Source: Escherichia coli
GTDB lineage: Bacteria > Pseudomonadota > Gammaproteobacteria > Enterobacterales > Enterobacteriaceae
Assembly (NCBI RefSeq): GCF_048403405.1
Contig: NZ_CP183129.1
Strand: one strand, 5' to 3'
DNA: 64,000 bases
Shown: positions 1 through 64,000 of the stretch, one piece after another
Layout of the letters: each line of letters starts with the position of its first letter
Numbering within the stretch: the first letter of the stretch is position 1
Program-made: the position numbers and the translations under genes
Notes under the pieces: model-generated
What the model was told of the DNA's origin: nothing
Databases searched by the model: none
What the model saw: the letters and a program-made list of their open reading frames with translations, nothing else

Positions 1-653
1 AGCGGAATGCCGCTTAAGCTGACGTTCATAATGCGCGTACGTTCCAGCTTTTTCACTTCGTAACCAAAGTGCTCGCACATGCGCCGGATCTGACGGTTCA
101 GCCCCTGCACCAGGGTAATGCGGAAGACAAACGGCGCTTCTTTTTTGACTTTGCACTTTTTCGTCACCGTCCCGAGGATCGGCACCCCCGCCCCCATACC
201 ACGAATAAATTCATCGGTAATCGGTTTATCGACCGTCACCAGATACTCTTTCTCATGATCGTTACCCGCACGGAGGATCTTATTCACCAGATCGCCGTGA
301 TTGGTGAGGAAAATCAGCCCCTGGGAGTCTTTATCCAGGCGGCCAATCGGGAACACGCGTTTGCTGTGGTTAACGAAATCGACAATGTTATCGCGCTCGC
401 CATCTTCGGTGGTGCTGACAATACCGACGGGCTTGTTCAGGGCGATAAGTACCAAATCTTCGGCTTCCCGAGGCTCAATCAACTGACCGTTTACTTTCAC
501 AACGTCGCCGGGTTTCACCTGATCGCCAATGGTGGCTCGCTTGCCATTAAGGAACACATTGCCTTGCTCGATATAGCGATCCGCTTCGCGGCGTGAGCAA
601 ATTCCGCTTTCGCTGATGTATTTATTTAAACGGACTGATGAGTCGGGCAGCAT
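1..653 (-). CDS. rluF: 23S rRNA pseudouridine synthase RluF; N-terminal part only, 3' end lies before window start
   Basis: Minus-strand translation from ATG at 651-653 gives [45 protein letters not shown]... (S4 domain then pseudouridine synthase core). Track ORF 69-596(+) is its antisense artefact. Confidence 0.85.
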
Positions 654-970
654 AAATTCTCCTGTAAAACGCGGAATATACCGTACCTCTTAGCGGGGAA
701 AAACAGGGTTATGCGGCAACGTCGAAATTAAATGTGATCTGCCACGCCTTTTATCACAAAAGTGTCTCCGGAAGTACGATGCAAATTTGCCTGGCAAAAT
801 AAGGATAATCAACATATTACGAATCGCTGCACACCTGTGCTGATGACTACTACGCAGAGAAACAAATGTGCAAGAGAAAGCGCTATTTCTCCCCATGCAA
901 AGAGTGAAAAATCGCTTTGAAAGGCCATCATGATGGGGTTATATCAGATCAAGCGGTGAGAAAGCGTATT

Positions 971-984
971 TGCACAAATGTGCA
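971..984. promoter_or_regulatory. Perfect 14-bp palindrome TGCACAAATGTGCA just upstream of the sorC start; candidate operator
   Basis: Palindrome read directly; ends 16 bp before the sorC ATG at 1001, with the AGGAGG RBS between them. Confidence 0.3.
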
Positions 985-1000
985 GAACCAGGAGGCGGCA

Positions 1001-1948
1001 ATGGAAAACAGTGACGATATCCGTTTGATTGTGAAGATTGCCCAACTCTATTACGAACAGGATATGACGCAGGCGCAAATCGCGCGCGAACTGGGTATTT
1101 ACCGCACCACCATCAGCCGCTTGCTTAAACGAGGCCGCGATCAGGGAATTGTCACCATCGCCATCAACTATGACTACAACGAAAATCTCTGGCTGGAGCA
1201 GCAACTGAAGCAAAAGTTTGGCCTGAAAGACGTTGTGGTGGTGTCGGGAAATGATGAGGATGAAGAGACTCAACTGGCGATGATGGGGTTACACGGCGCG
1301 CAACTGCTGGATCGCTTGCTGGAGCCTGGCGATATTGTCGGTTTTTCCTGGGGTCGCGCGGTGAGCGCACTGGTTGAAAACTTGCCGCAGGCGGGGCAAT
1401 CGCGGCAGTTAATCTGCGTACCAATTATTGGCGGACCGTCCGGTAAACTCGAAAGCCGCTATCACGTAAACACATTAACCTACAGCGCGGCAGCGAAGCT
1501 GAAAGGGGAATCGCATCTCGCAGATTTTCCGGCTCTGCTGGATAACCCCTTAATTCGTAATGGGATCATGCAGTCTCAGCACTTTAAAACCATCTCTGCC
1601 TACTGGGATAATCTGGATGTCGCCCTGGTGGGAATTGGCTCACCGGCCATTCGCGACGGCGCTAACTGGCATGCGTTTTATGGTGGTGAAGAGAGTGACG
1701 ACCTGAATGCCCGCCAGGTTGCTGGCGATATTTGCTCGCGCTTTTTTGATATTCACGGCGCAATGGTTGAAACGAATATGAGCGAAAAAACACTCTCTAT
1801 CGAAATGAATAAATTAAAGCAGGCGCGGTATTCCATTGGCATTGCCATGAGTGAAGAAAAATACAGCGGAATTGTTGGTGCACTGCGTGGAAAATATATT
1901 AATTGTCTGGTAACGAATAGCAGCACAGCTGAACTATTACTGAAATAA
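1001..1948 (+). CDS. sorC: SorC-family transcriptional regulator of the sorbose operon
   Basis: Track ORF 917-1948; likely true start is internal ATG at 1001 (MENSDDIRLIVKIAQLYYEQDMTQAQIARELGIYRTTISRLLKRGRDQGIV) preceded by AGGAGG. HTH N-terminus plus sugar-binding domain; first gene of a sorCDFBAME-like cluster. Confidence 0.8.
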   Translation: MENSDDIRLIVKIAQLYYEQDMTQAQIARELGIYRTTISRLLKRGRDQGIVTIAINYDYNENLWLEQQLKQKFGLKDVVVVSGNDEDEETQLAMMGLHGAQLLDRLLEPGDIVGFSWGRAVSALVENLPQAGQSRQLICVPIIGGPSGKLESRYHVNTLTYSAAAKLKGESHLADFPALLDNPLIRNGIMQSQHFKTISAYWDNLDVALVGIGSPAIRDGANWHAFYGGEESDDLNARQVAGDICSRFFDIHGAMVETNMSEKTLSIEMNKLKQARYSIGIAMSEEKYSGIVGALRGKYINCLVTNSSTAELLLK

Positions 1949-2017
1949 AAATCTTCCCGATGTTTACCGTAATAAAAATTACGGCGGGTCCCTATTATCT
2001 AAAATCAGGAGTCTGTT

Positions 2018-2824
2018 ATGCAAACGTGGTTAAATTTGCAGGATAAAATCATTATCGTCACCGGCGGCGCATCCGGTATTGGTCTGGCGATTGTAGAGGA
2101 ATTATTAGCACAAGGCGCAAACGTACAGATGGTAGATATTCACGGTGGCGATGGTCAATATGAAGGTCATAAAGGCTATCAGTTTTGGCCGACCGATATT
2201 TCCAGCGCCAAAGAGGTAAATCATACGGTAGCGGAAATTATCCAGCGTTTTGGTCGCATCGACGGTCTGGCCAATAACGCCGGGGTCAATTTCCCGCGTC
2301 TGCTGGTCGATGAGAAAGCGCCTGCCGGGCAGTATGAACTCAACGAAGCTGCATTCGAAAAAATGGTCAATATCAACCAGAAAGGCGTTTTTCTGATGTC
2401 GCAGGCGGTGGCGCGACAGATGGTCAAACAACATGATGGCGTGATTGTGAATGTTTCCTCAGAAAGTGGGCTGGAAGGCTCAGAAGGCCAAAGCTGTTAC
2501 GCCGCGACCAAAGCCGCGCTCAATAGCTTCACGCGCTCCTGGTCGAAAGAGCTGGGTAAGCACGGTATCCGTGTGGTCGGTATCGCGCCAGGGATTCTGG
2601 AAAAAACAGGACTGCGCACGCCGGAATATGAAGAAGCGCTGGCGTGGACGCGCAATATCACCGTCGAGCAGCTGCGTGAAGGCTATACCAAAAATTCCAT
2701 TCCTATTGGGCGCGCCGGAAGATTAGCAGAAGTGGCTGATTTTGTTTGTTATCTGCTGTCTGAACGCGCCAGCTATATCACCGGAGTAACCACTAACATT
2801 GCAGGCGGCAAAACGCGCGGCTAA
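2018..2824 (+). CDS. sorD: Short-chain dehydrogenase/reductase, sorbitol-6-phosphate dehydrogenase-like
   Basis: 268 aa with N-terminal TGGASGIGLA Rossmann motif and a downstream catalytic Y-x3-K motif (YAATK); RBS AGGAG upstream; position in operon. Confidence 0.8.
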   Translation: MQTWLNLQDKIIIVTGGASGIGLAIVEELLAQGANVQMVDIHGGDGQYEGHKGYQFWPTDISSAKEVNHTVAEIIQRFGRIDGLANNAGVNFPRLLVDEKAPAGQYELNEAAFEKMVNINQKGVFLMSQAVARQMVKQHDGVIVNVSSESGLEGSEGQSCYAATKAALNSFTRSWSKELGKHGIRVVGIAPGILEKTGLRTPEYEEALAWTRNITVEQLREGYTKNSIPIGRAGRLAEVADFVCYLLSERASYITGVTTNIAGGKTRG

Positions 2825-2833
2825 GGAGGCTTT

Positions 2834-3241
2834 ATGGTCAATGCCATTTTTTGCGCCCACGGCAAATTAGCCTGCGCCATGCTGGAATCGGTTCAGATGG
2901 TGTACGGCGATGCCAGGGTCGAGGCAGTTGAATTTGTGCCCGGCGAGAACGCCGGAGACATTGTGGCAAAGCTGGAGAAGTTAGTGAGCATTCACAATCA
3001 TGGCGAGTGGCTAATTGCCGTGGATTTACAGTGCGGTAGCCCGTGGAATGCAGCAGCGACGCTTGCGATGCGCAATCCGCACCTGCGGGTGATCAGCGGC
3101 CTTTCCCTGCCACTGGCGCTCGAACTGGTTGATAACCAGGACAGCATGAATGTTGATGAACTGTGTGAACACCTGACGCAAATCGCAAAGCAAACCTGCG
3201 TTGTCTGGAAACAACTGGCAACAGCGGAGGAGGATTTCTGA
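2834..3241 (+). CDS. sorF: PTS mannose/sorbose-family EIIA component
   Basis: 135 aa, MVNAIFCAHGKLA...; EIIA-Man fold signature with conserved His; RBS AAGGAGG. Confidence 0.8.
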   Translation: MVNAIFCAHGKLACAMLESVQMVYGDARVEAVEFVPGENAGDIVAKLEKLVSIHNHGEWLIAVDLQCGSPWNAAATLAMRNPHLRVISGLSLPLALELVDNQDSMNVDELCEHLTQIAKQTCVVWKQLATAEEDF

Positions 3242-3735
3242 TGAACATTACGCTCGCCCGCATTGATGACCGCCTGATCCACGGTCAGGTCACTACCGTC
3301 TGGTCGAAAGTGGCTAACGCCCAGCGCATTATTATCTGCAATGACGAAGTTTATAACGATGAAGTTCGCCGGACATTATTGCGTCAGGCTGCGCCACCGG
3401 GAATGAAGGTTAACGTGGTCAATATTGAAAAAGCCGTCGCGGTTTATCACAACCCGCAATATCAGGACGAAACCGTTTTTTATCTTTTCACTCGCCCACA
3501 GGATGCCTTAGCGATGGTTCGCCAGGGGGTAAAAATAGACACCCTGAATATTGGCGGCATGGCCTGGCGGCCCGGTAAAAAACAGTTAACCAAAGCGGTT
3601 TCATTAGATGATGATGATATTAACGCATTTTATGAGTTAAATAATCTTGGCGTCATACTGGATTTACGCGTCGTAGCGTCAGATCCCTCAATCAATATTA
3701 TCGACAAAATAAACGAACAGTTAATCGCAAATTAA
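3241..3735 (+). CDS. sorB: PTS mannose/sorbose-family EIIB component
   Basis: 164 aa, MNITLARIDDRLIHGQV... (EIIB-Man motif with phosphorylatable His); start overlaps sorF stop (TGATG). Confidence 0.8.
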   Translation: MNITLARIDDRLIHGQVTTVWSKVANAQRIIICNDEVYNDEVRRTLLRQAAPPGMKVNVVNIEKAVAVYHNPQYQDETVFYLFTRPQDALAMVRQGVKIDTLNIGGMAWRPGKKQLTKAVSLDDDDINAFYELNNLGVILDLRVVASDPSINIIDKINEQLIAN

Positions 3736-3800
3736 ATAATAGCGCCTGTGTACATATGCTTTAACAGGCAGGGATGACGACACTTAAAAGGTGACAAATC

Positions 3801-4598
3801 ATGGAAATAAGTACCCTACAAATCATTGCTATATTTCTTTTTTCCTGTATTGCCGGAATGGGCAGCGTGCTGGATGAATTTCAGACTCATCGCCCGTTAA
3901 TTGCCTGTACGGTGATTGGTTTAATTCTCGGTGATTTAAAAACCGGAATAATACTCGGTGGTACGCTGGAATTGATAGCTCTCGGCTGGATGAACGTCGG
4001 CGCGGCGCAATCTCCAGATTCTGCACTCGCCAGCATAATCTCCGCCATTCTGGTTATCGTTGGTCAGCAAAGCATCGCCACCGGAATCGCCATCGCGTTG
4101 CCTGTGGCTGCGGCAGGCCAGGTGCTGACGGTGTTTGCCCGTACCATCACAGTAGTGTTCCAGCACGCGGCGGATAAAGCAGCAGAAGAGGCGCGGTTTC
4201 GCACTCTCGATATTCTGCATGTCTCCGCGCTTGGCGTGCAGGCGCTGCGCGTTGCTATTCCGGCACTGATTGTCTCGCTGTTCGTCAGCGCCGATATGGT
4301 CAGCAATATGTTAAACGCCATTCCCGAATTTGTGACCCGAGGACTACAGATTGCTGGCGGTTTTATCGTGGTGGTCGGTTACGCCATGGTGCTACGTATG
4401 ATGGGCGTGAAATATTTGATGCCTTTCTTTTTCCTCGGTTTCCTCGCAGGTGGCTACCTCGATCTCAGTCTGCTGGCGTTCGGTGGCGTCGGCGTGATCA
4501 TGGCCCTGCTCTACATCCAGCTAAATCCACAGTGGCGTAAAGCTGAACCTCAACTCCAGGCCACCGCCTCCACCGCCCTTGACCAACTTGACGATTAA
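3801..4598 (+). CDS. sorA: PTS mannose/sorbose-family EIIC membrane component
   Basis: 265 aa hydrophobic multi-pass protein, ManY-like. Confidence 0.8.
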   Translation: MEISTLQIIAIFLFSCIAGMGSVLDEFQTHRPLIACTVIGLILGDLKTGIILGGTLELIALGWMNVGAAQSPDSALASIISAILVIVGQQSIATGIAIALPVAAAGQVLTVFARTITVVFQHAADKAAEEARFRTLDILHVSALGVQALRVAIPALIVSLFVSADMVSNMLNAIPEFVTRGLQIAGGFIVVVGYAMVLRMMGVKYLMPFFFLGFLAGGYLDLSLLAFGGVGVIMALLYIQLNPQWRKAEPQLQATASTALDQLDD

Positions 4599-4608
4599 CG
4601 GAGCCATC

Positions 4609-5433
4609 ATGGAACAGAGAAAAATTACACGCAGCGATCTGGTGAGCATGTTTCTGCGCTCCAACCTGCAACAGGCGTCCTTTAACTTTGAACGTATTCA
4701 CGGGCTGGGTTTTTGCTACGACATGATCCCCGCCATCAAGCGACTTTACCCATTAAAAGAGGATCAGGTTGCGGCGCTCAGGCGACACCTGGTGTTCTTC
4801 AATACCACGCCAGCCGTATGTGGCCCGGTCATCGGCGTCACTGCCGCCATGGAAGAGGCGCGGGCCAACGGCGCGGAAATTGATGACGGTACCATTAACG
4901 GCATCAAAGTCGGTCTGATGGGACCATTGGCAGGAGTTGGCGATCCACTGGTCTGGGGAACGCTGCGCCCGATTACCGCCGCGCTCGGCGCATCTCTGGC
5001 ACTTTCGGGCAACATTCTCGGCCCGCTGCTGTTTTTCTTTATTTTCAATGCGGTGCGTCTGGCGATGAAGTGGTATGGCCTACAGCTCGGCTTTCGCAAA
5101 GGGGTGAATATCGTCAGCGATATGGGCGGGAATGTGCTGCAAAAACTCACCGAAGGCGCGTCGATTCTCGGACTGTTTGTGATGGGCGTGCTGGTGACCA
5201 AATGGACGTCAATCAACGTACCGTTGGTGGTTTCACAAACGCATGCCGCCGATGGCTCCACCGTCACCATGACCGTGCAGAACATTCTCGACCAACTTTG
5301 CCCTGGTTTGCTGGCGCTCGGTCTGACGCTACTGATGGTTCGTCTGCTCAACAAAAAAATTAACCCGGTATGGCTGATTTTCGCCCTGTTTGGCTTAGGG
5401 ATTATCGGCAATGCGCTGGGCTTCCTGTCCTGA
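4609..5433 (+). CDS. sorM: PTS mannose/sorbose-family EIID membrane component
   Basis: Track ORF 4579-5433; start taken at ATG 4609 (MEQRKITRSDLVSMFLRSNLQQASFNFERIHGLGF, ManZ-like N-terminus) with GGAG RBS. Confidence 0.75.
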   Translation: MEQRKITRSDLVSMFLRSNLQQASFNFERIHGLGFCYDMIPAIKRLYPLKEDQVAALRRHLVFFNTTPAVCGPVIGVTAAMEEARANGAEIDDGTINGIKVGLMGPLAGVGDPLVWGTLRPITAALGASLALSGNILGPLLFFFIFNAVRLAMKWYGLQLGFRKGVNIVSDMGGNVLQKLTEGASILGLFVMGVLVTKWTSINVPLVVSQTHAADGSTVTMTVQNILDQLCPGLLALGLTLLMVRLLNKKINPVWLIFALFGLGIIGNALGFLS

Positions 5434-5484
5434 TTCTTCGCCCCGGCACGACTGCCGGGGCCATCGCTCAACATGAGGTGGTTT

Positions 5485-6714
5485 ATGAAAACAACAGCTC
5501 TGCGTCTTTATGGTAAACGTGATTTACGCCTGGAAACCTTTGATCTTCCTGAAATGCAGGAGGATGAAATCCTCGCGACGGTGGTCACCGACAGCCTGTG
5601 CCTCTCTTCCTGGAAAGAGGCCAATCTGGGTGAAAATCATAAAAAAGTACCCGACGATGTGGCGACCAACCCCATCATCATCGGCCACGAGTTTTGCGGC
5701 GATATTCTGGCCGTGGGTAAAAAGTGGCAGCACAAATTCCAGCCGGGTCAGCGTTATGTGATTCAGGCCAACCTGCAACTCCCCGACCGCCCGGACTGCC
5801 CCGGCTACTCCTTCCCGTGGGTAGGCGGCGAAGCGACGCATGTGGTTATTCCCAACGAGGTCATGGAACAAGATTGCCTGCTGGCATACGACGGCGAAAC
5901 CTATTTTGAAGGCTCGCTGGTTGAACCGCTTTCCTGCGTGATTGGCGCGTTCAACGCCAACTATCATCTTCAGGAAGGTAGTTATAACCACACGATGGGG
6001 ATTCGCCCGCAAGGGCGCACGCTGATCCTCGGCGGCACCGGACCAATGGGACTGTTGGCGATTGATTATGCGTTGCATGGACCGGTTAACCCGTCGCTGC
6101 TCGTCATTACCGATACCGACAACGACAAATTGAGTTATGCGCGCAAGCACTATCCATCAGAACCGCAAACACTGATTCATTATCTCAATGCCGCCGATGC
6201 AGCATTTGATACGTTAATGGCACTGAGTGGCGGTCACGGCTTCGATGATATTTTCGTCTTTGTGCCTAATGAAGGACTGGTGACTCTCGCCTCTTCCTTG
6301 CTGGCGACAGATGGTTGCCTGAATTTCTTCGCCGGACCGCAGGATAAACATTTCAGCGCGCCAATTAATTTCTACGATGTGCATTATGCATTTACCCACT
6401 ACGTGGGCACGTCAGGCGGCAATACCGATGACATGCGCGCAGCAGTCAAATTGATTGAAGAGAAAAAAGTGCAGGCCGCAAAAGTGGTAACACATATTCT
6501 TGGGCTGAATGCCGCGGGCGAAACCACGCTTGAATTGCCTGCCGTCGGCGGCGGCAAAAAGCTGGTGTATACCGGGAAATACCTGCCGCTTATGTCACTC
6601 ACGCAGATTCAGGATCAAGCACTGGCGGCAATTCTGGCGCGTCATCAGGGGATCTGGTCCGGTGAGGCGGAGCAATATCTGCTCACTCATGCAGAGGCAA
6701 TTTCCCATGATTAA
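5485..6714 (+). CDS. sorE: Zinc-dependent alcohol dehydrogenase-family enzyme, sorbose-1-phosphate reductase-like
   Basis: Track ORF 5473-6714; start taken at ATG 5485 (MKTTALRLYGKRDLRLE) after GAGGTGG RBS. MDR/zinc-ADH family, last gene of the sor cluster. Confidence 0.7.
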   Translation: MKTTALRLYGKRDLRLETFDLPEMQEDEILATVVTDSLCLSSWKEANLGENHKKVPDDVATNPIIIGHEFCGDILAVGKKWQHKFQPGQRYVIQANLQLPDRPDCPGYSFPWVGGEATHVVIPNEVMEQDCLLAYDGETYFEGSLVEPLSCVIGAFNANYHLQEGSYNHTMGIRPQGRTLILGGTGPMGLLAIDYALHGPVNPSLLVITDTDNDKLSYARKHYPSEPQTLIHYLNAADAAFDTLMALSGGHGFDDIFVFVPNEGLVTLASSLLATDGCLNFFAGPQDKHFSAPINFYDVHYAFTHYVGTSGGNTDDMRAAVKLIEEKKVQAAKVVTHILGLNAAGETTLELPAVGGGKKLVYTGKYLPLMSLTQIQDQALAAILARHQGIWSGEAEQYLLTHAEAISHD

Positions 6715-6872
6715 TCGCGCTACTTAACTCTGCATGTCGCTGGCTGGTCGCCGCGGCAACTTCGCGACCGGATGTGCGGCTGATTGCTGAAGCAGCACAA
6801 TTTGCATGAGAAGGATAAAAAATATCAGCGCCTTAAGGGGCGCTCAAATTGGTGGCAAAGTACACATTGTTT

Positions 6873-6975
6873 ATGCCGGATGCGGAATGAAGCCTTATTC
6901 GGCATACATAATCTCGAAAATTCAATATATTGCAGTTATCTGGTAGGACTGGTAAGCGTAGCGCATCAGGCAATG
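6873..6975. repeat. REP/BIME-like palindromic units between sorE and pepE
   Basis: Two REP-like units, GCCGGATGCGGAATGAAGCCTTATTCGGCATAC and GGTAAGCGTAGCGCATCAGGCAATG, in the intergenic region. Confidence 0.5.
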
Positions 6976-7095
6976 CTGTGTTTGTCATCAGTCTCAGCGC
7001 CCGGTGCAATACGTGACATCGTGAGCCATGTCAGTAAGTGGTTAAATTCGCAGTGGTAGCATGCCTCCCGTGATTTCTTACTAACCGGAGAAGTA

Positions 7096-7785
7096 ATGGA
7101 ACTGCTTTTATTGAGTAACTCGACGCTGCCGGGTAAAGCCTGGCTGGAACATGCACTGCCGCTAATTGCTGAACAGTTGCAGGGTCGCCGTTCAGCGGTG
7201 TTTATCCCTTTCGCTGGCGTAACGCAGACCTGGGATGATTACACAGCGAAAACGGCTGCGGTTCTCGCTCCGCTGGGTGTTTCTGTCACCGGTATTCATA
7301 GCGTTGTCGATCCCGTTGCCGCGATTGAAAATGCTGAGATCGTGATTGTCGGCGGCGGTAATACTTTCCAGTTGCTGAAACAGTGCCGCGAGCGCGGGCT
7401 GCTGGCACCAATTACTGACGTGGTGAAACGTGGCGCGCTGTATATTGGCTGGAGCGCAGGCGCTAACCTTGCTTGCCCAACCATTCGTACCACCAACGAT
7501 ATGCCGATTGTCGATCCGCAAGGTTTCGATGCGCTAAATCTGTTCCCGCTGCAAATCAACCCGCACTTCACCAACGCGCTGCCGGAAGGTCATAAAGGTG
7601 AAACCCGTGAACAGCGTATTCGCGAACTGCTGGTCGTCGCGCCAGAACTCACAATTATTGGTCTGCCGGAAGGTAACTGGATCACAGTGAGTAAAGGTCA
7701 CGCAACGCTGGGTGGCCCGAACACCACTTATGTGTTTAAGGCTGGTGAAGAAGCGGTTCCGCTGGAAGCGGGTCACCGTTTTTAA
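7096..7785 (+). CDS. pepE: Peptidase E (alpha-aspartyl dipeptidase)
   Basis: 229 aa, [41 protein letters not shown]...; S51 peptidase family. Confidence 0.9.
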
Positions 7786-7792
7786 GTGAATT

Positions 7793-7860
7793 GCCGGATG
7801 CATGATCCGGCATCTTGTACATAGTGCCTGATGCGACGCTTTACATGTCTTATCAGGCCT
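7793..7860. repeat. REP element between pepE and yjbB
   Basis: Canonical REP motif TGCCTGATGCGACGCT...TCTTATCAGGCC plus short palindrome GCCGGATGCATGATCCGGC. Confidence 0.55.
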
Positions 7861-7874
7861 TCAGGGTCACGGTA

Positions 7875-9506
7875 TTAATACTCGTCCCGTCCTTCATCTT
7901 CATCCGGCTGTTCCAGCACACTGTAAGCCACCGAACAAAACAGCGAGTTCAGACGCTGCATATCTCCCAGTAAGCCTAAATGTAGCGAACTGGTTTCAAT
8001 ACTCTGCACGTTTTGCTGGTGCAGGCGATCGACGTGGGCGTGAGAATAGCGGCGATTAAGAATGCGAAAACGATGTTTGCTGCGGCGCAAACGACGGGCG
8101 CTGGTAACATCGCCAGAGAAGAAAACCGACATTGCCAGTTTTAAATTACTGAGCAATTGCTCATAGAGCGCATCCAGTTCCTTCAAGCCATCAAGCGAAA
8201 ATGCTCGCCTTGCAGCCAGCGATTTGTCGGCAATTTCGCTGCCCATGCGCTCGACGATATCGGAGGCCTGCTCAAGGTTAAGCGACATTTCGATGATCTC
8301 CGCCCAGCGACGCGACTCTTCCTCCGCCAGCTCTTCTTTTGGCATTCGCGCCAGATACAGCTTAATGGCGGTGTAGAGAACGTTGATATCATCTGCCAGC
8401 TTACGCAGCTCTTTCTCCTGCCGTGGCTCGCCGTGCATCACTTTATTCAACCCTTCCATCATCTGTTCCATGGCGTCGCCAATGCGCAGGGTTTCGCGCG
8501 CGGCGTTCGCCAGAGCAAGCGTGGGCGTATCCAGCGCGCTGACATCCAGATGTTTAGGCCGTAGCTGGGTATCCAGTTCCGGTTCATCGCGAATAATCGT
8601 TTTGCAAAACCGTGCCATCGGGTCAACAAATGGCAGCATGACCAGGCAACGTACAAGGTTGTAGAAGACATGGAAATAGATCACCAGTTCCGCTTTTGGC
8701 AATGACAACTTCCCCATTGTCTCTGCCAGCAAATGGACAAACGGCAGGATAATCAGGCTACCCACCAGCTTAAACAGCAGACTACCCAGCGCGACACGGC
8801 GGGCTGCGGCATTGGCGGCACTGTTGTTGAGCATCGCCAGCAGGCCGGAACCGAGGTTAGCACCAATCACCAGACAGAGCGCCACGGGGAAGGAGATAAT
8901 GCCTGCAGCGGTCAGAGTCGCGGTCAGCAGTACAGCAGCAAGGCTGGAGTAGCTGATAATGGCGAACATCGCGCCAATCAGCGCATCCAGCAGAATGTCA
9001 CCCGTCAGCGAGGCAAAGATCACCTGAACGCCGTTTGCCTGGGTGATCGGCGTTACGGCCTGCACAATCAACTCCAGCGCCAGCAAAATCAACCCAAGAC
9101 CAATACCGACGCGGCCCAGTTGCCCGGCGCGTGACTGTTTGCGTCCGAGGAAAAAAATCACGCCGATAAAAATAAGTAATGGTGACAGCCAGGATAAATC
9201 GAAGGTGAGAATACGCGCCATTAGCGCCGTCCCGACATCTGCACCCAGCACAATCACCAGAGCCGGTGCGAGGGCTACCAGATCCTGAGCGACGAACGAG
9301 GTCACCAGCATGGTGGTGGCATTACTGCTCTGTACCAGTGCGGTAACGCCGATCCCCGCGCAAAAGGCGAGCGGCTTTTTTTCGACGCTCCGGCTAAGGA
9401 CAGTACGCAAACGCGCGCCGAAGACGCGCATTACGCCGGTTCGAACAATATGCGTCCCCCAGACCAGCAGGGCGACGGCAGAAAGCAGGTGAAGCAGCGT
9501 TAACAC
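7875..9506 (-). CDS. yjbB: Na+/phosphate symporter-family inner membrane protein
   Basis: 543 aa; hydrophobic N-terminal half (PNaS-type) and PhoU-like C-terminal half. Confidence 0.85.
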   Translation of the reverse strand: MLTLLHLLSAVALLVWGTHIVRTGVMRVFGARLRTVLSRSVEKKPLAFCAGIGVTALVQSSNATTMLVTSFVAQDLVALAPALVIVLGADVGTALMARILTFDLSWLSPLLIFIGVIFFLGRKQSRAGQLGRVGIGLGLILLALELIVQAVTPITQANGVQVIFASLTGDILLDALIGAMFAIISYSSLAAVLLTATLTAAGIISFPVALCLVIGANLGSGLLAMLNNSAANAAARRVALGSLLFKLVGSLIILPFVHLLAETMGKLSLPKAELVIYFHVFYNLVRCLVMLPFVDPMARFCKTIIRDEPELDTQLRPKHLDVSALDTPTLALANAARETLRIGDAMEQMMEGLNKVMHGEPRQEKELRKLADDINVLYTAIKLYLARMPKEELAEEESRRWAEIIEMSLNLEQASDIVERMGSEIADKSLAARRAFSLDGLKELDALYEQLLSNLKLAMSVFFSGDVTSARRLRRSKHRFRILNRRYSHAHVDRLHQQNVQSIETSSLHLGLLGDMQRLNSLFCSVAYSVLEQPDEDEGRDEY

Positions 9507-9680
9507 GAGTTCAGGTTCTCCTTATCGTTATATGTTCCTGAAGCAATTGAATGACCAAAGGACCGGAAACACGCTGACTGGCATCTTTACTGTGCCTTTT
9601 GACCTTCGTTTTTCCGGCTAAGATTATTCCAGCCTGATTCCAGTATAAGTGTTTCATATTAATAAAGAGACAGGGCACTC

Positions 9681-9708
9681 ATTGAGCGCCCTGTTTGTTG
9701 TAAGGAAA
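9681..9708 (-). terminator. Rho-independent terminator downstream of metH
   Basis: Hairpin CAGGGCGCTCAATGAGTGCCCTG on minus strand followed by T-rich tract, directly after metH stop. Confidence 0.5.
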
Positions 9709-9725
9709 AGTGACAGATTTGTGAA

Positions 9726-12700
9726 TCAGTCCGCGTCATACCCCAGATTCGGTGCCAGCCAGCGCTCAACATCTGAGACGCTCATACCTTTACGGCGGGC
9801 ATAGTCTTCAACCTGATCGCGCTGGATTTGCGCCACCGCGTAATACTTGCTGTCCGGGTGGCTGAAGTACCAACCCGAAACCGATGCACCAGGCCACATG
9901 GCGAAAGATTCTGTGAGTTTCATGCCAGTGTGTTTTTCCACTTCCAGCAGCTCCCAGATGGTGGCTTTTTCCGTATGTTCCGGGCAGGCCGGATAGCCCG
10001 GTGCCGGACGGATGCCCTGGTAGTTTTCGCGGATCAGTTCTTCGTTGCTGAGGTTCTCGTTCGGCGCATAGCCCCAGTAGACTTTACGCACACGCTCATG
10101 GAGATACTCCGCAAAGGCTTCGGCTAAACGGTCGGCAAGCGCTTTCACCATGATTTTGTTGTAATCATCGTGCTGCGCTTCAAAGGCATCAGCCAGTGCG
10201 TCCTCTTCCAGCCCGCCAGTCACGGCAAATGCGCCGATGTAATCTGCTTTACCAGAAAGCTTCGGCGCAACGAAGTCAGCGAGACAGTAGTTAGCGAAGC
10301 CGGTTTTTTCGGTCTGTTGACGCAGATGGTGGCTGACGTTGATCACATGGGTGCGCGTTTCGTCACGGTAGATTTCAATGTCATCGCCCACACGGTTTGC
10401 CGGGAACAGCCCCACCACGCCACGCGGATTCAGCGTTTTTTCGGCGCTTAATTTATCCAGCATGTCATTGGCGTCTTTAAACAGACGCTGCGCCTCAACG
10501 CCCACCACTTCATCTTCCAGAATGCGCGGATACTTCCCGGCCAGCGACCAGGTCATAAAGAACGGTGTCCAGTCGATGTAATTACGCAGCGTTTCGATGC
10601 TGGCTTCGACTTCCTGCACGCCGAGACGGTGCGCCACCGGCGGCGTGTAAGCCTGCCAGTCAAAAGCGAAGTCGTTATCACGCGCCGCTTCCAGCGTGAC
10701 CGGTGGTGTGCGTGGTTTCTTGCGCCCGTGCTGAATACGCACGGTTTCGTACTCCTTGCGGGTACGAGCAACGAAATCATCGCGCTGAGTGTCGGAAAGC
10801 AGCGCCGCCACCACACCAACGGTGCGCGAAGCGTTCTGCACATACACCGTCGGGCCGCTGTAGTTTTGCTCGATCTTCACCGCCGTGTGTGCTTTAGAGG
10901 TGGTCGCGCCGCCAATCAGTAACGGAATGGTGAAGCCCTGACGCTCCATCTCTTTCGCCACGTTAACCATCTCGTCCAGCGACGGCGTGATAAGCCCCGA
11001 AAGTCCAATCAGATCAGCATTCACTTCTTTAGCGGTACGGAGAATTTTTTCCGCAGGCACCATAACGCCGAGATCGACAATTTCGTAGTTGTTACATTGC
11101 AGCACCACACCAACGATATTTTTACCGATGTCGTGGACGTCGCCCTTCACGGTGGCGATCACCATCTTGCCGTTGGTTTTGCCCTGCTCTTTGCTGGCTT
11201 CAATAAACGGTTCGAGGTAGGCCACCGCCTGCTTCATCACACGCGCCGATTTGACCACCTGTGGCAGGAACATTTTCCCTTCGCCAAACAGATCGCCGAC
11301 CACGTTCATGCCGTCCATTAGCGGGCCTTCAATCACCTGAATAGGGCGCTCCGCCTGCAGGCGGGCTTCTTCGGTGTCCTGCTCGATAAACTCGGTAATG
11401 CCTTTGACCAGCGAGTATTCCAGACGTTTATTCACTTCCCACGAGCGCCACTCCGCCTGCTGGGCGTTAGCGGTGTCGTCGGTTTTGCTGCCGCGATATT
11501 TCTCGGCAAGCTCCAGTAAACGCTCAGTGCCATCGTCGCGACGGTTAAGAATCACATCTTCCACCGCGTCGCGCAGTTCAGCGGGTAGGTCGTCGTAAAT
11601 CGCCAGCTGCCCGGCGTTGACGATCCCCATATCCATGCCATTGCGAATAGCGTAGTAGAGGAACACCGCGTGAATGGCTTCGCGCACCGGATCGTTGCCA
11701 CGGAATGAGAAAGAAACGTTAGATACGCCGCCGGAGATCAGCGCGTGCGGCAGTTCGCGTTTGATGTCTTCACACGCGCCGATAAAATCCTGTGCGTAGT
11801 TGTTGTGCTCTTCAATGCCAGTTGCGACCGCGAAGATGTTCGGGTCGAAGATGATATCTTCTGGCGGGAAGCCAACTTCTTCGGTGAGGATTTTGTACGC
11901 CCGACGGCAAATCTCGATTTTCCGTGCGCGGGTATCGGCCTGCCCCTGTTCGTCAAAGGCCATTACCACAACTGCCGCACCGTAACGACGCAACAATTTC
12001 GCGTGATGGATAAAAGCGTCGACGCCTTCTTTCATTGAAATAGAGTTAACAATGCCTTTGCCCTGGATACACTTCAGACCTTTTTCAATGACATCCCATT
12101 TTGAGGAGTCGATCATAATCGGCACGCGAGCGATATCCGGTTCACCGGCAATCAGATTGAGAAAACGCACCATCGCCGCTTCGGCGTCGAGCATCCCTTC
12201 ATCCATATTGATATCGATAATCTGCGCGCCGTTTTCCACCTGCTGGCGGGCCACATCCAGTGCCTCGCTGTATTTCTCTTCTTTGATCAGGCGCTTGAAC
12301 TTAGCGGAACCGGTGACGTTGGTGCGTTCACCCACGTTCACAAACAGGCTATCTTCGCCAATGTTCAGCGGCTCCAGGCCGGACAAACGGCAGGCTACGG
12401 GGATTTCCGGCAGTTTGCGCGGCGCTAATCCTTCTACTGCACGACTCATCGCGGCAATATGTTGTGGCGTGGTGCCACAGCAGCCGCCGACGATATTGAG
12501 AAAGCCCGCTTGCGCCCATTCACGTATTTGTTTTGCCATCGTGTCGGCGTCGAGATCGTACTCACCAAAGGCGTTGGGTAGCCCGGCGTTCGGGTGCGCG
12601 GTGACGTAGCATTCCGCAATCCGTGATAATTCCTGCACGTACTGGCGCAGTTCGTCTGGCCCCAGCGCACAGTTAAGGCCGAAAGTCAGCGCTTCGGCGT

Positions 12701-13409
12701 GGCGCAGAGAGTTATAAAACGCTTCGGTGGTCTGCCCGGAGAGCGTGCGCCCGGAGGCGTCGGTGATGGTGCCGGAGATCATAATCGGCAGCTCAACGCC
12801 CAGCGCTTCAAACTCCGTTTTCACCGCAAAGACCGCCGCTTTGGCGTTAAGGGTGTCGAAAACGGTTTCAATCAGGATCAGATCCGCACCACCTTCCACC
12901 AGCGCTTTGGTGGATTCGCGATAGGCCGCCACCAGCTGGTCAAAAGTGATGTTGCGGAATGCCGGATCGTTGACGTCCGGAGAAATAGACGCCGTGCGGT
13001 TGGTCGGGCCGAGAACACCGGCAACGTAGCGCGGTTTCTCCGGCGTGCGGGCAGTCCACTCGTCAGCACAAGCGCGCGCCAGTTTGGCGGCAGCGAAGTT
13101 GATTTCCGCCGATAGGGATTCCATCTGGTAATCCGCCATCGCAATGGTCGTGGAGTTGAAGGTGTTGGTTTCGATGATATCCGCGCCCGCTTCAAAGTAG
13201 GCGTTATGGATAGCGGCGATCACTGCCGGTTTACTGAGTACCAGCAGGTCGTTGTTGCCTTTGAGGTCGCATGGCCAGTCGGCAAAGAGTTCACCACGAA
13301 AATCGGCTTCATTCAGTCGATAGCTCTGGATCATGGTGCCCATACCGCCGTCCAGCACCAGAATACGTTCATTTAACTGCGCACGCAGTTGTTCCACTTT
13401 GCTGCTCAC
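9726..13409 (-). CDS. metH: Cobalamin-dependent methionine synthase
   Basis: 1227 aa from GTG start at 13409 ([28 protein letters not shown]...); track ORF is extended upstream to an in-frame ATG. Hcy-binding, pterin-binding, B12 and AdoMet domains recognisable. Confidence 0.95.
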
Positions 13410-13567
13410 ACTTGCTCCCGACACGCTCAACCCAGATTTAATAAAAATTCAACAAACCATACTGGCATAAACGCATCTGTGGTAAAAGCGACCACCACGC
13501 AACATGAGATTTGTTCAACATTAACTCATCGGATCAGTTCAGCAACTATTGCATTAGCTAACAATAA

Positions 13568-13593
13568 AAATGAAAATGATTTCCACGATACAG
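13568..13593 (+). promoter_or_regulatory. IclR autoregulatory operator in the iclR promoter
   Basis: GAAAATGATTTCCACGATACAGAAAA-type IclR box read 15-40 bp upstream of the iclR ATG. Confidence 0.5.
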
Positions 13594-13608
13594 AAAAAGG
13601 AGACTGTC

Positions 13609-14433
13609 ATGGTCGCACCCATTCCCGCGAAACGCGGCAGAAAACCCGCCGTTGCCACCGCACCAGCGACTGGACAGGTTCAGTCTTTAACGCGTGGCCT
13701 GAAATTACTGGAGTGGATTGCCGAATCCAATGGCAGTGTGGCACTCACGGAGCTGGCGCAACAAGCCGGGTTACCCAATTCCACGACCCACCGCCTGCTA
13801 ACCACGATGCAACAGCAGGGTTTCGTGCGTCAGGTTGGCGAACTGGGACACTGGGCAATCGGCGCACACGCCTTTATGGTCGGTAGCAGCTTTCTCCAGA
13901 GCCGTAATTTGTTAGCAATTGTTCACCCTATCCTGCGCAATCTAATGGAAGAGTCTGGCGAAACGGTCAATATGGCGGTGCTTGATCAAAGCGATCACGA
14001 AGCGATTATTATCGACCAGGTACAGTGTACGCATCTGATGCGAATGTCCGCGCCTATCGGCGGTAAATTGCCGATGCACGCTTCCGGTGCGGGTAAAGCC
14101 TTTTTAGCCCAACTGAGCGAAGAACAGGTGACGAAGCTGCTGCACCGCAAAGGGTTACATGCCTATACCCACGCGACGCTGGTGTCTCCTGTGCATTTAA
14201 AAGAAGATCTCGCCCAAACGCGCAAACGGGGTTATTCATTTGACGATGAGGAACATGCGCTGGGGCTACGTTGCCTTGCAGCGTGTATTTTCGATGAGCA
14301 CCGTGAACCGTTTGCCGCAATTTCTATTTCCGGACCGATTTCACGTATTACCGATGACCGCGTGACCGAGTTTGGCGCGATGGTGATTAAAGCGGCGAAG
14401 GAAGTGACGCTGGCGTACGGTGGAATGCGCTGA
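13609..14433 (+). CDS. iclR: IclR repressor of the glyoxylate shunt operon
   Basis: 274 aa from ATG 13609 (MVAPIPAKRGRKPAVATAPATGQVQSLTRGLKLLEW...); track ORF has a 13-codon upstream extension. Confidence 0.95.
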   Translation: MVAPIPAKRGRKPAVATAPATGQVQSLTRGLKLLEWIAESNGSVALTELAQQAGLPNSTTHRLLTTMQQQGFVRQVGELGHWAIGAHAFMVGSSFLQSRNLLAIVHPILRNLMEESGETVNMAVLDQSDHEAIIIDQVQCTHLMRMSAPIGGKLPMHASGAGKAFLAQLSEEQVTKLLHRKGLHAYTHATLVSPVHLKEDLAQTRKRGYSFDDEEHALGLRCLAACIFDEHREPFAAISISGPISRITDDRVTEFGAMVIKAAKEVTLAYGGMR

Positions 14434-14749
14434 CTTTTTCTGGCGGGCAGAGGCAATATTCTGCCCATCATACCTGAGTGGCAATAGAATAAGGGTGTCT
14501 GTTAATCGCATTGACGCCAAAATAACTTATTGTCATACACTTCACACGCTTTTATTACCTCAGCATTATTTTTAAACATCAAACCACTTAATTATTAACA
14601 AAATCGCAAGATCTCATTCCACCGAAACTTTTACGGCTGCATTATGAGATTGAGCGATTTATGATATTTCTTTACTTGTAATCATATTAAATTTTTTCAC
14701 TGTTCTGATAGTTAAAATTCAAGACATCAATAAACAATGAGATATTTAA

Positions 14750-18659
<3,910 letters not shown>

Positions 18660-18698
18660 TTAATTCGCCCCTCGCCTTACGGAAAGGGGCGTTGGTTG

Positions 18699-20003
18699 TT
18701 AGAACTGCGATTCTTCGGTGGAGCCGGTCAGCGCGGTGACTGAAGACGTGCCGCCCTGAATAATGGTCGTCACTTTATCGAAATAACCTGTACCCACTTC
18801 CTGCTGGTGAGAAACGAAGGTGTAACCATCTTTCGCGGCGGCGAATTCCGGTTGCTGCACTTTCTCAACGTAGTGCTTCATACCTTCGCCCTGGGCATAG
18901 GCGTTTGCCAGGTCAAACATGTTGAACCACATGCTGTGGATACCTGCCAGGGTGATGAACTGGAACTTGTAGCCCATATCCGACAGCTGCTGCTGGAAGC
19001 TGGCAATAGTTTTGTCGTCAAGGTTTTTCTGCCAGTTGAACGACGGCGAGCAGTTATAAGCCAGCAGTTTGCCCGGATATTTCGCGTGGATAGCTTGTGC
19101 AAAGCGACGCGCCAGTTCCAGGTCTGGCGTGGAGGTTTCACACCATACCAGGTCAGCATATGGCGCATACGCCAGGCCACGGCTGATCGCTTGTTCAATA
19201 CCTGCATGAGTACGGAAGAAGCCTTCGCTGGTACGCTCGCCGGTAATAAATTCGCTGTCATATGGGTCGCAATCGGAGGTAATCAGATCCGCCGCATCAG
19301 CATCGGTACGAGCAACCAGCAGGGTTGGAACGCCCGTCACGTCAGCTGCCAGACGCGCCGCGACCAGTTTCTGAATAGCTTCCTGAGTTGGCACCAGCAC
19401 TTTGCCGCCCATATGACCGCATTTCTTCACTGATGCCAGCTGATCTTCGAAGTGAACTGCCGCTGCACCGGCTTCAATCATCGCTTTCATCAGTTCAAAG
19501 GCATTCAGGACACCGCCAAAACCGGCTTCCGCATCAGCAACGATCGGCAGGAAGTAATCGACATAGCGCGGATCGCCCGGCTCAATGCCCGCGGACCATT
19601 GGATCTGATCCGCACGGCGGAAAGTATTGTTGATCCGCTCCACCACAGCTGGCACCGAGTTTGCCGGATAGAGCGACTGATCCGGATACATGCTGGCCGC
19701 CAGGTTAGCGTCCGCCGCTACCTGCCATCCCGACAGATAGACTGCTTCAATACCCGCTTTCGCCTGTTGCAGCGCCTGACCGCCAGTCAGTGCACCGAGG
19801 CTGTTGATGTAGCCTTTTTTCGACTCGCCGTGCAGCAGACGCCACATTTTCGCCGCGCCCAGTTGCGCCAGCGTGCATTCAGGATTGACTGAACCGCGTA
19901 ATTTCACCACATCTTCCGCGCTGTATGGGCGAGTAATGCCTTCCCAACGCGGTTGAGTCCACTCTTTCTGTAATTCTTCAATTTGTTGTGTACGGGTTTT
20001 CAT
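18699..20003 (-). CDS. aceA: Isocitrate lyase
   Basis: 434 aa from ATG at 20003 ([39 protein letters not shown]...), GGAG RBS 8 bp upstream; track ORF begins 5 codons earlier. Confidence 0.95.
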
Positions 20004-20032
20004 GTGCAGATGCTCCATAGTTATGTGGTGGT

Positions 20033-21634
20033 TTACGCTAACAGGCGGTAGCCTGGCAGGGTCAGGAAATCTATTAACTCATCGGAAGTGGTGATCTGTT
20101 CCATCAAGCGTGCGGCATCGTCAAAACGCCCCTGGGAGAAACGTTCTTCGCCCAGTTCGCTGGCAATGACTTTCATCTCTTCGCCCAGCATCTGGCGGAA
20201 CAAGGCTTTGGTCACCGGTTTGCCATTGCTCAACGTTTTTTGATGATGGATCCATTGCCAGATTGAGGTACGGGAAATTTCAGCCGTCGCAGCATCTTCC
20301 ATCAGGCCATAAATCGGCACACAGCCGTTGCCAGAGATCCATGCTTCGATGTACTGCACAGCCACGCGAATGTTGGCGCGCATACCTTCTTCGGTGCGTT
20401 CACCATCACAAGGTGCCAGCAGCTGATCGGCAGTAATCGGCGCGTCTTGTTCGCGCATCACTTCAAGCTGATTTTTACGGGAGCCGAGAATGTCGTTGAA
20501 TACCGCCATTGCCGTATCCGCAAGGCCTGGGTGGGCAATCCATGTGCCATCGTGACCGTTATTAGCTTCCAGCGATTTATCCGCTTTTACTTTGTTGAGC
20601 ACCTGGTTATTGCGCTCTTCATCTTTGCTCGGAATAAATGCCGCCATACCGCCCATCGCAAAAGCACCGCGTTTATGGCAGGTTTTAATCAACAGGCGTG
20701 AGTAAGCATTCAGGAAGGGTTTATCCATCGTCACTGCCTGTCTGTCTGGCAGGACGCGATCGGGATAGTTTTTCAACGTTTTGATATAACTGAAGATGTA
20801 ATCCCAACGACCGCAGTTCAGACCAACAATATGGTCACGCAGCGCGTGAAGGATTTCGTCCATCTGGAACACGGCGGGCAGCGTTTCAATCAGCAACGTC
20901 GCCTTGATGGTGCCGCGCGGCAGATTAAAGCGATCTTCTGCATAGCTGAAGACTTCGCTCCACCAGGCCGCTTCCTGCCAGGACTGGGTTTTCGGCAGAT
21001 AGAAATAGGGACCGCTGCCCTTTGCCAACAGTGCCTGATAGTTGTGGAAGAAATAGAGCGCAAAATCAAACAGGCTACCGGGGATTGCCTCACCACGCCA
21101 GGTGACATGTTTTTCCGGCAAGTGCAGACCGCGTACCCGACAAATCAACACCGCTGGATTGGGCTTGAGCTGATAAATTTTGCCTGCTTCATTGGTATAG
21201 CTGATGGTGCCGTTAACCGCATCGCGCAGGTTAATTTGCCCGTTGATCACTTTGTTCCAGTCTGGTGCCAGTGAATCTTCGAAATCGGCCATAAAGACTT
21301 TCACATTGGCGTTGAGCGCGTTGATCACCATCTTGCGCTCAACCGGGCCGGTAATCTCTACCCGACGATCTTCTAAGTCCGCAGGAATCCCGCGAATTTT
21401 CCAGTCAGCATCGCGAATGGAAGCTGTTTCCGAAATAAAATCAGGCAACGTTCCGTTATCGATATCCTGCTGCTGCTGAATGCGCGCTGCCAGAAGTTTA
21501 TTGCGTTGTGGCGTAAAATGCGTCACCAGCTCAGTCAGAAATTCTACCGCTTCGGCAGTAAGAATTTGCTTCTCCTGCTCGCCATACGGCCTTATGAAAG
21601 CCAGTTCATCGGTTGTTGTTGCCTGTTCAGTCAT
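20033..21634 (-). CDS. aceB: Malate synthase A
   Basis: 533 aa from ATG at 21634 ([33 protein letters not shown]...). Confidence 0.95.
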
Positions 21635-21699
21635 CGTGCAGCTCCTCGTCATGGATCCGAAAACTTCCCCACTGTGAACGAAGGATCGTTGTGCGCTTT

Positions 21700-21770
21700 T
21701 CGTTCAGCACAACTAAGACTACTCATTTAAAATGCAAAATCAAAAACAATTTCCATTTTAATTAAAAATA
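21700..21770 (-). promoter_or_regulatory. aceBAK promoter region with IclR operator
   Basis: Minus strand reads AAATGGAAATTGTTTTTGATTTTGCATTTTAAATGAGTAGTCTTAG, matching the known IclR box of the aceB promoter. Confidence 0.6.
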
Positions 21771-21829
21771 CATGATAACTTATTGATAACAATATGAATA
21801 AAATTTATTCACCTGCTGAGGTGTGTTTC

Positions 21830-21858
21830 GGAAATAAAAAAGGCACCCGAAGGTGCCT
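21830..21858 (-). terminator. Rho-independent terminator downstream of metA
   Basis: Hairpin AGGCACCTTCGGGTGCCT followed by TTTTTTTATTT on the minus strand. Confidence 0.6.
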
Positions 21859-21902
21859 GAGGTAAAGTGCTGAATCGCTTAATGATCGACTATCACAGAA
21901 GA

Positions 21903-22832
21903 TTAATCCAGCGTTGGGTTCATGTGCCGTAGATCGTATGGCGTGATCTGGTAGACGTAATAGTTGAGCCAGTTGGTAAACAGCAAATTACCGTGACTAC
22001 GCCAGCTCGCTCGAGGTGTATTTTGCGGATCATTGTGCGGGAAATAGTTATACGGTACATCCGGATCTAGTCCGGCTTCCACATCGCGGAAAAATTCCTG
22101 CGCCAGCGTTTGCGCATCATATTCGGGATGGCCCGTCACAAAGGCAATGCGCTTATCTTTGCTGGCAAACAGATATGCGTCCCCTTCTTCCGTCTCTGCC
22201 AGAATTTCCAGATCGGTGTAATCACGAATCAACGCTGCCGGAAAGTCAGCATAGCGCGAATGCGGTGCCAGGAATGAATCATCAAAGCCACGCGTCAGAA
22301 GCGCATGAGGATGGAGAATATGATGCTCGTAAACGCCAGAGAGTTTGTCGGTGCGAGTTTGTTTAGGAATGCCGTAGAGGATATTGAGCGCGGCCTGTAC
22401 CGCCCAGCAGACAAACAGCGTCGAGGTGACGTGATCTTTCGACCACTCCAGCACCTGTTTGATCTGCGGCCAGTAAGCGACATCATTAAACTCCACCAGG
22501 CCCAGCGGCGCGCCGGTAACTATCAGACCGTCAAAGTTTTGTTCCTGAATATCTTCAAAGTTACAGTAGAAGTTATTCAGATGCTCTGCGGGCGTGTTGC
22601 GCGATTCACGGGAATCGATGCGCAACAGCTGAATATCGACCTGCAAAGGTGAGTTTGAAAGCAGGCGCAGAAACTGATTTTCAGTTTCGATCTTCTTCGG
22701 CATCAGGTTAAGGATAAGCACCTTTAGCGGACGAATTTCCTGACCAGACGCGCGAGAAGTTGTCATCACAAAGACGTTTTCTTCACGCAAGAAATTGACG
22801 GCGGGTAGCTCGTCCGGCACACGAATCGGCAT
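21903..22832 (-). CDS. metA: Homoserine O-succinyltransferase
   Basis: 309 aa, [51 protein letters not shown]... Confidence 0.95.
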
Positions 22833-22852
22833 AACCTGATTACCTCACTACA

Positions 22853-22878
22853 TACGCTTATACGTTTAGACATCCAGA
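22853..22878 (-). promoter_or_regulatory. Candidate MetJ met-box repeats in the metA promoter
   Basis: Minus strand CTGGATGTCTAAACGTATAAGCGTAT contains tandem 8-mers resembling AGACGTCT; assignment from family knowledge. Confidence 0.3.
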
Positions 22879-22988
22879 TAGCTGAAGATAACCAGAAAAT
22901 TTGCCAATGTCGAGCCTGCATGTTGAAGGTGAGAAAGTTTCAAGGAAAAGGCTACGTTAGAATATAAGAATGACGAAAAGGAGAGAAA

Positions 22989-23432
22989 ATGGTTATTAGT
23001 ATTCGCCGCTCACGGCATGAGGAAGGGGAGGAACTGGTTGAGATTTGGTGCCGTTCTGTCGATGCCACTCACGATTTTTTATCAGCAGAGTATCGGGCCG
23101 AGCTGGAAGAGCTGGTGCGTTCCTTCCTGCCGGAAGCGCCGTTGTGGGTCGCGGTTAATGAGCGGGATCGGCCGGTTGGGTTTATGTTGTTAAGTGGGCA
23201 GCATATGGATGCGCTGTTTATCGATCCTGATGTGCGCGGCTGCGGCGTGGGTCGGATGCTGGTGAAGCATGCGCTCTCAATGGCCCCGGAACTGACAACC
23301 AATGTTAATGAGCAAAATGAGCAGGCGGTTGGGTTCTATAAGAAGGTGGGTTTTAAGGTTACGGGACGCTCTGAGGTGGACGATTTGGGGAAACCGTATC
23401 CATTGCTGAATCTGGCGTATGTGGGGGAATAA
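22989..23432 (+). CDS. yjaB: GNAT-family N-acetyltransferase
   Basis: 147 aa with acetyl-CoA-binding motif (RGCGVGRMLVKHAL). Confidence 0.85.
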   Translation: MVISIRRSRHEEGEELVEIWCRSVDATHDFLSAEYRAELEELVRSFLPEAPLWVAVNERDRPVGFMLLSGQHMDALFIDPDVRGCGVGRMLVKHALSMAPELTTNVNEQNEQAVGFYKKVGFKVTGRSEVDDLGKPYPLLNLAYVGE

Positions 23433-23504
23433 GCTGCCCCTGCCGTGCCTGCCCAGGCTGGAGAAGACGCGCCAGCGTCGCACCCGGCATTTTTTTCACC
23501 AACG

Positions 23505-23535
23505 CAAAAAGGCCATCCTGACGGATGGCCTTTCG
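23505..23535 (-). terminator. rRNA operon terminator downstream of 5S
   Basis: Minus-strand hairpin GGCCATCCGTCAGGATGGCC followed by TTTTTGCGTT. Confidence 0.7.
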
Positions 23536-23544
23536 CTTAATTTG

Positions 23545-23664
23545 ATGCCTGGCAGTTCCCTACTCTCGCATGGGGAGACCCCACACTACCATCGGCGCTA
23601 CGGCGTTTCACTTCTGAGTTCGGCATGGGGTCAGGTGGGACCACCGCGCTAAGGCCGCCAGGCA
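23545..23664 (-). rRNA. rrf: 5S ribosomal RNA
   Basis: 120 nt; reverse complement of ATGCCTGGCAGTTCCCTACTCTCGCATGGGGAGACCCCACACTACCATCGGCGCTACGGCG... matches E. coli 5S. Confidence 0.95.
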
Positions 23665-23758
23665 AATTCTGTTTTATTAACCCGCTTGTCGCCGGTTAAT
23701 TTAATCTGTATCAGGCTGAAAATCTTCTCTCAATCCGCCAAAACAGCTTCGGCGTTGT

Positions 23759-26662
<2,904 letters not shown>

Positions 26663-26855
26663 TCACAACCCGAAGATGTTTCTTTCGATCCATCATCGTG
26701 TTGCGAAAATTTGAGAGACTCACGAACAACTTTCGTTGTTCAGTGTTTCAATTTTCAGCTTGATCCAGATTTTTAAAGAGCAAATATCTCAAACATCACC
26801 CGAAGATGAGTTTTGAGATATTAAGGTCGGCGACTTTCACTCACAAACCAGCAAG

Positions 26856-26931
26856 TGGCGTCCCCTAGGGGATTCGAACCCCTGTTACCGCCGTGAAAGG
26901 GCGGTGTCCTGGGCCTCTAGACGAAGGGGAC
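26856..26931 (-). tRNA. gltV: tRNA-Glu (UUC) in the 16S-23S spacer
   Basis: 76-nt match to E. coli tRNA-Glu (GTCCCCTTCGTCTAGAGGCCCAGGACACCGCCCTTTCACGGCGGTAACAGGGGTTCGAATCCCCTAGGGGACGCCA) as reverse complement. Confidence 0.95.
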
Positions 26932-27015
26932 GTATCAGTCTGCTTCGCAAGACGCCTTGCTTTTCACTTTCTATCAGACAATCTGTGTGAGCACTGCAAA
27001 GCACAGTTCTTTAAG

Positions 27016-28558
<1,543 letters not shown>

Positions 28559-28900
28559 AAAAGTTTGATGCTCAAAGAATTAAACTTCGTAATGAATTAC
28601 GTGTTCACTCTTGAGACTTGGTATTCATTTTCGTCTTGCGACGTTAAGAATCCGTATCTTCGAGTGCCCACACAGATTGTCTGATAAATTGTTAAAGAGC
28701 AGTTGCGACGCGGCTTTCAGCTCACTGTCGCGAGGTGGCGTATATTACGCTTTCCTCTTTCAGAGTCAACCCTGAATTTCAGGATTTTTCTCTTCAACCG
28801 AACCGGCTGTTTGTGTGAAGTGATTCACATCCGCCGTGTCGATGGAGGCGCATTATAGGGAGTTCTCCGCAGGCCGCAATAGAAAAATTGCAGAAAAATG
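28559..28900 (-). promoter_or_regulatory. rRNA operon leader: tandem P1 and P2 promoters and boxA antiterminator
   Basis: On the minus strand: P1 -35 TTGCGG (28874-28879) / 16-bp spacer / -10 TATAAT (28852-28857); P2 -35 TTGACT (28764-28769) / -10 TAATAT (28742-28747); boxA TGCTCTTTAACAA (28689-28701). Confidence 0.8.
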
Positions 28901-29050
28901 ACTGACTGCTGCATTCCCCAGCAAAACCCCGCTTTATACCTTTTTACGCACAGAGTTATCCACAATCATCAATGTAATTTCTGTATTTTTCCCACGGTAA
29001 ACACTGTCAAAATTGTGATCACCATTGAAAGAGAAAAATTCGCGAGCGTT

Positions 29051-29066
29051 GCGCAAACGTTTTCGT
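29051..29066 (+). promoter_or_regulatory. PurR operator (pur box) in the purHD promoter
   Basis: GCGCAAACGTTTTCGT matches the pur-box consensus ACGCAAACGTTTNCNT; about 110 bp upstream of the purH ATG. Confidence 0.6.
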
Positions 29067-29173
29067 TACAATGCGGGCGAAAAATAAGGATGCCCCGTTA
29101 GGGGCGTTAGCTGAGTTTTTCGCGAAAAATTCAGCTAACGCTCTCTGTAATAGTCAAATCCAGGGGATTTACC

Positions 29174-30763
29174 ATGCAACAACGTCGTCCAGTCCGCCGC
29201 GCTCTGCTCAGTGTTTCTGACAAAGCCGGTATCGTCGAATTCGCCCAGGCACTTTCCGCACGCGGTGTGGAGCTGCTGTCTACAGGGGGCACTGCCCGTC
29301 TGTTAGCAGAAAAAGGTCTGCCGGTAACCGAAGTTTCCGATTACACCGGTTTCCCGGAGATGATGGATGGACGCGTGAAGACCCTGCATCCGAAAGTACA
29401 TGGTGGCATTCTGGGCCGTCGCGGCCAGGACGATGCCATTATGGAAGAACATCAGATCCAGCCTATCGATATGGTGGTTGTTAACCTGTATCCGTTCGCC
29501 CAGACCGTTGCCCGTGAAGGTTGCTCGCTGGAAGATGCGGTTGAGAACATCGATATCGGCGGCCCAACGATGGTGCGCTCCGCCGCCAAGAACCATAAAG
29601 ATGTCGCAATCGTGGTGAAGAGCAGCGACTACGACGCCATTATTAAAGAGATGGATGCCAACGAAGGATCGCTGACGCTTGCAACCCGTTTCGACCTTGC
29701 CATCAAAGCCTTCGAACACACTGCCGCCTACGACAGCATGATTGCCAACTACTTCGGCAGCATGGTTCCGGCTTACCACGGTGAAAGCAAAGAAGCCGCC
29801 GGTCGCTTCCCACGCACGCTGAACCTGAACTTCATTAAGAAGCAGGATATGCGTTACGGCGAGAACAGCCACCAGCAGGCTGCCTTCTATATAGAAGAGA
29901 ATGTGAAAGAAGCCTCCGTTGCTACTGCAACCCAGGTTCAGGGTAAAGCCCTCTCTTATAACAACATCGCCGACACCGATGCGGCGCTGGAGTGCGTGAA
30001 AGAGTTCGCCGAGCCGGCATGTGTGATTGTGAAGCACGCCAACCCTTGCGGCGTGGCTATCGGCAATTCCATTCTTGATGCTTACGATCGCGCGTACAAA
30101 ACCGACCCGACCTCCGCATTCGGCGGCATCATTGCCTTTAACCGCGAGCTGGATGCGGAAACCGCACAGGCCATCATTTCTCGTCAGTTTGTTGAAGTGA
30201 TCATTGCGCCATCCGCCAGCGAAGAAGCCCTGAAAATCACCGCCGCCAAACAGAACGTGCGCGTCCTGACCTGCGGTCAGTGGGGCGAGCGTGTTCCGGG
30301 CCTTGATTTCAAACGCGTGAACGGCGGTCTGCTGGTTCAGGATCGAGACCTGGGGATGGTCGGTGCAGAAGAACTGCGCGTCGTCACCAAACGTCAGCCG
30401 ACCGAACAGGAACTGCGTGATGCGCTGTTCTGCTGGAAAGTGGCGAAGTTCGTGAAATCCAATGCTATCGTCTATGCCAAAAACAATATGACCATCGGGA
30501 TTGGCGCGGGCCAGATGAGCCGCGTGTACTCCGCAAAAATCGCCGGTATTAAAGCTGCCGATGAAGGTCTGGAAGTGAAAGGTTCCTCGATGGCTTCTGA
30601 CGCGTTCTTCCCGTTCCGCGACGGTATTGATGCCGCCGCCGCTGCGGGCGTGACCTGCGTAATCCAGCCTGGCGGTTCTATCCGTGATGACGAAGTGATT
30701 GCCGCCGCCGACGAGCACGGTATTGCAATGCTCTTCACCGACATGCGCCACTTCCGCCATTAA
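29174..30763 (+). CDS. purH: Bifunctional AICAR transformylase / IMP cyclohydrolase
   Basis: 529 aa, [41 protein letters not shown]... Confidence 0.95.
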
Positions 30764-30774
30764 TGGAGCAATAG

Positions 30775-32064
30775 ATGAAAGTATTAGTGATTGGTAACGG
30801 CGGGCGCGAGCACGCGCTGGCCTGGAAAGCGGCCCAGTCGCCGCTGGTTGAAACTGTTTTTGTTGCTCCGGGTAACGCAGGCACTGCGCTGGAGCCTGCA
30901 CTGCAAAACGTCGCTATCGGCGTAACCGATATCCCGGCGCTGCTGGATTTCGCGCAAAACGAAAAGATCGATCTAACCATCGTCGGCCCGGAAGCGCCGC
31001 TGGTGAAAGGCGTGGTGGATACCTTCCGCGCCGCCGGGCTGAAAATCTTCGGCCCAACCGCAGGTGCCGCGCAGCTGGAAGGCTCGAAAGCGTTTACCAA
31101 GGATTTCCTGGCCCGCCATCAGATCCCTACGGCGGAATACCAGAACTTCACCGAGGTAGAACCTGCGCTGGCGTATCTGCGTGAGAAAGGCGCGCCGATC
31201 GTCATTAAAGCTGACGGTCTGGCAGCGGGTAAAGGCGTTATCGTCGCGATGACGCTGGAAGAAGCCGAAGCGGCTGTTCACGATATGCTGGCGGGCAACG
31301 CTTTTGGCGATGCGGGTCATCGCATTGTTATCGAAGAGTTCCTCGACGGCGAAGAAGCGAGCTTTATCGTGATGGTGGACGGCGAGCATGTGCTGCCGAT
31401 GGCCACCAGTCAGGACCACAAACGCGTAGGTGATAAAGATACCGGACCGAACACCGGCGGGATGGGGGCTTACTCCCCTGCGCCAGTGGTGACCGATGGG
31501 GTTCATCAGCGCACCATGGAACGTATCATCTGGCCAACCGTGAAAGGTATGGCAGCGGAAGGCAACACCTACACTGGTTTTCTCTACGCGGGCCTGATGA
31601 TCGACAAACAGGGCAATCCGAAGGTTATTGAATTTAACTGCCGCTTTGGCGATCCGGAAACCCAGCCGATTATGCTGCGCATGAAGTCCGATCTGGTTGA
31701 GCTCTGCCTGGCGGCCTGTGAAGGCAAGCTGGACGAGAAAACGTCCGAGTGGGATGAACGCGCTTCTCTCGGCGTGGTGATGGCTGCGGGTGGATATCCG
31801 GGCGATTACCGCACCGGCGATGTGATCCACGGCCTGCCGCTGGAAGAAGTGTCTGACGGCAAAGTGTTCCACGCGGGCACAAAACTGGCGGATGACGAGC
31901 AGGTGGTAACCAGCGGCGGGCGCGTACTGTGCGTCACCGCGCTGGGTCATACCGTGGCAGAAGCGCAGAAACGCGCTTATGCCTTAATGACCGATATCCA
32001 TTGGGACGACTGCTTCTGCCGGAAAGATATCGGCTGGCGCGCTATCGAACGCGAGCAGAACTAA
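30775..32064 (+). CDS. purD: Phosphoribosylamine-glycine ligase (GAR synthetase)
   Basis: 429 aa, MKVLVIGNGGREHALAWKAAQSPLVETVFVAPGNAGTA...; ATP-grasp. Confidence 0.95.
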   Translation: MKVLVIGNGGREHALAWKAAQSPLVETVFVAPGNAGTALEPALQNVAIGVTDIPALLDFAQNEKIDLTIVGPEAPLVKGVVDTFRAAGLKIFGPTAGAAQLEGSKAFTKDFLARHQIPTAEYQNFTEVEPALAYLREKGAPIVIKADGLAAGKGVIVAMTLEEAEAAVHDMLAGNAFGDAGHRIVIEEFLDGEEASFIVMVDGEHVLPMATSQDHKRVGDKDTGPNTGGMGAYSPAPVVTDGVHQRTMERIIWPTVKGMAAEGNTYTGFLYAGLMIDKQGNPKVIEFNCRFGDPETQPIMLRMKSDLVELCLAACEGKLDEKTSEWDERASLGVVMAAGGYPGDYRTGDVIHGLPLEEVSDGKVFHAGTKLADDEQVVTSGGRVLCVTALGHTVAEAQKRAYALMTDIHWDDCFCRKDIGWRAIEREQN

Positions 32065-33386
32065 CGCGACAGTTTTGCCAAGAGCGTTTTGCGCGTGATC
32101 CCTAACTGACGGGCGGCTTCGGTTTTGTTGCCGCCCGTTTTCTCCAGTGCCGCAAGAATCACCTCTTTTTCGACTTCCACCAGCGGCTGAATATCCTGAC
32201 TTTGTACCAGCGGGATCAGCGTACTCGCAATCGCCAGCGGCAGCTCGCGTTCGGAAATATATTCCCCGGTCAGCAGCACCACCGCCCGTTCCACCGCGTT
32301 TTCCAGTTCACGAATATTTCCCGGCCAGTCGTAGTGAATCAGCAGATCCATCGCCTGGGGCGTAAAGCCTTTTACCGCCTTGCGATTACGCTCGGCAAAG
32401 CGCTGAAGAAAATGGTCAGCCAGCAGAGGAATATCTTCCCGCCGCTGACGCAGCGACGGTACTTCAATCGCAACTACGTTCAGGCGATAGTAGAGATCCT
32501 GGCGAAAACGCCCGGCATTCACCTCTGCGGCAAGATCGCGATGGGTCGCGGCAATCAGCCGGACATCAACCGAGATGGTCTGGTTGCTGCCGACACGCTG
32601 AACTTCGCGCTCCTGAATCGCACGCAGCAGACGAACCTGCATCATCGGCGAGATATCGCCAATTTCATCGAGAAACAGCGTGCCGCCGTCCGCCTCAACA
32701 AAGCGCCCTTCCCGCCGTTTGTCGGCTCCGGTAAACGCCCCTTTTTCGTGACCGAACAATTCAGATTCCAGCAAGGATTCGTTGAGTGCCGCACAGTTGA
32801 GCGTTACCAGTGGTTTTTCACTCCGTGCGCTACTGGCGTGAATCGCCCTGGCGACCAGCTCTTTACCGGTGCCGGAATCGCCGTGGATCAGCACCGTGGC
32901 TTCCGATGGCGCGACGAGGGCGATTTCACTGAGCAGGTGTTGCATCGCCGGGCTTTTACCGACCATACCGAACTGGCTGGCAGACACCGCAGGCGTTTCA
33001 GCGTCAACACTGTGCGTATGCGCAAGCGCCTTTTCCAGCGTCGCCTGCAGGTTATCGAAATCCAGCGGCTTGATGAGATAATCCAGCGCCCCGGTTTTCA
33101 ACGCCTCTACCGCCGTCTCGACGCTGGAGTATGCGGTCATAATCAGTACCGGAATCGCCGGATTTAACGCTTTGATCTCTTTGAGCGTGGCGATACCATC
33201 CATCTCCGCCATTCGCACATCGCAAAGCACAAGATCAAAAACCTGTTCCCGCACCTGCTCCAGCGCCTGTCGCCCGCTGTTCGCCAGCACGACGTTATAG
33301 CCCCAGCCGCGCAGCAAAGCCTGCAAAATAGTGCAGTGGCTAATGTCATCATCTACCACCAGAATATCGATATTATCGTGCGTCAT
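32061..33386 (-). CDS. zraR: Sigma-54-dependent response regulator ZraR (HydG)
   Basis: 441 aa: receiver domain (VVDDD...D), AAA+ sigma-54 activator core (GESGTGKE-like, GAFTGA motif), C-terminal HTH. Confidence 0.95.
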
Positions 33387-34780
33387 CCTTGTGGGTCCTT
33401 ACGCGTAATATTGACCGGAAGCCAGAGGGTGAACGTTGCGCCTTCTCCCTCCTGGCTTGCGACCTGAATTGTACCACCGTGTTGTTCAACAATATTATGC
33501 ACGACCGCCAGCCCCAGTCCGGTACCTTCGGCTTTGGTGGTGAAGTACGGGGTGAAGATGGCTTCAAGCTGATCTGCCGCAATTCCCTTACCGCTATCGG
33601 TAACGCTGATTTTCACGCCCGCGCCGCTTTCGCTGGCCGTCACGCTAATCACGCCATGCTGACCAATCGCCTGAATAGCATTGAGATAGAGATTCAACAG
33701 GACCTGAGTCAGCCTGTCCGGATCGGCCTGAATTTCCGGTAATGTGTCGTTGGCGGTAAAGCGTAACTGGATCTCCCGGCTGTTTGCATCCTGGCTTACC
33801 AGCTGTAATGAGTGGTTAATCAGCGTGTTGAGATCCACCGCCTGCAAAGCCAGATGCGTTGGCTTAACCAGTTCCAGCAACTCGCTTACCACGCGGTTTA
33901 AACGGTCGGCTTCTTTCGCCATCACCTGCGCCAGTTGATGCGCTTCTCCCCCTGCAGGCGCGCGTTCGGCAAAGTATTTCGCCAGCCCTTTAATCGAGGA
34001 AAGTGGGTTACGGATTTCGTGGGCAACGCCTGCCGCCAGATGCCCCAGTGCCACCAGCTTCTCTTTGCGCTTCATTTCATCTTGTAGAAGCTGGCGCGAG
34101 CGCAGATACCGGCGATACCAGAAGAATGACAACACGCTTGCCAGCAAGACCGTCGCCAGGGCGAAGAGGATAATCAGGGTATTGCGCTTTTCCCCACTCT
34201 GGGTTGCAACCAGATCGCTGGCGTCAACGGCGATGAAAATAGCCTGTTGTGCTTCTGCCTGTGGCACAGCTTTGCCGTTACAGCGCGGCATATTGTGCAT
34301 ACCATGCCGCCAGGGCAATGACATTGGCTGGAACAAACGATAGACCTCAAGCGCAGGCGTTTTTTCTGCATCCTCAAGCAGTCTCCAGCGGGAGTTTTCC
34401 TCTGGCTTTAACTGCTGCATTTCATCAGGAGAATAGAGTGCACGCCCGACCATTTCGGGGTTACTGTGAAGAATGATGATGCCCTGCGCATCGGTGACCG
34501 CAAACCACAACACCCCAGGCTGGCCTGCCATCTCTTCCAGAAGCGCCTGTTGCTGCACATGGTGCATTCGCATCCCCATCCCTACGCGGCTTCCTGACTC
34601 CAGAGCGCGAATGAGCACATTACCTTTTTCCAGTAATGCCTGACGGTCAGCCTCACTTGCCCGCCCATAATCACGAATCACCGTTACCGCAAACAATCCC
34701 ACCAGCCCAACAATGACCACGGGGAGGATCGCGCTTAACCATTTAGCTAAGGAGTCTTTAGAACGTTGCATAAAACGCAT
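33383..34780 (-). CDS. zraS: Sensor histidine kinase ZraS (HydH)
   Basis: 465 aa with two TM segments, H-box (AHEIRNPLSSI) and ATPase G-boxes; stop overlaps zraR start by 4 bp. Confidence 0.9.
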   Translation of the reverse strand: MRFMQRSKDSLAKWLSAILPVVIVGLVGLFAVTVIRDYGRASEADRQALLEKGNVLIRALESGSRVGMGMRMHHVQQQALLEEMAGQPGVLWFAVTDAQGIIILHSNPEMVGRALYSPDEMQQLKPEENSRWRLLEDAEKTPALEVYRLFQPMSLPWRHGMHNMPRCNGKAVPQAEAQQAIFIAVDASDLVATQSGEKRNTLIILFALATVLLASVLSFFWYRRYLRSRQLLQDEMKRKEKLVALGHLAAGVAHEIRNPLSSIKGLAKYFAERAPAGGEAHQLAQVMAKEADRLNRVVSELLELVKPTHLALQAVDLNTLINHSLQLVSQDANSREIQLRFTANDTLPEIQADPDRLTQVLLNLYLNAIQAIGQHGVISVTASESGAGVKISVTDSGKGIAADQLEAIFTPYFTTKAEGTGLGLAVVHNIVEQHGGTIQVASQEGEGATFTLWLPVNITRKDPQG

Positions 34781-34812
34781 CTTCTTCTTTGCCTGCTCAT
34801 CCCTTTCTGACA

Positions 34813-34982
34813 GCAGAAATCATGCCATCTTTTATCAGCGCTTACCCTGCGCTGTAACACAAAGACTTAAGTTTCAATGAGTAAAAATGACTCGCTACCC
34901 ACAACAGGCGAGTCATTTTTACTCGTTTATCATGCCAGATTACCCGTCATATCAGCGTTTCGTTGTTGGCACGAAAGATGCA
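34813..34982. promoter_or_regulatory. Divergent zraS/zraP sigma-54 promoters with paired ZraR binding sites
   Basis: zraP -24/-12 element TGGCACGAAAGATGCA (34967-34982, +); candidate zraS element TGGCATGATTTCTGC on minus (34813-34827); inverted 18-bp sites TGAGTAAAAATGACTCGC (34878-34895) and GCGAGTCATTTTTACTCG (34908-34925). Confidence 0.7.
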
Positions 34983-35017
34983 ATACCCAAAGTAAGACAA
35001 CCACTGGAGGATTAACC

Positions 35018-35443
35018 ATGAAACGGAACACGAAAATTGCCCTGGTGATGATGGCGCTTTCAGCAATGGCGATGGGATCGACATCTGCATTTGCTCACGG
35101 CGGACACGGGATGTGGCAACAAAATGCCGCGCCCTTGACCAGCGAACAACAAACAGCGTGGCAGAAAATCCATAATGACTTTTACGCTCAAAGCAGCGCA
35201 CTGCAACAGCAACTGGTGACGAAGCGTTATGAATACAATGCCCTGTTAGCCGCGAACCCACCGGATAGCAGCAAAATTAACGCGGTCGCCAAAGAGATGG
35301 AGAATTTGCGTCAGTCGTTAGATGAGTTACGGGTGAAACGGGATATTGCGATGGCTGAAGCGGGTATTCCGCGCGGAGCCGGAATGGGCATGGGCTACGG
35401 CGGCTGCAGTGGTGGCGGTCATATGGGTATGGGCCACTGGTAA
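35018..35443 (+). CDS. zraP: Zinc-resistance-associated periplasmic protein ZraP
   Basis: 141 aa from ATG 35018 (MKRNTKIALVMMALSAMAMGSTSAFAHGGHGMWQQ...) after GGAGG RBS; signal peptide, Gly/Met/His-rich C-terminus. Track ORF extends 47 codons upstream across the promoter. Confidence 0.9.
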   Translation: MKRNTKIALVMMALSAMAMGSTSAFAHGGHGMWQQNAAPLTSEQQTAWQKIHNDFYAQSSALQQQLVTKRYEYNALLAANPPDSSKINAVAKEMENLRQSLDELRVKRDIAMAEAGIPRGAGMGMGYGGCSGGGHMGMGHW

Positions 35444-35444
35444 A

Positions 35445-36146
35445 TCAGAACGTTTTCTCGTTGGGTTGCCAGCGACAGAAATCAGAGTTTGCCACTAACA
35501 GTAATTGCGATCCTTCGGGCGCTTCCAGCCATGCCACGCTGACATCAACAGAAGAGCGGCTCTGGCGGCGCTCGATATGCGCTATCGCCTGCGAATCTAA
35601 ATCAGGTTTAATGGTTTGCCCTTCGCAGGTGGTCACGGTCTGTTCCATCGCATGCCAGCGCCCCTGGCGCAGCACGACTCTCCCCTGACGTAAGGCATCG
35701 CTAATCTGGCGGATCTGATCAGCACGATAACGGTATAAATCGATTTGGTCGTTAGAAAGCTGCTGCTTTTCCCCATCGGATTCACGTTGCATAAAGCTCA
35801 GATCGCCGCGATCGTCAAAACGCGCGCGAATGTTCACCGGCGGTTTGCTGTAAACATTGATATTGATGAGCGTGAGGTTATCGCCCTGCCAGCGATACTC
35901 TCGCGTTGTGGTATCGCCACTGCGCCACGGGCTAAACACGGCAAGCAGATGCACATTATCGCCGCTGTCTTTTCGCCAGATGCGTACCGCGCCCTGGTCT
36001 TCAGCAAATCCACTGGCGGTAAAGGGAGGAAGTGAAGAGTTGTGACTACAGGCAGTGAGAAACAGAGCGCCTGCCAGCATCAATGATCGACGCCAGAAAG
36101 ACAAAAGGGGTGAAACCACCCCTTCGTTAAAACTGTTCACTGCCAC
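35445..36146 (-). CDS. yjaH: DUF1481-family putative lipoprotein
   Basis: 233-aa ORF with lipobox-like LFLTAC; exact start uncertain (possible GTG two codons downstream). Confidence 0.8.
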   Translation of the reverse strand: MAVNSFNEGVVSPLLSFWRRSLMLAGALFLTACSHNSSLPPFTASGFAEDQGAVRIWRKDSGDNVHLLAVFSPWRSGDTTTREYRWQGDNLTLININVYSKPPVNIRARFDDRGDLSFMQRESDGEKQQLSNDQIDLYRYRADQIRQISDALRQGRVVLRQGRWHAMEQTVTTCEGQTIKPDLDSQAIAHIERRQSRSSVDVSVAWLEAPEGSQLLLVANSDFCRWQPNEKTF

Positions 36147-36152
36147 GCAATC

Positions 36153-36425
36153 TTACTTAACTGCGTCTTTCAGTGCCTTGCCAGAAACAAATGCCGGTAC
36201 GTTAGCTGCGGCAATTTTGATTTCTTTACCGGTCTGCGGGTTGCGGCCAGTACGCTCAGCGCGGTGGTTCACTTTGAAGGTACCGAAACCAACCAGTTGT
36301 ACAGCATCGCCTTCTTTCAGAGACTCAGTAATTGCAGCCAGAGTGGACTCCAGAGCAGCTTTAGCCTGGGTTTTGGACAGTTCTGCTTTCTCTGCAATTA
36401 CATCAATCAGTTGAGTCTTGTTCAT
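36153..36425 (-). CDS. hupA: DNA-binding protein HU-alpha
   Basis: 90 aa, [90 protein letters not shown]. Confidence 0.97.
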
Positions 36426-36611
36426 AAGTTATCCTTACAATGTGTTTATCGCTTGCTAAGCATCGAGTGCGACGGAAATGCCAGAATAGCACTCTCCTGC
36501 ATACACGCACCGATAGCCACTTTTTTTCGCCCCCCAAATGTAGACCAGACGGGGGGCGAAAGGGAAGACTCCAGGTACGACAAATCAGGCGTTAAATCAC
36601 GTTTTCTGGTC

Positions 36612-37202
36612 TTATTGCTGAAAAATTATACCAATATTGCTCTCACCCGCCTCACGCAGGTCTGCCCTAAGGCCTTTTATCAGCTCGATATCGCGTTCTT
36701 CGCACTCAGCTAAAAGTCGGAATATTTCCCACTGAATGTCCCATTCTTGCTCTACAGCTGGGTTTTCTTTGAGCTCTTCATCGCTCATTTCGCGACCAGC
36801 CTGAGTCATTTCCAGCATCGCAACGGTCGTGATGGAGGTCTTACTCACTTCCACCGCGTGTTCGAGCGTTTCACCACTCAAACGCGAATGGACCAGTTCA
36901 CTTAACGCCACGCAGGCATCGATTGCCGGATAAACGCCGTACAGATCGAAATCGTCGGCTGAAGGAATCGCTTCTTCAAATTTCTCCAGTTGGCTGTCGA
37001 AATTTACTTTTGCGTCTTTGACGGTCAGCGTTTCCCAGATGAGATCGAGAATACGGCGGTAAATTTGCCCATCACCAAAACCAGTTTGCTGACAGAATAC
37101 GGCGTAATTGGGGTACATGCGTTCGCATAAGCAGGCCATAAAAGTGACGTGCTGCCAGCTTTCCAGGCGCTCCAGACGCAGATGAATTGGGTTTTGTAAC
37201 AT
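36612..37202 (-). CDS. yjaG: DUF416-family protein YjaG
   Basis: 196 aa, MLQNPIHLRLERLESWQHVTFMACLCERMYPNYAVF... Confidence 0.85.
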   Translation of the reverse strand: MLQNPIHLRLERLESWQHVTFMACLCERMYPNYAVFCQQTGFGDGQIYRRILDLIWETLTVKDAKVNFDSQLEKFEEAIPSADDFDLYGVYPAIDACVALSELVHSRLSGETLEHAVEVSKTSITTVAMLEMTQAGREMSDEELKENPAVEQEWDIQWEIFRLLAECEERDIELIKGLRADLREAGESNIGIIFQQ

Positions 37203-37244
37203 GTTGAGTTCTCAAATACGGAAATTATCCGCAGTTTACCTGAA

Positions 37245-37916
37245 TTAGGGCTGATTTGCTGTATAGCGCACGAACGCCGGACGTTCCGAGGCCACCGCGT
37301 CCGCCCAGCGCGTTGGCTCCGGCAGACGATAGCCTTTCATGCAGCGTTGTACCCACGCCAGCGCGCTGTCCACGCTGACCCGATGACCGGTAGCGATAAA
37401 CAACGGGTTACAGCGCGCTTTGCTGCGCCAGACCCAGGCCAGCTGCTCGCCTTTATCCATCAGTGGGGCCAGCGCGCCCGGTTCGCTGGAGAGCGGTTCG
37501 AATTTACCGCAGAGCCGTTTTTTCGCCACGCCAATGGTCGGCACATCCACCAGCAAACCGAAGTGGCTGGCGACACCAAGACGGCGAGGATGCGAGATCC
37601 CGTGACCATCGACAAACACTAAATCCGGCTTTTGCGACAGCATCTCCCACGCTGCCAGCAGCGCAGGATATTCGCGGAAGGAGAGAAAACCTGGAATGTA
37701 AGGCATGGTGGTGGCGATGCGGGCCACTTTATACTCCACCAGCTCAAGCAAGGGGTATTTCAGCAGCACCATCGCCGCTCGCGTCACTTCTCCGCCCTGC
37801 TCAAACCCGACATCGGCTCCGGCGATCAGATCCGGCGGATCTTTATCGAGTCGATCCTCGCGGATCACAGAAGAAGCCAGTTCAATTTGTTGAGCGCGTA
37901 ATGACGCGAGATCCAT
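37245..37916 (-). CDS. nfi: Endonuclease V (deoxyinosine 3' endonuclease)
   Basis: 223 aa, [42 protein letters not shown]... Confidence 0.92.
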
Positions 37917-38072
37917 AATCGCTCCTTAGAGCCTGGTCCACCAGGCGTAATTGTTGAAGGCAGTTTGAGGCCGGACAGCGCGGAAAAACCGGAGCGTACA
38001 CGTAGTACGTGAGGATTTTGAGCACTGCCCGGCCTCAAAATGGCAAATAAAATAGCCTGATGGACCAGGCTC
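37917..38072. repeat. About 150-bp nested palindromic intergenic element between nfi and hemE (unclassified, MITE/RSA/ERIC-like)
   Basis: Terminal inverted repeats AGAGCCTGGTCCACCAGGC / GCCTGATGGACCAGGCTCT, inner inverted repeat TTTGAGGCCGG / CCGGCCTCAAA, central palindrome CACGTAGTACGTG; fills the whole nfi-hemE gap. Confidence 0.55.
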
Positions 38073-39137
38073 TTAGCGGTGATACTGTTCAGATAACCGA
38101 TGCACTGCCTCCACAAACACGCCAGCATGTTCTGGCGGCACATCCTGATGAATGCCGTGACCAAGGTTAAAGACATGACCTTCACCGTGACCGAAACCTG
38201 CAAGTATAGTCGCTACTTCTTCTTCAATGCGGGCTGGCGGCGCGTACAGCATCGACGGATCCATATTGCCCTGCAACGCGACTTTATTGCCCACGCGGCG
38301 GCGCGCATCGGCGATGTCCGTTGTCCAGTCGAGGCCCAGCGCATCGCAACCGGTTTCTGCCATCGCTTCCAGCCACTGTCCGCCGCCTTTGGTAAACAGC
38401 GTGACCGGTACGCGGCGACCGTCGTTTTCACGCAGTAAACCATCAACAATTTTATGCATGTAATAAAGCGAGAACTGTTGATAATCGCGCCCGGTAAGCA
38501 CGCCGCCCCAGGTGTCGAAAATCATCACAGCCTGAGCACCGGCTTTAATCTGCGCATTCAGATACAAAGTGACGCTTTTCGCCAGTTTATCGAGTAGCGC
38601 GTGCAGCGCCTGCGGATCGGCATACATCATTTTTTTGATCACGGTGAACGCTTTGCTGCTGCCGCCTTCCACCATGTAGGTCGCCAGCGTCCACGGGCTG
38701 CCGGAAAAACCAATCAGCGGCACTTCGCCTTTCAGTTCGCGACGAATGGTACGCACCGCGTTCATCACGTACCCCAGTTCATCTTCCGGGTCCGGAATTG
38801 GCAGTTTATCGACGTCAGCTTTGCAGGTGACTGGCGAGGTAAAACGCGGACCTTCTCCGGCTTCAAAATAGAGCCCTAACCCCATCGCGTCCGGCACGGT
38901 GAGGATATCGGAAAAGAGGATCGCCGCATCCAGCGGGTAGCGGCGCAGCGGTTGCAAAGTCACTTCGCACGCCAGCTCGGCGTTTTTGCACAGCGACATA
39001 AAATCGCCCGCCTGGGCGCGCGTGGCTTTATATTCCGGTAGATAGCGACCCGCCTGGCGCATCATCCATACTGGAGTGACATCAACGGGCTGGCGCAGCA
39101 GCGCCCGCAGATAACGATCGTTTTTAAGTTCGGTCAT
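38073..39137 (-). CDS. hemE: Uroporphyrinogen decarboxylase
   Basis: 354 aa, [50 protein letters not shown]... Confidence 0.95.
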
Positions 39138-39176
39138 TTTGGCTGTTCCTTAGTGCGTCAGGCGGTCAGTGTATCA

Positions 39177-39950
39177 TCACTCATACTCTGCCCGACACAT
39201 CGCCACCGTATCTTCTATCAGACGGCGCGCTACGGTGCCGGGCGGCGGGAGTAACGGCAAATCGTCATAGCGATACCAGTTCGCCTCGAGCAATTCTTTC
39301 GGGTCGATCACGATGTCGCCGCTGTCGTATTCCGCCATAAACGCGGTCATTAAAGACTGAGGAAACGGCCACGGCTGGGAAGTCACATAACGCAAGTTTT
39401 TAACTTTAATTCCGCTCTCTTCCATCACTTCCCGCGCGACCGCCTGCTCGAGGGTTTCGCCCACTTCGACGAATCCGGCAAGTACCGTATGGACACCGTT
39501 ACGATGGCGGGTATGCCGGGCAAGGAGGATCGAATCATCGCGACGGATGGCAACAATAATGCAGGGGGCGATTTGCGGATAGTAACGCTCACGGCAATGG
39601 CTGCACAGCATCGCCCATTCGGTTTTGCTCGGATACATTTCATGCCCGCAGTAACCACAGTATTTATGCGATCGGTAAAACTCCGCCAGTTGTACGCCTC
39701 GTCCGGCCAGTTGAAACAGCCCAACATCGAGATCAATGACCTGACGTACCGACCCCATATCGTGACGCCGCTGCTGTTGTACTAACCAAACAGGTTCCCC
39801 CTGCCATTCGCCGATTTGTAGTGCGCGCTGACCCACAAGATCGAAATTTGCCGCTTCGCCATATGGCAATTCTCCCTTCGGCAACCATAATTTTTGTTCA
39901 TGGCTGACGACCCACCAGCCGTGATCTAATTTTTCAATTATACGATCCAT
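39177..39950 (-). CDS. nudC: NADH pyrophosphatase (Nudix hydrolase)
   Basis: 257 aa with zinc-ribbon CGYCGH...CSHC and Nudix box ([23 protein letters not shown]). Confidence 0.92.
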
Positions 39951-40044
39951 AGCTCTTGCACTACCTTTGCATCACTGGCATGTTTAACATGGTTTTTACA
40001 TTTCTCACTGAGCAGTTTTTGAATACAAACTTGCGGAGTCAATC

Positions 40045-40521
40045 ATGCTTAACCAGCTCGATAACCTGACGGAACGCGTCAGAGGAAGTAACAAACTGGT
40101 TGATCGCTGGCTACATGTACGTAAGCATCTGCTCGTGGCTTACTACAATCTGGTTGGCATTAAGCCTGGCAAAGAATCGTACATGAGGCTAAACGAAAAA
40201 GCCCTTGATGATTTTTGTCAGAGCCTGGTCGATTACTTGTCTGCCGGGCATTTCAGTATTTATGAGCGCATTCTTCATAAGCTGGAAGGCAACGGGCAAC
40301 TCGCGCGCGCCGCGAAGATTTGGCCGCAACTTGAAGCCAATACTCAACAGATTATGGATTACTACGATTCCAGCCTGGAAACCGCCATCGATCATGATAA
40401 TTACCTTGAGTTTCAACAGGTTTTATCTGACATCGGCGAGGCGTTGGAAGCACGCTTCGTGCTGGAAGATAAGTTGATTCTGCTGGTACTTGACGCCGCC
40501 CGCGTCAAACATCCTGCTTGA
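40045..40521 (+). CDS. rsd: Regulator of sigma D (anti-sigma-70 factor Rsd)
   Basis: 158 aa, MLNQLDNLTERVRGSNKLVDRWLHVRKHLLVAYYNLVGIKPGKESY... Confidence 0.92.
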   Translation: MLNQLDNLTERVRGSNKLVDRWLHVRKHLLVAYYNLVGIKPGKESYMRLNEKALDDFCQSLVDYLSAGHFSIYERILHKLEGNGQLARAAKIWPQLEANTQQIMDYYDSSLETAIDHDNYLEFQQVLSDIGEALEARFVLEDKLILLVLDAARVKHPA

Positions 40522-40559
40522 GTTCTGCGCTGTTAACGCGTAATTTACATTCAACGCCC

Positions 40560-40745
40560 CGTTTGTGGGGCTAATTTCTTGTCGGAGTGCCTTAACTGGC
40601 TGAGACCGTTTATTCGGGATCCGCGGAACCTGATCAGGCTAATACCTGCGAAGGGAACAAGAGTTAATCTGCTATCGCATCGCCTTTGCGGCGATCGTCT
40701 CTTGCTTCATCCGTCGTCTGACAAGCCACGTCCTTAACTTTTTGG
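40560..40745 (+). promoter_or_regulatory. TPP riboswitch (thi-box) leader of the thiCEFSGH operon
   Basis: Aptamer at 40578-40661 contains the thi-box core CTGAGA...ACCTGATCAGGCTAATACCTGCGAAGGGAACAAG; expression platform runs to the thiC RBS. Confidence 0.85.
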
Positions 40746-40750
40746 AATGA

Positions 40751-42648
<1,898 letters not shown>

Positions 42649-42649
<1 letters not shown>

Positions 42650-43284
42650 TGTATCAGCCTGATTTTCCTCCTGTACCCTTTCATTTAGGACTGTACCCGG
42701 TGGTGGACAGCGTACAGTGGATCGAACGTCTGTTGGATGCAGGCGTGCTTACTCTCCAGCTACGCATCAAAGATCGGCGCGATGAAGAGGCGGAAGCCGA
42801 TGTCGTGGCGGCAATTGCGCTGGGCCGCCGCTATAACGCGCGATTGTTTATCAACGATTACTGGCGGCTGGCGATCAAGCATCAGGCATATGGCGTCCAT
42901 CTGGGGCAGGAAGATTTGCAAGCCACCGATCTCAGCGCCATCCGCGCGGCAGGCCTGCGGCTGGGCGTTTCGACACATGATGATATGGAAATCGACGTCG
43001 CGCTGGCAGCACGTCCTTCTTATATCGCGCTGGGACATGTGTTCCCGACGCAAACCAAACAGATGCCTTCTGCACCGCAGGGGCTGGAACAGCTGGCACG
43101 GCATGTTGAGCGCCTGGCGGATTATCCCACCGTGGCGATTGGCGGTATCAGTCTGCCGCGCGCGCCAGCGGTAATGGCGACGGGTGTCGGCAGTATCGCC
43201 GTTGTCAGCGCCATTACTCAAGCCGCAGACTGGCGTTTGGCAACGGCACAGTTGCTGGAAATTGCAGGAGTTGGCGATGAATGA
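42649..43284 (+). CDS. thiE: Thiamine-phosphate synthase
   Basis: 211 aa from ATG 42649 ([11 protein letters not shown]...), overlapping thiC stop by 1 nt; track ORF starts one codon earlier at GTG. Confidence 0.9.
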
Positions 43285-44032
43285 CCGTGACTTTATGCGT
43301 TATAGCCGCCAAATCCTGCTCGACGATATCGCTCTTGACGGGCAGCAAAAACTGCTCGACAGCCAGGTGCTGATTATTGGTCTTGGCGGGCTGGGTACAC
43401 CTGCTGCGCTGTACCTGGCGGGCGCTGGCGTCGGGACGCTGGTACTGGCAGATGACGACGATGTGCACTTAAGCAATCTGCAACGACAAATCCTCTTTAC
43501 CACTGAAGATATCGATCGCCCGAAATCGCAGGTCAGCCAACAGCGACTGACACAGTTGAATCCCGACATTCAACTGACGGCACTACAACAACGGTTAACG
43601 GGTGAGGCGTTAAAAGATGCGGTAGCACGGGCCGATGTGGTGCTCGACTGTACCGACAATATGGCGACTCGTCAGGAGATTAATACCGCCTGCGTGGCAC
43701 TCAACACGCCGCTTATCACCGCCAGCGCGGTCGGATTTGGCGGTCAGTTGATGGTACTGACGCCGCCCTGGGAGCAGGGGTGTTACCGCTGCCTGTGGCC
43801 AGATAACCAGGAGCCTGAACGCAACTGCCGCACGGCGGGCGTGGTTGGCCCGGTGGTCGGGGTTATGGGCACTTTGCAGGCCCTGGAAGCCATTAAGTTA
43901 TTAAGCGGTATAGAGACGCCTGCGGGAGAACTCCGACTGTTCGACGGTAAGTCGAGCCAGTGGCGCAGCCTGGCGCTGCGCCGCGCCAGTGGTTGCCCAG
44001 TATGCGGAGGAAGCAATGCAGATCCTGTTTAA
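43277..44032 (+). CDS. thiF: ThiS adenylyltransferase
   Basis: 251 aa from ATG 43277 ([40 protein letters not shown]...), E1-like with C-terminal CxxC; track ORF extended upstream. Confidence 0.9.
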
Positions 44033-44216
44033 CGATCAACCGATGCAGTGCGCCGCCGGGCAAACGGTTCACGAACTACTGGAGCAACTCGACCAACGAC
44101 AAGCGGGCGCGGCTCTGGCGATTAATCAGCAAATCGTCCCGCGTGAGCAGTGGGCGCAACATATCGTGCAGGATGGCGACCAGATCCTGCTTTTTCAGGT
44201 TATTGCAGGGGGTTGA
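44016..44216 (+). CDS. thiS: Sulfur carrier protein ThiS
   Basis: 66 aa [25 protein letters not shown]...QVIAGG ending in Gly-Gly; start overlaps thiF 3' end. Confidence 0.9.
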
Positions 44217-44217
44217 G

Positions 44218-44988
44218 ATGTTACGTATTGCGGACAAAACGTTTGATTCACATCTGTTTACCGGCACCGGGAAATTCGCCTCATCACAACTGATGGTGGA
44301 GTCTATTCGCGCTTCCGGCAGCCAACTGGTGACGCTGGCGATGAAACGTGTCGACTTGCGCCAGCACAACGACGCTATCCTCGAACCGCTTATCGCGGCG
44401 GGTGTGACCCTGCTACCGAATACATCCGGGGCGAAAACAGCGGAAGAAGCCATTTTCGCCGCCCATCTGGCTCGTGAAGCGTTAGGCACAAACTGGTTAA
44501 AATTAGAGATTCACCCTGACGCCCGCTGGCTGTTGCCCGATCCCATCGAAACTCTGAAAGCCGCCGAAACGCTGGTACAACAGGGATTTGTCGTGCTGCC
44601 TTACTGCGGGGCCGATCCGGTATTGTGTAAACGTCTGGAAGAAGTCGGCTGTGCAGCGGTGATGCCGCTCGGCGCGCCGATTGGCTCGAATCAGGGACTG
44701 GAAACCCGTGCCATGCTGGAGATTATTATCCAGCAAGCCACGGTTCCGGTGGTTGTCGATGCTGGCATCGGCGTTCCCAGCCATGCCGCGCAGGCGCTGG
44801 AAATGGGGGCCGACGCGGTGTTAGTGAATACGGCGATTGCCGTCGCGGACGATCCCGTCAACATGGCGAAGGCATTTCGTCTGGCAGTAAAAGCAGGCCT
44901 GCTGGCTCGTCAGTCCGGACCGGGCAGCCGCAGTCATTTTGCTCATGCCACCAGCCCGCTGACTGGATTTCTGGAGGCATCGGCATGA
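44218..44988 (+). CDS. thiG: Thiazole synthase
   Basis: 256 aa from ATG 44218 ([44 protein letters not shown]...), immediately after thiS stop. Confidence 0.92.
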
Positions 44989-46118
44989 AAACCTTCAGCG
45001 ATCGCTGGCGACAACTGGACTGGGACGACATCCGCCTGCGTATCAACGGCAAAACGGCTGCTGACGTAGAGCGGGCGCTAAATGCCTCGCAACTCACCCG
45101 CGACGATATGATGGCGCTGTTATCGCCAGCCGCCAGTGGCTATCTGGAACCACTGGCCCAACGGGCGCAGCGTCTGACCCGTCAACGATTTGGCAACACT
45201 GTTAGCTTCTACGTCCCGCTTTATCTTTCCAATCTTTGCGCTAACGACTGCACGTACTGCGGATTCTCTATGAGCAACCGCATCAAGCGCAAAACGCTGG
45301 ATGAAGCGGATATTGCCAGGGAAAGCGCCGCTATACGGGAGATGGGCTTTGAACATCTGCTTTTAGTCACTGGTGAACATCAGGCGAAAGTGGGGATGGA
45401 TTACTTTCGTCGTCATCTCCCTGCCCTGCGTGAACAGTTCTCTTCACTACAGATGGAAGTACAGCCGCTGGCGGAGACGGAATACGCCGAGTTAAAGCAA
45501 CTTGGTCTGGATGGCGTGATGGTTTATCAGGAGACATATCACGAGGCGACTTATGCCCGCCATCATCTGAAAGGCAAAAAACAGGACTTCTTCTGGCGGC
45601 TGGAAACGCCGGATCGGCTGGGCCGTGCGGGGATTGATAAGATAGGCCTCGGCGCGCTAATTGGCCTTTCCGACAGCTGGCGCGTTGACTGCTATATGGT
45701 TGCAGAACATTTGCTATGGCTGCAACAGCATTACTGGCAAAGCCGCTACTCTGTCTCCTTCCCACGCCTGCGTCCATGTACTGGCGGCATTGAGCCTGCG
45801 TCGATTATGGATGAACGCCAGTTAGTGCAAACCATCTGCGCCTTCCGGCTGCTTGCACCGGAGATTGAACTGTCACTCTCCACGCGGGAATCACCGTGGT
45901 TTCGCGATCGCGTGATTCCGCTGGCAATTAATAACGTCAGCGCTTTTTCGAAAACGCAGCCAGGTGGCTATGCCGACAATCACCCCGAGCTGGAACAGTT
46001 CTCACCGCACGACGATCGCAGACCGGAAGCGGTTGCTGCCGCGTTAACTGCTCAGGGTTTGCAGCCGGTATGGAAAGACTGGGACAGCTATCTGGGACGC
46101 GCCTCGCAAAGGCCATGA
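44985..46118 (+). CDS. thiH: 2-iminoacetate synthase (radical SAM tyrosine lyase)
   Basis: 377 aa with [10 protein letters not shown] radical-SAM motif; overlaps thiG stop by 4 bp. Confidence 0.92.
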
Positions 46119-46310
46119 GACAGAATGTAAGAACGTAAATTTATTCCAAGCCGCTACGGAAGATGAAAAACGCAAGGTTGTTGAAAGCGTTGTGTTTTTT
46201 TATGGTAGTGCCGTCAGCAGGAATGTTGTCCAGGGCGAAAAGCTTCTTCCTCGTTTCGCCCTGCCTTTCTTAATATTTCCCGTGAAGACTTTGCCCTCTG
46301 AATAACTCCC

Positions 46311-46340
46311 ATAAAAAAACCCGCCGAAGCGGGTTTTTAC
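46311..46340. terminator. Bidirectional rho-independent terminator shared by rpoBC (minus) and thiCEFSGH (plus)
   Basis: AAAAAAACCCGCCGAAGCGGGTTTTTACG: GC hairpin flanked by A-run and T-run; 20 bp downstream of rpoC stop. Confidence 0.75.
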
Positions 46341-46359
46341 GTTATTTGCGGATTAACGA

Positions 46360-49300
46360 TTACTCGTTATCAGAACCGCCCAGACCTGCGTTCAGCAGTT
46401 CTGCCAGGCTGGCAGATGCGTCTTCTGCAGTCACCTGCGGTGCAGCCGGAGCTTCACCCGCAGCACGGCGACGCATACGATCCTGGTGGTACGCGTAACC
46501 GGTACCAGCCGGGATCAGACGACCCACGATAACGTTCTCTTTCAGGCCGCGCAGTTCGTCGCGTTTGCCCGCAACGGCTGCTTCGGTCAGCACGCGAGTG
46601 GTCTCCTGGAACGATGCCGCGGAGATGAAGGACTCGGTTGCCAGAGACGCTTTGGTGATACCCAGCAGATCGCGGGAGTAAGTTGCACCCACTTTGCCGT
46701 TCGCTTCCAGTTCGCGGTTTGCGATCTTGACGCGAGAGTATTCAACCTGTTCGCCTTCCAGGAAGTCGGAGCTGCCCGCGTTAACGATGGTAGCTTTACG
46801 CAGCATCTGACGAACGATAACTTCGATGTGTTTATCGTTAATCTTAACGCCCTGCAGACGGTATACGTCCTGTACTTCGTTAACGATGTAACGAGTAACA
46901 GCATGAACACCACGCAGACGCAGAATGTCGTGCGGCGCTTCCGGACCGTCGGAAATTACGTCACCACGTTCTACACGTTCACCTTCGAACACGTTGAGCT
47001 GACGCCATTTCGGAATCATCTCTTCGTACGGATCGCTACCGTCTACCGGGGTGATAACCAGACGACGTTTACCTTTGGTTTCTTTACCGAAGGAAACGAT
47101 ACCGCTGATTTCAGCCAGGATTGCCGGCTCTTTCGGACGACGTGCTTCGAACAGGTCCGCAACGCGCGGCAGACCACCGGTGATGTCCTTGGTACCGCCG
47201 GATTCCTGCGGAATACGCGCCAGGGTGTCACCAGAGCTGATCTGTACGCCATCTTCCAGCTGAACAATCGCTTTACCCGGCAGGAAGTACTGCGCTGGCA
47301 TATCGGTACCCGGGATCAGAACGTCGTTACCCTGAGCATCAACGATTTTCAGTGCCGGACGCAGATCTTTACCACCTGCGGTACGTTCTGCGGAATCCAG
47401 AACCACCAGCGAAGACAGACCGGTCAATTCGTCGGTCTGACGCGTAATGGTCTGACCGTCGATCATGTCAGTAAAGCGTACAAAACCGCTTACTTCGGTG
47501 ATAACCGGCATGGTGTGCGGGTCCCAGTTTGCAACGGTTTCGCCGCCAGCAACCTGTTCGCCATCGCCTTTCGCCAGTACCGCACCGTAAGGTACTTTGT
47601 AGCTTTCTTTGGTACGACCGAATTCGTCGATCAGTTTCAGTTCGGTGTTACGGGAAGTGATAACCAGTTTACCGCTGGAGTTCACAACCGACTTCACGTT
47701 GCTGAGCTTGATGCTACCTTTGTTTTTCACCTGGATGCTGGATTCAGCAGCCGCACGTGATGCCGCACCACCGATATGGAACGTACGCATGGTCAGCTGT
47801 GTACCCGGTTCACCGATGGACTGTGCCGCGATAACACCGATTGCTTCACCTTTATTGATGATGTGGCCACGCGCCAGGTCACGACCGTAGCAGTGCGCAC
47901 ATACACCAAAGTCGGTGTCACAAGATACAACAGAACGTACTTTAACCGCGTCGACAGAGTTCTCTTCCAGCAGGTCACACCACTGTTCGTGCAGCAGCGT
48001 GTTGCGCGGAACGAGGATATCAGCAGTACCCGGCTTCAGAACGTCTTCAGCAGTTACACGACCCAGTACGCGATCGCGCAGCGGCTCTTTAACGTCACCA
48101 CCTTCGATAACCGGAGTCATCATGATACCTTCATGAGTACCACAATCGTCTTCGGTAACCACCAGGTCCTGTGCCACGTCAACCAGACGACGAGTCAGGT
48201 AACCGGAGTTCGCAGTTTTCAGTGCGGTGTCCGCCAGACCTTTACGAGCACCGTGGGTGGAGATGAAGTACTGGAGTACGTTCAGACCTTCACGGAAGTT
48301 CGCGGTGATTGGCGTTTCGATGATGGAGCCATCCGGCTTCGCCATCAGACCACGCATACCAGCAAGCTGACGAATCTGTGCCGCAGAACCACGCGCACCG
48401 GAGTCGGCCATCATGTAGATGCTGTTGAAGGAAACCTGCTTCTCTTCCTGACCGTCACGGTTAATAACGGTTTCAGTTTGCAGGTTATCCATCATCGCTT
48501 TGGATACACGATCGTTCGCCGCAGCCCAGATATCGATAACTTTGTTATAGCGTTCGCCCGCAGTTACCAGACCAGACTGGAACTGCTCCTGAATTTCAGC
48601 AACTTCTGCTTCTGCCTCGGAGATGATTTCGTGTTTCTTCTCCGGGATGACCATGTCATCGATACCAACAGATGCACCAGAACGCGCTGCATAGGCGAAG
48701 CCGGTGTACATGATCTGGTCCGCAAAAATAACGGTCGGTTTCAGACCGAGAATGCGGTAGCAGGTGTTCAGCATTTTGGAGATTGCTTTTTTACCCAGCG
48801 CCTGGTTGACGATGGAGTAAGGCAGACCTTTCGGTACAATCATCCACAGAATGGCACGGCCAACAGTCGTGTCTTTCAGGCTGGTTTTCGCTACTAATTC
48901 ACCGTTAGCATCTTTTTCATACTCGGTGATACGCACTTTAACGCGCGCATGCAGAGAAGCCAGACCAGAGCGATACAGACGTTCTGCTTCTTTCGGGCCA
49001 GTCAGCACCATGCCTTCGCCTTTGGCGTTAACACAGTCACGGGTCATGTAGTACAGACCCAGTACAACGTCCTGAGACGGAACGATGATTGGTTCGCCGT
49101 TCGCCGGGGACAGGATGTTGTTGGTAGACATCATCAGCGCACGCGCTTCCAGCTGGGCTTCCAGCGTCAGCGGTACGTGAACTGCCATCTGGTCACCATC
49201 GAAGTCGGCGTTATATGCCGCACAAACCAGCGGGTGCAGCTGGATAGCTTTACCTTCGATCAGTACCGGTTCAAATGCCTGGATACCCAGGCGGTGCAGA

Positions 49301-50583
49301 GTCGGTGCACGGTTCAGCAGTACCGGGTGTTCGCGGATAACTTCGTCCAGGATATCCCAAACGACAGCTTCTTCGCGCTCAACCATTTTCTTCGCAGCTT
49401 TAATGGTGGTAGCAAGACCACGCAGTTCCAGCTTGCCGTAGATGAACGGTTTGAACAGCTCCAGTGCCATTTTCTTCGGCAGACCGCACTGATGCAGACG
49501 CAGGTATGGACCTACGGTGATTACAGAACGACCGGAGTAGTCAACACGCTTACCGAGCAGGTTCTGACGGAAACGACCCTGTTTACCTTTGATCATGTCG
49601 GCCAAAGATTTCAGAGGACGCTTGTTAGAGCCGGTGATCGCACGACCGCGACGACCGTTATCCAACAGGGCGTCAACCGCTTCCTGCAGCATACGTTTTT
49701 CGTTACGTACGATGATGTCCGGCGCAGCCAGATCCAGCAGACGTTTCAGACGGTTGTTACGGTTAATGACGCGACGATACAGATCGTTCAGGTCAGAAGT
49801 CGCGAAACGACCACCATCCAGCGGAACCAGCGGACGCAGATCTGGCGGCAGTACCGGCAGAACGGTCAGGATCATCCACTCTGGTTTGTTACCAGACTGA
49901 ACGAACGCTTCCAGCAGTTTGATACGCTTGGTCAGCTTTTTACGCTTGGTTTCGGAGTTGGTTTCGTTCAGCTCTTCACGCAGCTGCTCGCACTCTTGCT
50001 CCAGATCCATGCTCTTCAGCAGAGCCTGAATTGCTTCCGCACCCATCTTCGCGTCGAATTCGTCACCGAACTCTTCCAGCGCGTCCAGATACTGCTCTTC
50101 AGTCAGGATCTGCTGACGCTCCAGGTTGGTCATACCGCCTTCAATAACCACATAGGATTCAAAGTACAGTACGCGTTCGATATCGCGCAGCGGCATATCG
50201 AGCAGCAGGCCGATACGGGACGGCAGCGATTTCAGGAACCAGATGTGCGCAGTCGGGGAAGCCAGTTCGATGTGGCCCATACGCTCACGGCGTACTTTAG
50301 TCTGGGTCACTTCAACGCCGCACTTCTCACAGATGACGCCACGGTGTTTCAGGCGCTTGTACTTACCGCACAGGCACTCGTAATCTTTTACCGGCCCAAA
50401 GATACGGGCGCAGAAAAGGCCGTCACGTTCTGGTTTGAACGTACGGTAGTTGATGGTTTCCGGCTTTTTAACTTCACCGAAAGACCATGAACGGATCATG
50501 TCTGGCGAAGCCAGAGCAATTTTGATCGCATCAAACTCTTCGGTTTTAGTCTGCGCTTTCAGAAACTTTAATAAATCTTTCAC
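46360..50583 (-). CDS. rpoC: DNA-directed RNA polymerase subunit beta'
   Basis: 1407 aa, [80 protein letters not shown]...; NADFDGD active-site motif present. Confidence 0.98.
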
Positions 50584-50659
50584 GGATTTGCTCCCGTCGG
50601 AGTTAGCACAATCCGCTGCCGGGTTTTACCCCGACAGCAGTGACCTGTTTGAGCGAGAA

Positions 50660-53600
50660 TTACTCGTCTTCCAGTTCGATGTTGATACCCAGCGAACGAA
50701 TCTCTTTCAACAATACGTTGAAGGATTCTGGCATGCCCGGCTCCATCTGATGGTTGCCGTCCACGATGTTTTTATACATCTTAGTACGACCGTTCACGTC
50801 ATCAGACTTAACGGTGAGCATTTCCTGCAGGGTGTATGCTGCGCCGTATGCTTCCAGCGCCCACACTTCCATCTCCCCGAAACGCTGACCACCGAACTGT
50901 GCCTTACCACCCAGCGGCTGCTGAGTAACCAGGCTGTAAGAACCGGTGGAACGCGCGTGCATCTTGTCGTCGACCAGGTGGTTCAGTTTCAGCATGTACA
51001 TGTAACCAACGGTTACCGGACGCTCGAACTGTTCACCAGTGCGGCCGTCGTACAGGCGGATCTGACCAGAAGTCGGCAGGTCGCCAAGTTTCAGCAGCTC
51101 TTTAATTTCTGCTTCTTTCGCACCGTCGAAGACCGGCGTTGCGATTGGCATACCTTTGCGCAGGTTTTCAGCCAGACGCATAACTTCTTCATCGCTGAAG
51201 GTACTCAGGTCAACTTTCTGACGAACGTCAGCGCCCAGATCGTACGCACGCTGGATGAATTCGCGCAGTTTCGCGACTTCTTGCTGCTGTTTCAGCATGG
51301 CGTTGATCTTGTCGCCGATACCTTTCGCAGCCATACCCAGGTGGGTTTCGAGGATCTGACCGATGTTCATACGAGACGGTACGCCCAGCGGGTTCAGTAC
51401 GATGTCTACCGGCGTACCGTTTTCATCGTAAGGCATATCTTCGATCGGGTTGATCTTAGAAATTACACCCTTGTTACCGTGACGACCTGCCATCTTGTCA
51501 CCAGGCTGGATACGGCGTTTAACCGCCAGATATACCTTAACAATCTTCAGCACGCCCGGTGCCAGATCGTCGCCCTGGGTGATTTTGCGGCGTTTCGCTT
51601 CGAGTTTCTTCTCGAACTCGTGTTTCAGTTCGTCATACTGCTCAGCCAGCTGTTCCAGCTGATTTTGTTTCTCTTCGTCGGTCAGGCCCAGCTCCAGCCA
51701 GCGATCGCGCGGCAGTTTGTCGAGCTTCTCAGCTTCAACGCCACCGGCTACCAGCACAGCACGGATACGGCTGAACAGACCCGCTTCGAGGATCTGCAGT
51801 TCTTCAGACAGGTCTTTCTTCGCCTGTTTGAGCTGCATTTCTTCGATTTCCAGCGCACGTTTGTCTTTTTCTACGCCATCGCGAGTAAAGACCTGAACGT
51901 CGATAACCGTACCGGATACACCGTTTGGTACGCGCAGAGAAGAGTCTTTAACGTCAGACGCTTTCTCACCGAAGATCGCACGCAGCAGTTTTTCTTCTGG
52001 GGTCAGCTGGGTTTCACCTTTCGGCGTTACCTTACCAACCAGAATGTCGCCACCGGTTACTTCCGCACCAATGTAAACGATACCGGATTCATCCAGTTTG
52101 GAGAGCGCAGCTTCACCCACGTTCGGGATGTCAGCGGTGATCTCTTCTGGCCCCAGCTTGGTGTCACGGGACACACACGCCAGTTCCTGAATGTGGATGG
52201 TGGTGAAACGGTCTTCCTGAACAACACGCTCGGATACGAGGATGGAGTCTTCGAAGTTGTAACCATTCCACGGCATGAACGCTACGCGCATGTTCTGACC
52301 AAGCGCCAGTTCACCGAGGTCGGTGGACGGACCGTCTGCCAGCACGTCGCCACGTTCAACCGGTTCACCCAGAGACACACACGGCATCTGGTTGATACAG
52401 GTGTTCTGGTTAGAACGGGTGTATTTGGTCAGGTTGTAGATATCGATACCTGCTTCACCCGGATACATCTCGTCTTCGTTAACTTTGATAACGATACGGG
52501 AAGCATCCACGTACTGAACGACACCACCACGTTTAGCAACCGCAGTTACACCGGAGTCAACGGCAACAGCACGTTCCATACCCGTACCAACCAGCGGCTT
52601 ATCAGCACGCAGAGTCGGAACGGCCTGACGTTGCATGTTCGCACCCATCAATGCACGGTTGGCGTCATCGTGTTCCAGGAACGGGATCAGGGACGCACCG
52701 ACGGATACCACCTGCTGGGTGGATACGTCCATGTAGTCAACCTGGTCACGGCTGAACAAGCTGGATTCGCCTTTGCTACGGCAGGTTACCAGGTCTTCTA
52801 CGAAGTGGCCTTCTTCATCCAGGTTGGAGTTCGCCTGGGCGATAACGTAGTTGCCTTCTTCGATAGCAGACAGGTAGTGAATTTCGTCAGTTACAACACC
52901 GTCGGTCACTTTACGATACGGAGTCTCAAGGAAGCCGTATTCGTTAGTCTGCGCGTATACAGACAGAGAGTTGATCAGACCGATGTTCGGACCTTCAGGG
53001 GTTTCGATTGGACATACGCGACCGTAGTGAGTCGGGTGTACGTCTCGTACTTCGAAGCCTGCACGTTCACGGGTCAGACCGCCTGGGCCGAGTGCGGAGA
53101 TACGACGTTTGTGCGTAATCTCAGACAGCGGGTTGTTCTGGTCCATAAACTGAGACAGCTGGCTGGAACCGAAGAACTCTTTCACTGCTGCAGAAATCGG
53201 CTTGGCGTTGATCATATCCTGAGGCATCAGGGTATCCAGATCGCCCAGAGACAGACGCTCTTTCACCGCACGCTCTACACGTACCAGGCCAACGCGGAAC
53301 TGGTTTTCCGCCATTTCGCCAACGGAACGGATACGACGGTTGCCGAGGTGGTCGATATCATCGACTTCGCCTTTACCGTTACGGATATCGATGAGCTTTT
53401 TCATAACATCAATGATGTCGTCTTTGCTCAGGATACCGGAACCTTCGATTTCTTCGCGCAGCAGAGAACGGTTGAACTTCATACGACCAACCGCAGACAA
53501 GTCATAACGGTCTTCGGAGAAGAACAGGTTCTCGAACAGGCTTTCAGCTGCTTCACGAGTCGGCGGCTCGCCAGGGCGCATCATGCGGTAGATTTCTACC

Positions 53601-54688
53601 AGTGCGCTCAGACGGTCGTTAGTTGGGTCGACACGTAAGGTTTCAGAGATATATGGGCCGTGATCCAGATCGTTGGTGAACAGCGTTTCGATACGCTTGT
53701 GACCAGACTGGCTCAGCTTAGCCAGCAGATCCAGGCTCAGCTCCATGTTCGCAGCACAGATCAGCTCGCCGGTAGACTCATCAATATAGTCTTTAGCAAC
53801 CACTTTACCTGCGATGTACTCAACCGGGACTTCGATCAGTTTGACGTCGTCTTTTTCCAGCTGGCGAATGTGGCGCGCAGTGATACGGCGGCCTTTTTCT
53901 ACGTACACTTTACCGTTAGCTTCGATGTCAAAAGATGCGGTTTCACCACGCAGGCGTTCCGGCACCAGTTCCATCTGCAGCTTGTTATCACGGATTTCAA
54001 AGATAACTTTTTCAAAGAACAGGTCGAGGATCTGCTCTGTGGTGTAGTTCAGGGCGCGCAGAATGATGGTCGCAGGCAGTTTACGGCGACGGTCGATACG
54101 TACGAACAGGTTGTCCTTCGGATCGAATTCGAAGTCCAGCCAGGAACCACGGTAAGGGATGATGCGCGCGTTATACAGCACTTTACCCGAAGAGTGGGTT
54201 TTACCTTTGTCGGAGTCAAAGAAGACGCCCGGACTACGGTGCAGCTGGGAAACGATAACACGCTCAGTACCGTTGATAACAAAGGTACCGTTGTCTGTCA
54301 TGAGCGGAATTTCGCCCATGTAGACTTCTTGTTCTTTAATGTCTTTTACGGTGCCTTCCGGCGCTTCGCGCTCATAGATCACCAGACGCAGTTTAACGCG
54401 CAGCGGTGCGGAATAGGTCACGCCACGGATTTGACATTCCTGGACGTCAAACACCGGTTCGCCAAGGCGGTAGCTGACGTATTGCAGCTCGGAATTACCG
54501 CTGTAGCTCTGAATCGGGAATACGGAACGGAAAGCAGCTTCCAGACCATACTGCCCTTCAGGATCTTGCTCGATAAATTTCTGAAACGAGTCAAGCTGGA
54601 TAGAAAGGAGATAAGGTACATCCAGAACTTGTGGACGTTTACCAAAATCCTTACGAATACGTTTTTTCTCGGTATAGGAGTAAACCAT
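50660..54688 (-). CDS. rpoB: DNA-directed RNA polymerase subunit beta
   Basis: 1342 aa from ATG 54688 ([38 protein letters not shown]...); track ORF has an 11-codon upstream extension. Confidence 0.98.
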
Positions 54689-54932
54689 AGGGTTCCTCAG
54701 CTCGCTGACAAGTCGACCCATCTGTCCATTGAGCGGACAGTTTGTGCAACACTATTTTGTTGACCGGAAAATGGAACACTTTCCGCAATGCCTGTTGCTA
54801 TCACGCTTAAACCATTTCATTGCGATTTACACAGAACGGACGTCCTGTCGCAGTATATTAAGTCGTCGATAGAAACAAGCATTGAAAGGCACAGCAGTAG
54901 TCAAACAGTGTGAAACGCTACTGGCGCCTTAC

Positions 54933-54968
54933 AGCGCAAAAAGGCTGGTGACTAAAAAGTCACCAGCC
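54933..54968 (-). terminator. rplL-rpoB intergenic transcriptional attenuator
   Basis: Minus-strand hairpin GGCTGGTGACTTTTTAGTCACCAGCC followed by TTTTTGCGC, about 40 bp downstream of the rplL stop. Confidence 0.7.
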
Positions 54969-55007
54969 ATCAGCCTGATTTCTCAGGCTGCAACCGGAAG
55001 GGTTGGC

Positions 55008-55373
<366 letters not shown>

Positions 55374-55439
55374 TTAAATTGTTCCTGAATATCAGAATAA
55401 GTTTATACGTAAGCGAATGCGTTAAAAAGATAACTGCGA

Positions 55440-55937
55440 TTAAGCAGCTTCTTTCGCATCGCGTACAGCAGCCAGAGTACGAACCAGTTTGCCAGCCGAA
55501 GCTTCTTTCATGGTTGCCATCAGGCGTGCAATTGCTTCTTCGTAGGTCGGCAGAGTTGCCAGGCGGTCGATCTGAGACGCCGGGATCAGCTCACCTTCAA
55601 AGGCAGCGGCTTTGACCTCAAATTTTGCATTCGCTTTCGCGAACTCTTTGAACAGACGAGCAGCAGCGCCCGGGTGTTCCATAGAGTATGCAATCAGGGT
55701 CGGACCAACAAACGCGTCTTTCAGGCACTCGAACGGAGTACCTTCAACAGCACGGCGCAGCAGGGTGTTACGAACAACACGCATGTATACGCCAGCTTCG
55801 CGACCTGCTTTACGCAGTTCAGTCATTTTATCTACAGTTACGCCACGGGAATCCGCAACTACTGCAGACAGCGCGCCTTTGGCTACTTCGCTGACTTCAG
55901 CAACAATCGCTTGTTTGTCTTGAAGATTTAAAGCCAT
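55440..55937 (-). CDS. rplJ: 50S ribosomal protein L10
   Basis: 165 aa, [59 protein letters not shown]... Confidence 0.98.
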
Positions 55938-56349
55938 TAGCTTTGCTCCTGGATGTTTGCCAGAGAAAATCTCTGGAACTCACTTCACTCCTCCAAACGG
56001 AGAGAGCGTCTTAATTACGGTGAGCAGAAACAAGCCAGAATATAAAAGAATAATCTTAGCGTTCTGTCACCGTCTACGCAGGGGATTAAGTTTCTTGCGA
56101 AACTCCTGCGGTCTTCGACGGAGGCCTGGATAGGCCAGGCTCCAACGAACAAATCTTTTCTATCCGTCGCTATTCAGCTTGTGGCGGCGTTGGCTTCCTT
56201 CGTTCGCACCAGTCACATAGTTAGCTATGCTCCTGGCGACTCACTCAGTTGCCGCCTTGCCACAACCCGAATATCTCGGACATACGTCTGCATTAAGCAT
56301 TATACGTGGGGGTAAGATTGTAGACAAAATCACCGCCCACGTAAAGGCA
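55938..56349 (-). promoter_or_regulatory. rplJ leader (rplJL promoter and L10-L12 translational feedback site)
   Basis: About 410-nt untranslated leader between rplA stop and rplJ start; function inferred from the known rplKAJL-rpoBC organisation, not from a motif. Confidence 0.5.
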
Positions 56350-57549
<1,200 letters not shown>

Positions 57550-57570
57550 TTACGGGCAAGGCCCATAAAA

Positions 57571-57606
57571 ACAAAAGGCGCGAAATTGTATTCCAATCTC
57601 GCGCCT
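57571..57606 (-). terminator. Rho-independent terminator downstream of nusG
   Basis: Minus-strand hairpin AAGGCGCGAGATTGGAATACAATTTCGCGCCTT followed by TTGTTTTT. Confidence 0.65.
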
Positions 57607-57644
57607 TGTGCAACGATTAAATCGCCGCTTTTTTGATCGCTGGG

Positions 57645-58190
57645 TTAGGCTTTTTCAACCTGGCTGAAGTCCAGCTCTACCGGGGTCGCACGACCGAAGA
57701 TAGAAACAGACACTTTCAGACGAGATTTCTCGTAATCCACTTCTTCAACAACACCGTTGAAGTCAGCGAACGGACCATCATTAACACGGACCATTTCACC
57801 CGGTTCAAACAGCGTTTTCGGACGCGGCTTATCACCAACCTGCTGCAGGCGGTTCATAATCGCATCAACTTCTTTATCGCTGATTGGTGCAGGACGATCG
57901 GAAGTACCGCCGATGAAGCCCATCACACGCGGTACGCTGCGCACCAGGTGCCAGCTCGCGTCGTTCATCACCATCTGAACGAGGACGTAGCCAGGGAAGA
58001 ATTTACGTTCGCTTTTGCGACGCTGACCGCCACGGATTTCAACCACTTCTTCGGTTGGTACCATGACTTCACCAAACAAATCTTCCATGTTGTGTAATTT
58101 GATATGCTCACGCAGCGACGTTGCTACGCGGCCTTCAAAACCGGAAAACGCCTGAACGACGTACCAGCGCTTTTTAGGAGCTTCAGACAT
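57645..58190 (-). CDS. nusG: Transcription termination/antitermination factor NusG
   Basis: 181 aa, [73 protein letters not shown]... Confidence 0.97.
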
Positions 58191-58191
58191 C

Positions 58192-58575
58192 TCAGAACCT
58201 CAGGCCAGTGATAAAGGATACCAGGCGAACCAGAATACCATCCAGTCCCCACAGGATCAGTGACATTACTGCGGTAACCGCAGCCACAATCAGCGTGGTG
58301 TGCAATGTTTCCTGGCGAGTCGGCCAAATGACCTTACGGACTTCGGTACGCGCTTCACGGGCAAAAGCAACGGTAGCTTTACCTTTTGTCGTTAACAGCG
58401 CGACACCACCCGCTGCAGCAATCAGAATTACTACGGCCAGCGCACGCAGCGGCAGCATAATGTCGCGATAAAGGTAGTTGCCGACAATCGCTACCAGGAG
58501 CAATGCCACCACAACGACCCACTTCATCGCTTCCAGGCCGCGCCCGCTTCCTTGAGCTTCGGTATTCGCACTCAT
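58192..58575 (-). CDS. secE: Protein translocase subunit SecE
   Basis: 127 aa, [71 protein letters not shown]... Confidence 0.97.
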
Positions 58576-58747
58576 AAACCAACCTGTCAGAAGTATTCTA
58601 CAAACATTTTCACCCCGCGATCGCGAGGCAAACCAAATCGAAACGCGTATTAGCTTTTCGGATTATACGCCCTCAACAGAGCCTGTCTCAGCAATGATTA
58701 TGACAAAGAAAATCACTGATGAGCCAGGTTCTGGTACGAAAGCGTGC

Positions 58748-58775
58748 AAAAAGGGCATCAAATGATGCCCTTTTA
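58748..58775 (-). terminator. Rho-independent terminator downstream of tufB
   Basis: Minus-strand hairpin AAGGGCATCATTTGATGCCCTT followed by TTTGCACGC. Confidence 0.6.
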
Positions 58776-58804
58776 GTGCGCATTGCGTCAAATGTTATCG
58801 GCAA

Positions 58805-60025
<1,221 letters not shown>

Positions 60026-60103
60026 TCACCACATCAACCAGGCAACATGCCCGACTTGTTGAATGCAATAAACAGAAGGAAAAAACAGGGAGGAGAAAAG
60101 AAG

Positions 60104-60179
60104 TGGTGCTGATAGGCAGATTCGAACTGCCGACCTCACCCTTACCAAGGGTGCGCTCTACCAACTGAGCTATATCAGC
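60104..60179 (-). tRNA. thrT: tRNA-Thr (GGU)
   Basis: Reverse complement is GCTGATATAGCTCAGTTGGTAGAGCGCACCCTTGGTAAGGGTGAGGTCGGCAGTTCGAATCTGCCTATCAGCACCA. Confidence 0.95.
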
Positions 60180-60185
60180 ACATCT

Positions 60186-60260
<75 letters not shown>

Positions 60261-60376
60261 ATCCTGGAACTCGGCTACCTGATTTTCATTCTGCACTGAA
60301 TATCGAGAGAAGCTCTCTTTATTCGAGCCGGTAAGCGAACTTATCGTCTCGGGCTACGCCATCGCGTGGCCGAAAT

Positions 60377-60461
<85 letters not shown>

Positions 60462-60469
60462 GGACTTGA

Positions 60470-60545
<76 letters not shown>

Positions 60546-60906
60546 ATCAAGTAGCGCGCATTCTATGGAGACATGCGAGTTCATGCAACTAAAAAATTGC
60601 ATAATTTGTTTTATTGGTCACATTTTATGCGACGAGATTAAGAAACAGCCGAACGGAGGGCAGATTAGCACACTTTTTCAACATCATTGTGCTCAACAAT
60701 GCGCTCCTGCTAAACCATAATTCTTTTTATCAGATGGAATATCTGTCACATTGCTTTTCAACGATAGCTTCCTGGGAGAGATTTTTTCTTATTATTCCTC
60801 CCCATCTGGTGTTACCCTCCTGCCCATTAACCCATTCAACAGAACTGTGACGCGCCATGGCAAATATCGCTTTGCCGATAGAGCTATGACCGCCAGAAAC
60901 ATGCTT

Positions 60907-61857
60907 ATGAGTATAAAAGAGCAAACGTTAATGACGCCTTACCTACAGTTTGACCGCAACCAGTGGGCAGCTCTGCGTGATTCCGTACCTATGACGTTAT
61001 CGGAAGATGAGATCGCCCGTCTCAAAGGTATTAATGAAGATCTCTCGTTAGAAGAAGTTGCCGAGATCTATTTACCTCTGTCACGTTTGCTGAACTTCTA
61101 TATAAGCTCGAATCTGCGCCGTCAGGCAGTTCTGGAACAGTTTCTTGGTACCAACGGGCAACGCATTCCTTACATTATCAGTATTGCTGGTAGTGTCGCT
61201 GTGGGGAAAAGTACAACCGCCCGTGTATTGCAGGCGCTATTAAGCCGTTGGCCGGAACATCGTCGTGTTGAACTGATCACGACTGATGGCTTCCTTCACC
61301 CTAATCAGGTACTGAAAGAACGTGGTCTGATGAAGAAGAAAGGCTTCCCGGAATCGTATGATATGCATCGCCTGGTGAAGTTTGTTTCCGATCTCAAATC
61401 CGGCGTGCCAAACGTTACAGCACCTGTTTACTCGCATCTTATTTATGATGTGATCCCGGATGGAGATAAAACGGTTGTTCAGCCTGATATTTTAATTCTT
61501 GAAGGGTTAAATGTCTTACAGAGCGGGATGGATTATCCACACGATCCACATCATGTATTTGTTTCTGATTTTGTCGATTTTTCGATATATGTTGATGCAC
61601 CGGAAGACTTACTTCAGACGTGGTATATCAACCGTTTCCTGAAATTCCGCGAAGGGGCTTTTACAGACCCGGATTCCTATTTTCATAACTACGCGAAATT
61701 AACTAAAGAAGAAGCGATTAATACTGCCATGACGTTGTGGAAAGAGATCAACTGGCTGAACTTAAAGCAAAATATTCTACCTACTCGCGAGCGCGCCAGT
61801 TTAATCCTGACGAAAAGTGCTAATCATGCGGTAGAAGAGGTCAGGCTACGCAAATAA
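60907..61857 (+). CDS. coaA: Pantothenate kinase (type I)
   Basis: 316 aa from ATG 60907 ([43 protein letters not shown]...) with Walker [10 protein letters not shown]; track ORF extends 52 codons upstream into the promoter region. Confidence 0.92.
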
Positions 61858-61862
61858 TTTTC

Positions 61863-61882
61863 AGGGGAGCTAATGCTCCCCT
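61863..61882. terminator. Hairpin shared by convergent coaA and birA
   Basis: AGGGGAGCTAATGCTCCCCT, perfect 8-bp stem, between the two stop codons. Confidence 0.5.
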
Positions 61883-61888
61883 ATCTTA

Positions 61889-62851
61889 TTATTCCGCACT
61901 ACGCAGGGATATTTCACCGCCCATCCAGGGTTTTATTATTCCATCCTGCTCAAGTAATAAAGCGCCCTGTTTGTCTATTCCGCGCGAAATGCCAAATATT
62001 TCTTTATCACCAATGATAAGTTTCACTGGGCGATTAATAAAATTATCCAGCTTTTCCCAGCGCGAAAGATAAGGTGCCAATCCTTCTTGCTCGAAGAGTT
62101 CCAGCGCCGTGCGTAATTCACGTATGAGCATGGCCGCCAACGTATTACGATCGAGATTGATCCCGGCTTCCTGCAGCGTGATCCACCCTTGATTAACGAC
62201 ACTCTCTTCAACACGACGCATTGCCATGTTGATCCCGGCACCAATGACTATTTGCGCCGCATCGCCGGTTTTGCCAGTTAGCTCCACAAGAATGCCTGCC
62301 AGCTTGCGATCCTGCAGATAGAGGTCATTAGGCCATTTAACACGAACTTTATCAGCACCCAGCTTGCGTAATACTTCCGCCATCACGATACCGATAACCA
62401 GACTTAAACCAATCGCCGCCGCCGGGCCTTGTTCCAGACGCCAGAACATCGACAAATATAAGTTTGCGCCAAAAGGCGAAAACCATTTCCGACCCCGGCG
62501 ACCACGGCCAGCCTGCTGGTATTCTGCAACACAGGCATCGCCCGATTTAAGCTCTCCGATACGATCAAGAAGGTACTGATTCGTGGAGTCAATAACGGGC
62601 AGCACAGTTACACTACCGCCATCCAGCTGACCCAATATCTGTTCAGCATTAAGTAACTGGATAGGCTCAGGCAGGCTGTATCCTTTACCCGGAACGGTAA
62701 AGACATCAACGCCCCAGTCACGCAGTGTCTGCATGTGTTTATTAATAGCCGCCCGGCTCATTCCCAGCGTTTCACCCAACTGCTCGCCAGAGTGAAATTC
62801 ACCGTTCGCTAATAGGGCGATCAATTTCAGTGGCACGGTGTTATCCTTCAT
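61889..62851 (-). CDS. birA: Bifunctional biotin-[acetyl-CoA-carboxylase] ligase and biotin operon repressor
   Basis: 320 aa, [39 protein letters not shown]...; ends ...SLRSAE followed by tandem TAA TAA. Confidence 0.95.
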
Positions 62852-63876
62852 GAAATCGTCTCCACTGCGCCCACTTCACCTGATGCACCAATAAAGCGGA
62901 CTTCAGGCTCAAGCCAGACATTAAATTTTTCACCCACTTTTTGTCTTACATGGTGTGCCAGTTGCACCACATCTTCGCTTTTTGCATTGTCTTCATTAAT
63001 GAGAACTAACGCCTGTTGACGGTGCACCGCAGCCCCACCCATTTGCATCCCTTTTAGCTGGCACTGATCGATAAGCCAACCTGCTGCCAGTTTTACTGAA
63101 CCATCCGCCTGGGGGTAATTTGGTGCTGTTGGAAATTGTGACAGTAATGCTTTAGCCGTTTCAGCAGATACAACAGGGTTTTTGAAGAAACTACCGGCAT
63201 TGCCATTCACTTTTGGGTCAGGGAGTTTGGTGGTGCGCATATGACACACCGCATTAAATACTTGCTGTGGCGTTACTGTTATAGGATCCAGACGAGTTAA
63301 GTCACCATACGTTAGTACAGGTTGCCACTCTTTTGGCAGACGCAGACCTACGGCTACAATGGCGAAGCGGTCCTGGTATTCATGTTTAAAAATACTGTCG
63401 CGATAGCCAAAACGGCACTCTTTGGCAGTTAAGCGCACTTGCTTGCCTGTCGCCAATTCAACACAGTCAACATAAGCGCAAACTCGCTGTAATTCTACGC
63501 CATAAGCACCAATATTCTGGATAGGTGATGAGCCGACACAACCAGGAATTAATGCCAGATTTTCCAGACCAGGCATACCTTCCTGCAAAGTGTATTTTAC
63601 CAGGCGATGCCAGTTTTCTCCGGCTCCTACATGTAAATACCACGCATCAGGTTCATCATGAATTTCGATACCTTTGATCCGGTTGATGATCACCGTACCG
63701 CGATAGTCTTCCAGAAAAAGTACATTACTTCCTTCACCCAGAATAAGAACGGATTGTCCTTTTGCGGTTGCATGCTGCCAGGCATTGAGTAGTTGTTGTT
63801 CGTCTTCGGCACATACAATGTGCTGAGCATTATGATCAATGCCAAATGTGTTCCAGGGTTTTAAGGAGTGGTTCAT
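62848..63876 (-). CDS. murB: UDP-N-acetylenolpyruvoylglucosamine reductase
   Basis: 342 aa, [54 protein letters not shown]...; FAD-binding; stop overlaps birA start by 4 bp. Confidence 0.95.
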
Positions 63877-63960
63877 AGCTGCTTTCCTGATGCAAAAACG
63901 AGGCTAGTTTACCGTATCTGTGGGAGGATGGCTTGTAGTTATGACGACAGGGAGTGTTTG

Positions 63961-64000
63961 TAGAAACGCAAAAAGGCCCAGTCTTCCGACTGGGCCTTCT
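63961..64000 (-). terminator. Terminator at the 3' end of an upstream rRNA operon (rrnB-type)
   Basis: Minus-strand hairpin GGCCCAGTCGGAAGACTGGGCC followed by TTTTTGCGTTTCTAC at the window edge; the operon itself lies beyond the window. Confidence 0.6.

Follow-up and report, generated by a model that had tools for sequence, protein, structure and literature searches.

The 64,000-nucleotide stretch of Escherichia coli DNA analysed here (the window) carries a block of sugar-catabolic genes between the core genes rluF and pepE, which raises the question of what this block encodes and whether it was gained by E. coli or lost from K-12. At 100% identity, the window matches E. coli strain 4621 (record NZ_CP103479.1), whose PGAP annotation supplied the gene names used below, and for the region we established gene content, order, intactness, homology, junctions, synteny and allele counts. 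We are highly confident that it is a chromosomal sorCDFBAME L-sorbose PTS operon with all seven genes intact, most likely an ancestral resident of its site, that bears the scar of a lost sdhL gene.

Gene content and identity of the rluF-pepE interval

Positions 654-7095 form the exact interval from the rluF start codon to the pepE ATG (7096), with rluF, on the minus strand, ending at 653. Seven intact plus-strand ORFs, sorC, D, F, B, A, M and E, occupy this gap at 1001-6714, and the spaces from sorC to sorE measure, in order, 69 nt, 9 nt, a 1-nt overlap, 65, 10 and 51 nt. A sequence-only reading of the same DNA had described seven co-directional, tightly packed genes between rluF and pepE, with which both the ORFs and PGAP agree, and its list of domains (a SorC regulator, an SDR, four mannose-family PTS parts and a zinc-ADH-type reductase) matches our assignments. 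The features are as follows.

1-653, minus strand: 5' part of rluF (23S rRNA pseudouridine synthase), left core flank, divergent from sorC (PGAP)
654-1000, plus strand: rluF-sorC regulatory region (alignment of 20 loci/species)
1001-1948, plus strand: sorC, SorC-family regulator, 315 aa (PF04198, PDB 2w48)
2018-2824, plus strand: sorD, SDR-type D-glucitol(sorbitol)-6-phosphate dehydrogenase, 268 aa (NF004817)
2834-3241, plus strand: sorF, PTS EIIA of the mannose family, 135 aa (TIGR00824)
3241-3735, plus strand: sorB, PTS EIIB-Sor, 164 aa (TIGR00854, PDB 1nrz)
3801-4598, plus strand: sorA, PTS EIIC-Sor membrane subunit, 265 aa (TIGR00822, PF03609)
4609-5433, plus strand: sorM, PTS EIID membrane subunit, 274 aa (TIGR00828, PF03613)
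5485-6714, plus strand: sorE, named L-sorbose-1-phosphate reductase, divergent zinc-ADH/MDR fold, 409 aa (PGAP, ADH domains)
6707-6818, plus strand: 112-nt remnant of sdhL, shikimate-5-dehydrogenase-like and probably the eighth gene (alignment and blastn against E. whittamii L003)
6827-6844, no strand assigned: G+C-rich hairpin AGCGCC-TTAAGG-GGCGCT (terminator-like match, minus strand)
6875-6972, no strand assigned: inverted REP-like pair, BIME-like (Z-type REP consensus; E. whittamii copies)
7006-7095, plus strand: pepE upstream region common to K-12 (blastn of the J53 locus against the window)
7096-7785, plus strand: pepE (dipeptidase E), right core flank (NF003642 at 357 bits; annotation)

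After pepE follow yjbB (7875-9506, minus strand), metH (9726-13409) and iclR (13609-14433). The classical genetic map (1982-1992 literature) reportedly put sor near metH/iclR, and this position, expected of E. coli sor, holds in the window.

SorC, with an N-terminal HTH and a sugar-binding domain, matches PF04198 at 270 bits and is 87% identical over 315/315 residues to PDB 2w48 ('sorbitol operon regulator', E=1.9e-183). SorD scores 497.6 bits against the sorbitol-6-phosphate dehydrogenase model NF004817 (cut-off 304), with the motifs TGGASGIG, NNAG and YAATK all intact. Among the PTS subunits, SorF reaches 144.8 bits on TIGR00824 (cut-off 98) and keeps His9; SorB passes the cut-off of TIGR00854 at 223 bits and keeps the RIDDRLIHGQ motif with His14; SorA and SorM score 424 bits on TIGR00822 (cut-off 340) and 472 bits on TIGR00828 (cut-off 293), matching also PF03609 and PF03613. 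SorB is 87% identical to PDB 1nrz, 'sorbose-specific IIB' (E=2e-90), and its match to the mannose IIB domain of ManX is weaker (E=2e-49). Both 2w48 and 1nrz presumably come from K. pneumoniae. SorE contains ADH_N and ADH_zinc_N domains, with Cys39, GHE at 67-69 and GTGPMG at 184-189, but passes no NCBIfam model (the best, IolM, gives 52 bits where 450 are required), so that its identity rests on orthology and the PGAP name. Since its Klebsiella spp. orthologues are 85-86% identical and in syntenic position, the orthology is supported, and SorE is on these grounds the putative L-sorbose-1-phosphate reductase.

The sor operon layout proposed in the sequence-only reading is therefore borne out by the 87% identity of SorC and SorB to 2w48 and 1nrz and by SorD and the PTS subunits passing their NCBIfam cut-offs. 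Best matches to a different PTS family, which that reading had named as grounds for dropping the assignment, were absent, the closest entries being the sorbose-specific IIB and SorC ones; nor are the accessory enzymes different, SorD falling on NF004817 and sorE being named by PGAP as expected. The protein comparison with Klebsiella that it had proposed was run with the loci of K. grimontii, K. michiganensis, K. oxytoca, K. spallanzanii and K. indica and with the two PDB sequences, K. pneumoniae itself being absent from the 80 loci of the genome scan, and the orthologues are 76-96% identical.

The rluF-pepE site in K-12 and across the Enterobacteriaceae

In the K-12 derivative J53 the rluF-pepE distance is 211 bp, so the block is not at the same site in K-12, where its presence would have counted against the earlier reading. 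The K-12 alignment which that reading had suggested gave, by blastn, exact junctions at 688/689 on the left, within the rluF-sorC intergenic region, and at 7005/7006 on the right, such that window 689-7005 (6,317 bp) stands where K-12 (J53) has 86 bp. This 86-bp filler is single-copy in E. coli genomes, at the rluF-pepE site only; a blastn-short search of the 80+ loci retrieved gave no match for it, and its Smith-Waterman score against window 689-7005 was 23, while shuffled sequences averaged 21 and reached at most 29. With this filler in place of the operon, the K-12 allele is a replacement and not a clean deletion. The sor operon occupies the site in 2,865 of 5,426 complete E. coli genomes (53%), and the site is empty in 2,557 of the 5,426.

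Outside E. coli, the order yjbD-rluF / sorCDFBAME / pepE-yjbB was found in Escherichia whittamii, E. albertii, Pseudocitrobacter, Citrobacter, Klebsiella, Raoultella, Enterobacter and Cedecea; the seven-gene order itself was seen in more than 30 enterobacterial loci, and about 25 species from eight or more enterobacterial genera share the arrangement rluF-sor-pepE/yjbB. Identity of the Sor proteins to those of Klebsiella spp. (76-96%) tracks that of the flanking genes (90-94%). Against the ST131 strain EC958, the nucleotide identity of the operon is 96-98% and that of the flanks 97-98%, sorF being the most divergent operon gene at 93.4% vs 96-98% for the others. The sor block shows none of the usual marks of an island, be it genes for mobility, an insertion site flanked by a tRNA or repeats, or atypical composition: no IS, transposase, integrase or tRNA was found, in line with the earlier remark that mobility genes are missing, and operon GC is 51.2% compared with 50.7-52.2% in the surroundings. 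An insertion signature was looked for and rejected, as the repeat search of 600-7200 gave only short chance-level matches and no direct or inverted repeat brackets the block.

These data bear on the alternative that the operon is a horizontally acquired island inserted in an E. coli ancestor, with the K-12 empty site as the original state. Its restriction to 53% of the complete E. coli genomes, and to about 10-12% of phylogroups A and B1 (PMC12817954), speaks for it, but the same site is occupied across genera with a divergence that matches the flanks, the host-like GC and lack of IS, integrase, tRNA and direct repeat give no sign of transfer, and the empty site is no clean target, because unrelated filler takes up 86 bp of it and conserved sequence upstream of rluF is missing. 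We consider this alternative very improbable and already disfavoured. The absence of island marks and the order kept in about 25 species make it most likely that the operon is ancestral, long established between rluF and pepE in Enterobacteriaceae, and not a mobile island. Given its place between rluF and pepE/yjbB in many genera, the sor-negative state of K-12 is most likely a secondary deletion in which 689-7005 was swapped for the 86-bp filler, a polarity we infer from junctions compared among sor-bearing species, with those lacking sor (e.g. Salmonella) outside the comparison. The sor-negative genomes, about half of E. coli including K-12, would then carry one deletion-replacement allele, most likely derived. 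Of the earlier description of the block as an old accessory acquisition or 'island', the known sor module stands, while 'island' and 'acquisition' are misleading because the same site is occupied across genera.

The sdhL remnant and the right end

A remnant of sdhL at 6707-6818 had been passed over in the sequence-only reading. Its start codon, an ATG at 6707, lies in an 8-nt overlap with the end of sorE, the conserved sequence ATGATTAA, and most relatives likewise have an sdhL that overlaps the stop codon of sorE. The gene is intact in E. whittamii L003 (11223-12035), compared with which the stump has a CAA>TAA nonsense change at 6725-6727 and a 700-bp internal deletion with its junction at 6764; the former stop codon lies at 6816-6818. 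Intact sdhL genes of relatives score 462 bits on NF009202 and match PDB 1npy over their full length (E=6e-113), and in Klebsiella spp. an intact sdhL follows sorE. The identical deletion junction is present in 2,688/5,426 complete E. coli genomes, and full-length sdhL was found in 177 of the 5,426, in ST648-type strains. In one of the latter, FDAARGOS_497, sdhL and pepE are 122 bp apart vs about 280 bp in the window, so the REP pair is probably missing there.

In most sor-positive E. coli, including the window strain, sdhL was thus cut to a 112-nt stump by one old 700-bp deletion. A recent paper took the presence of sdhL in ST648 for a lineage-specific insertion; our data suggest that the 'ST648-specific' sdhL is probably the eighth gene, i.e. 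the ancestral, translationally coupled last gene of the sor operon. It is tempting to go further and propose that, as the last gene of an ancestrally eight-gene operon, sdhL is sorbose-induced where intact, and that the SdhL class acts in L-sorbose-linked ketose/polyol metabolism (on 5-keto-D-fructose or a phosphorylated intermediate, for example) and not in shikimate synthesis, a proposal that we regard as tentative and more probably wrong than right. The enzyme class is an orphan, and the linkage of sdhL to sor offers a concrete testable lead to its function.

Directly after the old sdhL stop lies the hairpin 6827-6844, the only one after the operon in a promoter/terminator scan of 600-7200 whose counts equal shuffle expectation. 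The scan scored it solely on the minus strand, which carries the T run, and it is the probable end of the operon transcript if it also acts on the plus strand. The REP units that had been reported at the right junction are found as a REP-like pair just inside junction 7005/7006, within the segment absent from K-12. The minus-strand unit 6943-6972 shows two mismatches to a Z-type REP consensus; the unit 6875-6907 is degenerate and, like the rest of the region, gives no match to a Y-type consensus at three mismatches or fewer, and the sequence at the same position in E. whittamii exactly matches the REP consensus used. An Rfam scan of 1-9600 returned nothing within the operon and a sub-threshold match to the REP-derived naRNA4 after pepE.

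Function, regulation and relation to known systems

From the chemistry worked out in the literature for sor of Klebsiella and E. coli, L-sorbose would be imported and phosphorylated by the four-subunit mannose-family PTS. The phosphoryl group would pass from PEP via EI and HPr to SorF (EIIA, His9) and SorB (EIIB, His14) and join the sugar during its crossing of the SorA/SorM (EIIC/EIID) complex, to give L-sorbose-1-phosphate, which SorE would reduce to D-glucitol-6-phosphate and SorD would oxidize to D-fructose-6-phosphate for glycolysis. SorC, encoded by the first gene, would be a repressor without L-sorbose and an activator with it, as in the literature, and probably acts at conserved TGCACA-N2-TGTGCA palindromes upstream of sorC. 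Two such palindromes, at 828-841 (one mismatch) and 971-984 (exact), are the only matches with at most one mismatch in the 64-kb window and are candidate SorC operators. The alignment of 20 loci/species also shows two blocks upstream of sorC that are invariant or nearly so, 730-765, containing AAATGTGATCT, which resembles a CRP half site, and 935-951. A generic promoter scan of 600-7200 found no canonical sigma-70 promoter upstream of sorC; a putative promoter would consist of a -35 TTGAAA (917-922) and a -10 TATATC (940-945), and a Shine-Dalgarno AGGAGG stands at 990-995. A 68-aa minus-strand ORF at 690-896 was set aside as probably spurious, as alignments of this region between genera are patchy and contain indels.

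Direct evidence for the function comes from related strains. CFT073 c4981-c4987 conferred growth on L-sorbose on E. coli DH5alpha (PMC2831201), and the primers used for that amplification match the window around 655-682 and 6716-6745. In ST131, knock-outs, together with a knock-in in ST10, confirm sor function and sorbose induction, a sorE knock-out shows no growth on sorbose, and a strain with the operon grows on L-sorbose and induces it (PMC12817954). By analogy, the window's own strain would be expected to use L-sorbose.

Since the PTS models passed are generic 'mannose/fructose/sorbose' subfamily models, the system could in principle be a mislabelled mannose-family PTS for mannose, fructoselysine/glucoselysine, GalNAc/GalN or D-glucosaminate. 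However, the solved structures nearest to it are those of the sorbose IIB chain and the Sor regulator, scores on the Aga/Gam equivalog models fall far short of the cut-offs, the accessory enzymes are a sorbitol-6-phosphate dehydrogenase and SorE instead of deglycases, deacetylases or isomerases, and the CFT073 orthologue supports growth on L-sorbose (PMC2831201), which leaves another substrate with a negligible probability. The operon could also be cryptic or non-functional in strain 4621, e.g. through regulatory decay alongside the loss of sdhL, whose pseudogene stump lies just downstream. This is very unlikely given that none of the seven ORFs is truncated and their motifs are intact, that the regulatory region shares 99.4% identity with its counterpart in ST131 EC958, and that an ST131 strain with sor uses the sugar and responds to it (PMC12817954); moreover, the CFT073 fragment that was active in DH5alpha reached no further than the sdhL stump, so that an intact sdhL is not required. 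An intact, working L-sorbose operon is accordingly the reading that we retain.

As had been said of it, the block is a known module and not a new system: it is the described sorCDFBAME operon, an already known, variably present E. coli metabolic module. As a finding in itself it matters little, being classic and experimentally verified, although it is in use as a lineage marker and has lately been tied to the fitness of high-risk clones. What the present data add are two small corrections for annotation and evolution, namely that the sor-negative state is most likely derived and that sdhL is probably an ancestral eighth gene.

The K. pneumoniae sorCDFBAME operon, said to have been described by Sprenger and Lengeler in 1984 and by Woehrl et al. 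in 1990, has the same seven genes in the order and orientation of the window. K. grimontii, K. michiganensis and K. oxytoca have, as here, rluF upstream and pepE/yjbB downstream of sor; SorF is the least conserved protein relative to Klebsiella spp. (76-78%), and their intact sdhL after sorE contrasts with the stump in the window. Likewise, the relatives' intact sdhL resembles the SdhL class typified by H. influenzae HI0607 (PDB 1npy), of which the window retains only the 112-nt pseudogene remnant. The E. coli sor of CFT073 and of ST131/ST648 (PMC2831201; PMC12817954) is the same element at the same locus, from which the window differs only allelically. Finally, E. coli manXYZ belongs to the same PTS family and shares with Sor the IIC/IID membrane subunits and the His-phosphorylated IIA and IIB, but these last are fused in ManX and encoded by separate genes in sor, and manXYZ, unlike sor, has neither a linked dehydrogenase/reductase pair nor a SorC regulator.

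The sor operon between rluF and pepE

The segment 654-7095 represents the whole gap between the start codon of rluF, which lies on the minus strand and ends at 653, and the pepE ATG at 7096. It holds seven ORFs with short spacers between them:

1001-1948, plus strand, sorC, regulator
2018-2824, plus strand, sorD, SDR dehydrogenase
2834-3241, plus strand, sorF, PTS EIIA component
3241-3735, plus strand, sorB, PTS EIIB component
3801-4598, plus strand, sorA, PTS EIIC component
4609-5433, plus strand, sorM, PTS EIID component
5485-6714, plus strand, sorE, predicted reductase (PGAP name sorE)

E. coli strain 4621, isolated from blood in Houston, has a chromosome that matches the window at 100% identity, and there PGAP lists the same seven genes, the last one named sorE. 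Together with the ORFs this confirms the seven co-directional genes between rluF and pepE that had been proposed from the sequence alone. Their proposed absence from K-12 was also borne out: in the K-12 derivative J53 the rluF-pepE gap is only 211 bp, and in a blastn comparison of the J53 locus with the window the left homology stops at 688 and restarts at 7006, leaving 6,317 bp of the window against 86 unrelated bp in K-12. In L002, a K-12-type empty site, this 86-bp filler occupies positions 2189-2274.

The assignment to sorCDFBAME and the L-sorbose PTS is upheld by the protein comparisons. All 315 residues of SorC align with PDB 2w48 ("sorbitol operon regulator"; E=1.9e-183, 87% identity), and SorB is 87% identical to PDB 1nrz ("sorbose-specific IIB component"), with E=2e-90 where the mannose IIB gives E=2e-49; both structures are of K. 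pneumoniae proteins. On NF004817, sorbitol-6-phosphate dehydrogenase, SorD reaches 497.6 bits (cut-off 304), and the four PTS proteins exceed the cut-offs of the mannose/fructose/sorbose IIA, IIB, IIC and IID models, with concordant Pfam matches. The best matches are sorbose-specific and not to another PTS family; on the GalNAc/GalN equivalog models the four proteins score far under the cut-offs. SorE passed no curated NCBIfam model; it carries ADH_N and ADH_zinc_N domains, Cys39, a GHE motif and a GxGxxG motif, and shares 85-86% identity with its syntenic counterpart in Klebsiella spp. The SDR motifs of SorD, His9 of SorF and the histidine of SorB within RIDDRLIHGQ are intact, and judging from its sequence the operon of the window is intact and very probably functional.

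Throughout the comparisons sorF (2834-3241) is the fastest-diverging sor gene, with 93.4% nucleotide identity to the ST131 strain EC958 against 96-98% for its neighbours, and a protein 73-79% identical to those of Klebsiella and Raoultella against 83-96% for the remaining Sor proteins. Four sorF clusters were found in a published survey (PMC12817954). Elsewhere in the window, amid an otherwise core neighbourhood, the PGAP annotation of the identical record places an accessory-looking gene for the type III secretion effector EspL4 at 14750-16954, between iclR and aceK.

Sequences flanking the operon

An alignment of the rluF-sorC intergenic region from 20 species shows an invariant block with AAATGTGATCT at window positions 730-765, one half of which is CRP-like, and an invariant GGGGTTATATCAGATCA at 935-951. 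The conserved blocks also include TGCACAAATGTGCA, a perfect palindrome (971-984) that comes after a plausible -10 (TATATC, 940-945) and before the Shine-Dalgarno sequence. A second copy with one mismatch lies at 828-841; these two are the sole matches with at most one mismatch across the 64-kb window. Both palindromes are reasonable candidates for SorC operators. A generic promoter scan found nothing in the rluF-sorC region. An element of about 125 bp abuts the rluF start codon upstream in part of the loci from Citrobacter, Klebsiella, Raoultella and Enterobacter (L007, L009, L023, L021, L030, L035, L018 and L020); it is missing from others and from Escherichia, and behaves like a small, MITE-like insertion polymorphism.

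Downstream of sorE, beyond the stump of an eighth, shikimate-dehydrogenase-like gene (sdhL), the window contains three further features:

6827-6844, G+C-rich hairpin, 3' of the sdhL stump
6875-6907, degenerate REP-like unit, one of an inverted pair
6943-6972, REP-like unit with 2 mismatches, the other of the pair

REP-like units thus lie at the right junction, as the sequence-only reading reported, and they and the hairpin fall within the segment missing from K-12. The REP pair is probably missing from E. coli FDAARGOS_497 (L086), where sdhL and pepE are only 122 bp apart, as opposed to about 280 bp in the window. A sub-threshold Rfam match to naRNA4, a REP-derived nucleoid-associated RNA, at 7792-7859 in the pepE-yjbB interval (38.4 bits, gathering score 59.5) is probably just another REP element. 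Across species the distance between sor/sdhL and pepE can be as short as about 0.1 kb or exceed 8 kb (L009, L011, L012, L021, L031 and L045), which makes the downstream junction look like a hot spot for additional cargo. In a sor-positive pig isolate (NZ_CP075462.1 4355380-4365657, H4) a 9.5-kb query matched in two pieces over 10,278 bp; the excess of about 778 bp is of a size consistent with IS1 and its target duplication having inserted somewhere in this stretch.

Probable ancestral residence of the operon

A SorE scan with one genome per species yielded 80 loci, in which the seven Sor and the flanking proteins were located by tblastn. The order yjbD, divergent rluF, sorCDFBAME, then pepE and/or yjbB is conserved in E. 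whittamii, another Escherichia sp., E. albertii (contig-limited), three Pseudocitrobacter, at least seven Citrobacter, five Klebsiella, four Raoultella, several Enterobacter-named genomes and Cedecea. Against Klebsiella spp., the Sor protein identities (SorC 87-88%, SorD 89-91%, SorF 76-78%, SorB 87-88%, SorA 95%, SorM 95-96%, SorE 85-86%) are within a range similar to those of the flanking RluF (93-94%), PepE (about 90%) and YjbB (90%). At the nucleotide level the sor genes are 96-98% identical to EC958, sorF excepted, and rluF, pepE and yjbB 97-98%; the block has a G+C content of 51.2%, its surroundings 50.7-52.2%. Neither mobility genes within the sor block nor repeats flanking it were found.

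The block had been read as an island of old acquisition. The absence of mobility genes stands, but island status is unlikely, given a site occupied across genera, host-like G+C content and flank-like divergence. The simplest reading of these sequence comparisons is that the operon would be ancestral at the rluF-pepE site and that sor-negative E. coli would reflect secondary loss. The operon is present in 2,865 of 5,426 E. coli genomes and the filler in 2,557; since the filler is single-copy and identical in nearly all of the latter, the loss is one allele, common to the empty-site genomes. Neither the sor segment nor any of the 80 related loci contains a detectable homologue of the filler, and none was detected at other sites in E. 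coli genomes.

The SorE scan also returned Enterococcus crotali and E. ureilyticus (L032, L034) and Gilliamella (L036-L046), the latter with the order sorFBAME, then sorC, which suggests that the cluster moved between phyla long ago and that its regulator and IIA were replaced or changed rapidly.

The sdhL stump and published sor work

In E. whittamii (L003) a 270-aa ORF has its start 8 nt ahead of the sorE stop codon (ATGATTAA). Its score on NF009202 (shikimate 5-dehydrogenase) is 462 bits, and it matches PDB 1npy (HI0607 of H. influenzae, a "shikimate 5-dehydrogenase-like protein") at E=6e-113. Full-length sdhL lies directly 3' of sorE in 29 enterobacterial loci (tblastn). Only its two ends are left in the window, 700 bp (L003 11281-11980) being gone:

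6707-6764, plus strand, 5' part of the stump, aligning with the first 58 nt of sdhL; CAA>TAA at 6725-6727
6764-6818, plus strand, 3' part of the stump, aligning with the last 55 nt

An 81-nt probe over the deletion junction has matches in 2,688 E. coli genomes and full-length sdhL is found in 177, which together equal the 2,865 sor-positive genomes.

The block is the known L-sorbose operon, already described. Uptake by the PTS gives L-sorbose-1-phosphate, which SorE reduces to D-glucitol-6-phosphate; SorD then oxidises this product to fructose-6-phosphate, and SorC is both repressor and activator (PMC2831201, PMC12817954). CFT073 c4981-c4987 cloned into DH5alpha conferred growth on L-sorbose (PMC2831201). 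The primers used match the window at about 655-682 and 6716-6745; because the growth-conferring fragment stopped inside the stump, sdhL is dispensable for growing on L-sorbose. In the mSystems 2025 survey over 86% of the genomes in every phylogroup but A (9.6%) and B1 (12.1%) carried the seven genes; it also showed sorbose induction of sor and used knock-outs of sorAM and of sorE as well as an ST10 knock-in (PMC12817954).

Our refinements are modest: a resident rather than an island, one common empty-site allele, and the sdhL stump in 2,688 genomes. The same survey reported sdhL, sorbose-induced, only in ST648, placed it upstream of the operon and used ST648 to illustrate ST-specific insertions in flanking regions (PMC12817954). 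Contrary to that account, the sequences compared here indicate that sdhL lies downstream of sorE and would be ancestral and lost elsewhere; the conserved coupling of this orphan enzyme to the sor operon is the only lead with some novelty.

Follow-up and report, generated by a model that had tools for sequence, protein, structure and literature searches.

A conserved inverted repeat upstream of sorC as the candidate core of a promoter-proximal SorC operator in enterobacteria

How does SorC control the operon of which it is the first gene, and through which DNA sequence? SorC gave its name to a family that counts 8942 proteins in InterPro (PMC11229326), and operators in this family are defined in the searchable literature only for DeoR, CggR and LsrR; a 2010 paper gives family operators as known only for DeoR and CggR. 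SorC itself has been reported to act as an activator with sorbose and as a repressor without it (in a report citing Wohrl 1990), and the initial annotation of the DNA studied here likewise mentions a described dual role on its own operon. That annotation was made on a stretch of 64,000 nucleotides from a non-K-12 Escherichia coli strain (the window), and it singled out a dyad at positions 971-984, directly upstream of sorC, as a possible autoregulatory operator for which no defined SorC operator sequence was available for comparison. The searchable literature likewise turned up neither a description of a SorC operator nor any paper with the motif described below.

The genes 3' of sorC encode an SDR sorbitol-6-phosphate dehydrogenase, mannose-class PTS IIA, IIB, IIC and IID components and a zinc-type dehydrogenase, which is the classical sorCDFBAME arrangement. 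The sorC product is 87% identical to Klebsiella pneumoniae SorC (PDB 2W48), with further matches to DeoR (8R7Y, E = 4e-40), LsrR and Pfam PF04198. It has the N-terminal HTH and NagB-like sugar-phosphate-binding domain of a SorC/DeoR-subfamily regulator, and its closest solved relatives are Bacillus subtilis DeoR and E. coli LsrR. We take the ATG at 1001 as the real start of sorC because it follows a Shine-Dalgarno sequence, gives the N-terminus MENSDDIRL seen in PDB 2W48 and coincides with the RefSeq start. A mechanical list of open reading frames runs sorC from a TTG at 917 (917-1948), across the promoter and operator.

Of 5426 complete E. coli genomes, 2863 contain the whole rluF-sorC intergenic region. 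K-12-type genomes, which have no sor operon, match the window only at 640-688. As this homology ends at ~688, the sor island has its left edge about 35 bp ahead of the rluF start codon, and the whole control region (689-1000) is part of the island. A reading of the dyad as an island boundary or recombination site was rejected, since K-12-type homology is lost well to the left of the boxes.

Positions 971-984 read TGCACAAATGTGCA, with perfect 6-bp arms (TGCACA and TGTGCA) on either side of a 2-bp centre, AA, which is not self-complementary. The reverse complement, TGCACATTTGTGCA, agrees with the forward strand at 12 of 14 positions, and the element is therefore a 6-2-6 inverted repeat rather than the perfect 14-bp palindrome it had been called. 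Its end was correctly placed 16 bp ahead of the sorC ATG. Perfect 14-mer versions, with the centre TA, occur in Kluyvera, in Pseudocitrobacter vendiensis and in one metagenome-assembled genome. The geometry alone is not beyond chance, as the 22 dyads of the 6-2-6 form in the 64-kb window are close to the 16 +/- 4 found in shuffled sequence. This particular motif occurs twice in the 64 kb with up to one mismatch, against 0.23 occurrences expected. Both copies lie within one 160-bp stretch of the rluF-sorC intergenic region, 143 bp apart.

A locus scan with one genome per species gave 77 loci, including 50 enterobacterial sorC loci with usable upstream sequence. Together with the window this made 51 loci, in which SorC identity ranged from 100% down to 56%, from about 15 genera (Escherichia, Pseudocitrobacter, Citrobacter, Klebsiella, Raoultella, Enterobacter, Mangrovibacter, Serratia, Pantoea, Erwinia, Cedecea, Entomohabitans, Kluyvera, Yersinia and Brenneria). 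The box that holds the dyad (O1), TTGCACAnnTGTGCA, was present just 5' of sorC in all 51 loci and was near-invariant. Both arms were perfect in 49 loci and one arm carried a one-base change in the other two; the remaining variation fell in the centre, with no compensatory changes in the arms. Mean pairwise identity over the 37 gap-free loci was 0.97 for positions 970-985, compared with 0.51 for the preceding 18 bp. With at most one mismatch allowed, the box was matched 80 times in the 21 kb preceding sorC and nowhere in the other 318 kb of the loci. Conservation in orthologous sor promoters, which had been proposed as the check on the operator reading, was thus borne out, and the pattern indicates that O1 is an element under strong selection.

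The association also held where the downstream genes differ. In Kluyvera, the rluF-pepE interval (loci L033-L038, locus positions ~2870-4760) contains just two genes, a sorC-like one (70% identity) and, after it, one of the shikimate-dehydrogenase-like type (272 aa). This locus is without PTS genes, yet it has kept both O1 and the distal box O2 described below. Here O1 is the perfect palindrome TGCACATATGTGCA, and the second dyad lies 101 bp upstream of it.

Cross-genus conservation also led us to call a putative weak sigma-70 promoter upstream of O1, consisting of TTGAAA, a 17-bp spacer and TATATC (Table 1). Brenneria (TTGACA), Yersinia (TTGACT) and Kluyvera (TTGAAC) likewise have a hexamer at the -35 place, 17-18 bp ahead of TATAYC. 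A promoter and terminator consensus scan of 600-1100 called none; the scanner misses the sor promoter because the -10 element TATATC is without the usually critical final T. If transcription begins at the normal distance from the -10 element, it would start at about 952. This would put the O1 16-mer at ~+19 to +34 and its core dyad at ~+20 to +33. The gap between TATAYC and O1 was exactly 25 bp in 51 of 51 loci, whereas the distance from the start of O1 to the sorC start codon varied by locus from 24 to 34 bp, and AGGAG adjoins the right arm of O1 in most other genera. The position of the dyad is therefore locked to the -10 element. The initial annotation had described this position as typical of an autoregulatory operator; the operator part of that description is supported, but the anchor is the -10 element and not the start codon.

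The operator reading needs a further amendment, as the dyad does not stand by itself; the region has three or more boxes of the SorC type, counting the dyad (Table 1). In the distal candidate box O2, the cores GCAC and GTGC have identities of 0.97-1.00 compared with 0.54 for the centre, and the centre and outer bases drift. The half-box F keeps its right arm and centre, CAAATGTGCAA (863-873; identity 0.94), and its left arm is degenerate. The spacing between O1 and O2 was 143 bp in the window and 36 further loci and 144 bp in Yersinia and in a single locus of Serratia. In Kluyvera it is 101 bp, exactly 42 bp or four helical turns shorter, and the centre of O2 would fall at ~-75.5. The spacer between O1 and O2 is only ~40-50% identical, yet it is without indels at 143-144 bp. 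At 10.5 bp per turn, 143 bp corresponds to a non-integral 13.6 turns. The upstream boxes (O2, F and Kluyvera O2) differ in position by 11, 31 and 42 bp, and would thus lie on the same face of the helix. An extra full dyad was observed in Yersinia (L040-L046), Brenneria (L048) and Entomohabitans (L031), at ~-305 relative to the sorC start and ~130 bp (127-137 bp) ahead of O2. It is perfect in Yersinia and Brenneria and missing from the Enterobacteriaceae loci with the 143-bp layout.

Two further conserved elements lie upstream of O2. The consensus for IHF binding is WATCAR-N4-TTR, and ATCAR begins exactly 20 bp before O2 in 43 of the 51 loci, including Yersinia and Brenneria; identity over this IHF-like site is 0.77, compared with 0.32 in the next spacer. 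A second upstream promoter (GATAAT, 804-809) was considered for this block and rejected, as the IHF consensus and the fixed 20-bp distance from O2 describe it better. In 44 of the 51 loci a TGTGA lies 95-96 bp ahead of O2, in a conserved alignment block. The centre of this CRP-like site is 94 bp upstream of the centre of O2, ~-211.5 from the inferred start. A position of ~-211 is unusually distant for direct activation by CRP. We also observed a 10-bp palindrome, GCAAATTTGC, at 781-790, which is kept as GCAAnTTTGC.

Table 1. Features of the rluF-sorC control region and sorC in the window; centres are relative to the inferred transcription start at 952.
Feature	Position	Strand	Remarks
CRP-like site AAATGTGATCTGCCACGCCTTT	730..751	.	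Left half perfect, right half weak; binding protein inferred
Weak SorC-like dyad TATCACAAAAGTGTCT	752..767	.	11/16 positions as in the box; conserved block (A/T)CACAAAAGTG; function uncertain
IHF-consensus-like site AATCAACATATTA (WATCAR-N4-TTR)	807..819	.	Putative accessory element; IHF binding inferred
O2, distal candidate SorC box CTGCACACCTGTGCTG	827..842	.	Dyad 828-841; 143 bp upstream of O1; centre ~-117.5
F, half-box AGAAACAAATGTGCAA	858..873	.	31 bp after O2, 112 bp before O1; centre ~-86.5
Putative -35 hexamer TTGAAA, sor promoter	917..922	+	17 bp from TATATC
Conserved block GGTTATATCAGATC with putative -10 TATATC (940-945)	937..950	+	Identity 0.97 across 37 loci
O1, promoter-proximal SorC box TTGCACAAATGTGCAG	970..985	.	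Core dyad 971-984; putative SorC site; centre ~+26.5
Shine-Dalgarno AGGAGG of sorC	990..995	+	From sequence
sorC, SorC/DeoR-subfamily regulator, 315 aa, first gene of sorCDFBAME	1001..1948	+	From similarity and RefSeq CDS

Several lines of comparison suggest that O1 is very probably a SorC operator. The box 16-mer, TTGCA-CAAATG-TGCAA, shares with the left half-operator of DeoR, TTGAA-CAAAAT-TTCAA, a geometry of two pentamers separated by 6 bp (TTGnA...TnCAA). This geometry is present both in the window, where 970-985 reads TTGCA-CAAATG-TGCAG, and in Yersinia (TTGCA-CAAATG-TGCAA). The DNA-binding domains of SorC and DeoR align over ~50 residues, and the base-contacting R34 and R39 of DeoR align with R35 and R40 of SorC, both of which are invariant in 13 SorC orthologs. 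Boxes of the TTGCACAnnTGTGCAA type also adjoin the gene in Firmicute SorC orthologs (Sporolactobacillus, Paenibacillus and Clostridium; 38-49% identity), with a perfect TTGCACATTTGTGCAA in Sporolactobacillus putidus, several related 16-mers between sorC and a divergent sorDFBAM in S. laevolacticus and S. spathodeae, and near-matches in Paenibacillus and Clostridium. Since the motif tracks sorC into both Firmicutes and Kluyvera, an unrelated factor is not expected to be its ligand. An operator at the sor promoter is automatically autoregulatory, given that sorC heads the operon.

The arrangement of the boxes differs between the two groups. Sporolactobacillus has tandem pairs of 16-mers in a 19-bp register between -270 and -30 from the sorC start (one pair each in L052 and L054, two in L055 and three in L056, with sorDFBAM divergent from sorC in the last two loci). 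Firmicute relatives of SorC thus keep compact tandem boxes, whereas the enterobacterial boxes are dispersed. Bacillus deoR-like loci were examined as a positive control for DeoR-type boxes and were uninformative, as the only match was intragenic. This match, the DeoR-type palindrome TTGAACAAAAGTTCAA, lies at +175/+193 inside the regulator gene in Bacillaceae deoR-like loci (L061, L063, L067, L072, L073 and L077). It occupies the same codon position in several genera, and could reflect coding constraint or an intragenic operator.

Our best explanation of these observations, to which we assign a probability of roughly 0.7, is that the dyad is the core of O1, a promoter-proximal SorC operator that would work together with the upstream boxes, probably by looping. 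SorC-family proteins are tetramers built as dimers of dimers, and their inducers act at the dimer-dimer contacts. In the K. pneumoniae SorC crystal the DNA-binding faces are ~70 Angstrom, or two helical turns, apart (in a source reporting de Sanctis 2009). This separation fits the 19-bp tandem boxes of Firmicutes but not the enterobacterial layout, in which O1 has no partner within 19-31 bp; the arrangement of two half-operators 19-22 bp apart under one tetramer was not found, as no conserved box lies at that distance from O1. A tetramer on O1 would therefore have a free DNA-binding face. Because O2 and F are kept at a strict distance from O1, without indels, this face probably engages one of them and loops out the promoter. 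Looping between O1 and O2 or F is an extrapolation within the family, as the known SorC-family operators are compact, with halves ~19-22 bp apart.

In the uninduced state, a SorC tetramer, with its two DNA-binding faces, would be bound to O1 and bridged to O2 or F. The bridge would loop out the promoter and block initiation or escape, so that the whole operon, including sorC, is repressed; O1, at ~+20 to +33, would lie at the downstream edge of bound RNA polymerase. A protein bound at +19 to +34 would in any case hinder the polymerase, for which CggR, at +32 to +77 of an operon that begins with its own gene, offers a precedent, and we consider it fairly probable that O1 represses from just downstream of the start. 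A sorbose-derived inducer would then alter the dimer-dimer contacts so that O1 is let go, and the SorC left on the same-face pair O2 and F, 31 bp apart, would assist RNA polymerase at the weak promoter. The IHF-like and CRP-like sites would probably shape the SorC assembly. Release of O1 by inducer with retention of SorC on O2 and F would explain the reported dual role as repressor and activator. This loop-to-activator switch is a tentative proposal, which we hold at somewhat less than even odds. In its most extended form, the sor region would be the first SorC-family switch by long-range looping, with a solitary O1 bridged by the SorC tetramer to phase-locked O2 and F. Inducer would turn the protein from a loop-forming repressor into an upstream activator, much like AraC, on a rigid scaffold that also fixes the IHF-like and CRP-like sites, and the dispersed layout would be an enterobacterial innovation. 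We regard this combination as possible but doubtful.

Other readings of the dyad were weighed against the SorC operator. Inverted repeats of this form are common, with 22 in the window against ~16 expected, and one without function could have arisen here by chance. The comparative data already refute this, as the element is near-invariant and at a fixed position in 51 of 51 loci from ~15 genera whose flanks diverge, and the motif is clustered and specific to the region upstream of sorC; we regard the probability of a chance repeat as negligible. With a start near 952 the dyad would be transcribed, and a leader hairpin just upstream of the Shine-Dalgarno sequence might tune mRNA stability or translation. 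A fold is indeed predicted for the leader (7-bp stem, 4-nt loop, centroid -7.9 kcal/mol) that ends a few nucleotides before the Shine-Dalgarno sequence, but it is no better than those of shuffled sequences (z = -0.96; 35 of 200 shuffles fold equally well). The arms are conserved in sequence and without compensatory changes, with variation only in the centre, and the dyad is fixed relative to the -10 element and not to the Shine-Dalgarno sequence or start codon. The motif is moreover repeated 143 and 112 bp upstream, ahead of the promoter and outside the transcript. An Rfam scan of 600-1100 returned no family and one meaningless sub-threshold snoRNA match, and the dyad thus has neither the stable covarying fold nor the curated family match of a structured cis-regulatory leader RNA. 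A role at the RNA level is therefore very improbable.

It could also be that the boxes are bound by another regulator, global or sugar-specific, and that SorC acts elsewhere. The link between SorC and the box is drawn here from sequence comparison, and the conserved CRP-like and IHF-like elements suggest that several proteins act in the region. However, the motif occurs only upstream of sorC orthologs (80 matches against 0), it accompanies SorC into Firmicutes with other operon layouts and into Kluyvera with a different downstream gene, and the box parallels the solved DeoR operator with the contact arginines conserved, all of which makes such a regulator improbable. CRP sites are 22 bp long, TGTGA-N6-TCACA, with inward-facing half-sites. 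The TGCACA-N2-TGTGCA of O1 is wrong for this in both spacing and orientation, its TGTG half facing outward, and a CRP reading of O1 was rejected. A LacI/GalR-type operator was rejected on geometry, and a sigma-54 reading of the TTGCA in the dyad was rejected as no conserved TGGCAC is seen by eye 10-11 bp upstream. A simpler account keeps O1 as a SorC site, and makes it a single-site roadblock without a loop, with the upstream boxes serving activation only or having no role. O1 is the sole full-consensus box and would lie, much as the CggR operator does (+32 to +77), shortly after the transcription start, and binding of a tetramer to distant sites would be new for the SorC family. This account is a real but less likely alternative, given that O1 and O2 are held at 143-144 bp without indels across a spacer of ~40-50% identity, that the Kluyvera spacing differs by exactly 42 bp, that the tetramers of this family have two DNA-binding faces, and that isolated half-operators are not bound by DeoR in solution.

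The SorC operator reading can be set against the systems characterized in the same family. B. subtilis DeoR has a homologous HTH domain with the DNA-contacting arginines conserved, and its left half-operator, like O1, has 16 bp, in which two outer pentamers form an inverted repeat around six A/T-rich central bp. The whole DeoR operator joins a full palindrome to a downstream repeat of only its 3' half, an arrangement that the sor region shares. It is compact, with 39 bp in all (-60 to -21) and its halves 22 bp apart, in contrast to the dispersed sor boxes (31, 112 and 143 bp). The best sor box, unlike that of DeoR, is placed after the inferred start. At its fourth base the pentamer has C in sor and A in DeoR, and DeoR is known only as a repressor, whereas SorC is reported also to activate. 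CggR of the B. subtilis gapA operon resembles SorC in that its gene comes first in the operon under its control and its operator lies downstream of the start. It binds as a tetramer, a dimer of dimers, whose dimer-dimer contacts are weakened by inducer. It differs in its winged-helix DNA-binding domain and its CGGGAC-N6-TGTC direct repeats, and its compact 45-bp operator is without upstream sites or an activator role. E. coli LsrR, which acts at the lsr intergenic region, is the closest characterized E. coli paralog of SorC and is likewise a tetramer that regulates its own gene. Its boxes, by description, differ in sequence (AACAAT and AAGATTTAA as reported), and it is described only as a repressor.

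For the proposed mode of action the nearest textbook parallel is outside the family. AraC at araBAD both represses and activates, with repression through a loop between distant sites and activation from adjacent sites. The sor region would resemble it, in mode of action only, in its dual-acting regulator, its distant sites at spacings that may be in helical phase, adjacent upstream pair, weak promoter and CRP-like site. AraC belongs to an unrelated family and its looping partners both lie upstream of the promoter, whereas O1 lies downstream of the inferred start and the sor loop is a proposal.

The boxes thus offer a candidate operator of the SorC/DeoR type for the founding member of the family, in a dispersed layout that departs from the known compact operators. 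An explicit box, at least three sites with coordinates and a fixed geometry make the question of the dual role of SorC, which dates from 1990, experimentally tractable. The advance is incremental, solid and useful but unsurprising, as an operator is to be expected for a known autoregulated transcription factor. The sor operon is enriched in high-risk extraintestinal E. coli lineages (PMC12817954), and this gives its control elements some practical value.

Two minor observations concern the promoter region. On the minus strand, positions 937-950 read GATCTGATATAACC, and the counterpart in Yersinia and Brenneria is TGATATAAT. Read this way, the block makes a good extended -10 element directed to the left, which in E. 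coli is towards rluF, and it is possible that a promoter, divergent or antisense, lies here. The palindromes CCATCATGATGG (925-936, in the spacer between the -35 and -10 elements) and TTTGCCTGGCAAA (786-798) are poorly kept in other genera and appear to be specific to E. coli.

Follow-up and report, generated by a model that had tools for sequence, protein, structure and literature searches.

The palindromic REP/BIME elements of Escherichia coli became known some 40 years ago, and the copies examined here are typical of them. One class, BIME-1, also goes by the names RIB (reiterative IHF BIME) and RIP (repetitive IHF-binding palindromic) elements. A BIME-1 combines a y unit and a z1 unit separated by a long conserved L linker, often with an IHF site, and occurs in single copies (PMC3333891). 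The long form of the z unit, z2, is the one found in BIME-2 according to three concordant papers (among them PMC3333891 and PMC4550694), and the short form found in the left cluster of the present locus is therefore taken as z1. A GTAG/CTAC tetranucleotide is conserved at the foot of REPs and is needed by the REP-associated transposase, and the roles reported for REPs include terminators or attenuators, mRNA stabilisers, binding sites for IHF, gyrase and Pol I, and targets of insertion sequences (PMC3333891). For one such sequence, IS1397, experiments have shown insertion to be specific for E. coli REPs (PMC1525189). REPs that lie less than 16 nt past a stop codon stall terminating ribosomes, according to the summary of Liang et al. 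2015 given in PMC12306157.

Here we describe the two palindrome clusters that flank pepE in the window, by which we mean the whole 64,000-nucleotide stretch of E. coli DNA that was analyzed. An earlier note had reported REP-like units on both sides of this gene, and they are indeed there, within a few bases of where they had been placed. Judged by their alignments, the clusters are ordinary REP/BIME copies and so of an already-known kind. Our main reading, to which we give a probability of about 0.9, is that both are resident, non-coding and non-autonomous E. coli REP/BIME repeats that have settled in spacers at the 3′ ends of transcription units. The query stretch of the window is 100% identical in strain TUM14771, and the surrounding locus is laid out as follows.

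Ends at 653, minus strand: rluF.
1001-1948: sorC, followed by sorD, sorF, sorB, sorA, sorM and sorE (to 6714).
6709-6822, plus strand: remnant of an eighth gene after sorE, keeping ~55 nt from its start and ~58 nt from its end, with a 700-bp internal deletion and an early stop.
6827-6844, plus strand: hairpin AGCGCC-TTAA-GGGGCGCT, just past the remnant gene and outside the BIME (-11.4 kcal/mol, z-score -3.9).
7003-7021, plus strand: conserved box upstream of pepE, ACATCGTGAGCCATGTCAG, where K-12 homology resumes (7006 by BLAST).
7096-7785, plus strand: pepE, stop codon 7783-7785.
7875-9506, minus strand: yjbB, stop codon 7875-7877, convergent with pepE across a spacer of 89 bp; metH is next.

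Counts for E. coli were obtained by BLAST against 5426 complete genomes, and REP units were typed by blastn-short with three consensus sequences (y, long z and short z). We validated these consensus sequences on K-12, where they gave 100% or near-100% matches at the classical REP sites aceA-aceK, pgi, malE-malF and lamB-malM. The RefSeq annotation of K-12 contains no REP features, even at malE-malF, and was uninformative. A degenerate REP pattern that imposed a 16-nt gap found no matches because the spacing of the units varies. A promoter scan of 6600-8000 returned no sites, and a literature search on sor, pepE and metH returned nothing relevant.

The left cluster is a full BIME-1 made of a y unit, a long L linker and an inverse short z unit.

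6860-6986, plus strand: whole BIME-1 (RIB/RIP-type), made up of left flank, y, L linker, inverted short z1 and right flank, with both flanks conserved.
6874-6907, plus strand: y unit TGCCGGATGCGGAATGAAGCCTTATTCGGCATAC, decayed, with upper stem GGAATGAAGCC versus GGCGTGAACGCC and foot ATAC versus CTAC.
6908-6942, plus strand: L linker of 35 nt, containing AAATTCAATATATTGCAG, with the core ATTCAATATATTG at 6920-6932.
6943-6972, minus strand: short z (z1) unit GTAGGACTGGTAAGCGTAGCGCATCAGGCA in inverse orientation, with GTAG kept on the plus strand (6943-6946).

The short-z consensus matched the minus strand of 6943-6972 with 2 mismatches in 30 positions, compared with 0 matches in 100 shuffles. 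The y unit, whose upper stem is mutated and includes a 1-nt deletion, nevertheless aligned with the canonical y units of four paralogues. Within the linker, the core ATTCAATATATTG differs at one position from the IHF consensus, WATCAANNNNTTR. The linker core, read as AAATTCAAtATATTG, is nearly invariant across five aligned copies, and strain N3 has substitutions within the IHF-like core. BLAST with 6868-6980 found a median of at least 40 similar places per E. coli genome among the 5426, and full-length paralogues of the left block at 83% identity were found in sor-negative K-12. The four paralogues compared lie at pgm-ybfP, gloC-aspC, ysaA-avtA and yiiF-fdhE, and all inspected copies are intergenic. 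The 113-nt left block aligned with these four from end to end at 87% mean column identity, or over ~127 nt when the flanks are counted; the conserved flanks read GT.C.C.TTGTTTA on the left and, in three of the four paralogues, AAT..TG.GTTTGT on the right. A profile built from the four paralogues alone, with the window copy left out, recovered 6862-6981 with E = 6e-31 over profile positions 3-123. The same profile found no second full BIME-1 copy in the 64-kb window, and the one copy present stands downstream of the sor operon, in keeping with the description of these elements as single copies at the 3′ ends of transcription units.

The right cluster is of a different build and is, from the alignments below, one BIME-2-like unit with a truncated y.

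7792-7812, plus strand: mini-hairpin TGCCGGATGCATGATCCGGCA, a perfect 8-bp stem that starts 6 nt past the pepE stop codon.
7813-7824, plus strand: linker TCTTGTACATAG, 12 nt, aligned to the naRNA4 linker.
7825-7862, plus strand: long z (z2) unit TGCCTGATGCGACGCTTTACATGTCTTATCAGGCCTTC, 14 nt from the yjbB stop codon, with foot CTTC versus CTAC.

Alignment to the Rfam naRNA4 model presented the mini-hairpin as a y unit in which the 16-nt upper stem-loop has been replaced by 5 nt. Its stem is kept in E. whittamii, Escherichia sp. MOD1 and E. albertii, and one outer pair is altered in strain SCPM-O-B-8794. The 12-nt linker is equal in length to the head-to-head linker of the K-12 aceA-aceK BIME-2. 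The two halves of z2 matched the consensus at 16/16 and 14/14 positions, with mutations in the loop, the upper stem and the foot, and the K-12 orthologue of this unit is near-canonical (TGCCTGATGCGACGCTTGACGCGTCTTATCAGGCCTAC). Similarity to REP/BIME consensus, on which the reading in the earlier note depended, was thus found on both sides of pepE, at 28/30 for z1 and in the halves of z2. A typical (median) E. coli genome has 13 places similar to the right block, and the architecture of this block is shared by K-12 and four other Escherichia lineages. The Rfam family RF02564 (naRNA4, REP325 y-l-z2) aligned over its full length to 7792-7859, with 38.4 bits and E = 1e-5 on the plus strand and 26.1 bits on the minus strand; the plus-strand score is below the gathering threshold of 59.5 bits, and membership in naRNA4 was rejected. 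The multiple, alternating tandem y and z2 units of BIME-2 were not found in the right cluster, which holds one z2 and one truncated y with no tandem repetition. Beyond Escherichia, the pepE-yjbB spacer holds palindromes in every other genus examined, and in Pseudocitrobacter, most Citrobacter, Klebsiella and one Enterobacter locus these carry the GTAG/CTAC foot of the REPs of their own genus.

An independent recognition of the right z2 as a palindromic unit is provided by IS1397. In strain M21170 this element sits inside the z2 loop, flanked by a duplicated TTA that corresponds to 7841-7843 of the window, and the same z2::IS1397 junction is present in 153 of the 5426 complete E. coli genomes (~3%). 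The suggestion in the earlier note that such clusters often mark insertion hot spots is borne out at this side of pepE. The IS1397 landing site is useful for strain typing and for annotation of the lineage that carries it.

Both clusters show decay in this strain. The left y hairpin folds at -13.8 kcal/mol (z-score -3.3) versus -21.3 kcal/mol for the consensus y, and the left z1 hairpin at -5.8 versus -12.9 kcal/mol for its consensus, with a z-score of -0.4 that is no better than shuffles. In this strain z1 barely qualifies as a stem-loop-forming palindrome. On the right, the z2 hairpin reaches -15.3 kcal/mol (z-score -4.9) versus -21.3 for the consensus and the mini-hairpin -13.3 kcal/mol (z-score -3.9), and both strands of the cluster fold better than shuffles (z-scores of -3.1 and -2.7). 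The GTAG/CTAC foot survives in z1, whereas y and z2 of this strain have ATAC and CTTC in its place. The CTAC foot of y is kept in the other sor+ strains aligned, and that of z2 in K-12, strain 20, E. whittamii and most other strains and species compared. Because the foot is intact at the same positions in relatives, its loss in the window would represent recent decay of true members of the families. The transposase needs GTAG, so y and z2 of the window are probably no longer substrates, and the units of the window are probably old copies that no longer move. Every sor+ E. coli allele examined has the same mutated y upper stem, so the left copy is itself old.

A comparison with four other Escherichia lineages gave identities of 83-93% for the pepE-yjbB spacer and 80-88% for the BIME-1, with 72-86% at four-fold-type third codon positions of pepE in the same lineages. 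From these values the right cluster looks mildly constrained or homogenized by gene conversion from other REP copies, on a comparison of 89 sites only, and the left cluster appears to evolve close to neutrally. Among ~8 distinct orthologues of the right hairpins most pairs never vary, and the changes in the upper stem are one-sided by eye.

The left BIME-1 has a history of its own across strains and genera. It occupies the same site in E. whittamii, Escherichia sp. MOD1 and strain SCPM-O-B-8794, with a canonical y unit in the first two and a few substitutions in the copy of the third. In E. albertii its orthologue is a tandem array of 147 bp x 3.9 copies (four), and in Pseudocitrobacter a BIME-1 is present at the site in inverted orientation. 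None was found in the aligned Raoultella and Enterobacter spacers, the element being missing from most Enterobacter loci, and a profile search of the sorE-pepE spacer of Citrobacter and Klebsiella loci returned no BIME-1. Two E. coli strains in which the eighth gene is intact were examined, and they differ from each other as well: JNEC-KY178 has a BIME-1 with a shortened L linker, and strain 20 has none. Strain 20 also lacks the 3′ half of the 6827-6844 hairpin; window positions ~6835-6997 are replaced by ~17 nt, and a spacer of 122 bp remains. The left BIME-1 is dispensable, as it is missing from sor+ strain 20, from all sor-negative strains and from several genera, and the sorE-pepE spot is clearly indel-prone and structurally unstable.

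The eighth gene itself follows sorE in most other taxa, with an ATG that overlaps the sorE stop codon. Its product of 270 aa is shikimate 5-dehydrogenase-like (NCBIfam NF009202, 462 bits), and the gene is intact in 177 of the 5426 E. coli genomes. The hairpin at 6827-6844 is likely the end-of-operon hairpin of sor. A hairpin at the same position was found at one Raoultella locus (L028) and one Enterobacter locus (L029), and its presence was unclear in the other two aligned. A minus-strand terminator called by the scan at 6844-6827 was rejected, since the call was due only to an upstream A-run and the structure is really the plus-strand hairpin.

The left cluster had also been read as the right-hand boundary of a sor insertion, and this part of the earlier note has to be given up. 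K-12 matches the window at 508-688 and 7006-7938, and an 86-bp K-12 stretch replaces 689-7005. The left BIME-1 is therefore not at the edge but ~20 nt inside the DNA missing from sor-negative strains, and so outside the K-12 genome, which is the basis of REP catalogues. We carried out a synteny survey by a SorE search with one genome per species, which gave loci from many Enterobacteriaceae. The order rluF-sorCDFBAME-(shikimate-dehydrogenase-like gene)-pepE-yjbB was found in E. whittamii, Escherichia sp., Pseudocitrobacter, several Citrobacter, Klebsiella, Raoultella and Enterobacter; in E. albertii, where the contig ends before rluF, and in Cedecea, where pepE is fragmentary, the order is consistent as far as it is present. 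Within Escherichia the sor genes are 91-95% identical to the window, and pepE, yjbB and metH 90-96%, which is the pattern expected for vertical inheritance. Since the synteny is shared by at least six genera and sor has diverged as much as its flanks, sor is ancestral and the sor-negative state is a deletion, and the status of genomic island or insertion junction is not supported. The deletion allele is very uniform, found in 2557 genomes at 99.6-100% identity among the matches listed, and the window-type arrangement in 2681. The island-boundary reading is thus wrong in direction and probably also in causality, and annotations should not present sor as an inserted island whose borders are marked by REPs. 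Instead, the locus represents an old three-state polymorphism in which sor is present with an intact eighth gene, present with the eighth gene internally deleted as in the window, or deleted as in K-12, and the REP clusters are passengers of the spacers.

Along the lines of the earlier note, the left cluster could be the scar or substrate of the event behind the sor+/sor- polymorphism, with REP-mediated recombination or an insertion hot spot setting the island boundary. REPs have been reported at recombination junctions (PMC1525189), the BIME-1 ends ~20 nt from the point where K-12 homology restarts, the second, independent indel in sor+ strain 20 also ends just right of the BIME-1, and the unit has been amplified fourfold in E. 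albertii. We nonetheless consider this explanation distinctly unlikely. Since sor is ancestral in at least six genera, nothing was inserted, and neither a REP nor a REP fragment was found in the sor-negative K-12 spacer, the comparison that had been proposed as a check. Homology breaks not at a REP but at the start of the box ACATCGTGAGCCATGTCAG, which is conserved across genera; selection for an intact pepE promoter would leave such a break, and its position at the box edge would look like a deletion that spared the promoter. In its left 30 nt, the K-12 filler matches the spacer next to rluF in Citrobacter and Klebsiella. Beside the pepE box, K-12 and the BIME-1-less strain 20 share CCAGAAGCAATG, whereas the window and other Escherichia have C(C/T)GGTGCAAT, and the shared motif hints at a chromosome already lacking BIME-1 as the background of the sor deletion. 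We also considered whether a simple deletion within the present sor+ arrangement could have produced the 86-bp K-12 filler and rejected this, as local alignment was no better than shuffles except for a borderline match at GATAAAAAATA. The closeness of the BIME-1 to the supposed junction is, on these comparisons, most likely incidental. A different proposal takes the instability of the spot itself as its subject: the sorE-pepE spacer may hold a unit of gain, loss or amplification of ~147-163 nt that consists of the BIME-1 and ~25-30 nt of its left flank and is bounded by the short inverted motifs GGGCGCT...AGCGCCC. This larger unit is suggested because the same segment is missing as a block in one sor+ haplotype, is tandem ~4x in E. 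albertii and is inverted in Pseudocitrobacter. Although we think the proposal unlikely, it would have consequences if true. BIME-1s, described as static single copies, would still be mobilized or amplified as composite units, and the locus could, together with the genus-specific pepE-yjbB palindromes, be a natural series for REP turnover.

Our main reading, that the clusters are resident REP/BIME repeats, allows some proposals for what they might do where they are. The left BIME-1, on the plus strand and 3′ of sorE, would be transcribed as the last part of the sor mRNA should transcription continue beyond the 6827-6844 hairpin. Its hairpins would then slow 3′-to-5′ exonucleases and dampen read-through into pepE, and as DNA its L linker would offer a putative IHF site. 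The left cluster may be viewed as a decaying RIB-type element whose contribution to the stretch between sor and the pepE promoter would be, at most, weak hairpins and an IHF site. The right cluster lies in an 89-bp convergent spacer and is therefore probably in the 3′ UTRs of both the pepE and yjbB mRNAs, which would share the hairpin pair. These hairpins start 6 nt and 14 nt past the respective stop codons, which would place them within the range for ribosome stalling. Similar observations might be explained if the clusters were intrinsic (Rho-independent) terminators of the classical kind, serving sor, pepE and yjbB and resembling REPs by chance. Both do stand at 3′ ends of transcription units with stable hairpins, and a weakly T-rich tail (ATCTTGT) comes after the mini-hairpin at 7792-7812, but a terminator scan of 6600-8000 found no hairpin with a T-run at either cluster. 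Moreover, sor has its own hairpin upstream of the BIME-1, and a chance resemblance would have to account for families whose members number in the tens per genome and have linker, flanks and foot in common besides the hairpin. We regard terminators of this kind as a very improbable explanation. Still less probability, and hardly any, goes to the proposal that the right cluster specifies a small RNA of the naRNA4 (REP325) type, one that associates with the nucleoid and works with HU in DNA condensation. Qian et al. found that many REPs are transcribed and that two-hairpin RNAs are the active ones (PMC4550694), and the full-length alignment to RF02564 contains the two hairpins that the model requires. 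However, the score is well under the gathering score, the y hairpin is truncated, there is a single unit in place of the six-unit REP325 array, and the likeness is fully explained by shared REP ancestry. 

Comparison with the known systems places each cluster close to a described class while marking where this strain departs from it. The left cluster resembles BIME-1 in its y unit, its long L linker with an IHF-type core, its inverted short z and its conserved flanks. Compared with the BIME-1s of E. coli at large, it is a decayed copy, with damage to the y stem, an ATAC foot and a weak z1 stem, and the roughly fourfold tandem orthologue of E. albertii departs from the description of BIME-1 as a single copy. 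The right cluster resembles the BIME-2s of K-12 aceA-aceK and REP325 in combining a y-derived hairpin, a 12-nt linker and a z2 with facing heads, and differs from them as a single unit whose y has no upper stem-loop and whose z2 has a CTTC foot in this strain. As a target site it behaves as published for IS1397, with insertion in the central z2 loop and a 3-bp duplication in 153 genomes (PMC1525189), whereas the window, unlike those IS1397-bearing strains, carries an uninterrupted z2.

The synteny of rluF, the sor genes and pepE is found in at least six genera, which shows that sor is ancestral at this locus and that the K-12 state is a deletion. Among the 5426 complete E. coli genomes searched, the locus occurs with sor and an intact eighth gene (177 genomes), with sor and an internally deleted eighth gene, as in the window (2681 genomes), or without sor, a uniform 86-bp filler standing in its place (2557 genomes). 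The features concerned, in window coordinates, are as follows.

689-7005: DNA of the sor strain, as compared with the rluF-pepE spacer of K-12 (L001)
6709-6822: remnant of an eighth sor-operon gene, shikimate 5-dehydrogenase-like (NF009202), unannotated
6838-6859 and 6981-7002: 22-nt inverted repeat around BIME-1, 77% complementary
7003-7021: conserved box ACATCGTGAGCCATGTCAG upstream of pepE
23464-23482: lone 19-nt stretch identical to the centre of the long z consensus (TGCGACGCTGGCGCGTCTT); the outer stem is missing

The ATG of the eighth gene overlaps the stop codon of sorE, and the gene as found in the window has lost 700 bp from its interior and runs into a premature stop. Outside E. coli, intact versions of it occur in other Escherichia species and in Citrobacter, Klebsiella and Raoultella. 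The tblastn match to sorE itself is split into two overlapping pieces in E. albertii (L051 1517-2772) and in Escherichia sp. MOD1-EC7003 (L053 8001-9226), a pattern that suggests frameshifted pseudogenes or assembly errors.

Divergence along the locus is uneven in Pseudocitrobacter. When its three loci (L015, L016 and L087) are compared with the E. coli record L002, the genes from yjbD through rluF to sor are 86-92% identical, whereas lysC, pepE and yjbB are only 80-82% identical; for comparison, Citrobacter is about 78-86% identical to E. coli throughout. A variant of the rluF-sorC spacer is also common to Escherichia and Pseudocitrobacter. This pattern may reflect an old exchange of a segment whose right end would lie within the spacer that bears BIME-1. 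To the right of that element, the break in homology between sor-positive and sor-negative strains falls exactly at the box ACATCGTGAGCCATGTCAG, which is kept in Escherichia, Raoultella and Enterobacter. Read as CGTGA-N6-TCAGT, the box resembles a CRP-type site and would be a candidate for one.

On the other side of pepE, palindromes are present in the orthologous convergent pepE-yjbB spacers of every genus examined (L015-L031). GTAG/CTAC feet mark those of Pseudocitrobacter, most Citrobacter, Klebsiella and one Enterobacter locus; the palindromes of Raoultella and the other Enterobacter loci are GC-rich and lack such a foot. The Klebsiella spacer is 516 bp long, with palindromes in multiple copies. 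In E. coli strain M21170 (L008 5195-6628), IS1397 lies within the loop of the z2 unit of this spacer, its target TTA corresponding to window positions 7841-7843. An identical junction occurs in 153 of the 5426 complete genomes, and among the matches listed each genome with the junction has about 10 places matching IS1397 ends, which suggests that the junction is a lineage marker. In one sor-negative strain, WP7-S17-ESBL-04 (L009 1093-4331), pepE is interrupted by the IS66-family element ISEc47.

Elsewhere in the window, the 19-nt match at 23464-23482 could be either a REP fragment or a chance occurrence. The gene between iclR and aceK (L002 17101-19296, about 14750-16945 in the window) bears the name of a type III effector, EspL4, in the RefSeq record of this strain, and its positional counterpart in K-12 is named arpA (ankyrin-like regulator).

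The left arm of the 22-nt inverted repeat lies inside both the block (window about 6835-6997) missing from strain 20, a sor-positive E. coli without BIME-1, and the tandem unit of E. albertii, which argues that the unit gained, lost or amplified exceeds canonical BIME-1. In E. albertii NBRC 107761 (L051 3602-4177), the orthologous BIME-1 forms a 147-bp unit repeated in 3.9 copies with 93% matches, and this unit takes in about 30 nt of the left flank. BIME-1 elements have been described as single-copy, whereas the E. albertii orthologue is tandemly amplified.

Follow-up and report, generated by a model that had tools for sequence, protein, structure and literature searches.

The yjaA-negative allele between yjaB and the rrnE operon in an Escherichia coli of inferred phylogroup D: a terminator-type hairpin and a REP-like palindrome

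Introduction

For about two decades yjaA has served as an Escherichia coli phylotyping marker, and it is one of the four markers in the standard phylotyping PCR. In the RefSeq record of K-12 MG1655, the gene (b4011, 4213234-4213617, plus strand) lies between the 5S rRNA gene rrfE (4213040-4213159) and yjaB (b4012, 4213680-4214123, minus strand), which is where the initial annotation of the locus studied here had placed it. The rrfE–yjaB gap of K-12 measures 520 bp and comprises an rrnE terminator of its own (CCCCGGTCCATAAGGCCGGGG, then a T run), the 127-codon yjaA, and a 62-bp spacer separating yjaA from yjaB. A second familiar system is the tail of the rrnB operon, whose T1–T2 dual terminator region is used in the pKK and pTrc vectors.

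Here, we describe the corresponding junction in a 64-kb stretch of E. coli DNA (64,000 nucleotides, analysed at its full length and called the window below), in which yjaB and the 5S gene are separated by a short spacer without yjaA. We consider its anatomy, the marker genotype of the genome that carries it, the distribution of its alleles in E. coli and related genera, and the explanations that might account for it.

Anatomy of the yjaB–rrfE junction

Read in the reverse of the K-12 orientation, the window carries rluF, a sor operon, pepE, yjbB, metH, iclR, arpA, aceK, aceA, aceB, metA, yjaB and rrnE (5S, 23S, tRNA-Glu, 16S), and it runs unbroken from yjaB through 5S, 23S and tRNA-Glu to 16S. 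The yjaB gene, encoding a GNAT acetyltransferase, is an open reading frame on the plus strand at 22989-23432 (stop codon 23430-23432; NCBIfam equivalog NF007807, E 3e-83) and is annotated at identical coordinates in strain MS 69-1. On the minus strand, rrfE occupies 23545-23664 by alignment to the 120-nt K-12 gene, with the Rfam RF00001 call spanning 23547-23662 on the same strand at 93 bits; it shares 118 of 120 positions with K-12 rrfE, the differences falling at adjacent positions 12-13, where AG becomes CT, giving GGCCTTAGCG. The initial annotation had put the gap between the two genes at about 110 bp, and its exact size is 112 bp (23433-23544, from the yjaB stop at 23432 to rrfE at 23545).

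The same annotation considered yjaA absent from this gap, and we found none in the whole 64 kb by tblastn, blastn or a scan for primer sites. Searches with K-12 yjaA returned noise only (best E about 4 and 0.3 for tblastn and blastn, respectively), and the window offers no site within 4 mismatches to either the yjaA.1b/yjaA.2b pair or the older Clermont primers for yjaA. The pairwise alignment with K-12 that had been proposed as a check puts the K-12 gap at 520 bp, not about 110 bp, and shows the two sequences to be near-identical in 5S and in yjaB, with no homology in the stretch that separates these genes. Because unrelated sequence takes the place of the K-12 segment, the two alleles are alternative haplotypes, not the two states of a simple indel.

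The 112-bp spacer, the yjaA-less short allele, is made up of two elements: a hairpin of the rrnB T2 type that would serve rrnE, and a REP-like palindrome with a run of seven T residues that faces yjaB. The initial annotation had described the spacer as holding just the terminator hairpin; the hairpin is indeed present, but the palindrome and the T7 run are there as well. The hairpin lies at 23506-23533 (minus strand; stem 23511-23518 / 23523-23530, loop 23519-23522, with A5 and T3 flanks), was matched by a scan for terminator-like sequences, and is stable in folds of both strands; the scan marked it on the plus strand alone, owing to the way it counts the stem. Read on the minus strand from the 3' end of 5S, the RNA is CAAAUUAAGCGAAA-GGCCAUCC-GUCA-GGAUGGCC-UUUUUGCGUU, in which GGCCAUCC-GUCA-GGAUGGCC forms an 8-bp GC-rich stem that is extended by A·U pairs and followed by U5. 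Together with its flanks, this hairpin can be aligned to T2 in the tail of rrnB of K-12, and the motif ACGCAAAAAGGCCATCC..GGATGGCC adjoins 5S at the matching site in Salmonella, Citrobacter, Klebsiella, Pseudocitrobacter, Kosakonia and Phytobacter.

The imperfect palindrome (23447-23489; GCCTGCCCAGGCTGGAGAAGACGCGCCAGCGTCGCACCCGGCA) resembles a REP element in that its core, 23460-23485, agrees with 24 of 26 positions of a REP core. The same core as in the window recurs in K-12 between aceA and aceK and in two intergenic stretches of Sakai (O157), and less degenerate, canonical REPs stand at the matching position in O157:H7, E. albertii, Salmonella, Citrobacter, Klebsiella and Pseudocitrobacter. 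A Y-type REP consensus does not match anywhere in the window. On the plus strand, the paired REP arms fold directly upstream of the T7 run at 23490-23496, which would be the tail of an intrinsic terminator for yjaB.

Both strands thus carry the sequence pattern of an intrinsic terminator, a GC-rich stem-loop followed by a U run in the case of the rrnE hairpin on the minus strand and the REP stem followed by U7 on the plus strand. From this pattern, the minus-strand transcript of rrnE is predicted to end at the GC-rich 8-bp hairpin and U5, in the manner of rrnB T2, and the plus-strand transcript of yjaB to run into the REP-like palindrome and U7, so that the spacer would hold two convergent terminators, one for rrnE (the hairpin) and one for yjaB (the REP stem with U7).

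Several observations were made on the surroundings of the junction. The spacer between aceA and aceK measures 48 bp in the window (18651-18698) and 182 bp, with a REP, in K-12, and that of IAI39 holds an IS1397 insertion. In SMS-3-5 (NC_010498.1) and about 20 further genomes, a transposase of the IS3 family splits yjaB into two annotated acetyltransferase fragments, lengthening the match span from 1133 bp to 2394 bp. Rfam models scored above their gathering thresholds at two other places in the window: StyR-44 at 26670-26778, just upstream of the rrnE 23S gene, and "Pseudomonas sRNA P26" at 54942-55003 on the minus strand, in the ribosomal-protein region on the rpoB side.

As for the protein that the window does not encode, K-12 YjaA has no Pfam match above threshold and no sequence match in the PDB, and its NCBIfam match is NF041448 only. 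Residues 36-98 of YjaA align with residues 80-133 of E. coli MreB (64 positions, 38% identical; pairwise E 3e-8), and YjaA may represent a divergent piece of an actin-like fold.

Marker genotype and lineage

Two of the quadruplex marker sites can be read from the window itself. The presence of arpA, reported by the initial annotation, holds: the gene is an intact open reading frame of 731 codons on the plus strand at 14750-16945, in agreement with the MS 69-1 annotation and syntenic with K-12 arpA, and the AceK.f/ArpA1.r primer sites (16925-16944 and 17305-17324) match exactly and define an in-silico amplicon of 400 bp (16925-17324). The target region of the ArpAgpE primers (15144-15444) carries one mismatch per primer, at the 3' terminal base, as it does in K-12, and the O157:H7 sequence matches these primers exactly and yields 301 bp; by these 3' mismatches the window does not belong to phylogroup E.

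Primer sequences, product sizes and the assignment table were confirmed in Tables 7-10 of PMC9854720. The primers were validated on reference genomes, giving 211 bp for yjaA and 400 bp for arpA in K-12, 301 bp for ArpAgpE in O157:H7 and 288 bp for chuA in Sakai, and in the negative control IAI39 (phylogroup F) iclR stands directly beside aceK, without arpA. In the Clermont 2013 table, every B2 and every F profile is arpA-negative and K-12 is arpA+ yjaA+ (PMC9854720), so the arpA+ yjaA− genotype of the window supports the non-K-12, non-B2 lineage that the initial annotation had suggested.

The status of chuA, and that of yjaA genome-wide, was approached through close relatives. Positions 1-23432 of the window are about 100% identical to six complete genomes (TUM1226, MS 69-1, TUM14771, GN02461, 4621 and OX030728), the next best reaching 98.7%, and five of the six are also 100% identical across the yjaB–5S junction. 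These siblings were typed with chimeric queries in which a clade-specific metA–yjaB stretch was joined to a marker amplicon and the places matched were counted in each genome. With the Sakai chuA amplicon, a second place was matched in 6/6 sibling genomes, chuA itself lying outside the window, and the controls behaved correctly (one place in K-12, BL21 and O111; two in O157). With yjaA, only the metA–yjaB place was matched in the six siblings, genome-wide. We infer that the source genome belongs to phylogroup D, being arpA+ and yjaA−, negative for the E-specific allele, and probably chuA+, as read from the sibling genomes. Either value of TspE4.C2 fits phylogroup D, and this marker is not needed to split D from A, B1, B2 and F given arpA+ chuA+ yjaA−. 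A search of the literature on MS 69-1, GN02461, TUM1226 and TUM14771 found no statement of their phylogroup.

Two further features of this flank were noted. In RefSeq, PGAP gives the name espL4, "type III secretion system effector EspL4", to the gene called arpA in K-12, and does so in MS 69-1 and O157:H7 and in many genomes besides. The functions suggested by arpA and espL4 lie far apart, and the arpA of the window (14750-16945) has no NCBIfam HMM match at E ≤ 0.01. Between rluF and pepE, at 917-6714, the window holds an L-sorbose PTS operon (regulator, SDR oxidoreductase, IIA/IIB/IIC/IID and sorE, following the MS 69-1 annotation), which we take to be missing from K-12. Coverage of positions 1-23432 reaches 80% or more in only 2860 of 5425 genomes, consistent with a variable sor operon and a variable arpA.

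Distribution of the alleles in E. coli

Of 5426 complete E. coli genomes, 2594 (47.8%) carry yjaA and 2832 are without it. Among those without it, 833 carry a 284-bp spacer, and the remainder, about 2000 by subtraction, have the short spacer or another form. In a spread sample searched with a 444-bp query, this remainder gave match spans of 274-284 bp, as in O111:H8, O157:H7 and HUSEC2011; alignments of O111:H8 and O157:H7 revealed the same junction as in the window, and the spacer of IAI39 is also short. The short spacer is the commonest yjaA-less state in E. coli. A reading of it as rare, suggested by the finding of only 5 genomes 100% identical across the junction and by next-best matches with 170 extra bp, was overturned by the population counts and the alignments: the clade is rare, not the allele.

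The 284-bp form is nearly base for base the tail of K-12 rrnB, that is, 5S, the T1 hairpin, a remnant segment at whose end the 5S 3' end is repeated, and T2. The sequence ATTTGATGCCTGGCAGTT, which in the window covers the 5S 3' end at 23540-23557, occurs twice in the 284-bp allele, as a direct repeat around the 170 bp (T1 and the 5S remnant) that the window is without. The dual T1 + T2 terminator of the rrnB type is not found in the window, which has the T2-type hairpin only, joined straight to 5S. The absence of these 170 bp between the two ATTTGATGCCTGGCAGTT copies would fit recombination, or gene conversion, between tails of rrn operons.

The junction in related species and genera

Outgroups were collected with YjaB as the anchor, at one genome per species, and their loci were scanned for YjaA and 5S. 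This search returned neither E. fergusonii nor the main E. coli representative, and E. albertii TW07627 was recovered by a separate contig search. In this E. albertii genome, the spacer measures 110 bp and contains the same REP and hairpin, but no yjaA. Moreover, yjaA is absent, and a REP and the conserved hairpin are present, in Escherichia sp. E1V33, in S. enterica arizonae and diarizonae, and in Citrobacter, Klebsiella and Pseudocitrobacter, with S. enterica diarizonae carrying a long T1–remnant–T2 tail. Since E. albertii has the short spacer in common with E. coli, the yjaA-less state would predate E. coli, which favours its retention in the window lineage over a loss by allelic replacement.

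The haplotype that bears yjaA also extends beyond the species. The gene stands at the same site, convergent with yjaB, in Phytobacter (66% amino-acid identity) and Kosakonia (65%). Homologues that are 63% identical, in contigs whose protein NCBI names from S. enterica subsp. salamae, and 72% identical, in a metagenome-assembled genome, are convergent to yjaB–metA–aceB at contig ends (two Logan contigs and GCA_002421005.1), and more distant proteins of the YjaA family were found in Citrobacter youngae, Pectobacterium and Pseudomonas. As yjaA is at the site in Phytobacter, Kosakonia, the salamae-type contigs and the metagenome-assembled genome, the yjaA-bearing haplotype is old too, and both states recur at this site in Escherichia and in Salmonella.

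A separate observation concerns E. whittamii Sa2BVA5 (NZ_JACSQI010000001.1), which is 90-95% identical to K-12 over aceB–metA. Starting in the spacer that separates metA from yjaB, and on across yjaB, yjaA and 5S, the identity rises to 98-100%, and its YjaA has 100% amino-acid identity to that of K-12. This step in identity suggests that the yjaB–yjaA tract was acquired recently by recombination, with an E. coli strain as donor.

Tentatively, and with somewhat less than even confidence, we suggest that having or lacking yjaA at the rrnE–yjaB junction is an ancient polymorphism that spans genera, not a gain or loss specific to E. coli, and that its alleles cross species by recombination in the conserved flanks, to which the E. 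whittamii tract points. If so, the yjaA marker would sit in a recombination-prone site beside an rRNA operon, and the window would carry the older Escherichia allele.

Origin of the short allele in the window

We are confident that the 112 bp of the window are a normal yjaA-negative allele, most likely an old Escherichia state that has been kept, and neither a fresh deletion nor an artefact. With E. albertii holding the same yjaA-less haplotype, the window lineage would simply have retained it. Errors of assembly deserve mention at such a site, as rRNA operons often break or mis-join assemblies and most of the draft outgroup contigs stop at this very 5S gene. A collapse or mis-join at the operon boundary nevertheless has next to no probability here: the identical junction occurs in five independent complete genomes, the architecture is common to about 2000 complete E. 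coli genomes and E. albertii, and the window is continuous from yjaB through 16S. A recent loss of yjaA, in which homologous recombination in the yjaB and rrn flanks exchanged a K-12-like haplotype for the yjaA-less allele of another strain, can draw on the E. whittamii Sa2BVA5 tract as a sign that alleles are exchanged at this site; moreover, outside the six-genome clade the closest genomes over 22830-23760 carry the 284-bp tail, so that the state of the tail tracks the flanks imperfectly. Such a loss is improbable all the same, because the closest relatives in the metA–yjaB flank, including SMS-3-5, CE10 and IAI39 of phylogroup F, are without yjaA genome-wide, nothing places a yjaA-bearing ancestor near the window lineage, and the short allele is common to E. 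albertii.

A further question is how the short form itself arose in this clade. The 170 bp might have been deleted independently from the 284-bp form by slippage or recombination between the ATTTGATGCCTGGCAGTT repeats, instead of the short allele having been inherited. The repeat structure would make such an event easy, and outside the clade the best matches to yjaB and the neighbouring spacer have the 284-bp form, differing essentially by these 170 bp. The same junction is nonetheless found in phylogroups B1, E and F and in E. albertii, and inheritance of, or conversion from, a short allele explains the pattern equally well, so we regard an independent deletion as a possibility worth keeping in mind but an unlikely one. 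Retention of the old short allele remains our preferred account of the window.

Significance

The spacer of the window is the textbook yjaA-negative state, already known, and nothing new in kind. Together with arpA, the absence of yjaA gives a quick lineage call (D-like, not K-12 or B2), useful as a label for the window but of no biological consequence beyond that. Three points are perhaps little appreciated: the negative allele is a conserved module of REP and terminator-type hairpin common to E. albertii, not an empty deletion; long and short variants of the rrn tail coexist; and the yjaA tract appears transferable between Escherichia species, a caveat to treating the marker as strictly clonal.

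Comparison with known systems

Set against the b4010-b4012 region of K-12, the window has the rrnE operon, yjaB, metA, aceBAK, arpA, iclR and metH in common order and orientation, with yjaB about 96% identical, and it differs in having an unrelated 112 bp (T2-type hairpin and REP-like palindrome) in place of the 520-bp segment with yjaA. In terms of the Clermont 2013 quadruplex, it holds two of the four marker sites and the E-specific target, with arpA at 400 bp, no yjaA product and a negative ArpAgpE, whereas chuA and TspE4.C2 lie outside it.

The T1–T2 tail of K-12 rrnB is matched in its T2 half, which aligns with the hairpin and flanks of the window, and the 284-bp rrnE allele of other D-like strains corresponds to the whole tail; unlike this tail, the window is without the 170 bp of T1 and 5S remnant, and what follows is the REP-like palindrome and yjaB, not murB. 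The closest counterparts are the short spacers of O157:H7 (E), O111:H8 (B1), IAI39 (F) and E. albertii, which measure 110-121 bp and have in common with the window a REP or REP-like palindrome, the T run, the ACGCAAAAAGGCCATCC..GGATGGCC hairpin and a 5S gene joined directly to it. What sets them apart from it is a small number of substitutions, located in the arms of the palindrome and in the loop of the hairpin, and the REP-like element of the window (GGGTGCGACGCTGGCGCGTCTTCTCC) is more degenerate than the copies of O157 and E. albertii.

Follow-up and report, generated by a model that had tools for sequence, protein, structure and literature searches.

Introduction

The purHD operon is a textbook operon, and its control has so far been described via DNA-binding proteins only. 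Its product PurH consumes AICAR/ZMP and 10-formyl-tetrahydrofolate and also recycles the AICAR that stems from histidine biosynthesis, and the level of the enzyme may need control beyond purine repression. The alarmone ZTP was first described in enterobacteria, and to our knowledge enterobacteria are without a ZTP riboswitch. Among folate-dependent enzymes, thymidylate synthase, DHFR and SHMT are reported to bind their own mRNAs. With regard to DNA-binding proteins, a 2024 review of purine regulation names PurR and RbsR as the only regulators of purHD, and RegulonDB-derived tables give RbsR and PhoP besides PurR.

Here we turn to the interval between the PurR operator and the start codon of purH in E. 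coli, which lies in a window of 64 kb (the whole stretch of DNA analyzed, 64,000 nucleotides) and contains a near-perfect 38-bp palindrome together with an adjacent short hairpin, below referred to as H2 and H1. We conclude, with a probability of roughly 85%, that the palindrome encodes a selected RNA structure of the purHD mRNA leader.

Two adjacent hairpins in the purH leader

The region from the PUR box to the start of purH is identical to that of K-12 MG1655, and a 321-bp query around the palindrome matches 5419 of 5426 complete E. coli genomes, with B2-type strains at 100% identity; the K-12 RefSeq record carries no annotation in the purH–rrsE interval. The purH coding sequence (29174–30763, + strand), which is given by the list of open reading frames and by the RefSeq annotation of the identical K-12 region, is followed on its 3′ side by purD (30775–32064). 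A complete rRNA operon (5S, 23S, tRNA and 16S; 23547–28558, with leader and promoters reaching to ~28912) is located on the minus strand and is divergent from purHD. This divergent rrn–purHD arrangement seems conserved over Enterobacterales (loci L015, L024, L030, L031 and L041); matches to the rrn-leader (Ysr197 model) occur upstream of purH on the opposite strand, and most assemblies end 250–700 nt upstream of purH.

The PurR operator (PUR box, GCGCAAACGTTTTCGT; 29051–29066, without strand assignment) is, in reverse complement, the PurR site published for purHD, ACGAAAACGTTTGCGC, which confirms the box as placed by the original prediction, and the purH ATG at 29174 is likewise right. The box also contains the core AAACGTTT reported for RbsR and is retained in all Enterobacterales loci compared. 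A −10 hexamer, TACAAT (29067–29072, + strand), is predicted from its position and its conservation: TACAAT, TAAAAT or TAGAAT is found immediately 3′ of the PUR box in every Enterobacterales purH locus compared. From this conserved hexamer beside the PurR box we infer that transcription starts near 29079/29080 and that H1 and H2 lie within the transcript, at about +14 to +63 of a leader of ~95 nt. The 5′ end of this leader (GAAAAAUAAGGAU; 29079–29091, + strand) is A-rich and is predicted by folding to be single-stranded, its first 9 nt being unpaired with a probability of about 1.0; it contains a GGA, and its sequence differs among genera. Two side observations concern the same segment. A direct repeat, GCGAAAAAT, occurs at 29077–29085 and 29121–29129; the first of the two copies, located where the transcript is predicted to begin, is the complement of UUUUUCGC (29116–29123) in the left arm of H2. 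Moreover, a mini-ORF, AUG CCC CGU UAG (29090–29101), begins inside AAGGAUG and overlaps H1; GAUGCCCC is found again in several genera, the reading frame and stop codon of the mini-ORF being not conserved.

H1 (29092–29105, + strand; GCCCCGTTAGGGGC) is a 5-bp GC hairpin, GCCCC-GUUA-GGGGC, which reaches −10.0 kcal/mol alone and whose 5′ arm is a C-run and whose 3′ arm is a G-run. H2 (29104–29141, + strand) is the 38-nt palindrome itself, which shares the two bases 29104–29105 with H1 and pairs 29104–29120 with 29125–29141 around a CGCG loop (29121–29124); its conserved base corresponds to GCGUUAGCUGA / UCAGCUAACGC. On the DNA level, the dyad GCGTTAGCTGAGTTTTTCG/CGAAAAATTCAGCTAACGC consists of 19-nt arms that are 95% complementary and have zero spacer, it is the best inverted repeat within the window, and none of 100 dinucleotide shuffles gave a match to it. 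The second-best inverted repeat, at 58739–58784, has 22-nt arms of 82% complementarity and a 2-nt spacer (AAAGCGTGCAAAAAGGGCATCA / TGATGCCCTTTTAGTGCGCATT). The lone mismatch of H2, G29115 versus T29130, forms a G·U wobble in RNA of the + strand, with a mismatched A·C at this position of the minus strand. Thus, the short element at 29092–29105 and the 38-bp dyad with one mismatch at 29104–29141 are both as originally described; the 9-bp stem with a self-complementary loop that had been assigned to the dyad has to be replaced, as folding yields an uninterrupted 17-bp stem with a CGCG tetraloop and base-pair probabilities near 1.0. Folding of the leader RNA, which had been suggested as a check, gives −39.7 kcal/mol compared to −23.6 ± 3.0 kcal/mol in shuffles (z = −5.3) and hence speaks in favor of structure.

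H2 is followed by a pyrimidine tract, UCUCUG (29142–29147, + strand), which we delimited by the invariance of its UCU and by folding. Nucleotides 29143–29147 of this tract can pair with 29099–29103, lengthening H2 at the expense of H1: the H1 state has −29.7 kcal/mol, the H2-extension state −28.8 kcal/mol. Further downstream, folding predicts a local hairpin, AAAUCC-AGG-GGAUUU (29156–29170, + strand), that contains the purH Shine–Dalgarno sequence GGGGA (29163–29167). Its pair probability in E. coli is about 0.58, 97.9% of its cells are paired in 16 Enterobacteriaceae without any covariation, and it is missing from Erwiniaceae and Yersiniaceae.

Conservation and compensatory changes of the helix base

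For comparison we collected the purH loci of 80 species. About 30 Enterobacterales purH leaders retain both H1 and the H2 base, and the refutation that would follow from a lack of conservation in related genomes fails. H1 is directly followed by H2 in all Enterobacteriaceae and also in Erwinia, Pantoea, Serratia, Yersinia, Rahnella and Brenneria; H1 is located just 5′ of H2 in most taxa, its loop is variable, and its stem displays one compensatory change (GCCUC/GAGGU in Enterobacter sp. Bisph1) as well as several G·U changes. The conserved base of H2 reads GCGUUAnCUGA...UCAnnUAACGC, while loop and apex are not conserved: The 38-nt forms carry the loops CGCG, AGCC, ACGC, UUGGG, ACGAG, AGAG and UAGUG, and the length of the stem-loop ranges from 38 to 88 nt across taxa, with 49–88 nt in other genera.

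The paired state of this base is maintained by covariation. In an alignment of 16 H2 basal pairs from 20 distinct species, from which the apex had been trimmed, 86.9% of the cells are paired and double changes occur at 9 pairs; none of 500 shuffles was as good, and controls in which the partner strand had been slid gave 29–40% paired cells. A set of 26 sequences, which includes two Morganellaceae and six metagenome leaders, yields 88.8% paired cells over 12 basal pairs, with double changes at 7 of the 12; the metagenome leaders come from an unspecific pattern scan, in which 6 of 80 loci were real leaders. Position 8 of the stem is occupied by C-G, A-U, U-A and G-C as well as by C·C and C·U intermediates: E. 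coli has C-G, Citrobacter and Enterobacter have C·C or C·U, and the metagenome leaders have A-U or G-C.

The non-Watson–Crick positions of H2, read on the + strand, comprise 20 G·U and 6 A·C, and the + strand hairpin is more stable than the minus-strand form in 20 of 25 taxa. This G·U bias and the greater stability of the + strand form argue that the structure of H2 is selected in the purH-sense RNA. Within H2, invariance at the level of sequence is found for A6, A11, U27 and a GUUA:UAAC core, and the UCU that follows H2 is invariant in Enterobacteriaceae, Erwiniaceae, Yersiniaceae and Pectobacteriaceae; on the 5′ side of H2, the flanking G-run belongs to the conserved part as well. Of the two options that had been offered for the dyad, the RNA regulatory structure therefore stands with respect to its structural part, for which covariation, G·U bias, variable apex and conservation speak; its regulatory part is a putative one. 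Among the Enterobacterales compared, the H1/H2 motif was not found in Rosenbergiella, Budvicia, Edwardsiella and two symbionts of insects, Arsenophonus nasoniae and Pantoea sp. Nvir, and its absence from some members of the order means that H1/H2 are not indispensable.

Two further observations relate to the apex. In Photorhabdus caribbeanensis (L030, purH at 613) the leader has 254 nt, about 120 nt of which are inserted in the apex of the H2 equivalent; this insert, which we take to resemble an ERIC/IRU-type repeat, is a natural experiment according to which the H2 apex tolerates large insertions. Moreover, the apex of the long forms repeatedly carries a small palindrome of the CUCUAUAUAGAGAG type in Yersinia, Serratia, Rahnella, Pantoea, Erwinia and Edwardsiella (loci L021, L024, L026, L027, L020, L018 and L054; two copies in Serratia species), which is presumably too short for the NrdR box consensus.

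A single-copy element of purH

Of 5426 complete E. coli genomes, 5419 carry the H1/H2 element, which in 5332 of these 5419 is at least 99% identical over 67 nt. BLAST finds one H1/H2 locus per E. coli genome, a second match being that of the palindrome on itself, on both strands. In line with this, a covariance model built from 16 Enterobacteriaceae purH leaders has one match in the window (E = 5.6e-25), the other match being the mirror image of the palindrome, and among the loci searched it gave no match outside Enterobacterales or outside purH leaders. A dispersed palindromic repeat (REP/BIME, ERIC, MITEs) or a mobile element can consequently be dismissed, as the element is single-copy in 5419 genomes and has one covariance-model match; nor does the K-12 annotation give H2 as a plasmid or repeat feature.

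The element is also restricted with respect to the regulon. Of the nine pur-regulon leaders of K-12 that we compared (purH, purM, purL, purE, purC, cvpA-purF, purT, purA and guaB), only that of purH has strong structure downstream of the PUR box (z = −5.7), and H1/H2 are found in none of the other eight. The signal seen in the purC leader resembles, by eye, a REP-type hairpin located farther upstream. The combination found here, a covariation-supported 5′ UTR structure tied to one gene, is one of the features expected of a cis-regulatory leader and makes H1/H2 a candidate for such an element.

A cmscan search against Rfam 15 (E ≤ 1) returned nothing in 29051–29176 or in 20 orthologous or related loci, the matches near the purH leader being confined to rRNA, tRNA and rrn-leader. 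In the literature searched, the H1/H2 sequence was not found in print, and nothing on H1/H2 was found in work on the purHD leader, attenuators, RNase III, Term-seq or ZTP. As far as checked, H1/H2 are undescribed.

Possible roles of the structure

We tentatively suggest, at somewhat less than even odds, that H1/H2 constitute a static cis-element of the purHD mRNA and that a factor specific for double strands recognizes its helix base and thereby determines the fate of the mRNA. According to this proposal, which draws on comparative sequence analysis, H1 and H2 would fold upon transcription and persist in the mature mRNA without any switching. The conserved helix base of H2, i.e., the GUUA:UAAC core, the GC clamp and the UCU flank, would then be recognized by a double-strand-specific trans-factor, for which an RNase III-type cleavage activity or a protecting or repressing RNA-binding protein would be candidates. 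Such reading would set half-life and output of the purHD mRNA independently of the control of initiation by PurR. The fixed GUUA:UAAC core, A6, A11, U27 and UCU flank amid covarying neighbors point to a recognition of the helix base, and no conserved pairing alternative to H1/H2 was found. Part of the sequence conservation in the stem can come simply from the requirement for double mutations.

With respect to cleavage by RNase III, the H2 duplex of E. coli has 17 uninterrupted base pairs, or ~22 bp with its G·U-rich extension, and thereby reaches the duplex length of ~20 bp or more that serves as a criterion for this enzyme; the orthologous stem-loops are interrupted and extend up to 88 nt. 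RNase III has been found to be selective in vivo, where its substrates carry a specific pair pattern. Among the cleavage sites read from the lists of Gordon et al. 2017 there is none in the purH leader; in the growth medium of that study, purHD was presumably repressed.

A passive role of the structure is conceivable, though in our estimation unlikely. H1–H2 keep ~50 of 95 untranslated nucleotides double-stranded and might in this way limit Rho loading, access of endonucleases or R-loops in a leader that adjoins a very strongly transcribed divergent rRNA operon. The high stability of the hairpin and the irrelevance of its apex would fit this explanation, as would the conserved divergent rrn–purHD arrangement over Enterobacterales, the finding that purH alone among nine pur leaders has such a hairpin, and the unrelated long hairpins in some purH leaders of Vibrionaceae and Aeromonadaceae. 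However, no rRNA operon was seen upstream of those Vibrionaceae and Aeromonadaceae loci that have leader hairpins, the 13-nt single-stranded 5′ end stays exposed, and the fixed GUUA:UAAC, A6, A11 and UCU flank are left unexplained while other stem pairs covary. If H1/H2 were a passive structural or stability element only, we would be dealing with an ordinary 5′ UTR hairpin, though an unusually well conserved one.

The hairpins outside Enterobacterales deserve a description of their own. Long stable leader hairpins are located downstream of a PurR-like box in Grimontia (L046), Photobacterium (L057) and Aliivibrio (L040), and similar purH leader hairpins occur in Oceanisphaera (L043) and a MAG (L032), where no box was detected. 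All five lie ~35–95 nt upstream of purH, are unrelated to H2 in sequence and have no U tail; those of Grimontia and Oceanisphaera have UUUGGYAAAG...CUUUURCCAAA in common, in which a compensatory change is seen. Of all 80 purH upstream regions, 31 have a folding z < −2.

Distinctly less probable to us is an attenuator, in which H2 and its pyrimidine-rich tail would lower the read-through into purH, either as an intrinsic terminator that is leaky or as a hairpin-dependent pause site. The pattern of conservation would be compatible with it, as the helix base is GC-rich, the apex free and the UCU invariant; the next 10 nt contain 5–7 U in Erwiniaceae, Yersiniaceae and Brenneria (e.g., UCUUUUAUUG, UCUUAUUUAU), and one premature terminator has been predicted upstream of Aeromonas hydrophila purH in a published survey. 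In E. coli, however, the tail UCUCUGUAAU falls short of a simple U-tract criterion, namely a GC-rich stem immediately followed by a U tract with at least 5 U in 8: UCUCUGUA has 4 U in 8, and the terminator scan made no + strand call. No 3′ end within or close to the 5′ UTR of purH is given in the K-12 Term-seq tables of Adams et al. 2021, which cover LB and M63-glucose; their supplements have no purH entry and none at 42075xx–42076xx. This absence of a 3′ end from the leader argues against a terminator, and attenuation, for which Term-seq had been proposed as a check, finds no backing in these tables. The attenuator is further weakened by the fact that we found neither a conserved antiterminator pairing nor a leader peptide: The possible pairing GCGAAAAA/UUUUUCGC is not conserved in other genera, and the mini-ORF AUG CCC CGU UAG was rejected as a leader peptide because it is not conserved among genera. 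In addition, no U tails accompany the purH leader hairpins of other gamma-proteobacteria, and by eye no consensus pause signal was seen downstream of H2. On the minus strand, the scan called H1 as terminator-like; this call was discarded as well, since no minus-strand promoter was found, no 3′ end is listed at this place and the U-rich flank is not conserved.

We consider it quite doubtful that the leader acts as a translational switch, whereby the UCU tract would capture the G-run of H1 in the extension of H2 and the freed C-run of H1 would block the purH Shine–Dalgarno sequence. In its favor, energy minimization yields the switch fold for E. coli and several further taxa, RNAalifold arrives at it as the consensus of 16 Enterobacteriaceae, the energies of the two states are almost equal, and the C-run-5′/G-run-3′ orientation is conserved together with the UCU tract. 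Nevertheless, opening of the ribosome binding site costs 7.4 kcal/mol versus 6.8–6.9 kcal/mol without H1 and H2, which is only ~0.5 lower (25 taxa), and the 5′ region and the ribosome binding site are no more complementary to each other than dinucleotide-shuffled sequences are (mean z = −0.12; none significant, n = 31). Moreover, the sole double change seen favors H1 and breaks the extension. A riboswitch was rejected on separate grounds, as there is no conserved ligand pocket and the internal mismatches of other genera are Watson–Crick pairs in E. coli. The same applies to CsrA sites (AAGGAUG and the Shine–Dalgarno GGA), since the upstream GGA is lost in many genera; a CLIP link between purH and CsrA was not found in the literature.

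The conserved helix base of H2, together with H1 and the UCU flank, might be a candidate operator of a dedicated RNA-binding regulator, maybe PurH itself, by analogy with the folate-dependent enzymes mentioned above, or a ZMP/AICAR- or folate-responsive factor, which we rate as very improbable. If it were true, AICAR or one-carbon status would be linked to purHD expression at the RNA level despite the missing ZTP riboswitch.

The least credible explanation is a DNA element, either an operator at which a dimeric transcription factor would act as a roadblock (+25 to +62), or cruciform DNA taking up the supercoils that arise from the divergent rrnE promoters: The E. coli dyad is near perfect with an A/T-rich center, and non-PurR regulators (RbsR, PhoP) are given for purHD in RegulonDB-derived tables, but the center of the dyad is its least conserved part, the distance between the arms differs by 50 nt over the taxa, the palindrome is imperfect in many orthologues because of G·T positions, by which the DNA or minus-strand form alone is weakened, and the RbsR core AAACGTTT sits in the PUR box and not in the palindrome. 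A dimeric site needs fixed spacing and a conserved center, and the operator reading of H2 fails for this reason; the option of a dimeric protein-binding site that had been raised alongside the RNA structure thus finds no support in view of the variable spacing (38–88 nt), the unconserved center and the lack of a AAACGTTT core in H2. A second PurR/RbsR operator in H2 was ruled out by the same lack of the core and the variable spacing. We also rejected a second promoter at CTGTAATAG, which had been suggested by its likeness to the guaB −10 region, as the hexamer is not conserved in other genera. The likeness itself concerns the predicted −10 region TTACGCTCTGTATAATG of K-12 guaB (L209), which resembles purH CTAACGCTCTCTGTAATAG just after H2 (29137–29153); it is probably fortuitous, since other genera do not retain the purH hexamer as a −10 element.

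Returning to the selected RNA structure in the leader, a conserved structure that is unique to purH among the pur leaders compared would imply a layer of post-initiation control of purHD that was previously undescribed. If regulatory, H1/H2 would show how enterobacterial PurH is tuned beyond purine repression, and purH, which in other phyla is under the control of the ZTP riboswitch, would gain a further curated RNA family.

Comparison with known systems

The H1/H2 leader shares features with several described systems and differs from each of them. Like the operators of the LacI family (PurR and RbsR boxes), H2 is palindromic as DNA, has a central CG and is part of the purHD control region; in contrast to them, it has no AAACGTTT core, its half-arms are at least 14 bp apart at variable distance, and its center is unconserved. 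With the ZTP riboswitch (pfl motif) H1/H2 share the context, i.e., the 5′ UTR of purH, whereas they have no Rfam match, no pseudoknot of the kind that joins the two subdomains of the riboswitch, and no conserved unpaired nucleotides. The attenuators of pyrBI and pyrE resemble the purH leader in that an operon for nucleotide biosynthesis has, in its leader, a stable GC-based hairpin with a tract rich in pyrimidines or U on its 3′ side; the purH leader differs by having neither a leader peptide nor an antiterminator, a weak U tract in E. coli and no Term-seq 3′ end. The pnp and rnc leaders, which are processed by RNase III, likewise present a long near-perfect duplex of about two helical turns in the 5′ UTR upstream of the ribosome binding site, and the orthologous purH hairpins have internal mismatches; as a difference, no purH cleavage is among the listed sites read. 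Finally, the ompA-type stabilizer and the start-site-dependent hairpins of pyrC and pyrD are, like H1/H2, hairpins in enterobacterial 5′ UTRs, where they act in cis on mRNA fate or translation; in comparison, H1/H2 begin ~14 nt from the predicted 5′ end, and H2 excludes the Shine–Dalgarno sequence.

Follow-up and report, generated by a model that had tools for sequence, protein, structure and literature searches.

In Escherichia coli K-12, the genes hemE and nfi lie almost end to end, with a spacer of 9 bp in MG1655 (hemE ends at 4198780 and nfi starts at 4198790). In the window, by which we mean the whole 64,000-nucleotide stretch of E. coli contig NZ_CP183129.1 (assembly GCF_048403405.1) that was analyzed, the same two genes, both on the minus strand, are 156 bp apart (37917-38072). 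This raises the question of what the additional DNA is, how it came to be there, and what it might do to the expression of the downstream gene. A sequence-only reading of the window had noted this gap, stated that only a few base pairs separate the two genes in K-12, and suggested a miniature inverted-repeat element (MITE) or a member of the RSA/ERIC class of repeats; the ORF coordinates and the MG1655 spacer bear out the first two of these statements. On the basis of the analyses described here, we consider it very probable that the gap holds a 144-bp nonautonomous MITE of the RSA family, which was inserted within E. coli by an IS5-family transposase acting in trans, with duplication of the trinucleotide TAA, and which may have consequences for expression.

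Alignment of the filled site of the window with the K-12-type empty site revealed a clean gain of 147 bp, consisting of a 144-bp element and a 3-bp duplication (Table 1). The empty site reads CACCGC-TAA-GGAG and the filled site reads CACCGC-TAA-[GAGCCTGG…CCAGGCTC]-TAA-GGAG. The original K-12-type 9-bp spacer, GGAGCGATT, is retained at 37917-37925. The sequence-only reading was right that the gap contains an inserted element but drew its limits too widely, the inserted DNA being 147 bp rather than the entire gap. Because the TAA is duplicated, both the stop codon of hemE and the TAAGGAG ribosome-binding context of nfi are kept. A family profile run against the window with nhmmer matched at model positions 2 to 143 (E = 1.5e-42), and this is the single family copy that the profile search found in the window.

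The element is built almost entirely of nested inverted repeats. Its terminal inverted repeats are GAGCCTGGTCCATCAGGC and GCCTGGTGGACCAGGCTC, and the terminal arms of the repeats detected in the gap as a whole (37918-37946 and 38055-38083) are 29 nt long and 83% complementary. The inner arms contain a perfect 11-bp core, and a 5-bp direct repeat, CTAAG, lies on both sides of the palindrome. Two minus-strand entries in the ORF list touch the element, one of 47 aa with a GTG start inside it (37882-38025) and one of 112 aa with a TTG start that spans it (37865-38203). We judged both to be spurious and, as had been proposed from the sequence, the element contains no gene. A promoter-like site, which is a consensus match only, occurs on the plus strand at 37890-37919 (TTGAGC, an 18-nt spacer, and CATAAT); it is antisense to nfi and directed into the element.

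Table 1. Features of the hemE-nfi region in window coordinates
Feature	Position	Strand	Evidence
nfi (endonuclease V) CDS	37245..37916	-	ORF list; annotation of identical DNA; Pfam PF04493 on homologues
nfi Shine-Dalgarno AAGGAG (putative function), kept by the duplication	37922..37927	-	Sequence; predicted fold
Downstream copy of target-site duplication (TAA), recreating TAAGGAG before nfi	37926..37928	-	Filled/empty alignment
RSA-family MITE, 144 bp, ends 5'-GAGCC...GGCTC-3'	37929..38072	- (family-model orientation, that of hemE-to-nfi transcription)	Family profile; filled/empty alignment; rod-like fold
Right terminal inverted repeat, itself a hairpin (GCCTGGTGGACCAGGC on the minus strand, -11.1 kcal/mol)	37931..37946	.	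Repeat search; fold
Inner inverted-repeat arm	37961..37990	.	Partner 38013-38042
Central palindrome CGTAC-ACGTA-GTACG, tip of the rod	37995..38009	.	Sequence; minimum-free-energy structure
Inner inverted-repeat arm	38013..38042	.	Partner 37961-37990; 30 nt, 80% complementary
Subterminal T-rich motif ATTTTATTTG, invariant among E. coli copies	38044..38053	-	Invariant columns of the alignment; terminator scan; comparison with IS ends
Left terminal inverted repeat, itself a small hairpin (AGCCTGGTCCATCAGGCT, -9.7 kcal/mol as RNA)	38054..38071	-	End pairing covaries in the family
Upstream copy of target-site duplication (TAA), the hemE stop codon	38073..38075	-	Empty-site alignment; family-wide duplication statistics
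hemE (uroporphyrinogen decarboxylase) CDS	38073..39137	-	ORF list; annotation of identical E. coli DNA; filled/empty alignment

The transcript strand, read from hemE to nfi, folds as one long rod with a predicted free energy of -90.3 kcal/mol. The mean of 200 dinucleotide-preserving shuffles was -49.8 ± 4.4 kcal/mol (z = -9.2), and none of the 200 folded as well; folded as single-stranded DNA, the element reaches -43 kcal/mol (z = -9.3). The nested inverted repeats are far beyond chance, and the 11-bp inner core and central palindrome described from the sequence are real by both the repeat search and the fold. An Rfam scan of positions 37000-39500 gave only subthreshold chance matches, the best being sX9 (31.7 bits against a threshold of 44).

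The distribution of filled and empty sites indicates when the element arrived. Of 5,426 complete E. coli genomes, about 305 (~6%) carry the filled allele (at least 95% identity), including those of strains 042, PCN033, and APEC O2-211, and the flanks are found without the element in the remaining ~5,100 (~94%). The 9-bp junction (…TAA GGAGnnnnn ATG) is present in all of the outgroups examined, namely Salmonella enterica, Citrobacter braakii, and an Escherichia-like lineage whose Nfi is 92% identical, and also in a second metagenome contig with 92% Nfi identity (L145), where hemE is fragmented in the gene calls. This makes the empty state ancestral and places the gain of the element within E. 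coli. Together with the clean alignment and the duplicated TAA, this establishes the extra DNA as an insertion, as had been proposed, and the 150 bp are absent from the hemE-nfi site of K-12.

The converse history, in which the element was ancestral at this locus and was lost from K-12 and most other E. coli by precise excision or by slippage between direct repeats, has some points of attachment. Precise excision that removes one copy of the duplication occurs in elements of the PIF/Harbinger type (PMC2836001), the CTAAG repeat beside the palindrome could promote slippage, and the filled alleles sit on flanking haplotypes that have diverged from one another. We nevertheless regard such a loss as very improbable, given the empty junction in every outgroup examined and in most of the species, and given that the element looks younger than its flanks. 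In three filled haplotypes, the flanking coding sequence differs by ~2-5% (about 20 of 412 positions), whereas the element itself has just 2 differences in 144 positions, both of them within its right terminal repeat. At 37931-37946, the window has the allele GGTGGACC of that repeat, and strains 4314 and MFDS1019527 have GTTGAACC; the former pairs perfectly with the left repeat, and the latter resembles the copy between cysP and ucpA in K-12. These comparisons suggest that the element is younger than the flanking haplotypes and spread by recombination, or else that it is under constraint.

The element is a member of a dispersed family, as a check of copy number had been expected to reveal, and is not unique in the genome. 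A sensitive blastn search found relatives in all but one of the 5,426 E. coli genomes (5,425); the median is 5 places per genome and the maximum 9, with 6 in K-12. Five of the six K-12 copies were mapped in MG1655, three on the minus strand (cysP-ucpA, glrK-qseG, and pyrH-frr) and two on the plus strand (ycbX-rlmL and pheM-pheS). The hemE-nfi copy is 80-86% identical to the resident E. coli copies. A search of the genome collection with a pattern for the conserved core recovered at least 120 loci, and the matches listed include copies from Yersinia, Citrobacter, Photorhabdus, Enterobacter, Serratia, Erwinia, Edwardsiella, Pectobacterium, Dickeya, Kluyvera, Hafnia, Rahnella, Pantoea, E. albertii, and E. 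whittamii. Edwardsiella ictaluri and Photorhabdus namnaonensis each have at least eight. Copies within E. ictaluri and within Erwinia are 76-94% identical to one another, and five full-length copies at different loci of P. namnaonensis (L052-L059) are 95-99% identical, which indicates a recent burst of amplification in that genome.

With its two duplication copies, the unit measures 144 + 2×3 = 150 bp. The original GenBank record of K-12 lists RSA repeats as units of 150/151 bp in six copies, two forward and four reverse (PMC5172473, Table 1), with which the split of two plus-strand and three minus-strand copies among the mapped places is compatible. RSA is given as the older name of the BEE95 elements in the citation of Bachellier and Hofnung (1996) by PMC3751351. 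The assignment of the family to RSA is supported by unit length, K-12 copy number, and strand split, as distinct from alignment with an RSA reference sequence. Our literature search for such a reference sequence, or for an account of RSA as a MITE, returned only the table of lengths and copy numbers and the one citation. The current NC_000913.3 record has no RSA features, and the fabI region of K-12, which we guessed from the name BEE95, has no copy of the family. Like the hemE-nfi element, RSA repeats, which are known from E. coli and Salmonella, are intergenic, palindromic, and enterobacterial; the hemE-nfi copy differs from them in occupying a site that is empty in K-12 and in having the terminal repeat CTGGTCC instead of CTATCCC.

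Other enterobacterial repeats of this kind fit poorly. ERIC/IRU units and REP/BIME clusters are also intergenic and palindromic, and ERIC, at 127 bp, is of similar size. Both 22-nt ERIC primer cores (ERIC1R and ERIC2) have more than 7 mismatches to the element, and the best match to the 13-nt REP core has 4 mismatches. In K-12, ERIC/IRU is present in 19 copies of 127 bp (PMC5172473), against six copies of a 150-bp unit here. As the Rfam scan likewise matched no family, we regard an ERIC/IRU or REP/BIME origin as extremely improbable. Of the two names put forward from the sequence, RSA thus stands, by length and K-12 copy number, and ERIC does not, and the classification as a MITE agrees with the anatomy of the element.

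The manner of insertion can be read from the flanks of the family at large. Among 49 near-full-length copies from many genera, the flanking trinucleotides are identical in 41, and 40 of these 41 are TWA (TTA in 22 and TAA in 18); shifting the register by 1-3 nt leaves 0-2 copies with identical flanks. Only one of the 49 has nonidentical triplets that include TWA (CTT on the left and TTA on the right), and TWA is for this reason a true duplication and not merely a preferred flank. The reconstructed target is Y-TWA-R, mostly CTWAG, with C or T before the triplet at 32 of 36 sites and G or A after it at 29 of 36. In only 3 of 38 copies does the duplicated triplet serve an upstream ORF as its stop codon, which rejects a preference for stop codons. 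The hemE-nfi element accordingly combines terminal inverted repeats, a TAA/TAA duplication, a noncoding length of 144 bp, membership in a multicopy family, and both filled and empty sites. The remaining hallmark of a MITE, an autonomous element with matching ends, is provided by an 869-bp IS5-family insertion sequence, which we describe below.

A 3-bp TWA duplication within an extended target is the signature of the PIF/Harbinger superfamily and of Tourist MITEs (PMC2836001). The bacterial IS5 family is related to PIF/Harbinger (PMC12730594), and IS5-family elements that duplicate 3 nt, TAA included, have been described (PMC2516522). Tourist-like MITEs such as mPing (PMC2836001) are likewise short and noncoding, with terminal inverted repeats, a 3-bp TAA/TTA duplication, a target preference that extends beyond the duplication, and mobilization in trans. 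They are eukaryotic, however, whereas the RSA element is bacterial, is a near-complete palindrome rather than a sequence with terminal repeats only, and, unlike the Tourist-like systems, has no ORF1/Myb partner. The kinship is one of mechanism and transposase superfamily, not of sequence.

Within bacteria, the closest parallels in behavior are the YPAL, ERIC, and Correia-type MITEs, which also lie between genes or just after stop codons, form stable RNA hairpins, and are polymorphic for presence and absence. Their sequences differ from that of RSA, and effects on mRNA have been demonstrated for them and not for RSA. ERIC and Correia elements duplicate TA.

A scan of the collected family loci for segments of the form GAG…CTC with TWA on both sides led us to a decayed IS5-family element in Edwardsiella ictaluri, which is intact as an 864-bp form on plasmid pEI1, with the ends GAGCC…GGCTC and a TAA duplication. 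This IS1421/IS402-like element shares with RSA no more than the GAGCC ends and the TAA duplication; although of the same class, it was rejected as the partner of RSA. A search of plasmids with its DDE domain retrieved an 869-bp insertion sequence on E. coli plasmid p3R-1. This element has two overlapping ORFs, with DUF4096 and DDE_Tnp_1/DDE_Tnp_1_2 domains, and matches the NCBIfam model NF033580 (IS5 family). PGAP labels it "frameshifted," an A7 run lies in the overlap of the ORFs, and a programmed frameshift between the two is probable. Among named elements, it is closest to "IS5-like element ISPrst3 family transposase," with 86% identity. The same ends recur in relatives of 866, 867, and 873 bp from E. 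coli and Pectobacterium; the 866- and 867-bp forms are flanked by TAA duplications, and the flanks of the 873-bp copy in Pectobacterium colocasium can be read in two ways, either as TAA to the left with TTA to the right or as a 4-bp TTAA.

The ends of the 869-bp element, GAACCTATCCCAAAAGG and GAGCCTATCCCAATAGG, match the RSA consensus, GAGCCTATCCCATTAGG and GAGCCTATCCCAGTAGG, at 16 of 17 positions. Four independent insertions of it have the duplications TTA, TAA, TTA, and TTA, each preceded by C, and two of them interrupt mglC and ydiF, each in a single strain. It is present on the chromosomes and plasmids of 201 of the 5,426 E. coli genomes, with as many as 23 places in one genome and identities of at least 99% (L153, 474-1342; L155; L156; L157). 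With so many near-identical places per genome, on chromosomes and plasmids alike, the element is therefore active now. This insertion sequence and the filled hemE-nfi site occur together in strains 104 and 13P477T.

The resemblance extends inward from the ends. The right inverted repeat (IRR) of the insertion sequence continues …AGGATTTTATTCCAGA, which aligns with the invariant RSA motif …AGGCTATTTTATTTGCCA; 20 of 1,000 shuffles score as well in this subterminal alignment. Subterminal ATTTTATT and AATTGT motifs are common to RSA and the ISPrst3-like insertion sequences of 866-873 bp, and the T-rich motif of the window copy aligns with the ATTTTATT of the IRR. Both groups also duplicate TTA or TAA and prefer C before the triplet. 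The hemE-nfi element differs from these insertion sequences in having no transposase gene and a length of only 144 bp, and its core of ~75 nt has no detected similarity to them. From these sequence comparisons, the best reading of RSA is that of a MITE with terminal and subterminal transposase-recognition sequences in common with ISPrst3-like insertion sequences. Our searches of the accessible literature did not find this link, which may exist in ISfinder or in older reviews.

For the hemE-nfi copy itself the match is looser, since its variant terminal repeat (GAGCCTGGTCCA...; GAGCCTGGTCCAYCAGGC) agrees with only 12 of the 17 terminal nucleotides of the insertion sequence. The same variant occurs in copies from Erwinia, Pantoea, and Citrobacter amalonaticus, and our searches found no insertion sequence that carries it. 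Nor did they find a near-identical sister of the hemE-nfi copy: the best among the matches listed, from Kluyvera, is 88.6% identical by BLAST and 0.879 in the family-model alignment. As to a donor, the best match on plasmids was 86% identical, and the metagenomes returned only the same hemE-nfi locus. Within the collected loci, pairs of RSA-type repeats 300-4000 bp apart, sought as the ends of a parent element, proved in every case to be neighboring copies or chance pairs.

A 5.6-kb E. coli plasmid (CP057269.1; L136, 2263-2288) carries a 20-bp palindrome, GAGCCTATCCCAATAGGCTC, which is flanked by TTA on both sides and abuts a truncated ORF for an ISAs1-family transposase. It looks like a minimal derivative comprising just the two terminal-repeat halves of an ISPrst3-like insertion sequence or of RSA.

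On this basis, the insertion at hemE-nfi can be conceived as follows. An IS5-family DDE transposase, presumably supplied in trans, would have cut a C-TAA-G target with a 3-bp stagger; the TAA of this target being the stop codon of hemE, the element would have been joined in with TAA duplicated. The insertion would have been tolerated with both the stop codon and the ribosome-binding context intact, and the resulting allele would now segregate in the minority of E. coli that carry it. More broadly, we tentatively propose, as somewhat less than an even chance, that the RSA (BEE95) repeats are Tourist-like MITEs of an ISPrst3-like insertion sequence still transposing in E. coli and that the hemE-nfi copy represents a within-species mobilization onto an operon stop codon. 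This proposal offers a concrete origin and mechanism for a repeat family that has been annotated for decades without explanation, and by naming a candidate transposase it makes the mobilization of RSA directly testable. A MITE in an intergenic gap is itself ordinary biology, and the hemE-nfi copy is a strain-variable addition to the known RSA family; the added value is modest and lies in linking RSA with a TWA-duplicating mechanism and with a currently active IS5-family element.

The conservation of the rod bears on whether the element might instead be primarily a functional RNA. Base pairs were counted on the structure of the window copy, since RNAalifold had given a poor consensus on the family alignment. 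For 62 distinct copies, 87.8% of the pair cells retain the rod, as opposed to 28-40% in controls in which the 3' partner was slid by 1-3 columns. Fourteen pairs show changes on both sides (e.g., 7:138, A-T/G-C, and 38:105, G-C/A-T), and the pairs of the central palindrome are conserved in 57-62 of the 62 copies. Owing to several conserved G·T pairs, 41 of the 62 copies fold slightly better as the transcript-sense strand. Such conservation fits the conserved terminal repeats of diverging subfamilies and selection on an RNA or DNA hairpin equally well.

A terminator, an mRNA stabilizer, an RNase III site, or a small RNA under selection, with the transposon traits secondary, might accordingly be considered. 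In this reading, the compensatory changes across genera and the better fold of the transcript-sense strand would reflect RNA function, as would the old copies fixed at pheM-pheS, glrK-qseG, and pyrH-frr. Immediately after the hemE stop codon, moreover, the left hairpin is followed by AUUUUAUUUG, a combination to which the terminator scan assigned a terminator-like score (38071-38044, minus strand). The alignment of the T-rich motif with the subterminal inverted repeat of the insertion sequence provides a different explanation for its conservation, namely transposase binding, and different MITE subfamilies would likewise be expected to have terminal repeats that covary. Relative to flanking genes, 40 family copies are in sense and 25 in antisense orientation, a weak bias among copies that are not independent; because no strong orientation bias exists, selection for a terminator or RNA role is unsupported. 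The Rfam scan gave no match either, and most strains have no element at hemE-nfi. We therefore consider a primarily RNA-based role improbable and retain the transposition of an RSA-family MITE as the explanation of the gap.

An effect of the insertion on nfi expression, as the sequence-only reading had raised, is nonetheless plausible. The hemE-nfi transcript would gain a 144-nt rod-like hairpin, and the close (9-nt) translational coupling of nfi to hemE would be lost in favor of a structured 144-nt spacer. In the predicted fold, the first bases of the nfi Shine-Dalgarno sequence lie at the foot of the long stem, whose base might partly occlude them. Partial termination at the hairpin and AUUUUAUUUG after the hemE stop codon is possible, as is cleavage of the hairpin by RNase III. 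The net outcome would be an altered, probably lowered, output of nfi. An RSA copy lies inside the glrK-qseG-glrR gene cluster; if these genes are cotranscribed, as we take them to be, the element does not necessarily prevent read-through. On the gene strand, the scan detected no promoter-like site within the element, and a literature search for the hemE-nfi polymorphism returned nothing. A subset of E. coli thus carries a 144-nt hairpin between hemE and a DNA repair gene, which may change the level of endonuclease V and which can serve as a simple presence/absence marker.

Several individual copies elsewhere deserve mention. The pheM-pheS copy of K-12 (L142, NC_000913.3, 2989-3131) has the attenuator terminator of pheM on one side and the start codon of pheS on the other, is oriented antisense to pheS, and thus lies inside the leader of an essential attenuation-controlled operon. 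Copies of the family are also present on large conjugative plasmids. On Citrobacter plasmid pCFR-4109 (NZ_CP026234.1; L134, 3005-3149), one with a TTA duplication is situated between genes for an acyltransferase and an RND efflux pump and adjoins a mer operon. The 36 nt at its left end, together with the upstream CTTA, are matched at ≥99% on 67 large plasmids from genera that include Klebsiella, Citrobacter, Enterobacter, Kluyvera, and Escherichia, and plasmid copies are a possible route for RSA between genera. Finally, an enterobacterial RSA core occurs on a 234-bp contig of an alphaproteobacterial assembly, that of Methylobacterium mesophilicum (L117), where it is most likely contamination.

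Follow-up and report, generated by a model that had tools for sequence, protein, structure and literature searches.

A common short thiH-rpoC spacer in Escherichia coli lacks yjaZ and sroH and probably descends from a longer ancestral form

In the window (i.e., the whole 64-kb stretch of Escherichia coli DNA analysed here), the thi and rpoBC operons converge over a spacer of 241 bp (46119-46359, from the ORF coordinates). thiH, the last gene of the thiCEFSGH operon, lies on the plus strand at 44985-46118 according to the ORF list and the annotation of the near-identical strain CFSAN018748, and its stop at 46118 forms the left edge of the spacer. rpoC, an ORF of 1,407 codons supported by the ORF list and annotation, lies on the minus strand at 46360-50583, and its stop forms the right edge. 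The ORF coordinates 46118 and 46360 confirm the 241-bp spacing between the two stops reported in the initial annotation. Its statement that the spacer holds no ORF also agrees with our results, as only mechanical ORFs of 32-37 aa occur there, and the RefSeq annotation of CFSAN018748, with identical thiH and rpoC gene ends, places nothing in between. The 1,301-bp region from 45600 to 46900 is 100% identical between the window and CFSAN018748, and identity over 50 kb is 96.7-99.7%.

The spacer carries several structured elements. A hairpin followed by a U7 run occupies 46165-46201 on the plus strand, 47-83 nt past the thiH stop, with a folding energy of -14.6 kcal/mol (z = -4.8) that none of 200 shuffled sequences equalled. 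It is kept in all aligned alleles of the spacer, short as in the window or long as in K-12, and may serve the thi operon as an intrinsic terminator, a function predicted from sequence. A second plus-strand hairpin with a 9-bp stem (GGGCGAAA...UUUCGCCC, 46232-46262) belongs to the shared thiH-side flank; it appears in the minimum-energy and centroid folds of both strands and is likewise kept in short and long alleles. The rpoC terminator at 46313-46338 consists of an A7 run, the stem CCCGC, the loop CGAA, the stem GCGGG and a T5 run. The hairpin at 46315-46338 is confirmed: the element was matched by a terminator scan on the plus strand and folds with -15.4 kcal/mol on the plus and -16.5 kcal/mol on the minus strand, so that each direction has a stem-loop with a U run (U5 on the thi side, U7 on the rpoC side). 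Describing this element as a bidirectional terminator was a fair reading of the sequence as far as the hairpin is concerned; that transcription would end here in both directions we infer from symmetry. Over the 52 bp beside rpoC, identity is 99.7-100% to K-12 as well as to the E69 lineage, the outgroup introduced below.

Comparison with K-12 MG1655 (rpoC-yjaZ-sroH-thiH; b3988-b3990, b4691) delimits what is missing. The two loci share their flanking genes and convergent orientation, and thiH itself is 96.8% identical at the nucleotide level (3.2% differing). BLAST aligned window 46119-46280, at 96% identity, with the 162 bp that follow thiH in K-12, and window 46308-46359, which includes the rpoC terminator, with the 52 bp downstream of K-12 rpoC at 99.7%. 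In contrast, the K-12 spacer, from the rpoC end at 4189573 to the thiH stop at 4190735 (NC_000913.3), measures 1,161 bp rather than 241 bp. The difference lies in a junction of 27 bp (46281-46307, BLAST breakpoints) that stands in place of 947 bp of K-12 (NC_000913.3 4189626-4190572). Read from the thiH side, these 947 bp comprise 85 bp, the sRNA gene sroH (4190327-4190487, strand of thiH, 161 nt), yjaZ (4189786-4190325, strand of rpoC, 179 aa) and 160 bp upstream of yjaZ. The initial annotation was accurate in placing a yjaZ of roughly 180 codons downstream of rpoC in K-12 (179 codons), and its absence here is supported by the difference in spacer length and by tblastn with K-12 YjaZ, which returned no homolog in the whole 64-kb window at E ≤ 0.01. 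The account of the lost content was right for yjaZ and incomplete, since sroH, which is missing from the window along with yjaZ, had been overlooked. A covariance-model search for sroH (Rfam RF00372) gave no match in window 45500-47000 even at E ≤ 10; the same model scored sroH at 201 bits in K-12 and at 195 in E69.

The short allele is common and widespread. Counting genomes in which at least 80% of a 120-bp junction probe was covered in one piece, we found the short junction in 1,627 of 5,426 complete E. coli genomes (30%), and carriers include CFT073, 536 and Nissle 1917; the 1,301-bp region is also present as one uninterrupted piece in an ST131 strain. DNA of yjaZ occurs in 3,738 of the 5,426 genomes (69%), and 61 have neither the short junction nor yjaZ DNA. 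These frequencies contradict a strain-specific deletion, one of the two options of the initial annotation, and loss of sroH in phylogroups B2 and D had already been listed (PMC3318445).

A single type of short junction was observed. The window carries the short-allele junction CCGTRAAGAMTTTGCCCTCTGAATAAC with the two stops about 240 bp apart, as do six other short alleles. In an alignment, six short alleles from varied backgrounds have both junctions in common and differ by point changes only, which argues for a single origin of the short allele. Specifically, the spacers of B2-type strains (CFT073, 536, Nissle 1917, ST131) have the junction sequence of the window, a length of 239-241 bp, 95-100% identity to the window over the junction and no annotated gene; where the window reads CTTAATATTTCCCGT and AACTCCC, some other short alleles read CTTAAAAATT-CCGT and AACACCC. 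The spacer allele is also uncoupled from the thiH haplotype, given that one genome combines the short allele with a K-12-like thiH (99.9% identical) and another the long allele with a window-like thiH (99.5% identical). Therefore, homologous recombination has carried the alleles from one lineage to another. In the assembly index, 73,685 blocks contain the exact RpoC protein of the window, which adjoins either allele. Contexts of this exact RpoC were considered as a source of outgroups and dropped, as 10 of 10 proved to be E. coli, with rpoC at least 99.1% identical.

Determining the direction of change required an outgroup. A scan of a species-representative genome collection, in which the last 21 nt of rpoC served as the probe, returned five loci and yielded one usable Escherichia outgroup, a genome titled E. 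coli E69; the region of the E69 lineage was taken from an assembly with an identical YjaZ protein. For thiH, thiG and thiF, dS from the E69 lineage to K-12 or to the window is 0.20-0.33, greater than the 0.08-0.13 between the window and K-12, which places the E69 lineage outside the other two. Its rpoC is 97.4% identical to that of the window, whereas ordinary E. coli are at least 99.1% identical among themselves. We show that the spacer of the E69 lineage likewise measures 1,161 bp and contains yjaZ and sroH within the boundaries seen in K-12. The dS of yjaZ between the E69 lineage and K-12 (0.281) matches that of the adjacent thiH (0.279) and falls within the 0.20-0.32 of the flanking thi genes, indicating that the segment diverged together with its flanks and is no recent arrival. 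With the three arranged as ((window short, K-12 long), E69 long), the short allele comes out as a secondary loss, and loss is favoured over an ancestral empty site. The initial annotation had left open a deletion or the state before insertion; the former is favoured and the latter is not, given the full-length spacer of the outgroup. This polarity rests on one outgroup lineage; the scan yielded neither E. albertii nor E. fergusonii, and the comparison does not extend to named cryptic clades. Several YjaZ relatives were rejected as outgroups: one from E. fergusonii (P0003, 78%) and another (P0008, 70%) lie in plasmid-like contexts that do not adjoin rpoC, and a third (P0005) lies on a short contig without rpoC. 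Three candidates taken for truncated YjaZ relatives (P0012, P0048, P0043) proved to be ordinary E. coli with damaged yjaZ.

The outgroup polarity agrees with the published loss of sroH (PMC3318445). Skippington and Ragan (2012) list sroH, which is equally absent from the window, as lost in B2 and D and also absent from E. coli C ATCC 8739, S. flexneri and S. sonnei 046 (labelled Ec_C_ATCC, Sf and Ss_046), and class its absence as a paraphyletic secondary loss (PMC3318445). In the part of that paper drawn on here, the sRNA gene alone is scored; what the present analysis contributes is the breakpoints, the loss of yjaZ together with sroH, the junction and the dS comparison with the outgroup. In substance, the finding is already known, and the locus is an ordinary one, not a new kind of feature.

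The junction itself offers a supporting line of evidence. Within it, CTTTGCCCTC (46289-46298) is identical to the antisense of yjaZ around codons 34-38, and 7 of 300 shuffles score as high as this local match (p ~0.02). The 27 bp can also be aligned loosely to the right end of the long allele, where 32-69 of 1,000 shuffles score as high (p ~0.03-0.07). Reading the 27 bp as a definite scar of yjaZ was consequently softened, because both the yjaZ match and the rival alignment are marginal in shuffle tests, and the polarity was made to rest on the outgroup, with the scar as supporting evidence only. A further link comes from strain HH45, whose 304-bp spacer has the short-allele left junction CCGTAAAGACTTTGCCCTC, followed by 45 bp matching yjaZ nt 71-115 at 100% identity, about 35 bp and the rpoC terminator. 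In alignment, the short allele equals the HH45 allele minus 62 bp, a structure consistent with stepwise deletion. HH45 is a singleton (1 of 5,426 genomes) with K-12-identical flanks; instead of an intermediate that has survived, it may represent an unusual recombinant of recent date.

The composition and ends of the segment found in K-12 bear on its own origin. Its GC content is 41.5%, against 52% for the window, and imperfect direct repeats of about 20 nt (TTAAAWATTC..AATGC), with several mismatches and indels, stand at both of its ends in K-12 and E69. The K-12 segment consists of yjaZ and sroH only, with no transposase or integrase, and its ends show no clear terminal inverted repeats, only a 6/9 inverted match. 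YjaZ belongs to family PF27200 (precomputed domain hits), whose members are scattered; 559 plasmid records carry one, mostly below 60% aa identity, and an E. fergusonii copy that is 78% identical sits on an 88-kb record, probably a plasmid. No YjaZ homolog was found in the phage collection. The low GC content and the end repeats suggest a horizontal origin of the yjaZ-sroH segment, which would predate the divergence of E. coli from the E69 lineage. On two records of 88-90 kb, probably plasmids (L011 and L014), family members with 70-78% identity to K-12 YjaZ lie in a conserved block preceded by rdgC and four genes without annotation, and the block adjoins a HigB-type toxin-antitoxin pair or UmuDC-like genes.

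Where the segment is kept, its genes appear to be under constraint. yjaZ has a dN/dS of 0.185 between K-12 and the E69 lineage, which speaks for constraint; neutral evolution, considered because aa identity (89%) is lower than nucleotide identity (91%), was dropped once this ratio had been computed. sroH is identical at 159 of 161 positions (98.8%) between K-12 and the E69 lineage (L006 3026-3186), while the non-coding DNA flanking it is 88-89% identical and yjaZ 91%. This is strong conservation for an sRNA that about a third of E. coli are without. SroH is reported to bind kbl mRNA in vitro (PMC6172242), and a sroH deletion mutant is sensitive to envelope stress, according to a report cited in PMC5389530. 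The designation of yjaZ as htrC, a heat-shock gene, has been retracted (PMC11551758). We also observed that yjaZ has been inactivated independently in several other E. coli lineages, by a 156-bp in-frame deletion that begins directly after GAGGGCAAA, next to the short-allele junction site (L023 4504-4887), by a 71-bp deletion in O157:H7 (147 aa; L004 1454-1897), by a 1-nt frameshift (L024 6001-6342) and by an IS5 insertion (L026 1-430).

Taken together, we consider it probable (roughly 0.8) that the ancestral spacer was long, that about 920 bp were deleted once, and that a short allele of single origin was then spread by recombination. The ancestor of E. coli would have had the rpoC terminator, yjaZ, sroH and the thiH-side flank in its spacer; in one lineage, sroH, yjaZ and the promoter region of yjaZ would have gone with the deletion, leaving the 27-bp junction. 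Homologous recombination in the flanking core genes would have carried the short allele, which now makes up about 30% of complete E. coli genomes, between lineages. The thi and rpoBC operons consequently converge over 241 bp that keep the thi-side hairpins and the rpoC terminator, in a window strain presumably without YjaZ and SroH. The geometry, the allele frequencies, the single junction type and the outgroup state are observed, and the mechanism of the deletion and the number of its steps we infer.

That the short spacer is instead an ancestral empty site, into which yjaZ and sroH were inserted later on the way to the K-12, B1 and E strains, is unlikely. The end repeats around the 947-bp segment, its low GC content, the scattered and plasmid-borne PF27200 relatives (including the E. 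fergusonii copy), the loose alignment of the 27 bp to the right end of the long allele, and the different cargo that other genera carry in this spacer would all suit such an insertion. Low GC, end repeats and plasmid-borne relatives fit an old insertion, but one that would predate the split from the E69 lineage, where the long allele has the same boundaries and a yjaZ whose dS equals that of the flanking thi genes. HH45 moreover ties the short junction to yjaZ sequence, the segment is without an integrase or transposase, and a published parsimony analysis infers loss (PMC3318445). A broader reading takes the indel as a long-standing polymorphism kept at intermediate frequency (about 30% short, 69% long) and exchanged among phylogroups by recombination because some niche favours each state, and the spacer as a place that has repeatedly captured cargo from plasmids across Enterobacteriaceae; this strikes us as rather improbable. 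Conservation of sroH at 98.8% against 88-91% in its neighbours, and a dN/dS of 0.19 for yjaZ, count on this reading as signs that both are functional where kept.

Relocation of yjaZ to another part of this strain's genome seems very improbable. The search covered 64 kb of this genome, and 16 genomes do show yjaZ in two places. Against relocation, the window gave no YjaZ match, and in the 5,426 genomes yjaZ DNA occupies a median of one place per genome, always on the chromosome and never on a plasmid; the genomic position of the copies was checked directly at the fetched loci. Among the matches listed, the matched feature is annotated yjaZ/HtrC throughout, the HH45 remnant excepted. The genomes with the short junction and those with yjaZ DNA add up to 5,365, within the 5,426, which is what two sets without overlap would give. 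That the short spacer stems from misassembly or sequencing error is scarcely credible: nothing was found in its favour, the same structure recurs in 1,627 complete genomes that many laboratories have produced, and the 1,301-bp region is fully identical in CFSAN018748.

Loss of a segment of ancestral origin, which remains our preferred reading, makes the locus a tidy case of a small accessory segment whose single loss recombination then spread. The matter is of little consequence. In practice, annotation transferred from K-12 would wrongly predict yjaZ and sroH in about a third of E. coli. The short-allele strains include the main extraintestinal pathogenic lineages, and SroH phenotypes cannot apply to strains from which sroH is missing.

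A similar gap was observed elsewhere in the window. Between the 5S rRNA gene and yjaB, yjaA is absent, and the interval (23428-23537) measures 110 bp against 518 bp in K-12. Like yjaZ and sroH, yjaA, which is used in Clermont phylotyping, is a small K-12 gene missing in part of the species, with a short spacer in its stead; unlike yjaA, the yjaZ/sroH indel is not a typing marker and is uncoupled from its flanking haplotype by recombination. arpA, which is annotated as espL4 in relatives, lies at 14762-16945 and is 97.8% identical to its K-12 counterpart. By these two markers (arpA+ yjaA-), the window is not B2; it fits phylogroup D or some A, B1 and E strains, chuA lying outside the window.

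The rpoC-thiH spacer of other genera was also inspected. In Trabulsiella guamensis (L007 7520-8515), it is about 1 kb long and holds two ORFs of 106 and 131 aa, which by eye look PTS IIA/IIB-like, and no YjaZ, so that the cargo of this spacer differs between genera. In Salmonella enterica subsp. arizonae (L005 3520-4445), the last ~85 nt of rpoC, stop codon included, recur in degenerate form about 920 bp beyond the real stop of the gene and are followed by an AT-rich island, which suggests that an element may have integrated at the 3' end of rpoC. Finally, a sorbose-type PTS IID gene, corresponding to window 4701-5525 in coordinates derived from CFSAN018748, is a pseudogene with an internal stop in the annotation of that strain.

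Follow-up and report, generated by a model that had tools for sequence, protein, structure and literature searches.

Does the rpoB gene of this Escherichia coli strain contain any change from which resistance to rifampicin would be expected? Rifampicin binds to the beta subunit of RNA polymerase and inhibits transcription (PMC8492726; PMC3975073). Resistance at the level of the target is caused by substitutions, and rarely by in-frame indels, in three clusters of the subunit, which comprise codons 507-533 (cluster I), codons 563-572 (cluster II), and codon 687 (cluster III) (PMC11084559). It was in E. coli that these clusters were originally mapped, and the 81-bp region of cluster I holds most of the resistance mutations (PMC3975073). 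A medium with 50 mg/L rifampicin does not support the growth of wild-type MG1655 and hence selects rpoB mutants (PMC11084559). For the DNA analyzed here, a stretch of 64 kb (in the following called the window), it had been proposed from the sequence that positions 53090-53170 represent a wild-type cluster I with unchanged residues D516, H526, and S531, and that a rifampicin-susceptible genotype is to be predicted for this region. This proposal was followed up by an analysis of the complete gene, its operon, and its distribution among other E. coli genomes.

The gene is encoded on the minus strand, which the original prediction had left unstated, and it extends from 54688 to 50660 (1342 codons plus the stop codon, 4029 nt). 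The protein was recognized as RpoB by the NCBIfam equivalog TIGR02013 with a score of 1990.8 bits (cutoff 801.15), and the match extended from residue 8 to residue 1339 and covered all 1238 positions of the profile. The best match in the PDB was the 1342-residue beta chain of E. coli, which has been used in 353 entries. The chains 5uaj, 5uaq, and 5uag, which we take to be engineered rifampicin-resistant mutants, scored about 3 bits lower than this wild-type chain. A chance resemblance would be of no concern for a gene of 4029 nt that is 99.33% identical to its K-12 counterpart. The start codon is the ATG at 54688, which is preceded by the Shine-Dalgarno motif GAGGAA and is the same start as that of K-12 rpoB. 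For these reasons the ATG at 54721, which opens the longer reading frame in the ORF list (54721..50660, 1353 aa), was ruled out as the start of rpoB. The context is canonical, rplKAJL-rpoB-rpoC, with all flanking genes intact and collinear with K-12. The rpoB gene of K-12 MG1655 (b3987, NP_418414.1) has the same protein length, start, stop, and operon order rplK-rplA-rplJ-rplL-rpoB-rpoC. Long open reading frames are also present on the plus strand, one opposite rpoB (50450-53638, 1062 aa) and two opposite rpoC (47776-48897, 373 aa, and 48949-50490, 513 aa). They are regarded as mechanical antisense reading frames inside strongly conserved genes, and rpoB and rpoC fully account for this DNA.

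All codons were numbered from the verified start, such that the first base of codon n is found at position 54688-3(n-1). With this numbering, the interval 53090..53170 corresponds exactly to codons 507-533, and thus to cluster I, also called the RRDR. Read on the minus strand, it begins with GGTTCCAGC, ends with TCCGCACTC, and encodes 27 amino acids. All 81 of its nucleotides and all 27 amino acids are identical to K-12, and the wild-type state that had been proposed for cluster I was thus verified. The same is true for the three individual residues, because the translation yielded GAC for Asp at codon 516 (53141..53143), CAC for His at codon 526 (53111..53113), and TCC for Ser at codon 531 (53096..53098), the last of which is replaced by the synonymous TCG in many other E. 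coli genomes. Only the peptide of 32 residues that had been given for codons 507-533 needs a correction. It does contain the residues of cluster I, but it runs on to codon 538 (position 53075) and thereby exceeds the interval by five residues, namely by the GPGGL of codons 534-538 (53075..53089). The other known sites were inspected as well. Cluster II (codons 563-572, 52973..53002) has no differences to K-12 and is wild type, and both translation and the comparison with K-12 showed that codon 687 of cluster III is a wild-type CGT for Arg (52628..52630). In the same way a wild-type GTT for Val was found at codon 146 (54251..54253). This valine is a rifampicin-resistance site in the N-terminal part of RpoB, and it was reportedly described as such by Severinov et al. 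in 1994.

To extend the analysis to the whole gene, a codon-by-codon alignment with rpoB of NC_000913.3 (b3987) was performed, which included clusters II and III, as the original prediction had proposed. Both genes have a length of 4029 nt, and the alignment contained 0 indels and 27 nucleotide differences (99.33% identity), all of which are synonymous. They are located in codons 175, 311, 312, 489, 499, 547, 576, 577, and 579, in codons 623, 635, 647, 694, 702, 717, 749, 846, and 847, and in codons 877, 893, 910, 1003, 1186, 1207, 1214, 1215, and 1302. None of the 27 differences is found in codons 507-533, 563-572, 687, or 146. At the protein level, RpoB is identical to K-12 RpoB at 1342 of 1342 residues, and the susceptible genotype that had been predicted for the region is supported by this identity. 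Substitutions elsewhere in rpoB, for example in codons 563-572 or 687, had been named as the observation that would speak against the prediction. They were looked for across all 1342 codons, and not a single amino acid change was detected. In the comparison of the whole rpoB with K-12, the positions known for resistance were free of non-synonymous changes and of in-frame indels. In contrast to rifampicin-resistant alleles of E. coli (e.g., D516V, H526Y, S531L/F, alleles with changes in cluster II or at R687, and V146F), the gene in the window encodes the wild-type residue at each of these positions. Compensatory changes to rifampicin resistance occur in RpoC, and rpoC, which encodes the beta' subunit and is co-transcribed downstream of rpoB, was included in the comparison (46360..50583, minus strand, GTG start, 1407 codons). 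It has 30 nucleotide differences to the K-12 gene and no amino acid difference, so that 1407 of 1407 residues are identical. A single RpoC mismatch in the gene-by-gene comparison of the span is an artefact, since the first residue, encoded by GTG, had been set to Met.

The frequency of this genotype was determined using 5,426 complete E. coli genomes. A full-length match to rpoB was present in 5,420 of them, and the DNA identity was 100% in 7. The 81 nt of cluster I were identical in 4,300 of the 5,420 genomes (about 79%), including REL606 and one O157:H7 strain. From the 1,120 genomes with a non-identical cluster I DNA three were sampled, i.e., AR_0089, TUM11356, and E2348/69. In all three the differences in cluster I were exclusively synonymous, and the exchange of TCC to TCG at S531 occurred in every one of them. 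E2348/69 has two further synonymous changes, GCA to GCC at A532 and CTC to CTT at L533. The RpoB annotation is the same accession, WP_000263098.1, in TUM14771 (the rpoB of which is 100% identical to that of the window), E2348/69, and TUM11356. AR_0089 (NZ_CP032265.1) has a different accession, WP_061158023.1, although its cluster I encodes only wild-type amino acids, and its RpoB should therefore contain a substitution elsewhere. As cluster I is identical in most genomes and the sampled variants are synonymous, the wild-type state of cluster I is what one would expect, and the result is an ordinary negative call.

The surroundings of rpoB were also compared with K-12. The window corresponds, in reverse complement, to positions 4,171,955 to 4,231,006 of K-12 MG1655, and the two are collinear, with the gene order murB-birA-coaA-tRNAs-tufB-secE-nusG-rplKAJL-rpoBC-thi-...-metH-yjbB-pepE-rluF. 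Forty of the 43 K-12 coding sequences of this span are present essentially at full length, with a few alignments being one residue short. As to the remaining ones, rluF is truncated by the edge of the window, and yjaZ and yjaA are absent. In K-12, yjaZ is located downstream of rpoC, while in the window 27 unrelated bases between the rpoC terminator and thiH (46281-46307) replace 947 bp of K-12 that contain yjaZ (htrC) and the sRNA gene sroH. About 3,717 of the 5,426 genomes possess the K-12 segment with yjaZ and sroH, and the absence of this segment is a common polymorphism. At the yjaA site (23427-23528) about 100 bp are found instead of about 520 bp in K-12, and yjaA is missing, while arpA is present (14762-16942). 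A Clermont phylotyping marker is represented by yjaA, and its absence together with the presence of arpA argues against phylogroups B2 and F; the other markers, chuA and TspE4.C2, are located outside of the window. The spacer between aceA and aceK (18650-18691) has a length of about 40 bp versus about 175 bp in K-12, where it presumably carries REP-type repeats. The birA gene (61889-62851, minus strand) has 320 codons here and in TUM14771 versus 321 in K-12. As the DNA alignment does not contain an indel, the last codon must have been turned into a stop codon, which is a trivial difference at the C-terminus. Taken together, the differences between the window and K-12 are ordinary strain-to-strain variation.

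The non-coding RNA genes were identified with Rfam, and the rRNA, tRNA, and riboswitch matches were as expected. A complete rRNA operon is located at 23547-28558 on the minus strand (16S, tRNA-Glu, 23S, 5S), and the spacer between its 16S and 23S genes contains a match to StyR-44. The rrnE operon of K-12 likewise includes a tRNA-Glu. A TPP riboswitch is present upstream of thiC (40573-40673, plus strand), and a cluster of four tRNAs is found upstream of tufB (60107-60545, minus strand), the K-12 counterpart of which is thrU-tyrU-glyT-thrT. In total, five tRNAs are contained in the window. In the spacer between rplL and rpoB, just 3′ of rplL (54942-55003, minus strand), a match to RF00630 ("Pseudomonas sRNA P26") was obtained with 74.5 bits (gathering score 36). 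It coincides with a hairpin followed by a T-run, and presumably represents the known rplL-rpoB attenuator/terminator.

Two insertions relative to K-12 were characterized further. One has a size of 6.3 kb, lies between rluF and pepE (688-7015), and is the operon for the utilization of L-sorbose. Its seven genes are all located on the plus strand (998-1948, 2018-2824, 2834-3241, 3241-3735, 3801-4598, 4609-5433, and 5473-6714). They encode a regulator of the SorC/DeoR type, an SDR sorbitol-6-phosphate dehydrogenase, the L-sorbose-1-phosphate reductase SorE, and the components IIA, IIB, IIC, and IID of a PTS of the mannose/sorbose family. With 2,865 of the 5,426 complete genomes containing it, the operon is common accessory DNA. 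The other insertion comprises only 142 bp (37930-38071, minus strand), is also absent from K-12, and is positioned exactly between the stop codon of hemE and the ribosome-binding site of nfi. It has perfect terminal inverted repeats of 11 bp (AGCCTGGTCCA...TGGACCAGGCT), is flanked by a 5-bp duplication of CTAAG, and has the potential to form a hairpin of very high stability (-80.2 kcal/mol, z = -10.6). The element was detected in 1,288 of the 5,426 genomes, with one to two copies each. One sampled copy with an identity of about 85% is located at a different locus, i.e., in the intergenic region of glnA and glnL. By these features it looks like a MITE, and it is possibly an "RSA" sequence. Should it be a low-copy MITE that has been mobile until recently, its hairpin could uncouple or attenuate the expression of nfi in this lineage, but we regard this as very improbable.

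The relationship of the strain was deduced from the genomes with an identical rpoB. These are TUM14771, GN02461, 4621, MS 69-1, TUM1226, OX030728, and GMF065, which are 100% identical to the window over the 4029 nt of the gene. The first six of them are also 100.0% identical over the sorbose island and over the 22 kb downstream; among the strains with this identity the maximal bit score was obtained by the top four over the island and by the top three over the 22 kb. In contrast, the identity of GMF065 to the window drops to 99.3% across the 22 kb downstream. The rpoB DNA allele is thus carried by a small human-associated lineage, which comprises the first six strains, and the closest relatives are human isolates.

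Several alternatives to a susceptible genotype had to be weighed. The strain could be resistant in spite of its wild-type rpoB if it had acquired a non-target mechanism outside of the window, for example an arr gene for a rifampicin ADP-ribosyltransferase on an integron or a plasmid. The human origin of the closest relatives speaks in favor of this possibility, and class 1 integrons are common in such a setting. Furthermore, enzymatic modification also confers resistance to rifampicin, arr has been found on hundreds of plasmids and integrons of Proteobacteria, and Escherichia belongs to the genera in which Arr sequences are concentrated (PMC8492726). However, no arr, rph, rgt, or rox gene is present in the 64-kb window, all segments of which are either collinear with K-12, or belong to the sorbose operon, or are short intergenic differences, and we consider a resistance of this kind to be unlikely. 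It would in any case be compatible with the finding, since the finding concerns the rpoB region only.

The remaining alternatives concern the gene itself, and both of them are far less probable still. Extra copies of rpoB do occur in some records, as two of the matches came from plasmids and a few assemblies had matches at as many as three places of a genome. It might thus be argued that the region represents a paralogue, pseudogene, or assembly chimera instead of the functional rpoB. This reading is effectively refuted by the full-length, uninterrupted reading frame with 0 indels versus K-12, by its position in the canonical rplKAJL-rpoBC order, where the neighboring genes are intact, and by the 100% identity to the rpoB of several complete genomes that have this gene as a single chromosomal copy. 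It could also be imagined that the 27 synonymous changes alter the expression or the folding of the beta subunit to such an extent that the sensitivity to rifampicin is affected, and the DNA allele is indeed uncommon, with only 7 of 5,420 genomes being 100% identical. Yet clusters I to III are free of these changes, and the divergence of 99.3% identity is at the level of ordinary polymorphism in E. coli. To our knowledge, no effect of synonymous rpoB changes on rifampicin sensitivity is known in E. coli, and this explanation can practically be neglected.

The interval is thus almost certainly cluster I of the chromosomal E. coli rpoB with a drug pocket that, as judged from the encoded residues, should be intact, and target-based resistance is not predicted. 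A polymerase identical to that of MG1655 would have an intact drug pocket, and from established knowledge an equal sensitivity to the drug would be expected. As RpoB is identical to MG1655 RpoB, no resistance at the target site is predicted. Owing to its outer membrane, E. coli has an intrinsic sensitivity to rifampicin that is only moderate even in the wild type. The term "susceptible", as predicted here, means without target-site resistance; it covers the drug target alone, and the window represents 64 kb of a genome of roughly 5 Mb, the rest of which could encode rifamycin-modifying enzymes (Arr, Rph, and others) or changes in efflux or permeability. The use of the result is one of bookkeeping, i.e., a correct negative call for target-site resistance, which has been extended from cluster I to the whole of RpoB and to RpoC. 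For surveillance it means that any rifampicin resistance of this strain would need to have a source outside of rpoB.
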